From Octopus vulgaris (taxonomy: Eukaryota), in assembly GCA_951406725.2 (NCBI GenBank), contig OX597815.1, positions 54,622,001 through 54,686,000 of the forward strand: 64,000 nt of DNA, in the 5' to 3' direction. The translations under genes and the position numbers were made by a program. Shown in pieces: positions 1-64,000 of the stretch (position 1 is the stretch's first letter; the number at the start of each line of letters is the position of its first letter). The notes beneath the pieces were generated by a model, which saw only the letters and a list, made by a program, of their open reading frames with translations, was not told where the DNA came from and did not search any database.

Positions 1-2390
1 ACTCTTCTATAACATTCCTTCCTAACCTTCTCTTTCATGCTTGCATGCTGGATACCAGGGCTTTCATTTATTCCTAGGTATTCATAGGTTTGTTCCTGCT
101 CAAGTTCCTTTATTACTGTTTCGACATCTAATTCGATTGAACTAGACTTTACCAATTTCCTTTTCTTAAAAGTGGCTTTGGCACACTTTTCAAGGCCAAA
201 CTTCATCCCGATATCATCACTGAATCCTTTCACAGTATGTAATAATCCTTCAAGCTCTTCATCATCTTTGCCATATGGTTTTAAATCATCCATATAAATA
301 AGATGGCTTATTTTCCTGTTGTCAATTTTGTAGCCATATCCTGTTCTATTTAGTTCACTTGCGAGTGGTATTAGTGCTATGCAGAAAATTAGTGGTGAAA
401 ATGAGTCACCCTGGAAAATGCCACAGTTTATGCTAATATTGTTTGAGCGCAATACTCCATTAGAATGATACAATTGGAGCTTCGTGTTCCATAGTGACAT
501 ATTATACTTTAAAAAATCTGAAATCACAGGAAATATTTTGAAAATGTCCAGCGATTTCAGAATCCACGAATGCGGTATGCTGTCAAAGGCTTTTTTATAA
601 TCAATCCATGAAGTGCTGAGATTCCTGCGCTTGTTATGGCAGTTCTCAAGGATCATGCGATTAATTAGGAGCTGATTTTTGCATCCGTATGAACCTCGTC
701 TGCATTCTTTTTGTTCAGTGGGAAAGAGGTTACTCTCTTCCATAAACGTATATATTTTCTCTACTAGAATAGATGTCAAAAGCTTATAGGTAGTAGGTAA
801 ACATGTTATAGGCCGGTAGTTTTTTGGGTCTTTCGTTTTGTTATTTTGGGGGAGGAGGTAAGTAATACCATTTGCCATCCAATGGGGTGTTTTTTCCGGG
901 TCTTACATAATACTGTTAAATAGTATTACTAACATTTTGTGTGCGGACGAGAGTGATGAGAGCCAGAAATTTGGTACTCTTTCAATACCAGGGGATTTCC
1001 ACTTATGAGCCTTCGTTAGTGCCCTCCTTAGGTCGGCGATTGAGATGTCTTTCCATATCTGTTCTTGTAGATTTTTGTAGTCATCTTGGGTGCGTTTGAT
1101 CCAGTCTGCATTTTCATTGCATGGTTTCTCATCACTCCAGATCCCCATCCAAAAGTTTTCAACTTCTTCCATTAGAGGTGGATTTTCAATGGTTATTTTT
1201 TCTTTCCCTATTTCCCTGTAAAATGATTTGCATTGAATTTGAACATCTTATTTTGTTTGTAGAATTTGGTTCTTTTCTCAAATCTGCGTATTCTCTGAGC
1301 TTTTGCTTGAACTTTTTGTTTAAGTGTTTCTTTCGCTGACATTAGTTCTTCTTTTGTTGAGAGTTCATATTTTCTCACAATCTACCTGCCTTTTCTTGAT
1401 CCTACATCATTTCCAGAGATTAACTCAGTTAATATTGATATCTCCCTTCGCAATGATTCAATTTCAGTTTCAATTCTACTCCTCTAGTTTGATTTTCTTT
1501 TCGAATTTGGTATTGTTGGCTTTTTGGGTGTTAAACAGCGTCTTTCGATTACCTTAGCGACAGAGTAAATAATTTCATTTAATTTATTGAGATCGGGTTT
1601 TAGCTGTTGTATGATTTCTTGTGTAACGCAGTTGCCAATTTTTATTTGTGTTTTATGCTGGTGTGCATTTGAGAGTTTATGGAGTGGTTACCTATCATTG
1701 ATAGTTGTATGCCCTACAACTGCAAGCTCATTCAGAACTTCTTGCTTCATTTCAGTGATATATTTTCTGTGTTGTTCAATAAACATGTGGTCTTCAAATT
1801 CTGTTTCGACATCATTTTCCTGGTTGTTTTTACTAGGGTCATTATATTTTCCTTTTTCTTCAGGATCTTGAGTCGTTTCGGCAGATGGTCGCCTTTCAGT
1901 TAATGCTTGTGGCCCAACATTCCTCTCCTCAGTTTCGTTATTTCTTTCCTGACTTATATTTAGGTCATTCTCTACCACTTTTTTAATAGAGGTTAATTCT
2001 GCATCTGTGAGTCTGGTATTTCTGAAGATATCTCTTCTAACATTTGCTAATCTGTTTTCATCCAGGTTTGGTCTGCTAGTTGGATTCCGGCTCCTCCAAA
2101 TTCTGTAGGAGTTGCAGTGTGTTTCTCTTGGGTTGGCCTACTTAATGCAAAGTAATAAGCATATATTACTTCTTTATATCCTTCCCGGTTCCATTTAGTT
2201 CTTTTACTTTTTTGATTTTCTGGTCGCTGTGGTGGTGAACTTTGGGGGCTTATTTTGGGACAAATCCCGTTTAAGTGACCTTCCAGGTTCGTATTCGGGG
2301 AAGATATTCTGCTATTTGAAAATTTTTCGCCATTAAGCTGACGGGCGCGCTTCCTGTATAACCATTGGACAAGCAATTCGGTGTACTGTT
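1..2390 (-). mobile_element. Dong/R4-like non-LTR retrotransposon (5' region and RT domain), degenerate; runs off the window start
   Basis: Minus-strand translation gives RT motifs NYRPITCLPTTYK, DYKKAFDSIPHSW, IFQGDSFSPLIFCIAL and HLIYMDDLK, plus upstream WKSPGIERVPNFWL and N-terminal KRTKWNREGYKEV. There is a stop at 903-905 and several frameshifts. Confidence 0.85.
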
Positions 2391-2526
2391 AAAAATTTTC
2401 TTTTCCAGTGAAGTTAAATTATCATTAAGTTTTCATTTAAAAGATAAATAAATAAATAAATAAATAAAATTTAAAAAAATAAAAATTAACTACTAGTCTT
2501 CATACAGGGGCCTCATTTGTCATCAT

Positions 2527-2591
2527 TAGCAGCAGCCCCAGTAGTTGTAGCAGCAGCAATATCATTATCAGCAGTAGCAGCGGCAGTGGTT

Positions 2592-2649
<58 letters not shown>

Positions 2650-2835
2650 CAGCAGCAGCAGCGGTGGTAGCATCAGCAGTAGTAGCAGCAACAGCAGCAG
2701 AGGTAGCAATAGTAGTAGTAGTGACAGCAATAGCAGTGGTAGCAGCAGCAGTGGTAGCAGCAGCAGTGGTAACAGCAGCAGTAGTAGCAGCAACAGCAGC
2801 AGCAGAGTAGTGGCAGTAGTTGTAGCAGCAGTAGT

Positions 2836-2924
<89 letters not shown>

Positions 2925-2947
2925 CAGTAGTTGTAGCAGCAGCAGCC

Positions 2948-3018
<71 letters not shown>
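2527..3018. repeat. Compound trinucleotide microsatellite (GTA)n/(GCA)n, about 490 bp
   Basis: Directly visible. It accounts for the poly-L/T/V/A/Y/C ORFs in the track. Confidence 0.95.
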
Positions 3019-3019
<1 letters not shown>

Positions 3020-3597
3020 AGTGTGACTCATGTAATTTTTTTTTAAATGGGATGGGGTCCGATCGGTCAAAAAGAGGTCTACTACTACTAGCAGCGAACA
3101 GTGACATTAACCTTAAGAAAAATTGAGGAAGGACCGAGTTACTCTGTTCTGTATTATTTCTGAATAGAGAAGTTGTGTTCGACCAGAAAGAATCTATTAT
3201 TAGTATCATTATTTTTTTCCCATGTGCGTTTGTGTTAATGCAATAGAAAGTATGTTTGCATATTTCGGGTAGTCAGGGAGAAAATAAAGGTAATATTGTA
3301 GAGATTGAAGTTGACTTTTCTAGAGATGTTTGGGATCTTTTCCTTTTGATGGACGGAATTTTCTAGTTAACTAAACAATTTGAAACTTCGTATACTGGTA
3401 GAATGTGTCAAAAGAAAACATTATTGTAAACAAAATTGAAAACAAAATTGTAATTTGTAAGTTTAACGTAGTTTAATTCTTCGAATTTTAACCAATGAAA
3501 TGCCAGCATTTGAGCTGAAATCATTTGCTGCGTTATCGATATTGATAAACAAACATAGCAGACGCATATATATTCAGATACATACACACGTACACTT

Positions 3598-3621
3598 GCA
3601 CACACACACACACACACACTG

Positions 3622-3684
<63 letters not shown>

Positions 3685-4127
3685 CACATGCATATACATT
3701 TGCACAAGCACATTTTAACTCAAGGGTGGGACTTAAGCAACAACAAAAACGAAATTTTGTAATGTTATTTTCCAACCCCCACCCACACGAAGAATTCCGT
3801 GTGTGTGTGCATGTTTGTATTGCGCGCGCGTGTGTGTGTGCATGTTTGTATTGCGCGCGCGTGTGTGTGTATGTGTGTGTATAAGAAAAGACATATTTAC
3901 TAACAGAAAAGTATGCTATTAAAATAAATTATCTTTTACATCCCGTTTTTAAATTACTCGCCCAAAGGAATTTCCTTACACATATGCATACACACTGTGA
4001 CACACACACACACACACACACTGAGCGTGAGCAATATACACGTACACTATATATAGATAGAAAGTTGACATTGAGAAAAGCGACAAATGAAAGAGATGAC
4101 AAAATAGAGAGCGAGAGAGAAAGAGCG

Positions 4128-4159
<32 letters not shown>

Positions 4160-4429
4160 CTCCTTTTTGTCATAGACTTCAAAATTTTAAAAATTAAGTT
4201 GAAAATTTCAAATTTCACAATAATTTCTAAACTTAAAACAAATACTAGGGTTGATTTGTTTGGCTAGAACCCTTGAAGGTACTTGCATGACCACAATTCA
4301 ATGACTGAGGCAAATAAATATAAAAGATGTGTGTGTGTCAGTGTGTGTGTGTCAGTGTGTGTGTGTCAGTGTGTGTGTGTCAGTGTGTGTGTGTCAGTGT
4401 GTGTGTGTCAGTGTGTGTGTGTGTGTGTA

Positions 4430-4467
<38 letters not shown>

Positions 4468-4640
4468 CGGGTGTGTCTGTGTATGGATGGATGGATGGAC
4501 GGTTGGATGGATGGATAGAGGAAGGGAGTGAGGGATATATGTATGTATGCACGTATATACATGCATGCATACATGCATAAATGTATGCATTCATGCATGC
4601 ATACATACATACGCACTTAGATACATACATACATACATAC
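3598..4640. repeat. Cluster of (CA)n, (CT)n/(GA)n, (GGAT)n and (CATA)n microsatellites with a TGTGTGTCAG-based minisatellite (4327-4430)
   Basis: Directly visible simple repeats separated by AT-rich spacers. Confidence 0.9.
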
Positions 4641-5295
4641 ATTTTTAATACATGCTTTTCTGAGAAACGGAATCGTGAGTAAAAGTAGTAACTGATAAAG
4701 CTTCGACTATTTACGCTTTTAAGACGATATATTTGTGTATGTATAATAAATCTGTGTACGTAAGACGGGTGTAAGACTGTTTTCAAAGGTATTGGTTTCT
4801 AGATAACACTCATTATGTATATTTCTTGTGATAGCTCAAGTGTGTTGAAGATAATGTCCATTAATACTAACTAGGATCTATCTGATAGAAAGAATAAAAT
4901 ATTTTAGAAGACTTTTAAACTAAACATTAATCAATTTGATGAACGAGTTTTCTCTGAACTTTTGAAAAGCTGTATGTAAAAAGAAATCACTTCGTATAAA
5001 ATAAATGAAAGATATTGTGAATTTAAAATGTTGATTGTTATTTATATGTTTCCTTGTGACGATAATTTCTTCCAGAAAATAACCGATAATGAATTTCATT
5101 CTCTTACGTCAAATAACATTAAAAACTGAATGTGCTGAATAAAGTAATATTGCATATTACCATCATGCCTCTTAACATAGTTGCATTAGATTATCGATAC
5201 AACGTGCCAAAGAATCACTTAGAATATATGGTTAAATAATTTCAAAAGGTCATAAAGACGCATATTTTATATTTAAATTTGTATGTGTGTGCATA

Positions 5296-6574
5296 CGAGG
5301 GGCGTTCAATAAGTAATGCCCCTGAACCACTTCCCATAGCAGTAGAGCAACGAAACTTGGCACAGTTATTAGTCTTTTTCTACATAGGAACCACCCAGAG
5401 TTACGCATTTCTCCCATTGTTTGATGCAGCTCTGGAGACCGTTTTTGTAGAAGACCCCAGATTGGTCCTCCAACCTGAACGCGACTTCAGAAATCAAGGC
5501 TGCATCATCTGGGAAACGCTTTCCTTTCAAAAACAACTTCATGACTGGGAAGAGGGGAAAATCAGAGGGTGCAAGGTCAGGAAAGTAGGGGGGATGGGGG
5601 AGGAGTTCATAGCCATACGCCTGTGCTTCTGATCTGGCGACAAGCGAGTTGTGGACCTGAGCGTTGTCCTGCAGGAGGAGGATGCCTTTGCTGATCTTGC
5701 CCCGCCTCTTGATTTTGATAACTTCTCTTAATTTCCTCAAAAGTGAAGCATAATAGGTTCCTGCAATTGTGGTACCCTTTGCCAGGAAATCTGTCATCAC
5801 TACTCCGTCCTGGTCCCAGAAGACTGTGAGCATGACCTTGCCAGCGGAGGGCTGCACCCTTGCCTTTTTTGGAGGGGGTGAGTCACGGTGCTTCCACTGC
5901 ATTGACTGGGCTTTGGTCTCTGGATCATCGTGATGGACCCAGGTTTCATCCTGTGTAATCAGTCATTTGAAAAGTTTTGACTCATCTTCTTGGCACATCT
6001 CCAAATTCACCCTCGAGCACTCGACGCGTTCTTGCTTCTGGAAAGGCGTGAGCAACCTGGGAATCCATCTGGCAGACACCTTTTGCATATGCAAATGGTC
6101 ATGAATGATAGTTTCCACAGACCCGGTACTAATCTTGACCTCATGGGCTATTTGGCGAATAGTTATGCGTCGATCTTCCAAAATGGCAGCCTCAACTTGA
6201 CGGACAGATGCCTCATCAATGGCAGAAGGAGGCGACCAAATCTGGGAGCTGTTTCCACAGAGTTCCGACCATGTTTGAATTCACGATGCCAGCGTTTTAC
6301 AAGGTCATATGATGGGGCATCATCACCATAAGTTATTTTCATTTCATCAAAAGTCTCCCGTGGTGTGCGTCCTTTCAAATACAAAAACCGGATCACTGCT
6401 CGACACTCAACAGGCTCCATTTCACACTTGACTCGGTTCAAACACCTGTAAATCAGAAACCACAATTAATTTGCCACTTGCTCTATAGAGATATTAATGA
6501 TTGCACATGCAAAATTTCAGCTCGATCAAACAACTGCAAGTGGGTCAGAGGCATTACTTATTGAACGTCCCTCG
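5296..6574 (-). mobile_element. Full-length mariner DNA transposon, 1279 bp
   Basis: Left TIR CGAGGGGCGTTCAATAAGTAATGCCCCTGAACCA matches the reverse complement of the right end CGAGGGACGTTCAATAAGTAATGCCTCTGACCCA. TA target duplication at 5294-5295 and 6575-6576. Confidence 0.95.
5369..6420 (-). pseudogene. Mariner DD34D transposase (~350 aa), disrupted
   Basis: Starts MEPVECRAV; contains WIPRLL, TQDETW and DNA-x34-D ending YFPDLAPSDF. One frameshift near 6225-6235 and an in-frame TGA at 5963-5965. Confidence 0.9.
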
Positions 6575-7116
6575 TATGTGTGTGCGTGTACCTATAAAAA
6601 TATGTACAGTAGAAAGTACCTACTGTAAGGCGAATGTAGAGGAAAATGATACATTCGCTAGATAAAACTGACATTCATGTGATGATCAAGGCTTTTAGTA
6701 AATACTATTGAGTATGTCGAGTTAAAATGAAACATGAATAGCAAGAAAAGATATAGCTACAGTCAATAAGTAATTATTCAGTAAGAAATTATTCAGCATA
6801 CACTTTCGGCTTAAATAGAACATACTGAAGCAAAAGCATACATAAGGAACAATAAGCAATCCAATCGCTATACACCTTGAGCAGCTTCCATGTATTGGTT
6901 TAAAATTTTGGCACAAGAGATAAGTTCGTTACATCGACTCCAGTGATTAACTGGTATTTATTTTATCAACCCCGTTGGAACAAATGCAAAGTCGACCTCG
7001 GCGGAATAACAGTCTCCATATATTCATTGCTTAAAATTCTTATCTACACTATTGAAGACATTTCACAAAATCAATGTAGAGTGATTCACATTGTTGTCGA
7101 TCTTCATTTCATATAT

Positions 7117-7304
7117 ATCCAGGGTGCGGGGAATCAATTATCGTCTAAACTACACAAAAATGAATATAACACTGACATCTCATTTTAACAGATATATTTA
7201 GCAAAATTACATAAAAAATCTTGAAGTACTAGAGTAAATTTATTCAGTAAAATCGCCATTGGCTTCAACCACAGCCTCCAGACGACTTCAGAATCTTTGC
7301 AACT
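7117..7304 (-). mobile_element. Terminal fragment of the Tc1/mariner element also present at 36733-37503
   Basis: Clear similarity to 36733-36925 (e.g. AACACTGACATCTCATTTTAACAGATATATT and AAAATCGCCATTGGCTTCAA). Confidence 0.75.
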
Positions 7305-8272
7305 ATACGTGAACATACATTAAGTCTGATAGAAATCACCAAAAAGCCAGAAACATGCCCGGACTTTTGAATATATATAAAGACATATTGCTATCATACA
7401 AACTCTTCAATCTGTTCTGAAGTTGGCTAGAAACCAGCTTGCCAAATATAATTTGTTGACTTTTTTTTCTGAATTATTTCCCACAATACTTTGATCGTTC
7501 AGAGACCTCACAGAAATCTGTTTCAGTATTTTATTAGTTCACTTTATTTATTCTCGGTTGAAATAAAGAATTCACTACAAACTGATCTCAATACATCAAT
7601 AATACTTATTCAAGTCTGACAAGGTTTATTTAAATCTTTATTTATATATTCTTAGTACTTGTCTCCATTATCTGCATAGTGGTGAGTGCACTATTCAATA
7701 GTATATGTTATACAACATGATTGACTACCTCGGCCTAATCTTACATTTTTATTTTATCAGTGCAGCTATGACAAAGTCAATGAATGGGTATTTCAATCAC
7801 ATTTTCGTCATTATTAATATTCTTGTTTTTCCGTGATTTTCCTATAGATTTGTACTGTTAAATCTGGTCTGGTTTTCTATCAATGTATCTCCATACATGT
7901 CCAAGTTGTGAAAAAAGTTTTTTAATTAATACGCTTTTTATAGAAATAAAACGAAAAGTAATTTCAAACTATTTTCTTCTATGTTTACTGACTTCATGTG
8001 CTTTTACGTGAGGCGGTACTCGAACATTATTGAACTATAAAGAAATGCCAGATTCAATTATTATAATCGGTAAAGTGGTTGTAAACTCAGGTTCAATAAC
8101 CGCTTGAAAGATTTCGCTGAAGTTCACCTTGGCTTTCAATTTCTACTTTTCGGCAAGAAATTATTACACTCAATAATTACTTACAATCAAAAGAAAAACA
8201 CAAAAATTTTACGGCTTACCAAACAGTATACAAAAGATTACTAGATATTTTCATTTAGTTTGTTTCTGCAAA

Positions 8273-8818
8273 TCTATCCTTGTAAGCCTTTGGATAAATT
8301 AGGAAATCTCAAACGATGTAGCCGATAACCTGTGAAATCATATCTACTCTCCACGATATAATAAAAACCATCTATTATAATAATACTCTTGTGTTTTTCT
8401 CCGTCATAACATATGAATGAGAAAGGAATGAGTGATAGATGAATAAGGAAGGAAGGTATGAAGGCAAAGTGGTTGTGGAATGATGGAAATACTACAGTAA
8501 AAACAAAATCAAACAGCATTTCAACTTTGTGTGGGTATATCTGTATGTATGTAAAAGGGATGTATGTGAATGTTTGTGTGTGTGTGCGTGTCTGTGTCCA
8601 ATGGAAATGGGATGGTGAGAAGAAAAACCAAAAGCTGAGAAGAAAAATCAAATAGCGTTTCAACTCCGTGGGAGTAGTATATGTGTGTATGCGTGTGCGT
8701 GTGCAAGGGAAGTATATTAATGTTTGTATGTGTGATTACTATGTACCTTATTTTGTACCTTACTTATATATAAAATACTACAATTAGCCGTCATTTTTGA
8801 CGGCACGGGGTCAGCTAG
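8273..8818 (+). mobile_element. Non-autonomous Helitron (probable)
   Basis: 3' hairpin GCCGTCA-TTTT-TGACGGC (8787-8804) followed by CTAG (8815-8818) then T. The candidate 5' TC after A at 8273 is tentative. Confidence 0.55.
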
Positions 8819-11800
8819 TGCATTTATAATGAATACGCGATTCAGAAGGTTGATTGGAGATAAGAAATTTATTGATGATAATGATAGTGTTGACTTTTGG
8901 CTATGTCATTTGGATGTGCTTATCATTTAAGCATAGGTATATACAATCACAAGTAGCGTGTGTGTTAAGGTTATTGCAAATATGCAATCTTATAATATTT
9001 TAGAGATATCATTTATTTTCTTTCTGTTCACAGTCAATATCGATGTTTTTAATTGTATTTCTTCGTACATATAATGCACAGGCACCCCTTCCTTCGAAGA
9101 GCAAACATATGTTCAGATCATGTAAAGACTCAAAGATGGTGTTGCCAATATAGTTCATGATTATAAAATCTCGATTACTAAAGCGGACTTCTTGGAAATA
9201 TTCTCTATGAGTTATTTGCCTTTAATGTGACACTATTGATCATAACATATCTAATTATGTTCAACGTTATAAAACCAGTTAAATAGTTGAACTATATCAT
9301 TTTTTATGAGATGTTTCTGCTTTATACCATATTTTTTGTGAGATGCAACTGACCTGTAACATTTTTATGCTTTGAATCTAAGTGCATACATGAAATATTT
9401 TAATATCGAAAAAAATTTGTGTACATACAGTAAATGAGATTTGAGAGATCGTTACATTGGCAATATTTACAGGATTTTCACTGTGGTTAGATAATTTGTT
9501 TACGTGATATTTTATTCGAAGTAGATTGAATTCATTTCTAAAACGACCTTCGCAGATTCAATATGATACGAATTACTGACTCTTTAACCAATACTCAATA
9601 TTCTAGCAGTTTCCAGACACCTTAGAAAGTATTCAAGAATTATTAAAAATAATTGTAGCATGCCCAGTGATCATCATAATGGTTATGTTGTGCAGTTTTC
9701 AGAAATCCTACTCTTATTCATATCAATGGTGAGCTAAATTTCAAAACCTAACAGATGATTTATTTATGTGTCTTTTTCACATGAATGTAGAAATGTATGT
9801 ATACAGGTACGTTTATATGTAAGTATGGATGCATCTATGCTTGTATCTAGCTACGTATGTTCGTATGCGTCTGAGAGAGAAAGACATAACGTTTAGGTTG
9901 ACATATTTGCAGTACTACTACTTCCTCTCCAGTTGATTAACAATCTCATTTATTACCTTTCCCGCACAGCATTAAAACCAAAATCCCAATACTTGATTTT
10001 TGCTATCCGAACCCCTCTAGATATTAGTGTAGTGATTCGTTTTGTTACTACAAACACATAGAAGTTTCGCTTAAAAAAAATAGTACTTTGTTGAATTCCA
10101 GAGGTGATCTTTAACCCTAGCTGTGTCTAGCGTAGAAAAGCAGGCTATTGAATTCGATACGGTTGCAAGTGATTTAGAAAAGGATAACAACTTAATTCCT
10201 TGCATTGCTGAAACTGAGTAAATATCTATTTATAGAAATGAGAAATGTTGCATTGACTTTCAGAATGTAACGTGTAGACCGTTTTAATGATTAGGTATTT
10301 CATGGTAACTTTCATAAAGATGCGATTTATAAATATAAGCGCAATTATTTTGAGCATGCATAAGTCCAAAATACTTCCTACAGCCACCTACTTCATGTCT
10401 CCACTTACGTCTATTGGCCTTCCTTTTCACCCATTCTACCTTTAAATTTCCATGCATTACAATTTGAAATGCAATATACATATCTCTCCACCCTGAAGAC
10501 GTAGGCTGGATCTATCTAATATTTATGTGTTTCCACTACTGATTGCATATCCTTGGCTTTTTGCGAATAGTATCTGCCAACATTATGACGTAATTCCGAG
10601 ACCCCAGAAACAGCTGTTGGACCTGTAATACCATACTTTATTCCCTTAATTTTCTGTGTCTTTATATTGTGTTTAAGTTTGCCCTGTTAATATATAAATA
10701 TCTATATATTTATACATGAATATTCATTGTCTGAATATTTTCAGTCTTCAGTCTCTATTTACATGTATATTTCTATGCATATTTTGTATATCTAGCCTAA
10801 GTGGTTTCATTTGTTTATTTTGCATAATTATCTCCATATTCGCTCGCCTAGATTTCTCTTATGGCCACTCTCTACCCCACAGAATTAGTCATCGGTAAAG
10901 ATTTCGGATTGTAAGATCAAATCATTTGAGCGTTGCCAAGCATTTTGTATTGAGCATCTTTGGATCTCATCTCTTGACTCTATACTCATATGTATGCATA
11001 CAAGCGCACATATTTGAACGGAAAAAACCTTAAATAATTTTAAAAGTACAAGGTATAATTTTTAAAATAAAGCATGAAATATTAGTAATTAAGCTGAGAT
11101 GAGTACTCTACGACCCTGTTCATTCAATCACTGTGTTCGTTCAATCTGTGTTCGAATTCAACCGAATGCACCAGGTATTTTAGGTATTTCATGTTGAAGG
11201 TCTAACACATTGAGGGTTCCATTCTTTAAGTACGATAGAAAGTCCTAATTTTAATTTTACAAGCAATGTACCTTTTGCACAGGATTTATAGTCTGGACAT
11301 AACCGTTTATGCGTCAATGTTATTTCTGGGAGACCGCGCCATGGCAGATACGTTATATTGTCTATTAATTGGATGTCTGATTTTCAGAGAATGATGAATT
11401 TCAGTTCATGTTCAACTTCTTCCTTTTCTTTGTTATTCTCTTGAGTTGAGATTCCACGGCCGCTTAGAAGAAATTGTTGCTTTTCACCTGTTTTCGTTGT
11501 TTTGTGTTCTGCAACCTTTGTGTGAGTAAGTATGTGTATTTTTTGTTTGTTTGTTTGTTTTCAGTGCTTCGAAAAATCACTACCGGCATCGATGAAATAT
11601 TTAACAAACACAGAAAAAGAAATAAAGAAAATATTGATAGATAAGTCTATAAGAAGTTCATTAACTATTTGTGAAATTTTATAATATTTTATTTCATAAA
11701 TTTAACAGCAAATTAAGTTGTAAATTTTCATATTAGTCGGCGATCGATTACCAATACTCCACAATTTAAATCAGTACCAAATTGATTCAGCCCCCATCTC

Positions 11801-12364
11801 ATAAAAGACAAAAGCGAACAATGTAAACGGAAGCCATATCATTCAATCCAAGGTTACAAAGGGAATGCATAGTCTGAATGCTAGAAATATAAACGTATCA
11901 AACATATAACATAAAATCTTCATATCTCACATCACCAGAAACAAATAATCTAAATAAATGCTCAGATAAACTGTACATAAATAACGAAATTCCTATATTT
12001 TCGAATAAAATTAGGAGAGAATATTATCCTGATGTAAAAAGTAACTGCGTCTCAAAAGATTTGTTAATTAAAGATGAAACATTTCTCAAATGAAAGAAGA
12101 TATCATATATAGAAATTGAACATATGAAATAAAGAATACATAACTAAAACACAAACAATGGAATTAAAAACTTAAAAGATTAAAGTTGAATACATATATA
12201 CCTAACGCGGCAAATAAGTAAATAAAAAAATATAACCCCACAAATTCAAACCATAGTATATTTGCGGAAAACTGAACAGTAAAAACCTTAGATAAAGAAT
12301 ACACACAGAAATATAAATTGTAAGTAGTGAGTAAAATGGTAAACAATTCAGCAGATAGAAACTT

Positions 12365-13224
12365 CTAGAAAAGCACTGGGAAAGCACTGAGAAAGCGCAG
12401 ACCTCCGCCAAACAGCTCATTTCCACCCATATACACGCATGCTGAAAATCACCCAATTTCCCAAACCAATGTCAGCAAAAACATAACCTCTTTGGCGGAG
12501 TTTATAAAAAATAACAGTCATATGATTTTTTTTTTAATTTAAAAACAGGAATCATCTGAAGCAGTTATAATACAATGAAACAACAATTACCTAAAGCTTG
12601 AGTGATACATACACAACAGCATGGTCGGAAAAGTAACAGTCGGTTACAGTTACTTGTGGACGCCGATTCTGGTTCACGTAAACAGGATCTAGCAGGCTTC
12701 CATAGTCGGTGGTGGGTTTTTGGGACTAGTTGGTCGAGCCCAAACTGGTTCATAGTTGTCAAGATCTCATTGTTAGAGAAATGAAGGAGATCCACGTTGA
12801 AATCACCAAGGACGATAGTAAGATGATTCCTTGGCAATGATAAAAGAGGTATCTGTCTACTTACGAAACTAAACCTACCTACCTACTTTACATCCCTCTG
12901 TGGTCAGTATAGTATCAATCTTCCCTCAAGAGTCCATATATACCCGAGTAAAATTACTAATAGAGAAACGAAAATAAAACTTTGGAAACAGCAACGCCAC
13001 TAGCAACGCCACCATAGCTTACGTAGAAACGATGAACGTGTTTTCAATGTAATACTTCATGTAAAGTAAATATAATAAATGAGAAATCCTACAAGAATCC
13101 ATAAAAATTCCCTGCAAGTTTCATCAAATACTGTTCACAACTTTTTTTGTTATTTTGCACGCAGACGGACAGATGGACAAACCAACGCCGATGAAAACAT
13201 AACCTCCTTTCTTGGCGGAGGTAA
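12365..13224 (-). mobile_element. Helentron-derived (HINE-like) element carrying an AP-endonuclease fragment
   Basis: Sub-terminal inverted motif ACCTCCGCCAA (12401) / TTGGCGGAGGT (13212). Minus-strand peptide IVLGDFNVDLL...(frameshift)...TTDYGSLLDPVY...YFSDH ends in a stop at ~12595, matching the C-terminal APE domain of Helentron Rep/Hel proteins. Confidence 0.6.
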
Positions 13225-13385
13225 TTAACAAAAGGCAAAATGCCCACATCTTGATATTAAAAATACCTGTTCCAAATCAATTTTTTTCAACTACATATTC
13301 GATTGGTATTAGCATATTGATGAATATGTTAAACTAGAATGGGGTAAAATACGTAATGTTTGAAATAATCTGAATAGAGTGGAAA

Positions 13386-14670
13386 TGGATTAAGAAACAA
13401 GTGATAACGAAATTTTAAAGGAAAGAAAAAGGTCAATAAATATTTGCCATTACATTTTTTATCAACCAAATATGAACCATTTTGTAGCACAATGCGTCTC
13501 CATCTTTCCTTTAACTTGAAAATACTATCTTCCCAAAATTGAGGTGGTTTCATGGCAAAGAATTCATCAATGTATCTTTTTACGTCATCCAAAGAATTGA
13601 AATGTTTACCATTAAGACTATTCTGCAGAGACCTGAATAAGTGGAAATCCGAAGGAGCAATATCTGGTGTATATGGAGGGTGGTGTAACACATCCCAGCC
13701 GAGCTGCAGCAATTTTTGTCTGATTCCTAAAGAAACGTGCGGTCTTGCATTATCTTGTTGGAAAACAACACCCTTGCTGTTGGCCAATTCTGGTCGTTTC
13801 TCTTGAATTGCTGCTTTTAACTCGTCCAGTTGTGTGCAGTATTTCTCAGAATTAATTGTCTGGTTACTTGGGAGAAGCTCATAGTACAGAATTCCTCTCC
13901 AATCCCATCAGACACAAAGCAAGACTTTCTTAGGGTGAAGACTCGCTTTTGAGGTGGCTAAGGATGGTTCATGTCACTTACTCCAGGATCGCTTTCTCTG
14001 AACATTTCGGTAGATAATCCATTTCTCATCACCTATCACAATTTGCTTTAAAAAAAGGCGCGTTTTCATTCCGTTTATAAAGCGAATCACAGGTGGAAAT
14101 GCGATCCAAAAGGTTCTTCTCACTCAACTCATGTGGTAACCAAACATCGTAGCGATTTGTGTACCCAAGCTTTACCAGGTGCTCATGAACGACGGATTTT
14201 AATAGGTTGAGGCTTTCTGCCAATTCCCGGGTTGTGCACTGTGGGTTATTCTCAATTAATGACTTGATTTGGTCATCATCTGTAGTGGATGGGCTTCTTA
14301 ATCGCTTTTTATCAATAAGGTTACAATCTCCAGCTCGGAACCTTGCGAACCACTTCCGTACAGTTCTTTTGGATAAAGAAACATCGCCGTAAACTGCGCA
14401 TATTACTTTGGTTGCTTGTGAGGCATTTTTCCCTTTACGGAAAAAGAAAAGTATCAAGTGCAGAAAAGGAACTTTCTTATCTTCCATTTTAAAGTGTTGC
14501 AGAATTAACACAGATTATAGAAACATAAACCTTCTTCCATGAAAAGATAGCTTAAACTGTGCTCTAAATGGAGGTGTAGTCAAATCCTATTTTATGAACT
14601 CAACCATGTTCTAAAATAAGTCGAAAGGTAAGCTACTATAAATCGACACGAACTTTCCGGACAACCCAAC
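13386..14670 (-). mobile_element. Second mariner element, degenerate with imperfect ends
   Basis: Encloses a transposase pseudogene. The right end reads (minus) TGTTGGGTTGTCCGGAAAGTTCG; the left TIR is only weakly recognisable. Confidence 0.8.
13458..14487 (-). pseudogene. Mariner DD34D transposase, frameshifted
   Basis: MEDKKV start, WLPHEL motif, QDNARPH-x-YTPDIAPSDFHLF with 34 residues between the last two Asp. Frameshift near 14050 and internal stops. Confidence 0.88.
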
Positions 14671-15109
14671 AGAATGTCTGAAGATTTCAAATAGAAATAA
14701 TTCTTGAGCACTGAAACTGATAAAATATATAGATGAATATATAATTAATACATTTAGACTTACATATACATCATATAAAGAAATAATGCTAACAGATATT
14801 ACACACATATATAAAGTGCATGAATACCAAACAAAACAAAAAACAAAATACCACAGACTCATGCACTAAGTTCCGCATTGAAGCGTTTCGTAAAATATAA
14901 GGGCACTAAAATAATAACAATTAGTTCTAATATAAGTACAAAACCAGAAATTACCAGTGTTGATGTAATTGACTGGACTCTTAATTTATCGACCAGGGAT
15001 TAGTTGATTTCGACGGGATTTAAAATAAGAATGTACAGGAACAGAAGAAAATCTGCAAGTATTATGTCCGATGCTCTAATATTTCTGTCACTTCACTGCC
15101 TCAATGATG

Positions 15110-16015
<906 letters not shown>

Positions 16016-16049
16016 AGGTTTGAACAATGGATTAAGCAATACCAACAAA

Positions 16050-16220
16050 ATAAATTGTTTAGAACCCACCAAAACAGAGTTTACCAAGCGATTAATGAAG
16101 ATAAAAAAACGTGAAAGATTAGTCCCAGATGCTGATGAAAGTCGATTTTTCTGGGGTAAGATATGGAGAAAACAAGAACAACATATTACTTCTGAATGGC
16201 TCTGCATCCTGAAGCAAACG
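16050..16220 (+). pseudogene. Short relic of a Dong/R4-like ORF (pre-RT region)
   Basis: PDADESRFFWGKIW...SEWL resembles EEVENFWMGIW...ADWI in the element at 1-2390. Confidence 0.55.
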
Positions 16221-16353
<133 letters not shown>

Positions 16354-18274
16354 CGAAACACTAGCCATTAACAAAGTAGCACCAACAATTATAAAATTCA
16401 TAGGGCACTCTATGAATAAATGGCAAACAGTCCTACACCTCCAAACAAAAGAGGGACTCATGAAAACCAAAGCTATCCCCATTAGAAGAGGAATATTCCA
16501 GGGAGACACGCTCTCTCCACTCCTTTTCTGCTTGGCACTGTCACCTCTATCTGATATGCTAAATAGAACTGGATGCGGATATAAATGTTACGGCAAAACG
16601 ACCAGCCACCTTTTATATATGGATGACCTAAAACTATACGCTGCAAATGACAAACAGCTGGAAACACTATTAAAGACAGTTCATGGATTTACCAAAGAAA
16701 TAGATATGAAATTTGGATTAGAAAAATGCGCCAAAGTAACTCTGAAAAGAGGAAAACTAGTTAAGAGTAACAACATCACACTAGATAAAACCAATGAAAG
16801 AAAAGAATTAGACCAAAGCCAAACTTACAAATACTTAGGAATCCATGAACTAGATAAGACACAACACACACAAATGAAAGAGAAAATAAAAAAAGAATAT
16901 TATAGACGAGTTAGATCAATACTAAAAACATAGCTCAATGCTAAAAACAAGATAATAGGTATCAACACTTTAGCTGTCCCAGTTATAAGTTACAGCTACA
17001 ATATCCTTAACTGGACACTAAATGAACTGACCAAAATAGATAGGAAAACAAGAAAAATAATGACAGGATCTAGGATGCATCACCCAAAATCTGACATAGA
17101 AAGACTATATATACAACGTATAGAAGGTGGTAGAGGCCTTATACAGCTGGAAAACTACTATAAAATAACCACCATAGGACTGCAAAAATACCTACTTCAG
17201 AAGGAAGGAAAACTGATCCAGATAGCAGCAAAACACGAGCAAAACAAAAAACTGTTCTCAGTATTTAAGGAAGCTGACAAATACAAACAAGAAATCATAC
17301 CACCTAATAAACACAAAGAAGAAGAAGAAGATGATGAAGAAACAACAAAAGCTATAAAACAAATGAAATCCAAACTAAAAATAGAACAGCAACGAGCCAT
17401 GATAAAACGATGGCAAGAAAAGCCCCTTCATGGTAAATACTGCACTAAACTAAACGCAAAAGAAATAGACAAAGAAAAATCCCAGCAATGGTTGAGAAGC
17501 TCAGGACTCAAAGCAGAAACAGAGGGATTTTTAATTGCAGCACAAGACCAAAGCCTCCCCACCAGAAATTACCAAAAACATGTAATGAAAAGAAATATTA
17601 CAAGTAACTGCAGAATATGTGGAGATGGACAAGAAACAATAAATCATATTATCTCTAGCTGCCCAGTCCTGGCTAAGAAGAAATATATTCACAGACATGA
17701 CAGAGTTGGAACCTACATACATTGGAAGCTATGCCAACATTATGGAATAACAACAGAAAAAAGATGGTATAGGCACACACCAGAAAAGGTCACAGAAAAC
17801 GAGAAAGCAACCATACTCTGGGATATGCCGATACACACAGATAGAGAAATTAAGGCCAACATACCAGATATAGTTGTCAGAGATCATGAAGAAAAAAATG
17901 CTTTCTAATTGATGTATCAATACCGGCAGATGACAACGTGTCTCTAAAAGAAATGGAGAAACTCTCAAAATACAAAGACCTGGAAATAGAGATAACTAGA
18001 ATGTGGAACCTGAAAACAGAAACAATTCCTATCATAGTAGGTGCATTAGGCATGATAAAAAAATATTCAGACAAATACATAACAAAAACACCAGGACTTA
18101 CAAACACATATAACATACAGAAAATTGCACTACTAGGCACTGCACACATCCTACGCAGAACACTTTCCATACAATAACCATCAGAGCATCACAACAAATC
18201 ACAGCACATACCCAAGGCACACAGAGCTGCGCTCGGTAGTGAAGTGAAAGCACGCTATAAAAATAAAACTACTG
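16354..18274 (+). mobile_element. 5'-truncated Dong/R4-like LINE (RT, CCHC finger, REL endonuclease) inserted in (TAA)n
   Basis: RRGIFQGDTLSPLLFC, HLLYMDDLK, YKYLG; CRICGDGQETINHIISSC; RHD; PDIVVRD...(frameshift)...EKLSKY. TAG at 16931-16933, frameshift in the A-run at ~17892, final stop at 18175-18177, ~97-bp 3' UTR, then TAA repeats. Confidence 0.92.
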
Positions 18275-18305
18275 AATAATAATAATAATAAAAATAATAA
18301 TGATA

Positions 18306-18340
<35 letters not shown>

Positions 18341-18343
18341 AAT

Positions 18344-18481
18344 AAATGCCCTGATGCAGTACCAGGCAGTGGCTCTCGTGGCTTCTGATCTTAACTGATT
18401 GGAAGTGTTATCATGTAAATATTTTGTCATGGTGTAAAAGATGGGCTACAGCAAATATTCTGCTCAATATCATAGATTTGC
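18344..18481 (-). mobile_element. Terminal fragment of the TTA-flanked non-coding repeat at 56991-57548
   Basis: Reverse complement of ~57411-57548 (AAATGCCCTGATGCAGTACCAGGCAGTGGCTCTC...). Strand is given relative to that copy. Confidence 0.85.
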
Positions 18482-19552
18482 TGAACAGAGCTCTTGCATC
18501 CGAACAGTTCTCCTGCATCCTTTGACTTTGCATAGAGGACTCGAGGCAAGTGACGATAAGTCATATACTCGCGGAAAATTCGAAGTCTCTAAAACTTAAA
18601 TTATATTACATGCATAAGTTGGTTAGTTTGTTTGTTCCTTGTTTATTTACTTGGTTTTTTTTCTTGTTTATTTATTTGTTCGTTTGTTATATTTGTGCCA
18701 GATGTATAAGAGAGAAAAGACAAGGATTTCTTCAAATATCTGAAAATAATCAAGGAACTGGTGAAAAACACCCCAGGTCTGATAATAGGCCTACCCGAGT
18801 GGCAGAAAGGCAAATACAACGGCTATGTTTTGGGCCAAAGAAACATGGAAAATTCCCTGCTGCAGTCAATACTGCTCCACACCGCTGGAGGAAGATCATT
18901 GTAAGTAGATACCGAAAATGTTTTCCTCTCTATTATCAACAGTTGTTGAAGGGAATTATTCGCAACGCAAGCTATACGTAAAATCATATACATACATATA
19001 TACATACATCTTCGAGACCATTATGGTCAGTCCGATACTCGGACATGTGTAATTACTGCTCATATAAAGGCAACATAAGAAATATTGGAAAAGTTGAGTT
19101 ACAGAGTGCGGTAAGATTGCATGCAATATTTCTACATTAAACATTTAAACAATATTCAAACATATCTATATAGACGAGACATATATATCAACATATTTAT
19201 GTACACACGGCGCTGTAACAATACACACAAAGAAATGTGAAGTAACGTTTCAAAACAGTTTACGAAAAAGATAAACACCGCTCAATATGTACGCTTAAAT
19301 ACAATTGTAGAATTAAAAACAACCGGAAATGAAAGATTACCCAAGCTGTGAACAACTTTAAATTTAATTCTAAAATAAATTGGCGAAACTTTTGAGGAAG
19401 ATCATCGTCTATTTTGAAAAACAAATATAAATATCAGTGAATAGACAAAATCATCACGGCTAAACGTATAAGCTTCATTCGACCAAAACGTGACTACAAT
19501 CACTGTTTACAATGAGCCTATGATCTTAAAGATTAACATGAAACATTCTGAT

Positions 19553-19635
<83 letters not shown>

Positions 19636-20546
19636 TAAACAGCAACGTAGCTAGTTCTAAAATCTCTATGCGAGATACAAGTAGTAATTCTACTGAAAAG
19701 TAACAGTTGGTACTACCAACTGTTACTACTTACTTTTTCTCATTGCATTTCCAAAATAAATCTTTACGTTGTCCTAAAAATTAACCTAAGACAAAACTAG
19801 TGGAATGTTAAAAACCAGATTTAGTACTAAAATAAACAGTAGCACGGGTAGCCATCCTTCTTAATATATATATATATTTTTTTAATCGATTTAAAACATC
19901 AGGGCCAATCATCCTGATAGCAATTTTGGACCAGATTTGCACGTGCTCTAACAAGCTAGATTTATATGCCTCACATAGCTCTTTTATGTATATTAGTGAC
20001 TTCTAGAATACCACCAACATCTTGTAATCCGTTCCATTTATTGGGCTTTGCCTGATGTCTTACTATAAACATAATCTTCACACTTTTCATGAAAGTTTCA
20101 AATTCATTGTGTAAATTTTATTATAGTTGATGAAGTATTCTTTCTTGGTTGTACTTTGCCTATGATGCATTCTGGTTGAAATAATTTTACCCATAACAGA
20201 TCTTAGATGAAAATGGTTTAAGGCCTTTTATCGTTTTCCTTCATCTTCTGGTTATGTTTCTTTTTTTTTAAATTACGAAGTTTGTTTTTTACACAAAACG
20301 TAGAATTTCGTAATATTTCAATCGTTGGTGTGATGTGATCCTGTCTTTACACTTTATGGTTGCACTGCAATTTGGCAATACTTGTAAATGTGTTCTAGTT
20401 TTGTTATTTCCTTGGGTTGTTTCATCAGATTAGTGTTTCAGTACCCTATGCATTGCAGTTATCTCCTTCGTGTTTTTTTAGGGTGCTAGCAGTTACATAC
20501 AAGGACGTAGTTACTATCCAGAATGTGTTACTATTTATTTTCACAA

Positions 20547-20760
20547 AGGCGGCGAACTGGCAAAATTGTTAGCACGCCGGGAAAATTGTGTTGCAGCATT
20601 TCATCCATCCTTATGGTCTGAGTTCGTATTCCGACGAGTCCGACTCTGCCTTTCATCTTTTCGGTATCGATAAAATAAGCACCAGTTGAACACTGGGATC
20701 GATATCATCTACTTGCCCCCTCCACCGAAATTGCTGGCCTTGTGCTAAACTTTGAAATCA
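20547..20760 (+). mobile_element. tRNA-derived SINE (family A), degenerate
   Basis: GGCGGCGAACTGGCA head, B-box-like GAGTTCGTATTCC and body CTTTCATCTTTTCGGTATCGATAAAATAAG. Related fragments lie near 6900-7005, 14925-15080 and 53075-53250. Confidence 0.65.
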
Positions 20761-21521
20761 ATATATATTTTCATATATAATATAGGCGCAGGAGTGGCTG
20801 TGTGGTAAGTAGCTTGCTAACGCACATGCGCAATTAGTCAGTTGCTTCCTGTTCAGCGAGAGTGGACGCGAGTCAATTAGCTCCGTCCAATTAAAGAAAA
20901 AAGACCAAAAACGGAAAGTTGTCGAGGTAAGTGATTTTGTTTATTGTGAGTTGGGCATAATTTATTGCGTGCCAATTATTATTTCAGTAAGTTGTGTCCA
21001 ACTCTGAGACAATTTCGCCTGCTCTGGGCGGCTGCCGTTTTTGTGTTCATTGGAAAAAAAAAAAAAAAAGAAAAAACAGTGGAGGGGCGTATCCTCAGAA
21101 TTCAATACAGTTACTGTTAAAATCACCGTTGGCGGTAGCCAGTGCTGTGTTTGGATTTGTTGAATTTATTCCCTTGTCAGAGTACTTCGCAAGAAAAGTA
21201 TAAAAATAAGCCACTATTGGATTACCTTTCGGACCTTTTTGTGGAGGTTGTGTTGCAGTTGCGGTGTTCCAGGTTCAACCCAGGCCGGGAGTACCGCAAG
21301 GCCAGAATATTTCTGCTGTGTTTTTTCTGTTTATTAACTTTCTTTTGAACTTCATTTACCCCCCCCCTTTGTTTTTTCTTTATTGCGACTTTCCGTTAAT
21401 TTCTTCCCTTCTGTTGTGCTTTCTCCTTTTTGTTTTTTCAAAAATCTATCAAATTTATTTAGACTTTTGAACTTTTTTCTTCCTGCTTTTGAGTCTAATT
21501 TGAATATATTTTTTAAAAAAC

Positions 21522-22765
21522 ATGGCAATGAAAAATAACAAAGTTTTGGAGTGGGAAATCATACCACCCAAAAAGTGGTTGAAGGACCGTGAAGATAGGA
21601 CGGTGGTGTTGAGAACCTACTCCAAGGCACTTGACACCATCGCCCTATTCGAAAAGACGGCAATTGAGGAGGAGTTGGAGGAGTATTTGCCAACAATTAA
21701 ATTCATTTCCAGGGGTGTCAAATATGGAACGGTGTGGTTGCTGTTTGACACCCCTGAAGAGGCTTGCAAATTTGCTAGCGAACCCTTGGAGGGTAAGGAA
21801 ATCTTATTCCTGCCCACTTACAAAAAAAAGAAATTGATGAAAGCTTGGATCTGCGGACTGCCACCCGACATAGAACCCGAGTGGATAGAGGAGACTATCC
21901 GCCGGGGTCTGGGTGACAGCGAAACTAAGCTCCTCAATGTAAAAGTTCTTCCTGCGGCTGCTTGGGTTGGCTCGAAAGCAGTTTTGACCCTGTGGACCCA
22001 ATCAGCCAATCTGGTTTTTCCAGATTTTTTAAAATGGCCGGGTGCAGGTACCCGGTGATGCTTGAGGGTCGCCCCCCTAAGTGTCATCGGTGCTTGGAGT
22101 CCGGCCACATAAAGAAGAACTGTCCTCGGGAACAAAATAGGATCCCGGAACAGTTAAGTAAAACCCCTCTAGAAGAGGGAACGATAACGGCCGAGAAAGC
22201 AGAGGACTCCTCAAGCAGAGGCCGAAAGAGGAAGGTGAGCAACAATGGGTGCTCACCAAAGGATAATAGGGATGAGGAGAGGAGGGCGAATCTTCCAGCC
22301 ACGGAGGAGACGCACCCTCCCTCAGTTGAAAAGGGAAAAAAAAAGAAAAAGAGGAAGAAAAACGGGACGTTGCCGGCTGTCAGTGTGGCACCGGAATGTC
22401 GCGGAACTACGTCGGTTGGGGTTGTGCCACCGACAAGAGAAGGAATACCGTTGGCGGAAACTGTGCCGCCAACGAAAGAACTGAATGTATTGGTCCTCTT
22501 CCATAGAGGAGGAGAAATTGAAAAAGTGATGGAAGAGCACTACAAGGGAGCACCTTTAGCCTTCACACAGGACCCCGAATGGCCTCCGCAGGTAGCTGTG
22601 GAGGCCGTGGCGTTCGACGTGACGCTAGGGCTAAAGGAGCTCAATGAAGACTATAACTTGGTCCCGGGCGACGCGAACTCGGAACTTGACTACGTTCTGA
22701 GGGAGGCGTGGTTGATGGTGGAGGGCGCGGGCACAAGCTATTTCGAGGACGATATGTATTATTAG
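21522..22765 (+). CDS. Tx1/L1-type ORF1 nucleic-acid-binding protein (~414 aa) with one -1 frame break at ~22025-22034
   Basis: ORF 21522-22058 joins ORF 21962-22765 in the -1 frame (LVFPDF-x-KMAGCRYPVMLEGRPPK). CCHC knuckle CHRCLESGHIKKNC, basic tract KGKKKKKRKK, and RRM-like ICGLPPDI segment (RRM is inferred). Confidence 0.75.
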
Positions 22766-22892
22766 TAATGGACTTAAGTCCAAAAATTGAAAAATTGTAA
22801 GAGGATTAATACCTCGTTTTGTATTAATAATGGACTGCTAAGCCCAAAATTGGAAAAATTGTAAGAGGTTTAATACCTCGTTTTGTATTAAT
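22766..22892 (+). repeat. Tandem duplication of a ~63-bp unit in the 3' UTR of the ORF1-only element
   Basis: TAATGGACT...AAAAATTGTAAGAGG(A/T)TTAATACCTCGTTTTGTATTAAT occurs twice. Confidence 0.9.
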
Positions 22893-25812
22893 CTTTTTTA
22901 AAAAGAACAATGTTTTAGAGAAGCAAAAGTCGGCGGGCGCTTTCTGTCTTCTCCCATCCTTATCATCTTTCTTTCATTATCATTCACCTCATTAATGTCC
23001 TCGTCCAGCCCGCAAAGCTAACTTAATCTGTGTACTGCCTTTATGGCAAATGTTTTGAAATAAAGTAGCTTGCTAACCAACCACATGGTTCCGGGTTCAG
23101 TCCCACTGCGTGGCATCTTGGGCAAGTGTCTTCTGCTATAGCCTCGGGCCGACCAAAGCCTTGTGAGTGGATTTGGTAGACGGAAACTGAAAGACGCCTG
23201 TCGTATATATGTATATATATATATATATGTATGTGTGTGTATATGTTTGTGTGTCCGTGTTTGTCCCTCTAGCATTGCTTGACAAGCGATGCTGGTGTGT
23301 TTATGTCCCCGTCACTTAGCGGTTCGGCAAAAGAGACCGATAGAATAAGTACTGGGCTTACAAAGAATAAGTCCCAGGCGGTGCTCCAGCATGGCCGCAG
23401 TCAAATGACTGAAACAAGTAAAAGAGAAAAGAGTAAAGAGTATAATCTCCTGCTCCATCTTTATTTTCTTATATAATTTCTAGCTCCATCGACCAAAAAT
23501 TTTACTATGGGAGTGGCTGTTTTTATTTGTTTTTTTTTCTTTTTTTACCACTCGTCAAAATGTAGTTGTAATGATAGTTTAGGGAAATGCGAAAGGATTA
23601 TTTCGCACTTTGGTTTGAAATAGTTTTTAAACTGTGTAGTTTTACAGTCAGCGCTTTAAGATCAATTTCATATCGAGATATTTGAGAGCTCTGTGATTAT
23701 CATGGTGATGGTGGTTGTGTCGATAATGTCGGAGATGTATTTATATCATTATCGCTCTCTTCTCAAGCAGCTTTTGTCTGATTCGAGGTGTCTTCAGAAA
23801 ATCAATGAATATCGATGGAGTTGGAATCACAATTGCTGTCTGTGACAAGGAATAACAATCGCCGTCTGTGACCACTATTTTCAAGCAAAGAAAAATTTAT
23901 GTCGCGAGGCTGTTTGACGTAATATGATTTCAGTTTGGGTAGACTTTATGCCAGTAAATCTTTAATCATTTCATATAGCTGACATAAGTAAATATAGAAT
24001 CGAAATAAATCATGATTCACCTGTAAACAGCAAGGGAATTTGGAAGAATAGTTACACCATCTTAGAATACTTATACCATCTTTGGTAGCTCACAGATGTG
24101 GTAGTGAAAATTTAGAGCGATAATAAAATAACTGTAAAATTCAGCATAGATATTTCATTTCTCCGAAGTTTTAGATTGTGCATCCGCCTCTACTTGGTAT
24201 CTAACTTCTGCAGCAATGCCTTACTGTTGTTCAGTGATCCATAATACATTATGGTTGTGGTTTTTCAGGGGAATGATTTCAGGACATTTGCTACGAATAG
24301 CATTGTAAGCAGTTTTGGCAAAAATGCTACACAGTACTTTCGCACATTCTGAGGCAGCCGATAAAAGTATGTTTGATAATTTCCACTTTGATATGGTACA
24401 ATCGACATTTTCTATCACAACATGGTTTTGCAGATCCTCTTCTCTTTCTACTATAGTAAGTATTTCTCCTCCAAGTTTCTCGTCAATTAAGTCAATCCAC
24501 CTAATTCTGAGTCGCATGAAACTGCTGTATACACAGAGTACCTATGCAAGAGTTCTTCAACTACTCTCAGGATGTTATTATTTTCACTACTGAGAATACA
24601 TATTATGTTCCATTTTTTTTTCGATTCATTGAGAGACATTTCTGTCCAACAAGTCATGTTCTCGTCACTGTTGATATGAAAGCTACCATATAAGGTAAAT
24701 GCATTCCTAGATTCTATGTTTAAACTGTGGACCTACTAAAGTGTCCAGTCTAGTATTCTAAATGTTGCTACTAGAGTCAGTACTATAAAAACATTATAAT
24801 TGAATGAAATAGATCTGACTTCCAAATTTTCTGAAGTCTGCTGTCATTCATTTGTCACTCTCCCTTTACTCACAGCACTAACACCTCCAATATTCTCACT
24901 AATTCAGAAATACTTCTCATATTATTCGTTTCAAAGTATTAAAACAACTTAGGTATACATTATAAATAGTATATGACTGTGTAATTTTTTTATTACATCG
25001 ACTTCATCGTCCATGTATTTTTTTTTACTAAACAGTTTGATTCGAGTCTATTTGTAGTATGTAAGCTTCCTCTACCAATAGTCGACTATCATGTCTCACT
25101 CATGTGAATTACTGTTCGGTTGTTTTGCAACAACTGCCAAATAAGTTGCATTTGTGATGTTATATATTTTAGTCTTGTACACTATTCATTCGTAAGCTCA
25201 TTCAATCAAGCTTCTTCATTGCCACGCTTCTTATTTGCATTTAGATTCTTCCCACCGGGACTCCAGGTCATTCTGAAAGGAATATTTACAAACTCAATGG
25301 GATGGCTTTTCATGCAATGATATACATTGATGAACTTAATGCAAACCTACACTTAATAATTCTGCATCTCTCTCGTGCTACCTCTACCACCTCTACAAGC
25401 TGTTCACGAAGGTCATAGTAATCAAACTATAGAAACTCTCGATGACTAACAGCCGATGAAACAGGTAATTTTACAGAAATTATCGCACGATGGACCACAT
25501 ATTGACTCTAACACAGCTCCTAGAACCAGTGAAAGAATAGAATCTTTCTCTTTACACTGGCCTTTATTCATTACAAAAGGCCTTTGATTGCAACAAGCTG
25601 AATGGACTGCTGTACTGACGTCTCGGGAGATGCGAGGAGTTAAAGCACAATACAAAAGGCGAACGCAGGATGTGCGAGCGATAAAGCTCTGTTGTTATCA
25701 CCTATAAAGTTACGCATTGAAAGTTCTGCACTATGCGTCAATCGAATGAAAATGAAATAGATGTGACTCCAGAACGTAGCACAAAGCCGACTAGTGGCGG
25801 GGAGGGATAAAA

Positions 25813-26500
25813 TTTAGGAAGAGAAGAAGTACATGTATTGAGAACAGCATATGTATGCCGAGATATGAACGCTGGAGCCATGTGCAGGATAGAAGGCCCT
25901 TGCAGCGATTAAATATATGCTCAAAGTGCAGCTGAAAAATATCGTGTATGCATGTCTCTTCAATAACATCAAGAGTATCATCCTACTTTTGCCCTTGAGC
26001 CAAGTACTGCTTATGATATAGAGGAACCGTTTGTGATACAGCGAAAATATCCAAACTAGAATTATCATTATCATTGCAAGGGAACATCTGAAATTAAGTA
26101 ATTAACTGTGAAATCATGGCATGCTCAAACTGCAAGTTCTGCTGGAACGTGTATGTCACATGGTTTACAGACAACAGGTAGACCCGTGCAGTTGTCAGTT
26201 TTCAGTCTCCATAAAGTTGTCAGTTTCCATAAAGGCATTCGTTTGTCATGTGTTGCTTCCATTTCACATTTAGGCCATTTGTATACTTGTATAATAGCAA
26301 TCGAGCTTGTGTAATAACTTCTTTAGGAAGAGAAGAAGTACATGTATTGAGAACAGCAAATGTATGCCGAGATATGAACGCTGGAGCCATGTGCTGGATA
26401 GAAGGCGCTTGCAGCGATTAAAGATATGCTCAAAGTGCAGCTGAAAAATATCGTGTATGCATGTCTCTTCAATAACATCAAGAGTATCATCCTACTTTTG
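25813..26500. repeat. 179-bp direct repeats (25813-25991 and 26322-26500) with a 330-bp spacer
   Basis: TTTAGGAAGAGAAGAAGTACATG...CATCCTACTTTTG in both copies, 4 mismatches by manual comparison. Confidence 0.9.
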
Positions 26501-27020
26501 TTTCACTACCATATAATAGCACTGATTCGACTGTTGCAATGAACAGCTTGATATTGATTAACTTGGGCAATTTGGAGTTTCAGATCTTCTTTAATTTGTG
26601 ACAGGCTGTACATGCTTCTGTCTTCCTGATCTTGATGCCTGTTTGCTAACTGCTCACCTAACTTGAAGTTTTCAACAACATTCAGTTTGGAACCGGTCAA
26701 AGCAAACAGTTCAGCATCACTTGATTGGTTGAAAGACATGTATTCGGTTTTCTTGGCATCTGTGTACAGTCCAATTTTGGCAGCTGATATTCCTAGTCTT
26801 CTGAGCAGCTGTTGTGGTTGATCTATTTCATCAGAGATGAGTGTTATATCATCTGCAAAGTCCAGGTCTGTTGTGGTTATTGTGGAGAGAAAACTTCCAT
26901 CCACTGGGTCCCCAGATTACGGATAGGGGAAAGGCCTTCAGCTATGAAGGTTAACTGAGAATATAAAACTAAACAGGTCCAGACAAAACATACCTAGAAG
27001 AGTAAACCTCAATGATAAAA
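26501..27020 (-). pseudogene. RTE-like LINE reverse-transcriptase fragment
   Basis: DLDFADDITLIS...GLYTDAKKTEYM, with LLYGSET in a shifted frame at ~26505-26525. Confidence 0.7.
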
Positions 27021-27129
27021 GATCCCAGCCTGGAATTGTGTGTATGTGTGTATGCCTCTGTGTGTGCGTATTTTTCTGTTCAGTTATAATTTGATGCTAA
27101 TCTCATGGCTACTCTATACTTTTGTAGAG

Positions 27130-27865
27130 TACAAATTTATTGACTGTAACTATGAAGCTTCGACCAGTCAGTCCATCGTCGGACTTTGATGTATCAAGTT
27201 AATCTTGGCCTTATATAGTCTCTGTTGATTTAAAATCATTAGTCTTTGAGTGGCGTGGTAATTAGGTTTTACGGTAGATTATTATGGAGAGATGTTTGGG
27301 GTAAATTTTTAGTGATTAGATATGGGCTTACGTTATTGTTTAGAATTCTTTCATTCATGTAGAACTTTGTAAGTACGTGTGAATATTTAGGAGTTTCCCT
27401 TTTTATAGGTAGATGTAGAATATACCAGTTATTTTAGCTACTTTTTGTTTTATTGGGTTTAATTCTTTGCTTTGAAAATGTAAATACTGGATTAAAATTT
27501 GAAGCTTTGACCTTTATATTGTCAAAGCAAACAATTAGATCCAATAAAATCAAAAATAACTGAAACTATTGACACATCCAGTTTGAACGTACCATAAGAG
27601 ATACATCTAAATATCCACACGTGCTTATAAAGTTCTAGATACATGAATAAATTCTAAATAATAACGTAATCCTCAATTTAATCATTAAAAATTCACCACA
27701 ACAGCCCATCCAAAAATCTAATTACTATACCACCCAAACCCACTTACCTAAGGATGACTTTGACTCGATAGAGCGCACATAGAAACCAAGATTAACTTCA
27801 ATGCATTGCAATCTGACATGGCTTAATTGGCCGAAACTTCGAACTCACTGTTAATAATAATTGTA
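27130..27865. mobile_element. Two diverged Penelope-like 3' tails in inverted orientation (centre ~27500)
   Basis: CCAAGATTAACTT (27786) pairs with AAGTTAATCTTGG (27196), and TTACGTTATT(G/A)TTTAGAATT is shared in opposite orientations. Each arm ends in a decayed hammerhead-like motif. Confidence 0.55.
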
Positions 27866-28004
27866 CACACACAGACACAGACACACACGTACACACACAC
27901 GCATACACACACACACACATATATGTATATATATATATAAACCGCACGTGTGTTTGACGTTATGTTAAAATTCAGCGTGCGATTTAATCAATTGTATTTA
28001 AGAC

Positions 28005-28082
28005 AAATTCTGCTGATGACCTATGGATGTTGTGTAAGTAAAATTGCATAATACATTAAGAGCGAAACAATTGTCCAGAGTT
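28005..28082 (+). ncRNA. Type-I hammerhead ribozyme motif (PLE-associated type), probably partly decayed
   Basis: Stem I AATTCTG/CAGAGTT, core CTGATGA (28013-28019), long stem II (TGTTGTGTAA/TTGCATAATA), GAAAC (28064-28068), palindromic stem III ACAATTGT and GTC cleavage triplet (28073-28075). The base of stem II is a C-C mismatch. Confidence 0.7.
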
Positions 28083-28338
28083 AATCTATATTTTTGTTAT
28101 TTTTCACTTGCCCTGCTCGTTTACGTTAAATGTTGTACTGATTCTCCTTGGAAACAATTTTTTAGTGGCTAATACCATAGCGGATCTATTTTTAGCGCAA
28201 GAGTCGACCATATAGTGGTCACTCTCTTATATTTGTGAATAAATTTTTATTGTATCCCTGGTTTTTATGCGCTAAGCCACTTGGTGTTAAATTGATGGTA
28301 TTATTAAATTAATATCCAATTTTTCGCCCTTATTTTTG

Positions 28339-28395
<57 letters not shown>

Positions 28396-29214
28396 CAACT
28401 ATGGTAGTAGTTGAATAATATTCCGAAGGCCGCAATTTACTCGCACGCAGCATCTTTCAGACTTTGTCGTTAATTCGGTTCTAAACCAAATTGAAAACTG
28501 TTAACATTTTAGAAGAGGACTAGCTACATTTTGGTATAGAAAATTGAGATTTGGTCCAGTAGAAAAATGTTCACATCAAAATTTGTAGTAACGTTATAGG
28601 AGGGTAAGTAACGCATCCAATCAAGTTCAGATCTAAATAATGATTCATTTAAAAGCAAAATATATTTATCTTAGCTTCAATGATAGAAGAAAGCATGAGG
28701 AATTTCACAGTTTTGGTCTCATGAAACAAAAATGTGTATCAAAATAGTTGTGATATAAAATATCACGAAAAAATATAAGTATAATTAACTTTTTTATTTT
28801 AAAAACAAACTATATTTTAATCAAGCTTAGATAATAGGGCTCAATTCGAGGAATTTCATGGTATCAATCCCATACAATGAAGTTTTAAAAGAAAAAAGTT
28901 ATGAGTGTTTGCTTCTCAAAGTTAAGAGTGATAACATAGTTCTATACGTTTTTATAAATATAGTTCTATAACGGGACTTTTAATATATGTCACTGGCATC
29001 ATTGAGGTAAAGAAAACATTATCAACAACACCGATAATTTGCAATTAGTTTAATTACGCCATCTGTATTAATTAATGCAATTATATCATAAAAATGATAA
29101 AAATTAAAATATTAATTAGAAATTTATTAAATTTATTATTCAATTTTCAATAAGGTCAAATCTTAAATTGACACATTATTAATTAGCATAATAGCATAGC
29201 CTGGAAAAAATGGA

Positions 29215-29985
29215 TGGCATGTAAAATGCGAGAAAGTGAAATAATATTTTTAAGATTATAATCCTGGAAAAGTTCATGACAAGTTATTACACCTGGTAAA
29301 GTACAGAACAAGAAAAGTTTTACTTAAAATATTGCATTTAAGGATAAAATTTGAATATTAAAAATGATTTGATTTTAATTTACAAAGTAACATTATAATT
29401 AAAATAGATACGATCATTTTGTCAAAATATTGACACACTAGAATACTTTAAAAATCAGAGCCTGAAGTGCCAATATAGCTAAAGTAGGCAAATTCATTAT
29501 GTAAAAAATAGGCATTGGGTCAAGAATTGGCAATAACTTAGGCAATAACTCAAGCAAATTTTACTGTAATATGTAACTAATTTTTGTATTATTCTATTTA
29601 TTTTGCTAATTTACTATGTACTACTATTATTTTTATAACCTATTTTCAAATATCTAATTATCAATTAATAATTGACAAAATGATTTTTTAATAGTGAAAA
29701 AAAATATTTTGAGTTATTTTTATATTTTTAATAGAATTAACAAGTAATAACAAAAAAGAATTAATAAATTTTTAGTTTTAATAAATGCTAATATTTTCTA
29801 AATCTAATTATTTTATTTGAAATTTTATCCTTAGCTGCAATGTTTTAAGAAGAAAAATTCTCGTTCTGTACGTTACCAGATGTAATAACTTGTCCTAAAC
29901 TTTTGCAAGCATAAAAACTTGTCCTGTACTTTTCCAGGATCATATTCTTAAGAATATGTTTTCTCTTACTCTCATTTTCCAAGGG
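29215..29985. mobile_element. MITE-like element with long, diverged (~150-bp) inverted repeats
   Basis: GACAAGTTATTACACCTGGTAAAGTACAGAAC (~29278) pairs with GTTCTGTACGTTACCAGATGTAATAACTTGTC (~29863), and TAAGGATAAAATTT pairs with AAATTTTATCCTTA. Very AT-rich interior, no ORF. Confidence 0.6.
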
Positions 29986-31459
29986 GATCGAGAGGTGGTA
30001 TCCATCAACTTTTAGACATTATATTATGTCTATTTATTTATTTATTTATTAAAAAACACCCGTAAAACACTAGAGTCTAATCAATGGACTATTATTATTC
30101 ACTGGTTATATCTTTGTAGCAATATGAGAAATCAACAATAAATATTCATATTTGTAATAAATAGGATCAAAGATATTCTTTCAATTGATTGCGAGATTGT
30201 CTGTTAGGTTGCTACTCAATATTACGTCTCATTTGGGTGATGCTTAACAAAATTATGTCATAAAAATGATGGCAACGTAGCAAACTAGAAGAAATCTGCA
30301 TATCATTGTAAGTGATATTGTGTTTATGTAATAAAAATGTATCAGTGGTATTATATATCTGTACAGTAAACATAAACATAAAGAGATGCAAGAGACATCG
30401 ATCTAAACATTTATTATTATCGAAAACATAAATAAATATGAATAATCAACTGACAAATTGCAATCATTTTCATTGAATATCTTCATAAATTTCTGTCATA
30501 TTAAGCTCGAATAGGAGAAAAGAAGCTAATGATATTTTAATATTGTCTCTTATCGGGAAGCTGAATTTGTTTTTCCGTTTTCTTTAACCAGGACGAAAAC
30601 TTTTCCCTGTCATAATTCCACTAATGAAGGCTACATCCAGGCGTCAAAGAATTGTAAACGATGTTGTTGTTTGTTTGTTTTGTTTTGTTTTGTTTTTTAT
30701 TTACAACTTTATACAAAATTTCGGAAATAATAAAAATTCGGAAAATGTTCAGTTTTGTTTGTTTTTATATGAAACAACTTTTAAAAATTACCATTAAATT
30801 AAAACAAGCAACAACTCAATTAAAACAAGCAACAACACAAAAATTAAGCATAAACACATAATATTATAACTAAAGATGGGATGGTCACCGCTTGGATACC
30901 GGAAGAACAATAGCTTCGTGATTATAACCTTGCATCATCTATTGCCTCTTTTTCAAATCATATACAAAGGTTTGTGTAAAGATAACTGTTCTTTCACTGT
31001 CAGACAGATTTCCGCAAGCAGAGACAAACTATGCAATGCGATATTCCTTTAGTTGGAATAAAAGAGAAGATAAATCAATTCATGAAGAAAAAAATCAAGT
31101 TTAAGGAAAGTAGGGAGGATCTGCTTTAGAAAGAACAATTTCCTAATAAATTTTACAAAACAAGTCCCTTCTGTCCGTTGATGAAAAAAAAACTTGGTAG
31201 AAGCGTTAGCATTCACTTCTCACAAATTTACCGAAGTGGACAGTACAATACTCTCTCTTTCTTTCTTTCTTTCTCTCTCTCTCCCTCCCCCCTCTCTCTC
31301 TCGCTCGCTCCTTCATTCACTCACTCACGCTTCCCTCTCTTTTGCACATACATACACACCTATACACGTGTGTATGTGTTATATGTGTCTATGCGTGAGT
31401 AAATATGTATATATATATATAGAGAGAGAGAGGGGGGTGAGAGGAGGGGAAGAATATAC

Positions 31460-32900
31460 ATAGCCATGGTTGTCTCGGTAGTTACGGTCATAGCTTAGTG
31501 TAAGGAGGAGGCCTAGTTCCCTCGTGTTGACTTCGCAGAACTCTACTTCACTCTGACACATAATCTCAATGGATTTTTCTACAGCAAAATCTATGTCTAT
31601 AGATGAGTAGAGTGAAACCCTATCCATACAACCCACTGCACAACCTTCGAGGTCGTTGGAATTGTTGTAACTACTGAGGAGGTTCTCCATGCTCACACTG
31701 ACATCCGGATACATTTTAATGAGTGGTCGTAGCACCTGCGGGAGGAAGTAGGATAGCCTATAATTGTTAGAAATATTCGCTCTACAAACTAGTCGGATTG
31801 GGGGTCCCATAACAGGGTTTACGTAGTTGTGATACTTTTGTAACCAGTACAGCGCAAAAATATTGTTTGTTGTTAAATGCTTGGAACTTTGGTGCAGTCC
31901 GTTTCCTGGGTTGGAGTATGTTGCACCACATTCTCATGTGTGCATTGAAAAGTTTTTCCATTCTTTCGTGTTCCTGTGGTGCAACTTCTCTCATGCTACT
32001 GATGTGTTGTTGCATGACCTGGACATAGTTTTGTGGGTTGTCTATCGACAGTCTGCGAGACTTGTCTGTAAGGAGGCACACTAATTCCCTGTTCCTAATT
32101 CGCTGCTTCGGCTTTTGTAGGCCTTTGGCGACTGTTGAACCGGGTTTCCCCCTCATTATATTTTTTAGTGGTTTGTTATATTGGTCTAAGATGTGACGGA
32201 GTCTATTTCTAGTTAAAGAAATCTTTGCCTCTGTCTCACTGTCAGTCTATGGTGGGATACATACCCTTTTGTTGAAGGGTATGTCTATAGGGTAAATCCT
32301 CGTCATGTGATACGACTTGTCGTTGGGGTTATAGAAGAGTGTAGGTATTATTTTTCGGTGTCCTGACGTCGAAGTTCTCTAGTAGTTTACATTCCAACAT
32401 GACGATCCCGTCGATGTTGTTTGGGTATCTGTGTTGATTCTTACCATGCTGAGATCGCTGCTGCTGCTGTTGTTGTTTCATCCACTTAAGTTAAAGTTGC
32501 AGGAGGTATTCTTGTTGACTGAGTGTCATGAATTTACCGCTTTCTTGTGGTGTAGTGATGTTTTTCAGTTCATGCAGTAGGACCCTCTTTCGTTACTGGT
32601 ATTGCCGTTGATTTCTGTGTATATTTTCTTTTAGATGTTTAGTAACATCGTGTGTTTTTGTTTTTTTGCTTGGTGTTCTGTGAGTCCTAGCCGCTTACAG
32701 CCGAATTAACAGATTTCGTGTGTAGCTAGGAGGGGATGCATGCTTTAATGAAGTGGAACTGCCGGGTAGGTATCTTGATTTTTTGATAGCAGAACACAGT
32801 GCCTTTTAGTATTTTGCTAGCTAGGCCAGTGCGTATTCTACTCCGTTTTTGTATCTGGTTTGCAAGATTATTTATGTGAATTCATGTCTTGCAGCAAATT
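31460..32900 (-). mobile_element. Penelope-like element, N-terminal and RT fragment
   Basis: CLLTDKS, PPIRLVCRANISNNYRLSYFL and MDRVSLYSSID (PLE RT motif D-x2-SLY-x2-I); frameshifted. Confidence 0.65.
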
Positions 32901-33484
32901 ATGCTGTGGCTGGGGAGAGTCATAATGTCTTATTATCTAACACACTCACCGGTTCGATTTCCACTCATTCATATATTTTCTTCCAAAATTGTCGTTGTTT
33001 TTGCAGCCTTGTCAATAGAGGTTGATCTGTCCGTTATTGGAATTGAGTTATTTTTTGTCTGTTTGTGCACGTATGTCTGCGTGAGCATGAATGTATGCTT
33101 GTATATGCACATATGTATGCATGTATGTATGCGTGTGTGTATGCATATATGTATGTATTCGTGTGTGCACGTATGTATGTATTCTGCATATTCGTGTGTT
33201 TGTGTACGCATGCTTGAGTGTTTGTATGTATATGTGTGTGTTTGTGTGTGTGTGTGTGTGTACCTCTGCTTCCTTGTGTGTGCGTGTTTGGGTGTGACTA
33301 TGAGTATGGGTTTGTGTGACTATGTGCGTGCGCCTGTTATGTATAAATGTGTGTCTCCATATGTGTCTTTGTGTGTATACGTGTGAGTGAAGTGTGTGCG
33401 TGTGTGTGCTTGTCTGACTGTATTACCTATGTACCTATCTATCTTCTTACCTATATATCTGTTTACTTACAAATCGACTTACCT

Positions 33485-33526
<42 letters not shown>

Positions 33527-33539
33527 GTATAACAGAAAC

Positions 33540-33722
33540 AGGAAGAAAGAGTGAGAGAAATTTTTGGTGAAAGAGTGCAGCAGGGTTCGCTACCATCCAA
33601 TGCCAGAGCCTCGTGGAGCTTTTAGGTGTTCAATAAACTCTCACAACGCGCAGTTTGGTAATCGGAACTGCGATCGTACCATCGCGAGTCCGCTGCCCTA
33701 ACCACTAGGCCATTGCGCCTCC
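33540..33722 (-). mobile_element. tRNA-derived SINE (family C)
   Basis: Minus strand GGAGGCGCAATGGCCTAGTGGTTAGGGCAGCGGACTCGCG (A-box), same family as 39414-39690. Confidence 0.8.
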
Positions 33723-33740
33723 ATATATATACATATATAT

Positions 33741-33941
33741 TCTTTTATTATTTTATTTGTTTCAGTCATATGACTGCAGCCATGCTGGAGCACCGCCTTT
33801 AGTCGAGTAAACCCCATGACTTCTTTCGGTGTCTTTTGCCGAACCATTAAGTTACGAGGACGTAAACACACCACCATCGGTTGTCAAGCGATGGTGGAAG
33901 GACAAACATAAACGCACAAACATATACACACACATGCATAT

Positions 33942-33993
<52 letters not shown>

Positions 33994-34152
33994 GACGGGC
34001 TTCTTTCAGTTTCCGTTTGCCAAATCCACTCAGAAGGCTTTGGTCAACCCGAGGCTATAAAAGACACTTGCCCAAGGTGCCAGGCAGTGGGACCGAACCC
34101 GGAACCATGTGGTTTGTAAGCAAGCTACTTAACACACAGCCACTCCTGCGCC
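33741..34152 (-). mobile_element. tRNA-derived SINE (family B)
   Basis: Reverse complement of GGCGCAGGAGTGGCTGTGTG...GGTTCGGTCCC, internal (TA)n, and tail GCTCCAGCATGG...GACTGAAACAA. Confidence 0.88.
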
Positions 34153-34186
<34 letters not shown>

Positions 34187-34306
34187 AATTTATTTTACTA
34201 AGCCCTTTTATATAATGTAATAATTTGAATTCGCCTTAAATGGTCCCTTTGTATACTGAATACTTGGTGAAATTGATTAATTAATTAATTTTACCCTCAA
34301 TTGTTG

Positions 34307-34308
<2 letters not shown>

Positions 34309-34357
<49 letters not shown>

Positions 34358-34487
34358 TACATACATACATACATACATACATACATACATACATACATAC
34401 ATACATACATACATACATACATACATACATACATACATACATACATACATACATACATACATACATACATGCATACATACATACATA
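34309..34487. repeat. (TA)n followed by (CATA)n microsatellite
   Basis: Directly visible. Confidence 0.95.
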
Positions 34488-34814
34488 TGCTATTTGTCTA
34501 CATAACAGCCTACAAGCAAATGTACTTTTGTATGTATATTCTGTGGGTATTGGAGTGTTACTTACTTCTATGCGTATTTCCTATTGAGTACGGGGAACGT
34601 TTCATTTATGAGGACGTACTCCTGTATCTATTTGAGTGATGGGTCCTTCGGGTGCTTGGATAAAATACGAATGTCAAGTCGGCCCAGTATGTTTCCATGT
34701 TAGCAGAATACGGAGGACTGTTTATGTCATCATATTGCTTCAAGTTTTCGCTTAATCTCTCAGCAATACTTCTAGATGTTTCTACAATACATATATATAA
34801 ATAGGGTGGGGTGT

Positions 34815-34976
34815 ATGACGGGATTCTTTAAATCTTCCGTCCACCAAACCCACTCGCAAAGTTTTCGTCGACCCGAAGCTATAGTAGAAGGCACTTGTCC
34901 AAGGTGCCAAGCAGTTGGAATCAACCCAGACTCAATCGGTGCGAAAGTAAACTTCTTACCACACAGTCGTGCCTGC
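34815..34976 (-). mobile_element. Family B SINE, 5' half, degenerate
   Basis: GCTATAGTAGAAGGCACTTGTCCAAGGTGCC...CTTACCACACAG matches family B. Confidence 0.7.
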
Positions 34977-36176
34977 GTCGATGAAAAGTATTATTACCTA
35001 TATATATTTTTTTGTTATTTATTTATTTAACAAGCATTTTCTTTATTTTCCTTTTAGTCTTTTGTTGTCTTCATCACCAAATTTCTTGAATAGGTAATTT
35101 TTTATGGTTTACAGTTTACTGTTTTGATTGAATGTTTGTAACACCGTCAATGTCAGGTATATATTCAGTGGAATAACATTCAGTTTAGCAAATGATTTGT
35201 TGATATACCTGAATAATTTCCACTTAGCAATATTGCTGAAATAACACGCTGATACGATGTATTATTCCATATACTCTATAATATTCCAACAATGATCTTC
35301 TGGTAAGACGGTGATGGAACAATTGTTGTGCATTTTCTCTGTTAATACTTATATTTGTATGAGTTTACATGGATTTTCAGAAGTAACATCAGTTACATTG
35401 ATTTCCTATGCATGTACGTATGTATGTATGTATGTATGTATGTATGTATGTATGTATGTATGTATGTATGTATGTATGTATGTATGTATATTTGTATGCA
35501 TACATGTAGCTGGCTTCCCATCAGTTTCTGCAACCACATTTCACGCAAGCTATAGGACAACCAGTGTTCGTCGAACGGACATATAGCAACTAGTTAGTTA
35601 TCCGTACCACTGGTTGCGATCCAGATATACAATGATCCATATAAACGGTGCTTCTACTTTCTGGGGGACTTCACTGTATTATAGCATTTAGTCGGATGTT
35701 GCACCGTGTCGCAGAATGGAGATATTTCACAGTTCTGCAGCTATAAAACTACAGGCTTCTAGTTATAGTTAAAACAGATGAATTCGTCGAAGAATGGCAT
35801 CAGCTGTTCTTCAGTTACTTCTGCTACTGTGCATTCCTACACAATAAAGTCATTTTTTCCTCTCTCTTTTTTAAATCTAACAGTTCAACTTGATGAAATG
35901 TAACAGGTCAAGCAAAATAATTAGGACATGGTATAAATTATTAACGTGTATAATCTTCAGCTTAGTATTACGGATGCACAGAAGGCATGATAGAATTGTT
36001 CTGGTACATTGGTTCCTCCCTTTACAAGACAAGCATTAAGCGTTACTGTACTCAGTGTTCTAAGGGGCCAATTGTTATAGCAGTCTCTTTTTCAAATTTA
36101 TTTTTATGTCTCAAATAACGATATTTTATGATATATTATATTTTTACATTATTGCGATAATATATTGCTTAAATTC

Positions 36177-36207
<31 letters not shown>

Positions 36208-36695
36208 TGTATGTATGTTTGCATGTATATATGTATTATATATGTATGTATATAAGTATGTTCGTTTGTTTATTTATATGTATGTACATACATACGTATG
36301 TATACATGAATGTGTGTGTGCGTGCGTGCGTGTGTGTGTGTATCTCAAATTCGTCTAATCGATATATGTATTCACTGAGAGTACTGTACACCTAGTTAAA
36401 AATTAGTCAGTCCTATGTATATATTTAAATGAAATAAATAAACGATGACGATTGATCTCGAATGTACCTATAAAGAAAATATGTATATATTTATCTTAGG
36501 ACAAGTTTACATGATATTTAAATGTTCTTTGCTGCTATTCCTTGTCTTCAACAAGTACTAAAAGAGGTTCGAGAAGCACTATTTCTTAGTCCCTTTCTTT
36601 TTCTGTATTTTTACTTCTCTCTCTCTTCCTCTCCCTCTATCTCTTTCTATGTCACCCGTTTCTCCCCTTCTCTCTCTCCCGCGCACACAATACCA

Positions 36696-36732
<37 letters not shown>

Positions 36733-36735
<3 letters not shown>

Positions 36736-37503
36736 TGGGTGCGGTGAATAAATTATTGTCTAAATTTACGCAAAAATGAAAATAACACTGACATCTCATT
36801 TTAACAGATATATTCACCAAAATTACATAAAAATATCCAGAAATACTAAACAGTAAATATCTTCAAGAAAATCGCCATTGGCTTCAATCACGACCTCCAG
36901 ACGACTTCGGAATCTCTTGCGACTCTTCTGGGCAGTGTGCCATAATCTTTGATTCAGTTCATCTTTGGTGTTACAAGCTTTGTTGGTCTCTCGCTCAAAT
37001 GCGACCCACGCATAATTATTAATGGAGTTGCAGTCTGAGGAGTTAGGTAGCCAGATGTTAAGAGTGATGTGGCCGCAGAAACTTCTGACAGCCATGACTG
37101 GGGCCTCCTCCTTGTGTGGCATAGTGCAGAGCCCTGTTGTAAGGCATAGGGTCTTCAAGTAGCCACCCCCTTGACCCAGGGCAGCACTACTCCTCCTAAC
37201 ACTTGATGTAGTCCTCCATGTTAAATGTGAGACCGTGTGTGCACTCTCGGTACATGTCTTCAGATTGTACTTCTTCAGATTGACACCCAAACACTCTGAA
37301 ATGTTCGTATTGGAGCTTCCGGTGCAAATGCCAAGCAGTACACCATGTCATTTCCAAATTTCTGGCAGACTGAATTGAATCATGGTGCTATTTTTCTCAC
37401 AGACACTACTATACTGTGTAGTCGACAACATAAATTTGAAACAATGCACATGTGCGAAATTAAATATATAATTTGGCGACAATTTACCAATCGCAAACTG
37501 TAT
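36733..37503 (-). mobile_element. Internally deleted Tc1/mariner-superfamily element (DD37D/maT-like)
   Basis: WLPNSSDCNSINNYAW resembles the WPPxSPDxNPxDY motif; FRSRLEVVIEANG C-terminus; degenerate TIRs flanked by TA. Confidence 0.65.
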
Positions 37504-37507
37504 AGTG

Positions 37508-37556
<49 letters not shown>

Positions 37557-37624
37557 TATTTACTATTCTTATATATGTATATATGTATAGTATATATATA
37601 GTACATATATATAGTGTATACATA

Positions 37625-37656
<32 letters not shown>

Positions 37657-37674
37657 ATTTACATATATTTACAT

Positions 37675-38257
37675 ATCTGTAATTGTAATATCTAACAATT
37701 ATTCGGTAGCCATGATAAAACTCCGAGGTTCGGATGTCGGGGTGGAAATTTGTATATTTTTTATACATATATTTTTTACATATTTATAGAGATATTGTTT
37801 TATAGGTTTATTGCTCATATTTTTTACGCATAATTTTTCTGTATTCTACCTTCTCACTCTGCATTTTCCCTGTGCGTATATATCGTGTGCGTATATATCG
37901 TGTGCGGATATGCGCGTATAAAGAAGTCTGTGTGCGTGAATACGGGTATGTGCGTATATAGACGTGTTTTACTCTTATGGTGTAAGTATGGACATGCGCG
38001 CTTACGCGAATACTTTGAACATTTTTACCCCCTTACTTTTACTCCCTTACCTCACTTAGCGGTCATTCAAATAGATCTTTTGTCTTAATAACGGTCAATC
38101 ACACAGTAATTTCCCTTTGTTTAACGGTCATTTTCATAGCATTTTTCCGATGGCCGGATAACTGAAGAGATGGCGGCGTGGATCTCCACCCCGACATCCG
38201 AAACTCGGAGATTTATCATGGCTACCGATTAATTGTCACATATTACAATTACAGATA
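37675..38257. repeat. ~73-bp inverted repeat (37675-37747 and 38184-38257), PLE pseudo-LTR-like
   Basis: GGTAGCCATGATAAAACTCCGAGGTTCGGATGTCGGGGTGGA pairs with TCCACCCCGACATCCGAAACTCGGAGATTTATCATGGCTACC. Confidence 0.85.
38152..38222 (+). ncRNA. Degenerate type-I hammerhead ribozyme motif
   Basis: GATAA-CTGAAGA-[GATG...GTGGA-TC-TCCAC...CATCC]-GAAACTCGGAG-(A/T)T-TTATC. Stem I is GATAA/TTATC; the cleavage triplet is mutated. Confidence 0.5.
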
Positions 38258-38360
38258 AATTCCTCTATTTACATAATATCGAGGTCTTTTTCATTTAATG
38301 TGTTGTGTTACCATTTTTATCATATATTTACACATATATAATAATAGTAAATAATATATA

Positions 38361-38422
<62 letters not shown>

Positions 38423-38430
38423 TATATACA

Positions 38431-38461
<31 letters not shown>

Positions 38462-39320
38462 GTGTGTGTGTGTGTTTTTCAGCGTTTACAAATAACACAA
38501 TAACACGAAAAAATAAATAGTTAAAAGCAGTTGTTGCATGTGCTTAGTGCCTTCACATATTAAAGCACAGCTCTCCAGCACTGTTAAATAAACATAATGA
38601 GGCTCTAAGCACGGGCAACCACCGCTTTTTTCGCACATTAAAATTCTACCACAAATCCAAATGCCTAAATAACTATACAGTATATTTCCACAATACCCTT
38701 TAGGTAACCCAATAACCTTATATATCTACATTTTAACTCTTAATCCCTATCTAATTCCTCACTCATACTCGAATATCACAACCATCTAATTATATTCGTG
38801 TGTATATGTGTGCATGCATATGTGCGTGTATATGTATGTGTGTGTATACGTGTGTGTATGTATGTGTGTATGTGGGAATGTATGTATGCAAGGTATGTAT
38901 ACCTGCGTATACAGGGGCGATAATACATACATATATACTTATATATGGGTGTGCATGTGTACATATACACATGAGTACGAGTTGTGCATGTAGATATTGA
39001 TATGTATAAACATCTGTATAAATATATATATACATGTCTAATATATCTTCACATATATATTTTCTTCTACTACTAAGTACTGACCTTTCCAACCACCTAA
39101 TCTATATTCCTAGATTCTTCATTCCATACTACTACCCCACTCTCTGCCCCATCACTTAGACTCTATCACTACATAACTGACACTCCTTTACTTTTTATAC
39201 CTCTCTCTATCACCACCCCTCATTCCTTCTATCTTTTTACACTCTAATACCTTTCTCTCTCTATCACCCTCATCTTGATGCATCAACTTAAGTACCTAAT
39301 TCAACTGATTCTCAATTATT

Positions 39321-39364
<44 letters not shown>

Positions 39365-39370
39365 AATAAT

Positions 39371-39413
<43 letters not shown>

Positions 39414-39414
<1 letters not shown>

Positions 39415-39690
39415 GAGGCGCAATGGCCTAGTGGTTAGGGCAGCGGACTCGCGGTCGGAGGATCGTGTTTTCGATTCCTAGACCGGGCGTTGTGTGTGTT
39501 TATTGGGCGAAAACACCTAAAGGCTCCACGAAGCTCCGGCAGAGGGTGGTGATCCCTGTTGTACTCTTTCACCACTCTTACTCTCACTCTTTCTTCTGTT
39601 GTCCTGCTCGCTTAGCCAGCGGGGTGGCGTCGTTCGAAGGCTAAAACAATGCAAACGCATTGTGACCAGCGATGTGTAGCAACATCTGAT
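39414..39690 (+). mobile_element. tRNA-derived SINE (family C)
   Basis: A-box TGGCCTAGTGG and B-box-like TTTCGATTCC, followed by a non-tRNA body. Confidence 0.82.
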
Positions 39691-39769
39691 GGTGATCATA
39701 TGATATATATATATATATATATATGCATTGTGCGAAATTACATTTATAGGCGTGTAGGCATCTCGAGAG

Positions 39770-39974
39770 TCTCTCTTTACTCTTTACTCTTTTACTTGTT
39801 TCAGTCATTTGACTGAGGCCATGCTGGAGTACCGCCTTTAGTCGAGCAAATCGACCCCAGGACTTATTCTGTCTTTTGCCGAACCGCTAAGTTACGGGAC
39901 GTAAACACACCAGCATTGGTTGTCAAGCGATGTTGGGGAGACAAATACAGACACACAAACATACACACACACAC

Positions 39975-40023
<49 letters not shown>

Positions 40024-40194
40024 CATACATACCACGGGCTTCTTTCGGTTTCCGTCTACCAAATCCACTCACAAGGCTTTTGTTGGCCCGAGGCTATAGT
40101 AGAAGACACTTGCCCAAGGTGCCACGCAGTGGGACTGAACCAGGAACAATGTGGTTCGTAAGCAAGCTACTTACCACACAGCCACTCCTACGCC
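39770..40194 (-). mobile_element. tRNA-derived SINE (family B)
   Basis: Full-length match to family B with an internal CA/TA microsatellite. Confidence 0.88.
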
Positions 40195-41673
40195 TACGTC
40201 ATTCAGAAATTCTATAATCATCTCGTTAATCCACAGAATAGAAAGGGATTCCTCGGAGCAGAGACGGCATCTCCTTGAAATTAATTTGTATGGTTTCGCG
40301 CACCTTACTATGGACCAATTTTTGTTGTACTTCATTTTATTCTCCTTCAGTCGCCATACAAAATCTGCCAAAGATGCTAAATGTCTCTTATTGATTGTCT
40401 TAAAACTGGCAACGGGGTTACGATAACGATTCTTAAATGAATCAGCCGTCTGCCCAATGTAAACATACGGCCCTCCCCTTGTGTGCACGGTAGATTTATA
40501 TACAAGATCTGTACTCATGCAGAGATTCATCAAAGGACATTTTGATTTTTCTCTGCATGGGCATTTATATTTATTTGTATATAAGGCAGTTCTGACTCCA
40601 TTTACCAACGTTGTTGTCGTGTTAAATGTATCATAAGTATTTCTATTACTACAAATTGATCGTAATTGGTGTTTATCATTGCAGTTTACATCTCCTTAGT
40701 TGCTATTTAGATGCAACTAGATCTAGTTCGCTAGATCCAGTAGGTGGGTTATTGAACCTTTGTCGCATTTTGCTATTGTTTATGCGATACCTAAAGGGTA
40801 TTGTGGAAATATACTGTATAGTTATTTAGGCATTTGGATTTGTGGTAGAATTTTAATGTGCGAAAAAAGCGGTGGTTGTCCGTGCTTAGAGCCTCATTAT
40901 GTTTAGCTTCTCTAAATTTGCAGAGTTCACGGTGTGTCGATTAAAAATAGCGTGACACCGATTAGATTTAGGAAAATACTTGTCCAAAGCAGCAAAATAT
41001 TTTCCAGCGATCTTGGTTGAAACATGTAAACCGAAAATCGGTTTGAACCAGAGGACATCCCGATTCCTATATCTGTTGTTAGGCTTATTTGATCGAATAA
41101 GAATTGGAACAAGCAGCTGGATTATTATGTCACGTGTGTCTATGAGTTTTCATTGGTAGTTCATTTATATGATCAATTCTGTTGTGTTATACAATGTGCA
41201 TCACAGTTGGAAGAATTACCAATGTTGTGTATGCCAGCTTCTTGTATATATTGAACTTTTTCACGGTACCCAGCCCTAGCTTGAGCAGTATTATAATAAG
41301 TTGCATGTGATTCGAAAATTTTATTATTAGCGGATAATCTAGAGATTCTTGTAGAAATATTCTTAACCAGTCTTCGTATAATCGAGGCTGGAAGGTTGGA
41401 TGTTACATTAATGTACTTAATATGATAATGTACTTAATATTTGGCTTATGAAATGGTTAAAATAATCCAGTATGAGGACAGAAGATGACGTCAAGAAAAT
41501 TCAATCTACAATCATAAATTATACCAATGTTTAGTCCTAAATCTTTGAAAAGTCTAAAGAAATTTTTCCTATGCCTTTCCAACTGTACTTTGCTACTTCT
41601 GTCCAGAAAAAAATAAGGCGTCATCTCTGTACAGACCCTCCCCCGTTATTTACTGAAAGGAAAACTGGATTAC

Positions 41674-41676
<3 letters not shown>
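40195..41676 (-). mobile_element. Penelope-like element fragment (RT C-terminus and GIY-YIG endonuclease)
   Basis: GLYRDDA at ~41620-41640; CPCREKSKCPL...LVYK...YIGQTADSFKNRY...LADFVWRLKE...CRLCSEE in ORF 40171-40608. Confidence 0.85.
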
Positions 41677-41727
<51 letters not shown>

Positions 41728-41763
41728 GCAGATATATATATATATATATATATATATACATGC

Positions 41764-41830
<67 letters not shown>

Positions 41831-41835
41831 GCAGA

Positions 41836-41867
<32 letters not shown>

Positions 41868-41875
41868 CATGCAGA

Positions 41876-41910
<35 letters not shown>

Positions 41911-41914
41911 GCAG

Positions 41915-41970
<56 letters not shown>
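41676..41970. repeat. (TA)n array punctuated by repeated (C)ATGCAGA, then (TG)n
   Basis: Five (C)ATGCAGA units separated by (TA)n of variable length. Confidence 0.9.
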
Positions 41971-42064
41971 CCATAATTAATAAATTAATGAGTACAAATT
42001 GACTTGCAAAATATTTATACAGATGCAAACTCCTACTAAAATATGATCATACATACATAGACAT

Positions 42065-44040
42065 GTAGGATAGGGGAGAAAATTGTTCATCTTTCCGTGG
42101 GTTTCGTGGTTGCAGTGTAAAGCTTCGCATTTGTTAGAAGTCTCTTTAGCGATTTGTGTTGACTTTTGCCTTTGATGAATTTATATGCTTTCAGGATATT
42201 GTTCATTTTTGGGTTCCTAGTTAGGAAAGGAAGGTTTTGCACAATATTGTTGTATGCCTCATTGTTTCTAGGGTCGTGGGTTGATATATACAGTAGTGTT
42301 TTGAGATGATGTGTGGTAGTATGTTTTGCTGTACTTAGTGTTTTATATCTAATTTCTTGGCACGCTTAATTCCATCGTCTATAAGTGAGGGTGGATATTG
42401 TCTTTCAGTTAGTGTTATTCTGAGGTCTTGAAGACGAAGGTCCCGAGTAGTCCAATCAGACACTAATCCTTTTTGCCAAATTAAAGGGGATATTTATTTT
42501 GATGTGTTTCGGGTGGCATGAGCCAAAAAGAAGATATTGCTTCGAGTCCGTTGGTTTATGATAGATGTCAGTTATAATTTGGTTGTTGACTTTTTTTATG
42601 ATTATATCCAAAAATGGGAGCTGTTCTTTGCTATATTTCTTTGTAAATTGAATGTTACGGTTTATGTCATTTAGTGTTGATTTGAATTCCAAACGTTTAT
42701 CAATTGTCTCCTTCCAAATGATAAAACAGTCGTCCATGTATCTTTTCCAGTTTTCTCTTATATAATGGGGAAATGGATAACCATATTTTTGCAGTGGCAC
42801 TTCATAAATGGTGAATTCAAAATAACCCATTATCAGGTTCGCAAAAACAGGGGCTGCTTTCGTTCCATCGCAATTCCGCATTTTGGACGTTAGTAGGTGT
42901 CATTAATATTCAGGTCTTTGTTGTCTTGTAGTTCAGTTAGATTCTTCCATTCTTCCATTGTTAAAGTTTGAATTAATTTTTCGTTTATAGAAAGTAAATG
43001 GGAATTTTGGGATATAGTCGCAGAAGCCATCTAGGTGGTAGGTAATTATTTCTGTTTTTAACCAATGACTCATCTTCGTTGTTGTAGTCAGTTAGTGCTT
43101 CTGTGAGTCGTAGTTTTCTGTAGAATTCTGAAATATTGTCTTTAATTTCATTATGGTTAGATCTTCGTGAGACTGGGGTAAATTTCAGTCCTTTAGGTAG
43201 TATACTGATTTTTGTTGCAGAGAGAGCTTTCTTTGATAAATTTATTACTTTGGGCTTCTCTTGTAAGTTTTGTTCCATTCGGTCTAAAAAATGTTTCTCT
43301 CCACTCAGTCTAAAAAATATTTACTGTAATTTAGTTGGTAGAAGTTTATTTATTATATTGGGATTGCTGGGAGGTTGGTGTTGCTGTCTGGGTAAATTGG
43401 TTGGAAGTACGTGGTTCAGGTTTCTTCGTTAGAATATATTGTTGGGGCGCAGAATTATGTTTGGGATGCTGAGGTATTGCTTGTGCTGTCTGAGTAAATA
43501 GGTTGAGAATCCGTAGGTTGAGTTTCTTCGTTAAGGGGCAGAGTAAGTCTCTTGGACGTTTCTAGTTGCTGGATAGAAAAAAATTACTCTTAACCTTACG
43601 TTGATTTCGTCTACTATTTTCTATTAGTGACTTGTCCCTATTACTAGATTGAGAAAGGCTTACTTCCAGGTGAGAAGTTTAAATAAAGAAAATTTAATCA
43701 TAAAAAAATACAGAACATGTCTAAATATGCACGCATAACCAACTTTGATCTCTATACATATTTTAATTCACGCTTACATAGCCATCACTCTACATATTTC
43801 TCCCCACTACTCTAGTGTTTTAATTTTTGTGTATATATATCCAACCCCAACCGAAAGATGAACAATTATCTCCCCTATCCACAATAATAATGATCACTAA
43901 TTACGTCTCCTTAGATTTTTCTACTTATTGAATCATTCATTCATAAACTCCACACACGTGGACAAATTTTGTTTTTAAGAAAATACATATTTAAATAAAT
44001 TTTAATGTCATGATTAGCGAAAGCGAAACCGGTCCACAAA
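42065..44040 (-). mobile_element. Penelope-like element fragment with an inverted terminal segment
   Basis: VINLSKKALS...LPKGLKFTP, GTKAAPVFANLIMGYFE, RYMDD, LPFLDI and TDIYHKPTDSKQYL...SCHPKHIK. A 30-bp inverted repeat links 42065-42094 and 43851-43880. Confidence 0.85.
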
Positions 44041-44171
44041 CACAATATAAGATATATTAAAAATACATTAAAACTATGTAAAGTGTATGCATTTTCCTTC
44101 TTTAATATATTTACTTTTTATATATACAACAATCCCCACGTCGGGGATACTCGAAATCCCTCCTTTTCTTT

Positions 44172-44212
<41 letters not shown>

Positions 44213-45039
44213 CACATATGTACGCTCACATACACGCACATACACACAAGTAAAAATATGCATATATACACACTCAATCTAGATATATATATTAGTTCCC
44301 TATGTGGGTATACACATATGCATGCATGCACAATTGGTCCCCCGTGTATGGAATAATACACATAAGAGAACATAGTTAAGTGTAAACTGCAAAACAAAGT
44401 GCAAATACATAATTAAAAGAAGGTGTGAAATTGGTATTACAAAGTGAAATAATTATTTTGTTGTGTGGGAGAGGTAGTGAAATGAGTAAATAGACTGGGT
44501 GTCTGTATTAAATAAAAGTGGACAAATGTTGTGGTCCAGAATAAAGTAAAGTGAAACAATCAAACATTATATATGAATAATGAATATGTTACAAAATAAA
44601 GATAAATTTATTTATTGAAGGATCAAATGTACTATTAAGGGAGGGGTTTGTCAGGGGAATGGATACATGCGCACACTATAGTCTAAATTTATGTCCAGAG
44701 CTAAGAGAATGGTCATTATATAGTTATAAGAGGGTGGAAAGATTATATTGAGAAGTAAAATAATAAAGTAATACAATGCAATTGTTATGTGCATGAGATG
44801 TGGTTTTTAAACACGGGGTGGTTTTAGTGTAAGAATATTAATGCTGAATCGCCTAAAGGGGAGTTTAGATAAGTTAACCTATTAAACAAACTGTAATAGT
44901 AAGGTAATTTATGCCAACATCTAGAATCTAATTCTACTATTACTAAGGTAAACAGCGATGTGTGTCATTAGTGGAGAAGATTATATGGAATCACTAATAT
45001 TTTTTGTAACTAGAGAAAACATGCTTACCTTTGGGCAGA

Positions 45040-46490
<1,451 letters not shown>

Positions 46491-46493
46491 CGT

Positions 46494-46551
<58 letters not shown>

Positions 46552-46819
46552 GACAGACAGAAAGAGGGGGAGTTTAGTAATATATATTATATACTAAAAT
46601 GATGATACAACACTATCAAACAACTGAGTAATTGCATTTTCAACGTAGGTGGGTCTCATACACAGTAACTGCAGTCTTGACTGCAGACTGCAATTTCATG
46701 TTGTGTAAGCATCTGCACATTTCCTTCAAATTTTATTAGCGCAAAAGTTTACTTCCATTCTCACATATGAATATATTTAGTTTTATCTTCGATAGAAACA
46801 CTGAATGTCATCACATCCA

Positions 46820-47001
46820 CATATCCATGCACACATACTTATATACATACAAATACACACATACTCACATACATATATACATGCATATATATATATATAT
46901 ATATACATACACACATACATATACATATGTATGTATCGATAGAAGAATATACATTAATACATATAGATATATGAATACATATATGTACATATATATACAT
47001 G

Positions 47002-47049
<48 letters not shown>

Positions 47050-47212
47050 TCTGTTTGTGTGTGCGTTTGCATGTGCGTATACATATATGTATGTGTGTGT
47101 GTATATATATATACATGTATATCTGTTTATGTACATATATGCGTGTGTGTATATACACATACATACATATATGCGTCAGTTACAGATACATGTTTGCGTG
47201 CATGTGTGTGTG

Positions 47213-47302
<90 letters not shown>
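46820..47302. repeat. Low-complexity TA/CA/TG tract ending in a long (TG)n
   Basis: Directly visible. Confidence 0.9.
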
Positions 47303-47305
<3 letters not shown>

Positions 47306-48479
47306 AAGTAAATAATAGGCTTTAAGTGAGACACTTCTACTGAAATCATAGAAACTCCTGTTAAAGCAACATGTTTTATTAACGTTCAGCTGTATTGATT
47401 ACAGAGTTATTATTTGTAATTCCATTCTATTTTACTGGCAGTGAAATTCAACAAAATTCTCTTTGGCTCCTCGATCAATAACAACTAGAAGAGACGTCTT
47501 CAATGCTATTCGATGTGCCTAAATGAATTGATTTCCATACCTGATTGAAATATCGATTGTCGTAATAGCAACAAATGGGTTCCTTTTATTTTCTTGTAAA
47601 CTCTTAATGTTTGTTGATCAATGCTGAAGCTTTATTGAGTAATGTAGGTACACAAGACAGACAGAAGACAAGACTTCTGGCATCACTTTGTGAATAGTGA
47701 TTCAGAGACCATTTAGTTGATGCGTTGGCTCACTACCAGTAATGTAATTTTGCAGTGGCAGACAAAAGACTAAGAGTTATTCTTGGGAAAGACAAACTGA
47801 CTGAATACTAGTCTAAAAGATTAATAAGTAAAGAAAGGAATAATGGGGAAACGAAAATGATAGTAGACCAAATACCAAAGTAGTGAACACACACACACAA
47901 ACACGCGCGCGCAAACACACATACACAGACACGCACACAACAACACATTCAGAGACATACACAGATACACATACATATATACACTCATACGAGTGCAAAC
48001 AAGTAATTTCAATCATAACAATATATACACAACCGAAATTAATATTAGGAATAAAGACTGCATGTACATGACATACGAAGTCATGTATCACAAAATATAT
48101 GTGTATTCGAATATATATTTTTATGTGTATTTGTTTGTGCGTATATATGCATATGTACACATATATACATATGTATATGTAGATAAACACATGCATACTT
48201 ACATGCAGACATATATGTGTGCGTCTGTTTGTGCGTGCGTTTGCATGTGCGTATACATATATGTATGTGTGCAATATGTGCGGATGTATGTGTGTGCGTG
48301 GTGTTATGACTACATGTATGGGTAAATGATAAAAAGTGCTCTACACAGTTATAATACAGTACTCTGAGTTCCTGCCCTTTTAGAAAATTGACAAATAAAT
48401 TCTACGCGGACATGAGGCACACATAAACCTAGATAGATATTTGTACATATACTCACATATAGGATTTTATGTTACGTTT

Positions 48480-49300
48480 ATATATCTACATGATCCAGAC
48501 ATGGCCAAAGGGTTTAGAGACTCGCATTGGAATTATGGTATAACGTTCAGTATATCTCACCGAATCCTGGGCAAATGTTTCCCGCTATAGTTTTTAATCA
48601 ATTCCCGCTTTATCAGTGAAACTGGGCACAGAGAAATTACATAGAAGCTCGTCCCATGATTTGCACATGTAATTCAAATAACATTCTTTATCACACACTT
48701 TGTTATATATGCACTTTTTAGACATTTTAATGGGAACGTTCCTCTTGTATTCCTCAAGTTGATGACTGCAGGTATTCAGTAACAGTAAGGGCTTCTCTGT
48801 ATTTATCCCCAGGTCACTTCTTTTCTTTTTCATGGCATCGTATATTGTTTGAGCGACAATGTTATGTTGCATTGTGATATGGTACCTTGATGACATTTGC
48901 TGATCATATGTGCGATGTCTTCCACAGGAATGTAACCTAATCGCCATTTTCATCGTGAGGCTCCAAGGTTTTCACTTTCTCTTTTGTAGCAATCTCCATA
49001 TCTTGGTGGCAAAAGCATAGCCTTCAAAGTGTGAGGTAGAGTAAAGGTTGAATGTCCAAGAAAGGCTGCACCTCATGTCCATAAGACTATCATCTTGTAA
49101 ACATTTTAGCATAGATTTTTCAGGTCACTTACAAAGTGATCAGGGGCTACACTGTTATCTCAAGCAGTTGCAAAATCTAGCATGTGTAAATGAAGAATAT
49201 TCCCGTTGCTATAGAGGCAGAACCAACTAAAGTCAAATGGTTTGAAGAATCATTCAGTTTATTTGCATCGTCATATAAACCCCCTGCTGATTAACGTAGA
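48480..49300 (-). pseudogene. Old REL-type (Dong/R4-like) LINE relic, C-terminal region
   Basis: SHFEGYAFA and QHNIVAQTIY (RH[N/D]-type motif after the zinc finger); heavily decayed. Confidence 0.5.
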
Positions 49301-49679
49301 ATTATCAATATAATAATTTATTCGTGATCATGTGCACGAATCTTATTTCAACGTCAATAAATTCCATGGAGAGTTTATGTGATATATTTACCCTGGTTAC
49401 AGGAGAAATCAAATTATATTTATTATTGCATGTATGCTATAGCTGTCATGCAGCGAGTATGGCAATAACTTGTAATAACGTATCATTACGTTATTACGTG
49501 TTAGTTAGAAATATATAGCCTCCATGTTTATTTAGCTGTAAAAATTAATGAGTACTTAAAACAATGAAATTAATAATAAGCAATTAACAATAAGTAATAA
49601 ACTATTTAATTTTACAAACGTCGGCAAGAAATATAATACCTCTATTGAATTCAAATTTAATAAAATCATTCACATTTAT

Positions 49680-50080
49680 GGCGCAGGAGTGGCTGTGTGA
49701 TACGAAGCTTGCTTCTCAACTACGCGGTTCCGAGTTCAGTCCCACTGCGTAGTACCTTGGGTAAATGTCTTCTACTATAGCCTCGGGCCAACCAAAGCCT
49801 TGTGAGTGGATTTGGTAGACGGAAACTAAAAGAATCCCGTCATATGTATATGTATATATATATATATCTATGTGCAGGTGTCTGCGTCTCTCCTCCCTTT
49901 CATCACTTTAAAATCAGTGTTGGTGTGTTCATGTCACCATAACTTAACGGTTCGGCAAAAGAGACCGATAGAATAAGTACCAGACTTAAAAGATAAATTC
50001 TGGGGTCGATTAATTCGACTAAAAATTCAAGGGAGTGCCCCAGCATGATCGCATTCTGATGACTGAAACAGATAAAAAAT
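49680..50080 (+). mobile_element. tRNA-derived SINE (family B)
   Basis: GCGCAGGAGTGGCTGTG head, GAGTTCAGTCCC B-box and GGTTCGGCAAAAGAGACCGATAGAATAAGTAC body. Confidence 0.85.
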
Positions 50081-50198
50081 CAAAGATAAAGTTATATAGG
50101 TAGAGTATATAGGTAGGGAGAGGAGGAAGGGAGGGGAGACAGAGAGAAAGAGAAAAATATAGATTGTGATACACACACAGACACACACAGACACACAT

Positions 50199-50284
<86 letters not shown>

Positions 50285-50286
<2 letters not shown>

Positions 50287-52890
50287 TGAATGCCACTGAT
50301 GGGTTTTTCTGCCCAGATCTGGGGGGGGGGGTTAAGCAATGATGGGTTTATGGGTTTTAATTTCCAAATTTACATTAAATCTGGGTTTTTAAGTTACTTT
50401 AGGCTGCAAACTTATCTTTTAAAGAGAATTCGGTGTCATACTCTTTGTATGCAATATGTACCAAAGCTGCGCCCGTTCTAATACTTTGTAAACTTTCTAT
50501 ACATCATCCATAATCATCTCACGTAATAAATTTATCGATACAAATATTGTAGGTGATCGTATGCGTTCATTATTTGTTTATACTTGTGTCATACCGGGCA
50601 ACTACTAGTTACAACGCGTTGGTGGCCGCTTGTATACTTGTCTGAAACTCTGACACCACCAGTTGACAGCTTGACTGTGTTGATGGTGTATGCTTAGATT
50701 GTTACTCGCGATTTGAAATTTGTTTAACAACATTTTGAGTGTGTGTTTTTGTTTTGTAACCCTTTGCGAAGGAATTGGTACACCCAAAATTTCAAGAAGT
50801 CGTGGCTGGAGGATGCTGCTTTTAAAGTCTAATTACGGCAAGATCATAAAAATCCTGACACCTGCTACTGCGTTTGTTGCAACGTTGTATTAAAAAGTGT
50901 TAACAAATCAATGCTGTTAGCTCATAAAAACACTGCCAAACACAAGAAAGCTTTTGAGTGTGCGAAATTTGCTATTAAATTAGATTCATTTATTGTTAAA
51001 AAAACAGATGACACATTTAATGAAAAAGTAGCTAAGGCAGATTTGCTACTAACACGTTATGTTGCTGAACATCACATACCTTTCATCCGTATAAATCACT
51101 TAACTGAAATTTGTAAGAATGCCTTTCCCGATAGTGAAACAGCTAAAAATCTACAAAAGAAAAAAAAAACAAAATTAACATACATTATGCAAGACGGAAT
51201 TGCACATTATGAACAAAATGAAATCTTGGAAATTCTCAAGAAACATAAGTTTTCATTATTGATAGATGAAAGTACGGACATCTCAATGACACAAATCTTT
51301 GCAATTGTTGTTCGCTTTTTTTGATGAACGATTGCTTAATGTCAAGGATGCTTTTCTGGATGCAATTGTAGTGGAAAATGGTTCGTCTCAGGGTTTGTAC
51401 GATGCTGTCAAATCTACGCTTACAAAAGATGTATTTATGAGCAACATACTTGGATTTGTCAGCGATAATTGCTCAACAATGATGGGTAACAAGAGCGGGT
51501 TTCAAAAGTCATTAAGAAAAGATATCCGACTATTTACAATAGGCTGTGTTTGCCATTCGTTTGTTCAAGTTATGCAGTGAAGGTGTTATCTTCGTATCTC
51601 GAGTCATTTTTAAAGAACTTAACTTTTTACTTTTCTCGAAGTAGCATACATCAAAATGATTTCAATATCCTACAAAGTGACACAAAGGAAAACAAGGTTC
51701 CAAAGCTTTTGCAAACTAGAGGGTTGTCGTGTGAAAATGTAATTAACGTTATAATAGAACAGTGGGATGCCCTTGTACTTTATTTTCAGTCAGAGACTAA
51801 AGTGGAAAAAGTAGACGGAGCAAAAAGGATCTATGAAACAATGATTAACAAAGGGACGAAACACATGCTGCTCTTCTTACATTATATATTTAAAAAAGTA
51901 ATTGCTCTTAATGTCAAATTTCAATCGGAACACTTTTGACTGCATCTGTTTCATATACTTGTATCCAGTGAATATAAAAATATCCTTAGTTGCATTATAA
52001 AAGAGCCTGTTTTAGCTGTATCTAAATTATCATATTGATCTTAATAACACAACAAATCACAGATATGAGTGTGGATGCGCAAATATTTAGAACAAAACCC
52101 CATCGCTGGTGACTCAGCTAGATTCAAAACTGACTACAAAAAATGTTTAATAGAATTATGCTCCCAAATAAAAATGTGCTTTCCTCTCGATGAAGCTGGA
52201 GTATTTGCCCTCTTAGAAATACTTGATCCAAAAGTAGCACGCAATCTCACTGACGCTCTCCGCAGTCGGTAATTCCCTTGGCATCATACTGTCCTGAAAT
52301 TGCACCAGAAAATACACTTGATGAACTAGACGACGAGTGGAGATTATTTCAGCAATATAAAGATATTCCTGTTTCCTCAAAAAGCATCCCTGAATTCTGG
52401 TATTCCATACGCAATCTTAAAGACGGGCTTGACGATACTAAATTTGAGAGGCTGGCACAATTCATGACTAATTTGACGGTGTTACTTCATTCATCAACGT
52501 GCGTGGAGTGCATATTTTCCCAAGTAAATTGCACAAAGATAAAGTTCACTAATAGGTTGAAGGCCGAAATGATCACCGACTAAACAAATAATTACAGGGG
52601 AGCGTCATGCATTTATTGGGAACCGAACACTAAACTTATTAAAGATGTAGTGAATTGAGTCTCGTTATTAAAGGAGTAAATGAAAATGATGTGGATGTGT
52701 ACGAAATTGACAATTAGCTGCCATATGATATTAAGTAAGTATTAAATTGTGTATTAATTTTGTCATATAACTTATTTTATCATTGAATTACCAATTACAT
52801 ACCTATTTTCTAACATCTGGGTTTATAAAATAGGATCTGGGTTTTTTGCAGCCAATAATCTGGTGTTTTATTATTTGATGAATGGCTACC

Positions 52891-52893
<3 letters not shown>
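50285..52893 (+). mobile_element. hAT-superfamily DNA transposon inserted in (TA)n
   Basis: Right end GATGAATGGCTACCCTG (reverse complement CAGGGTAGCCATTCATC) against decayed left end CATGAATGCCACTGATG. Sub-terminal TCTGGG/GGGTTT repeats at both ends and ATATATAT on both flanks. Confidence 0.75.
50790..52640 (+). pseudogene. hAT transposase (ZNF862/ZMYM-like family), multiply frameshifted
   Basis: FSLLIDESTDIS, SDNCSTMMGNKSG, CVCHS (CxxH), TRGLS (TRWLS-like) and dimerisation motif HSSTCVECIFS...NRL. Confidence 0.85.
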
Positions 52894-52945
<52 letters not shown>

Positions 52946-54124
52946 ATATTCGACTTAATCTTTCAACTTTCCAAGAGTTATAAAATAAATCGACATGATA
53001 ATAAAATTTATGAGGTAAGTAAGAATTTATCAACTGTCACCATCTTATATCAATGATAAAAGGAAACAGTTGAATGAATGGTAGTATGTTTAACTGTGTT
53101 TCATTTTGTCTCTTTGTATTTTGAGTTCAAACCTCGCTGTAACTGACGTTGCTTTTTCTGATTGATGAAATAAAATGTATTCGGAAATCGATTCTATCGA
53201 TTATATCCCCTCCCCATTAAATAAGTGACTGAGCCAATGTAAGAAATCGATACGGAATAGACCGCTTTTGTAATTTCAACTTCAATAAATTGACTTCTAA
53301 TACATGCACATCGCCAAACATTTTTGGGTTGGCTGACGGTTGATTAAATCGACTGAACATTATTTTATTGACCATTCTAGAAATCAAACTTAGAATGTTT
53401 CTCCGGCGGTTTATTGATTATGTTATCCACCGCTCTTTTCCAGTTAAATGTACGAAAATCTCATTAACAAATTCAAACTTTTAATTAGTGTATCATGCAT
53501 ATATCATATTCTCAGTGACATCACCTCAGCGACATAAGTAGATTCCACATAGACACTCAATGTAAATTGTACAACTTTGCGGGATCTATTTCCATAGTGA
53601 CACTTCTATCGGCAAACTCTGGTGATCTGACCCTATCTTAAGGCATACAAGCCAGAATTCGTAGGCTATAAATATAATTGTAAAAATGCTAAATGCATTT
53701 CGACTAATGAGATACATAAGAAGTATCGGTCTTTTGATATTCAGCCTGTGTGCTATGGTTTGCATAGATTTTGAAGTATCAGTAGCGTTTCGTTTTCAAT
53801 TTCATGGTTAATACCAGGAAATTTCATAGTTAATACCAGGAAATTCCAACGATATCAATCGAACGGCTAGAAATAACTGTTAGATTATCCCAACTCACAC
53901 TTCATTTTCCAATGAAACGAAGGCTAAGTTTGTTTGTGATATCCTAACGAATACTGCTACTAGTAAATAGCAGTAGTTTAGATAATAATAGAAGTACATG
54001 CTGGTTATCCAACAGATGCACGAAGTAAAGATCAACGTGGCTCTATGACGATGGGTGACACCTATAACGTTAAATACAAATTCTTTCCAAGTACTGTAAT
54101 TTACTAAGCTTCTGATTTCCTAAA

Positions 54125-54580
54125 TTCCAAACCACGTTGGGTTGGAGAAAATGGGGCGGGTGGTGGGATCGAGCTGGAGACGACGGAAGGCCCGTAGTAT
54201 CCTCCGACGAAGGGGTAGAGTGGAGGGATGGAAAGGTAGGCGAAAGGGGGTGCGGTTAGGGGGTTGGTGAGAGGATGGAGAAAGGGTGGTGGTGCGGTCG
54301 ATTCGACGAGCGCGGGCAAGGGCGTTCTGGACCAGGGTTAGGGGGTATCTTCGATGCTTGAACAGGCGGGCCAGGTACTGTGACTGGGTCTCAAAATCCT
54401 GGTCACGGCTGCACAAGAGTCGGAGGCGGAGGAACTGGGAGTAGGGGATGGCCCGTTTGGTGTGGAAGGGATGGGAGGAGGAGAAGTTGAGGTAGAGGTG
54501 GGAATCCGTGGGTTTGAAGAAGGCGGAGGTGGTGAGAGAGTGGGAGGGGTGGTCAATGCTAAGAGAGATGTCGAGGAATT
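54125..54580 (-). pseudogene. Penelope-like RT thumb fragment (GC-rich family)
   Basis: Minus strand FFKPTDSHLYLNFSSSHPFHTKRAIPYSQFLRLRLLCSRDQDF...RRYP. Confidence 0.8.
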
Positions 54581-54727
54581 TAACAGCAGTGTCGTAAATT
54601 TAAATTTAAAATAACAAGGGTCAAAAATTGAATATTAATTTGATTAATATCAATTTAAAACCAGTGGTATAGCATATTGAAAAGTCTGAAGTTTCAGAAA
54701 AAATTATTGTACATATATATAAGAGTG

Positions 54728-54851
54728 ATGACCTGTAAGTGGACATGCATTATGTTAAAAGAAGATCCACTATGGTCTTACCATTTCTTTGTTAGAGGTA
54801 AGACCATAGCGGCTCTTCTTCTAGCATAATGGATGTCCACTTACAGTTCAT
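54728..54851. repeat. Hairpin with ~55-bp arms and a 14-nt loop
   Basis: CTGTAAGTGGACATGCATTATG...CTATGGTCTTACC pairs with GGTAAGACCATAG...CATAATGGATGTCCACTTACAG. Confidence 0.85.
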
Positions 54852-55203
54852 GCCACTTATATAATAGTTTCACCTTAATAGTTTCAGTATTAAAGTGAAA
54901 GCATTTGGCATTACAATAGAGAGATGTTTTTGTTTCACTTTTGACACGCAATACTGAAATAGTGAAGAAGATATGATATTGCTGTTGGCTCGCCCGAGGC
55001 AAGAAGTTAAAAAATTTTGCCCATGACACTACATGGACCCTAAGTAAGGCATGTGTAAATTTTTAATGAAATTGGTTGTGTAGTTCTCAAGTTTTAGGGA
55101 TTTTTGTGATTGTGTATAACTTTCTATATGATTGTGTGTACTTGTATATATGTATAAGTATGGTTATATTTGCATATGTGTATCTAAAACGTTGTATCTA
55201 AAG

Positions 55204-56272
55204 CGTTGGTGGAATGCATCCGCGCTCTCTGAGATATGCAGTACAAATAATGTCGTAGCAGATATCAGTTAACTTTTGGCCGATATTTGGACCCTGTTGT
55301 GTCCACTACTCTGATTGGTTGGCATTGGCGCGGTTTGTCTCTTGACTTATTTCGCGCCAATGTGTAAACCAACCAATCAGAACCTTCTAATAAGATCATG
55401 TGAGACAGCTTGTTCACAATCCAATTTGAGCCTCCCTTTTGCTTTAAAAGGCGCCAGCAAATCACTATATGTCGTCTTTGGTCTCTGCCGCGACCAACCA
55501 GACCAGCCAGTTCCAGCGGCCCAGCCATGTTCCTGCGACGACACCAACATACATCATCAAGCAGGACGTATTCCACTACCGTCGCCTTCATCTCAACGAC
55601 GCCTTTCTCTGCAGGCGCCATCGCCATCGTCGACTGCACTTTGACGCCGTCGTCAACACCGACGCCTTAGCTTATCGTAGCCCTTCAACTTCTCGTTGTC
55701 TCCAGCAACGCCTATACGTACACAGCAACTCGCTCAGGATTGACTTTATACGCTGTTGTGATATTCACCAAGGCTAACAGCACAGACACCTGCGAGATCT
55801 TCTGCACCAATGTAATCTGGCAATTGATTGAAGCATCAACTTCTACACGCGTAGTAACCGCTCTCCTCTTTGCTACCAACTTCATAGACACAGAACCACT
55901 GCTATTGTGTACCTGTACGAACAGGTAAATTTATCTTCATCTTGTGTCTGGACATTCATTCTTTGCTCTGTATTGTTGTCTCACTCTTGTAACACACAGA
56001 CACAATCACTTGTCACACGCACCGTTGTTAGCACTTACAACGGACACACAGGCATATGTCGCACGCACTCAGAAACACTCTACTAGCATTCACACACACT
56101 CATTATTGTACACATCTGTAAATAAAGTATTTCTCTCCCAGACAGTAGAACGGTTGTGTTGTTCTCTCTTATTCTTTACTGGCACTCCTTATTCGTTTAT
56201 ACCATGCATTTCACTTTTTTCTTTGTAGGCGACCGTGTGGCGTTTTAAAAGCAGATTTTTCTGTCACCAACT
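55204..56272 (+). mobile_element. Probable solo LTR, ~1.07 kb
   Basis: Terminal inverted GTTGGTG...CACCAAC (outermost T and A mutated), CCAAT-rich block at 55310-55380, TTTAAAA TATA-like motif at 55443 and AATAAA at 56121. No TSD found. Confidence 0.5.
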
Positions 56273-56929
56273 TCTTTACGCACGGTCGTTCACTACATAT
56301 CCATTCACCGTAAGACGCTGGTGAGAGGGACAAATGCACACACACACACACACATATATATATGATTCTATATATATAATATGTGTGTATATATATGTGT
56401 GTTCATGTGTGTATACAACCTTCAACAAAATAACAGACATGTATACAACTTGAGCAGACACATATCAGTACATAAACATACGTTCACATGAACATACACA
56501 TGTGTACACACACAGACACTTCTACTCACTTAAATCATCATCATTATCATTGTTCGACTCGCGTACTTACATAAGTACAACGTACATACATACGTACATA
56601 CATACATACATATATACATGCGTATAGGCATGCACACATGCATACGCACATACATGTACACACACATACATACATATATATATGCATACATACATACATA
56701 CGAACATATATATCATGAACTAACTGTTACTTTCACGCATACAGCACGGTATTTTGTCAGTGAACAGGTCGCGGCCTCAAAGCGACGAAAATATTTTGGA
56801 AAATTAAATTTAAATATTGAAGTGAATCTAACGGTTTTTGTGTTTTTGTAAACAACTTCCACGCAGCAATTATTTTCGTTCCAGCACACGTTCTCAGATC
56901 AGGGCACTTGCTATACAAGTACATCTCCG

Positions 56930-56967
<38 letters not shown>

Positions 56968-56990
56968 ATTATTATTATTATTATTATTAT

Positions 56991-57544
56991 GAGTGAGCGA
57001 GCAGAGCATGCCATCAAAGTGACACTGGGGTAAAATATACGAAGCCCAGTATACCCATCATGACTACCCGTCTGATAAGGGTACACCAGACACATGCATC
57101 AAAACCATATGTGCGCGACATGGTGATCTCATATCAAGATAAACAGCACATGACCTTGCAGGTGGAGCCCAGTTAGAATTTTCTTCAGATCGAGTAACCC
57201 ATCCCGTTCAAAAGGTCCCTGAATAAGGGTTGTTTAAGGACGTTGAACGAAACACCCATGTTTCCAGAGGTGAATTATTCAAACCCCAAAGAATCCTTCT
57301 CAACACAAGGCTATGATGCTCCCCCACTACTTCTGCTCGTGATCAGAGATGCACATATCGTCAGCCACTAAGGGACATGTTCAACTGGTTAAGGTCAAAC
57401 AACTGACAAGCAAATCTGTGGTATTGAGCAGAATATTTGCTGTAGCCCATCTTTTATACCAAGACAAAACAATGTACATGATAACACTTCCAATCAGTTA
57501 AGATCAGAAGCCATGAGAGCCACTGCCTGGTACTGCATCAGGGC

Positions 57545-57548
<4 letters not shown>
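56991..57548 (+). mobile_element. 558-bp non-coding interspersed element embedded in (TTA)n; orientation uncertain
   Basis: (TTA)n on both sides (56961-56990 and 57546-57592) and a second partial copy at 18344-18481. No credible ORF, TIR or tRNA head. Confidence 0.75.
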
Positions 57549-57593
<45 letters not shown>

Positions 57594-57621
57594 TAACTGA
57601 ATGCCACGAATCCATTTCCAA

Positions 57622-57677
<56 letters not shown>

Positions 57678-57694
57678 TTATTTATTTATATAAC

Positions 57695-57835
57695 ACGGGA
57701 TTCTTTCAGTTTCCATCTACCAAATCCATTCACAAGGTCGACCTTGAAGATACCCGAGATACCAGAGAGTGGGACTAAACCTAGAACCAAGTAGTTAGGA
57801 ACCAAGCTTCATATCATACAGTCATCCCTGTGCGT
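57695..57835 (-). mobile_element. Family B SINE fragment, degenerate
   Basis: TTCTTTCAGTTTCCATCTACCAAATCCATTCACAAGG...AGTGGGACTAAACC. Confidence 0.6.
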
Positions 57836-57859
57836 ATGTGGAAGATATATAAAGAAATC

Positions 57860-58075
57860 ATCGACTGCATTGTCTCTAGATGCCTAAGACCGAATAGATC
57901 CACGGATATAAGCAGTGTGCCTGCACAGGAAAATATGCAGGAGTTATAAAATCAAGAAAACTTTGGTATAAACTTCAGCCAAACATTGTCACTGACAACA
58001 GTGATGCAACATACCTTGGGGTATACCCATTCATTCCGACAGAGAGATAAAAACAAACAAGCCTGATATTACTAT
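57860..58075 (+). pseudogene. Dong/R4-like REL endonuclease relic, continuing after the Gypsy element at 63126-63290
   Basis: IPIHSDREIKTNKPDIT matches MPIHTDREIKANIPDIV in the 16354-18274 element. The reading continues as (V)INDEK after 63125. Confidence 0.6.
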
Positions 58076-58355
58076 TGTCGTGATGAGAGTCACAACGCCC
58101 CCTTGCGAGAAATAGACTTGACCGAGCGATGATAAACAGTAGCGGCCGAAGTGAAGTTTGTGGGTGTTAGCTCAAGTTGTTCGGGTCGTACGTGTTTTGA
58201 GGGGCTGGAGTGTTTCTGTTGTGGGTTGCCATATTTGTTGTTTGGGTATTTATTGTTTGAGTGATTGTTGATGCGGTTTAGCGTCGCGCGGCGTCTGTTC
58301 TGGCGGCCGTTGTCTGTCTGAGGTGATTGTGAGCAGCCTCTCCCTAACGGGTGAG

Positions 58356-59436
58356 ATGGCCGGGAGGAATTTGTTTGAAAGTTTGTCGGAATTGTCGTCA
58401 TCTGGGGGGGGGGGAGTTGAGGGAGCGGTGGAAGAAGTGGATGGAGGGCTGGAAGGGACGTATGCAGGAGTGATGAGGCCGAAGGAGGAGGAGGTGGACC
58501 TGGCAAAATTGCCAGGCTTCCGGGATTTTATGAAGTAGGAGGAGAGCGGCGAGGTCGAGCTGTCACCTCCAGCAAGGCGTGGCGAGGGTTCAACCGTGGA
58601 ACCATCAAATATGGAGTGTGCGTGAATGGAGGAGGAGGGATTGAGATGGTAGATATGGAGGCTGTTGAGGAGGCTTTGAAGCGGACTGGAGAGGAAATTG
58701 TTTACCTGACAAGAGGAATGGAGTATGGAGCTGTAACGGTGCAATATGGAAGTGAGAGCGTTGCCAGAGGGATGGCGGCCAAGGTGGTAAAAACGGAGAA
58801 GATGTACTTGCTGCCCTCGTATCTGAATAGAGGGACCACAAGAATTGGGGTGGAGGGAATACCTCCACACCTGGAGGGTGAATACATGACGGCGGCGGTG
58901 ATTGGGGGAAACGAGGAAAGGGTGGACATCCTCCACGCCACTATGAAATACGAAGGCGTGAGGGGTGCTACCTTGGACCTGAATGTACAGACAGAAGCGG
59001 AAACAATGGAGGGGCTGACAGAAAATATAGGAACGGGGAACATTATTATGAGAGTGTGGGTGGAGGGCAGGGCGCCCAGGTGCTATAAGTGTGGCCTGAG
59101 GGGTCACATAAGAGCCTACTGCCCTCCCCCACCAAAGGAAAAGGAAATCGTTACGGAGCCCCAAAAAATGGAAGACACCAAGGAGAGGGAGAACCAAACA
59201 GATAGGGAAGCAACTGAAGGGGAGGTGATCCAGCAAGAGTGGGAAGAAGGGAGAAAAAAATAAAAAGAAAGAAAAAAAACAGTACGAAACCCCAACCCAC
59301 CCCAACACCACCCGTACCCTCTGAGTCCCATCCTTCCCCTGCAAACAGCGATTCCACCCACTCCCCGCCTACAAGAAAAACAAAAGCAAATGCAGACACA
59401 CAGAACGAACAAAGTCCCAGGACCTATTTTTTATGT

Positions 59437-59468
<32 letters not shown>

Positions 59469-59907
59469 ATTTGACTCAAAAGCAAATAGCAAGGCCATGT
59501 AGGGGGACATGGAGTTAAGTACAGGGTGGTGTTCATGTAAAGAGTTCAGGCCACTTGAGGTCCAGGGAGGCTTTGAACAAAGCGGTCGTCGGCATCTTCA
59601 CCATCTCATCTGGCAGCTTGTTCCACGGATCCGCAACCCGGACGGAGAAAGCTCCTCTCCTTCGATTGCGAGGAAGAAGGACACCCAGAACTCAAAAAAA
59701 ATACTACATAAAGACGTATGGCGCGAACATGAAGATGGTAGTTACGCGGTTTTGAAAGATGAATTTATGGACACAATGGTGAGGAGGTGTGAGGAAGAGG
59801 GTATAAAATTGATGAAAGTGACAATGCAGGATGAAGTGATAGAGAAGTATGAAAGGAAAACGAAGAGTGTGATAGAAAAGCTAGGAATTGTGATTGGAAA
59901 TGGGTGA
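58356..59907 (+). pseudogene. Tx1/L1-type ORF1 protein (~440 aa reconstructed), disrupted
   Basis: MAGRNLF start, TAG at 58536-58538, frameshifts at ~58615 and ~59260, knuckle CYKCGLRGHIRAYC. Removing 59440-59670 restores an in-frame TYFLCV-RKKDTQ...IGNG*. Confidence 0.75.
59440..59670 (-). mobile_element. 5'-truncated CR1/L2-group LINE 3' end
   Basis: Minus-strand RRGAFSVRVADPWNKLPDEMVK...FKASLD...* (FSxRVxxxWNxLP motif), short 3' UTR and (TAAC)n tail. Confidence 0.8.
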
Positions 59908-60347
59908 TGAAGGACAGGTAAGTGGTGCTGGCGGATGGGGCCGTTCAGCACCGCTTTCATTTTTATCATTTTTATTTTAAAATTCATTTCTCATAATTTT
60001 AAATTGTTCTATGTCCCCAATGTGTTGTGATGTATTTCTCTGTGTCACCCCTAGTGGGTAATAAAGAAATAGTGTGTTAGCTCAAGTTGAGTCTTCAGCG
60101 AAGTCGGAAGATGTCGGTTGGTTAGTGTGTTTGGAATTGTTGGTTCGTGAAGAGATTGTTGTATTGTTACGTTGTTATTACGGCTGCATCGTTATCTTGT
60201 TTACTATTACTACACTTGTACAGTGTACCTAAACCATCCGTCACAATATCGTGGCGGCACCACGATACTGGAGACAGAGGTTACATCTGACGAGGGTTTC
60301 GAAGCTCACGTAGGTTATTTAACTTGTTCGTGATACAGCTTGTTAAA

Positions 60348-62750
60348 TGATGGAATACTTATTAGCTCCTATAATACAGTTGCTAAAGCAATAAGAACAG
60401 CAACAGGTGATACAGAAGCAACTAGCACATCAAAAACTACAACAATTATTGGAGCTATACGCAAAGAAGTCCAGAAATGCGGTAAGTTTATCTTCGGCAG
60501 ACGTTGTATCGTACTCCATAACAGAATTCAGTTATAATCCAGAGGAGGGTATAACTTTTACAGCGTACTACAGAAGGTATGAGAAGATTTTTCAAAACAT
60601 GGTCGGACGAAGAAAAAATAAGGTTATTATTACATAAAATGGCTCCATCCGAGCATGAACCATACTGTAATTTCATATTGCCCAAACAGTCTAGGGAAAT
60701 TTATTTTCAGGAAACAATCAAATTGTTGCAATTTAACTAAAAAAAAATGCGGATGATGATTTTATTACGTATGCAGGAACAGTCAACAGAATGTGTGAAA
60801 CTTTTTAACCTTAAAGGACTTACTCCTGAGATGTTTCAATGCGCCATTTTTGTACAAGACCTTACAGCAAATTAAGATACAGAAATACGGGCAAGAATAC
60901 TTTCAAAACCTTGACTGTTGCAGACGAGTATCAAAGAATGGTGAACCTAAAACATGACCTAAGAAAAATTCAGGAAAAGGATTTCGCAAAAATACAGATA
61001 TGTCGACAGAGAAAGTATAAGCAAAGAAGATTGCTAGGTACTAATCCATGTTACAAATGTGGAAGCCTACATTTCAGAAAAGATTGTCTTTTTAAAAACA
61101 AACAATTTTACAGTTGTCAAAAGTTTGGACACAAAACTTCACATTGCAGAACTAAATTACGAAGATCGAATATAAAAAATCCTAAAGTGCTCTTAACAGA
61201 AAGTAAAATCGACTCCCAAATAAGAAAATGTGTACATGTAAAGCTAAACGGAGATTACTTAAATTACAAATTAAATTACAACTAGTTACGTGGAAGAAAA
61301 CAGGGAAACCTATGTTAAGAAAAACAGCGAAAACTGCACGTGGCGTGACGAGTAACAAACTACACTTTGTAGGCGAAATGTGGAATGATGTCAGGTTTCG
61401 AGGAAAAATTAGCAAGGCGAAAGTTTTCGTCATAAAGAACGCAATCAATCTATTTGGTACCGACTGGTTGGAATTATTTGACTTACGGGATGTCCCAATA
61501 AGCTGGTACTGTAAAAAAAATTAAATGGCTGACCCACCAGTGAAAAGAACTCGGCAGCTGAATTGAAGAAAAAAATTAACTAAAAACGTTGTGTAGTAAT
61601 GTTATTCACAAACTACCAGTGACAGCGCATGATATGAAAATGAAATCCGCAGAGAATAATTACATTAAAAGAATGAAAGAAATGTTGAAAAATAAGCAAA
61701 ATAAAAATACAAATTCGAATAATTTTTCACTGTGCGACGACTTTTTAATATACATGCAAAGAGTGGTAATGCCAACTGCACTACAGAAACGAATATTGAA
61801 GAAATTCCACAGGGGACACCTGTAATGTCGAGAATGAAAGCCTTAATGAGGACCTATGTATATTGGCTGACTATGGGCCGTGACATTAAAAATTATGTAA
61901 AATCATCTAGAGGTTGTGCGGTAATAGCCAAAGCACTGCCAATCGTGGCTCGAAACGAATAGTCTGTGGTCCAGCGTACATATCGACTATGCTGGACCGG
62001 TGAACGACGCATACTATCTAATCATTGTTGATAGCGGTACAAAGACAACCGCAAAGACAACAATGAAGTTCCTGTCTGAATTATTTGCCCGATACGGTGT
62101 TCCAGACACGTTGGTATCAGATAAGGGAACGGATAATGAATTCAAAAATTTCTACAAAATTCATGCGATAAAGCATATTTTTATCTGCCCTACCACCCGA
62201 GGTCAAACGGACTGATAGAAAGATTCGTTGATACTTTCAAGCTAGCGTTAAAAAATAGCGAGGAATAACGTAGGTAATGACGAAGCGCTAACGAAATTCT
62301 TGAGGGTGTATAGAGTAACGCCCAGTCCGAATACTAGTTCACGAAAGTCTCCGGAAGAGTTAACGTTCGCACGAAAAATAAAATCGATCTTCGATAAATT
62401 ATTGCCAGGTAAAAATATATTTCTTGGAAATACAGAAAAGGCAACAAAACATTTCGAAGTAGGAGATAAAGCTCATTTTAAAATTCTAAAGAATAGCAAA
62501 GAAGGCTGGGAGGATGGTTTTGTAACTGAATGATTAGGTAACATGATGTATATAATTAAAGGACAAAGTTTGGGATATAAGAGACACCTAAACCAATTAA
62601 AAGTGAGACATACTGTAAAACGAAAAGAAGTCTGCTGTGGCATGTTTGAGGTGCCATCACCGAAAGAGATTGAGCCTCCTAGAAGCAGCAGTAGAAAAAA
62701 GAAACAGACTGTACATTGAGAAATAATGCCAAAACGCAAAAGATATTAAA
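60348..62750 (+). pseudogene. Gypsy gag, protease remnant and integrase pseudogene
   Basis: FSYNPEEGITFTAYYRRYE; knuckles CYKCGSLHFRKDC and SCQKFGHKTSHC; NLFGTDWLELF; integrase HRGH...MKALMRTYVYW, HIDYAGP, YGVPDTLVSD and YRVTP. Confidence 0.85.
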
Positions 62751-63275
62751 TTTTAAAGAGAGAGTGAGAGGCGGAGAGTTGCTGGAAAAAGAAAGAAGAA
62801 AATAAATTTCACTTCTTACGGAAGTCGAAATCCCGAAAAGGAAGATGTGGTGATGAGATTCACGACGTCCCCTTGCGAGAAATAGACTGGACCGAGCGTC
62901 GGAGTGAAGTTTGTATATGTTAGTTCGAGTTGAGTCAGCAGTGAAGTTGGTAGGTGTAGGTTGCTTAGTTCGATTGTTGGTACATAAAGAGATTGTTGGA
63001 TCGTTACGTTGTTATTACGGGTGCATCGTTATCTTGGTTACTATTATTACACAGGTACAGTGTATCTAAACCATCCATCACAATATCGTGGCGTTACCAC
63101 GACATTGGAGATGGAGCATACAACAGTTATCAATGACGAAAAATTATAGGAGTCGTGTATATATAACGACTGCAAAATATCTTGCGAAAGAAAAACTTGC
63201 TTGAAAGTCAAAGATAAGCCCACCAAGTAGAAACAGCTGTAAGAGTGGACATATGTATTTGTTTATTTATTCCTG

Positions 63276-63672
63276 TGATTATAGTAAATAAATTTTACTG
63301 ATGTTTGTCAATTGAATCTCTTCTCCCTTTTCTTCCTTGCCTTATAAAAATTCTGGATAAACTTTTGTTTACCTACACTTGTACATATTATTCAATGGTA
63401 CTATTGCCTTGCAACAGATAGTAAGTCTTTGAATATAAATAGGTATCCCTCCAGTAGTATACTGGATATATATTATCCCTTAGATGATTGTCTAACCTCT
63501 AACTCCTATTTATATTCAAATACTTACTATCTGTTGCAAGGCAATAATACAATTGAATAATATGTACAAGTGTAGGTAAACAAAAGTTTATCCAGAATTT
63601 TTATAAGGCAAGGAAGAAAAGGGAGAAGAGATTCAATTGACAAACATCAGTAAAATTTATTTACTATAATCA
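63276..63672. repeat. Near-perfect palindrome with 168-bp arms (63276-63443 and 63505-63672) and a 61-bp spacer
   Basis: TGATTATAGTAAATAAATTTTACTG...GAATATAAATAGG pairs with CCTATTTATATTC...CAGTAAAATTTATTTACTATAATCA, 3 mismatches by manual comparison. Confidence 0.95.
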
Positions 63673-63689
63673 TATATATGTATATTTAT

Positions 63690-64000
63690 ATACTCTTTTA
63701 CTCTTTTACTTGTTTCAGTCATTTGACTGCGGCCATGCTGGAGCACCGCCTTTAATCGAGGAACTCGACCCCGGGACTTATTCTTCGTAAGCCCAGTACT
63801 TATTCTATCGGTCTCTTTTTGCCGAACCGCTAAGTAACGGGGACATAAACACACCAGCATCGGTTGTCAAGCAATGCTAGGGGACAAACACAGACACACA
63901 AACACACACACGCATATATATATATATATATATATATACGACGGGCTTCTTTCAGTTTCCGTCTACCAAATCCACTCACAAGGCTTTGGTCAGCCCGAGG
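63690..64000 (-). mobile_element. tRNA-derived SINE (family B), cut by the window end
   Basis: Reverse complement of the family B body and tail (CTTGTTTCAGTCATTTGACTGCGGCCATGCTGGAGCACCGCC). Confidence 0.9.

Follow-up and report, generated by a model that had tools for sequence, protein, structure and literature searches.

How a retrotransposon that encodes no reverse transcriptase came to be inserted in another repeat, and where its single protein came from, are the questions raised by a locus in the 64,000-nucleotide stretch of Octopus vulgaris DNA analysed here (contig OX597815.1; hereafter the window). The initial annotation had described a 1894-bp insert with a perfect 16-bp target-site duplication (TSD) in the 5' LTR of a Gypsy element whose 3' LTR preserves the empty site, and both observations stand: the 16-mer GTGTTAGCTCAAGTTG occurs exactly twice in the 64-kb window, at 58164 and 60074, the repeat is lost on extension to 17 letters, and the 3' LTR, aligned through the insertion site, holds one target copy with 13 of the 16 letters matching. 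The two pieces of the split 5' LTR are 91% (53 columns) and 82% (211 columns) identical to the 3' LTR. Pfam matches to the integrase domains H2C2 (E 2e-6) and rve (E 1.5e-4) mark the host as a decayed LTR element, which we take to be a Gypsy element from its motifs. Contigs from two DNA runs of two studies cross the left junction of the insert (hereafter element 2) with 0 and 1 differences, so the junction is genomic, although one of these runs may be the source of the window itself.

Features of the two ORF1-only elements and of the host LTR element (positions in the window)
Feature	Position	Strand	Remarks
Element 1	20807..23077	+	15-bp TSD (20807-20821, 23063-23077); no ORF2
Element 1 ORF1	21525-22765		one frameshift near 22035
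Host 5' LTR, split by element 2	58076..60285 (about 58076-58163 + 60074-60285)	+	
Left TSD of element 2	58164..58179	+	16 bp
Element 2 body	58180..60073	+	1,894 bp; ORF1-only, no ORF2 remnant
5' UTR	58180..58355	+	176 nt; strongly A-poor (A 10%, G 36%)
ORF1, N-terminal part	58356..58588	+	ATG 58356; in-frame TAG 58536; frameshift near 58575-58590
ORF1, core	58589..59140	+	two RRM-like domains and one CCHC knuckle (about 59078-59125)
Acidic, Lys-rich and Pro/Thr linker	59141..59435	+	frameshift in A-run near 59250-59262
Nested 3' LINE fragment	59436..59666	-	(TAAC)n tail; approximate ends
ORF1, C-terminal part	59668..59907	+	79 aa and stop TGA
3' hairpin	59905..59968	+	z -4.6, 0/200 shuffles; contains GGTAAGT at 59917, 12 nt from the stop
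AATAAA and short A-rich end	60060..60073	+	
Right TSD of element 2	60074..60089	+	16 bp; identical to the left TSD
Host 3' LTR	62846..63122	+	empty target

Between its TSDs, element 2 carries a single gene, ORF1, and a tblastn search with three related ORF2 proteins detected no remnant of a second one. The frame is broken by one in-frame stop, two frameshifts and a nested LINE fragment. In the linker, 36 of 56 residues aligned with the related protein P0002 match once the frame is changed, which places the second frameshift there. The nested fragment, presumably CR1-like to go by its motif, has no match in Pfam. The hairpin that begins at the stop codon is a candidate recognition signal, and the 3' end bears no long poly(A) tail. 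Coverage in run X5, which is RNA only by guess, extends over the flanks as well as the insert. Together, the coding of ORF1p alone without EN-RT, the derivation of that ORF1 from a LINE, the TSD and the short A-rich end are the marks of the bipartite non-autonomous LINEs that retain ORF1, and we conclude that element 2 is an ORF1-only ('half') non-LTR retrotransposon, now dead.

To characterize the protein, we relied on profile searches and structure prediction. A full HMMER scan returned 152 matches at 50% clustering (150 listed), and 122 of 158 proteins match over at least 60 residues that start before the knuckle. Of the 30 relatives that were looked up, 12 bear a species name, in each case that of an octopod (O. 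sinensis, O. vulgaris, O. bimaculoides or Argonauta). When modelled with a 103-row alignment, the ORF1 core reached a pLDDT of 93.7 (34.7 for the single-sequence model) and its best Foldseek matches were tandem-RRM proteins (E 3e-5), with a VIA Z of 8.6 over 69 residues; the core is thus confidently predicted to have an RRM-RRM-CCHC organization. Pfam recognized only a weak CCHC knuckle in the family, and no L1 ORF1 family of Pfam was found among the 103 members. None of 49 scanned relatives contains EN or RT, a result that is uninformative because ORF2 occupies a separate frame in two-ORF elements (the lengths of the contigs that carry the relatives tell nothing for this reason too), and a profile search of proteins of 1,508-4,305 aa, which bears only weakly on fusions, gave no match. 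Other searches were equally unproductive: a word-index protein search matched the element core to none of 282 candidates and P0002 only to itself, viral scans returned nothing relevant, and three loci from a metagenome scan with P0002 were dropped as knuckle-only matches. The Atlas returned no family for the C-terminal domain.

The origin of this ORF1 became visible through an alignment of five distant matches, which led to eukaryote-type contigs in another genome (G001) with 73 profile matches. In 19 partly overlapping stretches of that genome, 47 of the 49 ORF1 frames are followed by an ORF2 within 3.5 kb, and the remaining two lie at an edge. This ORF2 is 1,158-1,181 aa long, carries EN, RT and zf-RVT, and finds its best solved match in human L1 ORF2p (E 2e-69, compared with 1e-25 for R2). 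The tandem arrays of these elements and their RRM/CCHC-type ORF1, as far as sequence can tell, fit Tx1 as described in the accessible portions of PMC4494074 and PMC5203782, and no Rfam or tRNA target was detected in the arrays. The ORF1 of element 2 is homologous to the ORF1 of two-ORF elements of the L1/Tx1 group; its parent group looks Tx1-like, with membership of Tx1 itself likely. The profile match to the two-ORF group was not counted as independent support, since the underlying alignment (A1) includes two-ORF members. A C-terminal profile built from the octopod side does detect the two-ORF ORF1s of G001 (3/3, with 0/500 shuffles each), and the C-terminal parts of both elements in the window match neither this profile nor the two-ORF proteins. 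A further possible link lies beyond the coding region: of 15 two-ORF units examined, 14 have the motif GGT[AG]AGT next to the stop of ORF2, and in element 2 it adjoins the ORF1 stop, as if the 3' UTR had been joined straight to ORF1. Apart from this 7-mer, blastn gave no match between element 2 and the G001 elements; Rfam rows near element 2 were discarded as microsatellite noise.

Element 2 is not alone in the window. Element 1 follows the same plan, TSD-bounded and ORF1-only, so that the two ORF2-less insertions announced by the initial annotation are both present, and the family profile, applied to all six frames of the window, found these two and nothing else. The same annotation had proposed that their proteins are distant homologues aligned through four motif pairs, encoded by DNA without similarity and ending in unrelated C-terminal domains. 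Each of these points is supported: all four pairs occur in both translations, BLASTP outside the knuckle yields 23% identity over 98 aa (E 2e-11, with E 4e-7 for the knuckle region), meaning that the homology extends beyond the knuckle, the best blastn hit between the two elements is 17 nt long (E 0.04), and the real C-terminal domains, between which no homology is detectable, are equalled in score by 894 of 1,000 shuffles. Homology of these domains with one another, or with the C-terminal domain of the family, was accordingly rejected, as neither matches. The TSDs of the two insertions have only TAGCT in common, the 3' hairpins of element 1 do not exceed those of shuffled sequences, and GGTAAGT is absent from its stop. 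No close piece of an L1/Tx1 ORF2 was found within the window, where two of two ORF1-bearing copies in 64 kb lack ORF2.

To look beyond the window, four runs under two species labels were matched to it at 80% likeness. Summed depth at the listed sites inside element 2 climbed to 2,705 (X1), 5,395 (X2) and 12,260 (X8, another species label), against 46.8 (X1) and 16.6 (X2) for the contig of the locus itself; these sums are not copy numbers, and the sequences that contribute to them are up to 20% different and may represent other subfamilies. Element 2 therefore has many sister sequences, while the ORF2-less structure as such is seen in two copies, elements 1 and 2. In three of the four runs, a small number of contigs agree with the 3' UTR beginning precisely at position 59910 and have different letters upstream.

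We then asked how the two elements relate to each other and to the two-ORF group by means of a tree of 67 rows (59 of 66 well-covered matches after removal of near-copies, which cost no named match of adequate coverage, seven G001 types and both elements; 11 rows are octopod-named). The tree splits, at 100/100, into 16 rows that include all the two-ORF types and 51 that include all the octopod-named rows and both elements, the branch between the octopod ORF1 clade and the two-ORF group being long (1.3). Two O. sinensis proteins, P0002 and P0106, are the respective sisters of element 2 and element 1. Placement of element 2 with the two-ORF types was rejected by the AU test, and a single clade of elements 1, 2, P0002 and P0106 was neither grouped nor rejected (p 0.11); a sister pair made up of just elements 1 and 2 was also rejected (p 0.001), an outcome disregarded as trivial because each element has its own close relative.

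These data leave several histories in contention. We favour repeated loss of ORF2, from diverse octopod L1/Tx1 families, over both one old ORF2-less clade and one-off deletions, and hold this view tentatively, at a little under an even chance. According to the available part of its repeat annotation, L1-Tx1 is represented in O. vulgaris by 80 families, of which 13 are young, and the 421 young insertions, 2.29 Mb in all, have a mean length of about 5.4 kb (PMC13282606 Table 1), a size from which it follows that two-ORF parents and partners exist. Precedents can be found in the accessible text on HAL1, which arose several times (PMC5753468), and on the telomeric elements of Drosophila, which lost ORF2 dozens of times (PMC13534243). 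The same family counts, copy lengths and precedents weigh against a single clade, spread across octopods, with one ancestral loss of ORF2 and later diversification as a parasite of autonomous LINEs, its ORF1 under selection, as does the fact that the ORF2-less structure is seen in two rows of the 51-row clade, and that elements 1 and 2 resemble each other neither in DNA nor in a UTR signal nor, as far as can be detected, in the C-terminal domain. Such a clade is nonetheless a real, if less probable, possibility: both ORF1-bearing copies in the window are without ORF2, both fall among the 51 rows that contain all 11 octopod-named ones and that a 100/100 split separates from the two-ORF group, the AU test tolerates a union of the two lineages (p 0.11), the depth of the ORF1 core of element 2 is not below that of its 3' UTR, and Drosophila ORF1-only lineages can, in the part of the source at hand, spawn new ones (PMC13534243).

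An accident confined to single copies, in which ORF2 was deleted from a two-ORF L1/Tx1 element once inserted, or was skipped in that one event through splicing or a template jump, with no ORF2-less master behind it, is harder to reconcile with two independent copies that retain no trace of ORF2 and yet display a clean stop, 3' UTR and AATAAA, or with the comparable depth before and after the stop (59892 versus 60020-60034) in all four runs. We regard it as improbable, even though the closest relatives with DNA are two-ORF elements, other sequences carry the same 3' UTR from the ORF1 stop onward and no second ORF2-less sister was read, the contigs being too short for a whole one. Most improbable of all would be processed pseudogenes of domesticated, ORF1-derived host genes of the ZCCHC3 kind rather than mobile elements. 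Several relatives are annotated as octopus genes, the 3' end carries AATAAA, and scores of 0.87-0.89 were given to Atlas rows that carry ZCCHC3 RNA-binding domains (a lead only), but the diverse sisters at high summed depth, the dozens of divergent paralogues, many of them truncated, and the direct homology of the ORF1 to that of intact two-ORF elements all speak for a mobile element.

Among known elements, element 2 lacks the mammalian L1-type ORF1p of HAL1 proper. ORF1-only derivatives of LINEs are known from L1, Jockey and CR1, and element 2 works like HAL1, HeT-A and Ag-Sponge, members of the class outlined in the accessible part of PMC5786205, while belonging to none of them. With HAL1 it shares a non-autonomous design that encodes ORF1p only, descent from the L1 group, flanking TSDs and ORF2 supplied in trans (PMC5753468, PMC5786205, in the parts available). 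HAL1, however, has a coiled-coil ORF1 and lives in mammals, whereas element 2 combines RRM-RRM-CCHC, an octopod host, a Tx1-like parent and a short 3' UTR with a hairpin. HeT-A and the other telomeric elements of the Jockey clade are likewise ORF1-only, with a knuckle-bearing ORF1 and the need for a partner RT (as set out in the text available for PMC13534243), and Ag-Sponge, derived from CR1, is another ORF1-only LINE derivative (as cited in the same part of PMC5786205). In contrast to the telomeric head-to-tail arrays and Jockey origin of HeT-A, element 2 is dispersed, TSD-flanked within another repeat, of L1/Tx1 origin and equipped with one knuckle, and the ORF2 of its relatives is closest to L1. 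The resemblance to Tx1-clade elements (PMC4494074 and PMC5203782, in their accessible portions) and to those of G001 (L007-L014, L050-L062) lies in a homologous RRM/CCHC ORF1 core, in insertion into other repeats and in GGTAAGT after the last stop; the combination of RRM and CCHC by which Tx1 ORF1s are described in the available text of PMC5203782 is present in element 2. The octopod relatives, unlike element 2, also share a C-terminal motif with these elements. Element 2 differs from them in having no ORF2, a shorter ORF1 (about 21-30% identical) and no tandem array. Our literature search found no ORF1-only Tx1 derivative and no cephalopod case, and the accessible text of the 2026 O. vulgaris repeat annotation (PMC13282606) makes no mention of ORF1-only elements, though Repbase or the Zenodo library of that annotation may include such families. 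Annotation based on RT would leave ORF1-only elements as 'unknown' or as host genes, as has happened to several of the relatives.

What matters more than the ORF1-only structure is a burst of A-to-G change. Among the best-supported 40 of 1,234 differences between the window and the sister sequences (a selected subset), 27 lie in element 2, 12 in the host element and one in the left flank. Of the 27, 19 have G in the window and A in the sisters, none shows the mirror change (C/T) or the reverse (A/G), one is T/C and seven are of other kinds; in the host element G/A accounts for 3/12 (Fisher p 0.014), and given the base content the 19:0 excess on the sense strand has, among these listed differences, a p of 2e-5 to 3e-4. 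The listed sites in the 5' UTR are 58203, 58212, 58223, 58224, 58286 and 58288, plus 58329. At several sites the G-bearing depth equals that of the single locus-specific contig (16.6 in X2), so these changes are private to element 2. Ordinary decay consists mostly of C-to-T and G-to-A on both strands, and ADAR prefers a U before and a G after the edited A. The listed sites have a 5' T at 9/19 (background 15%, p 7e-4) and a 3' G at 11/19 (background 31%, p 0.013).

The protein tells a similar story. Listed sites alter five core residues (four Gly/Arg, one Val/Ile), and in all five the residue of the sisters is the commoner one in the family. In a test chosen after the data had been seen, Gly occupies 10/36 Lys/Arg columns in element 2 versus 26/1,396 in 50 other rows (rank 1/51, p 4e-9); the corresponding controls for T-to-C, C-to-T and G-to-A were all 0, and Glu was not enriched at the Lys columns of element 2 (1/12). 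Its end branch is long (0.59, versus 0.18 for its sister) and its composition was flagged. The shortage of A in the 5' UTR (10%) fades towards the 3' end. Element 1 shows no excess of Gly (1/31) and no A-to-G enrichment. Codon tests were null or weak (13 versus 7 against P0002, p 0.26; significant in 1/12 relatives; a polarised A-to-G count of 6 versus 5); made on relatives that are at most 59% identical, they have little power. When all 6.9 kb are counted, the rate of G>A per G is significantly above that of C>T per C in just 2/4 runs. No double-stranded substrate was seen in the 5' UTR, whose fold (z 0.2) is not beyond shuffles.

Clusters of A-to-G mismatches are described as the mark of ADAR in the available part of PMC2873906, and editing is widespread in coleoid repeats, where ADAR has been proposed to act in defence, an idea left unexplored (PMC9068888, accessible portion). 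We consider the one-stranded burst in element 2 likely to be the scar of ADAR editing of its RNA, copied into the genome. The G excess could instead reflect subfamily drift, G-to-A change in the sisters (APOBEC-like or by CpG decay) or a two-stranded DNA process, an unlikely set of alternatives to which the null codon tests, the selected nature of the differences and the distance of the sisters (up to 20%, perhaps other subfamilies) lend some weight. They are countered by the distant relatives, which carry the residue of the sisters, so that element 2 is the derived copy, and by the neighbouring bases, C preceding only 3/19 sites; the absence of the mirror change (0/27 listed differences) argues against a two-stranded process, and confirmation of the G letters by contigs from other runs argues against assembly error. 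The combination of an undamaged TSD with LTRs 9-18% apart (chance 0.04-0.19 if the insertion is as old as the LTR split) would also fit an element that arrived already mutated, though this is a weak point. Part of the high divergence of element 2 stems from this strand-specific burst and reflects neither age nor selection, which tempers the earlier picture of an old, diversified lineage; the ORF1 family is indeed large and diverse (152 matches, in Octopus and Argonauta) with many sister sequences. In showing a cluster of one mismatch type, element 2 resembles ADAR hyper-edited repeat RNA (PMC2873906 and PMC9068888, parts available); the APOBEC-edited retroelements fixed in genomes, by contrast, show G-to-A (PMC2873906, same part), whereas here A-to-G lies in a retrocopy, at the level of genomic DNA. 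A literature search that reached a minority of subscription papers turned up no LINE copy edited by ADAR and fixed in the genome of an animal.

Taken together, we think it probable that element 2 is an ORF1-only element with an L1/Tx1-homologous ORF1 that was inserted with a borrowed ORF2, its RNA having been hyper-edited by ADAR before it was copied. A master copy would have been transcribed from the 5' UTR, and ORF1p, with its two RRMs, knuckle and basic tract, would have coated its own RNA. The ORF2p of an autonomous L1/Tx1 element, perhaps recruited through the 3' hairpin or the A-rich end, would then have nicked the target and copied the RNA from its 3' end (target-primed reverse transcription), leaving a duplication of 15-16 bp. 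Hyper-editing, likely by ADAR, would have preceded this step, inosine being copied as G, and the Gly residues that replaced basic RNA-binding ones may have left element 2 crippled at birth; the stop, the two frameshifts and the nested LINE fragment would have been gained after insertion. A broader proposal, that octopods host an old and diverse ORF2-less 'half-Tx1' clade and that ADAR edits are reverse-transcribed into their germline, leaving dated fossils and speeding the evolution of ORF1, is more speculative and strikes us as rather unlikely as a whole. If edited retrocopies are indeed fixed in DNA, ADAR must meet retrotransposon RNA in the germline, the copies would allow editing to be dated, and their divergence-based ages would be inflated. 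Two further proteins, P0014 and P0106, are candidates for the edited-copy reading.

Although G001 is filed as a bacterial MAG, many of its contigs (C3–C19; stretches L007–L014 and L050–L062) are of eukaryote type and represent contamination of the MAG. These contigs carry intact two-ORF elements of the L1/Tx1 group arrayed head-to-tail with a period of 6.4–6.85 kb, and we counted 73 ORF1 profile matches in this genome and at least seven ORF1 types (at 85% identity) among the arrays. The spacer is conserved and gave no match in comparisons with Rfam and tRNA. The arrays constitute an undescribed tandem family, which is possibly target-specific. Close to the last stop codon, 14 of 15 two-ORF units checked in G001 possess a splice-donor-like GGT[AG]AGT, which in 11 units lies at a distance of 16 nt. 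Element 2, the ORF1-only insert in the host 5' LTR, has this motif at window 59917–59923; it may perhaps bind U1.

A C-terminal domain of some 80 amino acids is conserved between octopod ORF1 proteins and those of two-ORF elements (P0005, P0017, P0019, P0020, P0041, P0130 and P0149); it ends in an LKxxFPxDVG-like motif and corresponds to no Pfam family. Pieces of ORF1 also figure among octopus host gene models, which they either make up or are fused into (P0004 and P0145; an 'EPM2A-interacting 1-like' and an LDL-receptor-repeat protein). Two further relatives, P0014 (4/32) and P0106 (3/35), are rich in glycine at Lys/Arg columns, our protein-level mark of A-to-G hypermutation, and are candidate edited copies or edited transcripts; the composition of P0014 is the most skewed among the 51 rows compared (relatives plus element 2).

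Other repeats in the window
Feature	Position	Strand	Remarks
Non-LTR element fragment with RT and zf-RVT	16196–17908		interrupted by one stop; preceded by an (AAT)n tract
Second RT remnant	186–1046	minus	
Inverted repeat, 205 bp	63239–63709		90% complementary, 61 nt apart; just past host 3' LTR

The target sites of element 1, the other ORF2-less insert, and of element 2 (window 20807–20821 and 58164–58179, respectively) both contain TAGCT and both lie within other repeats (a SINE-like repeat and an LTR), coincidences that may be due to chance. Directly 3' of the element 1 stop, a 62-bp unit is duplicated (window 22760–22892).
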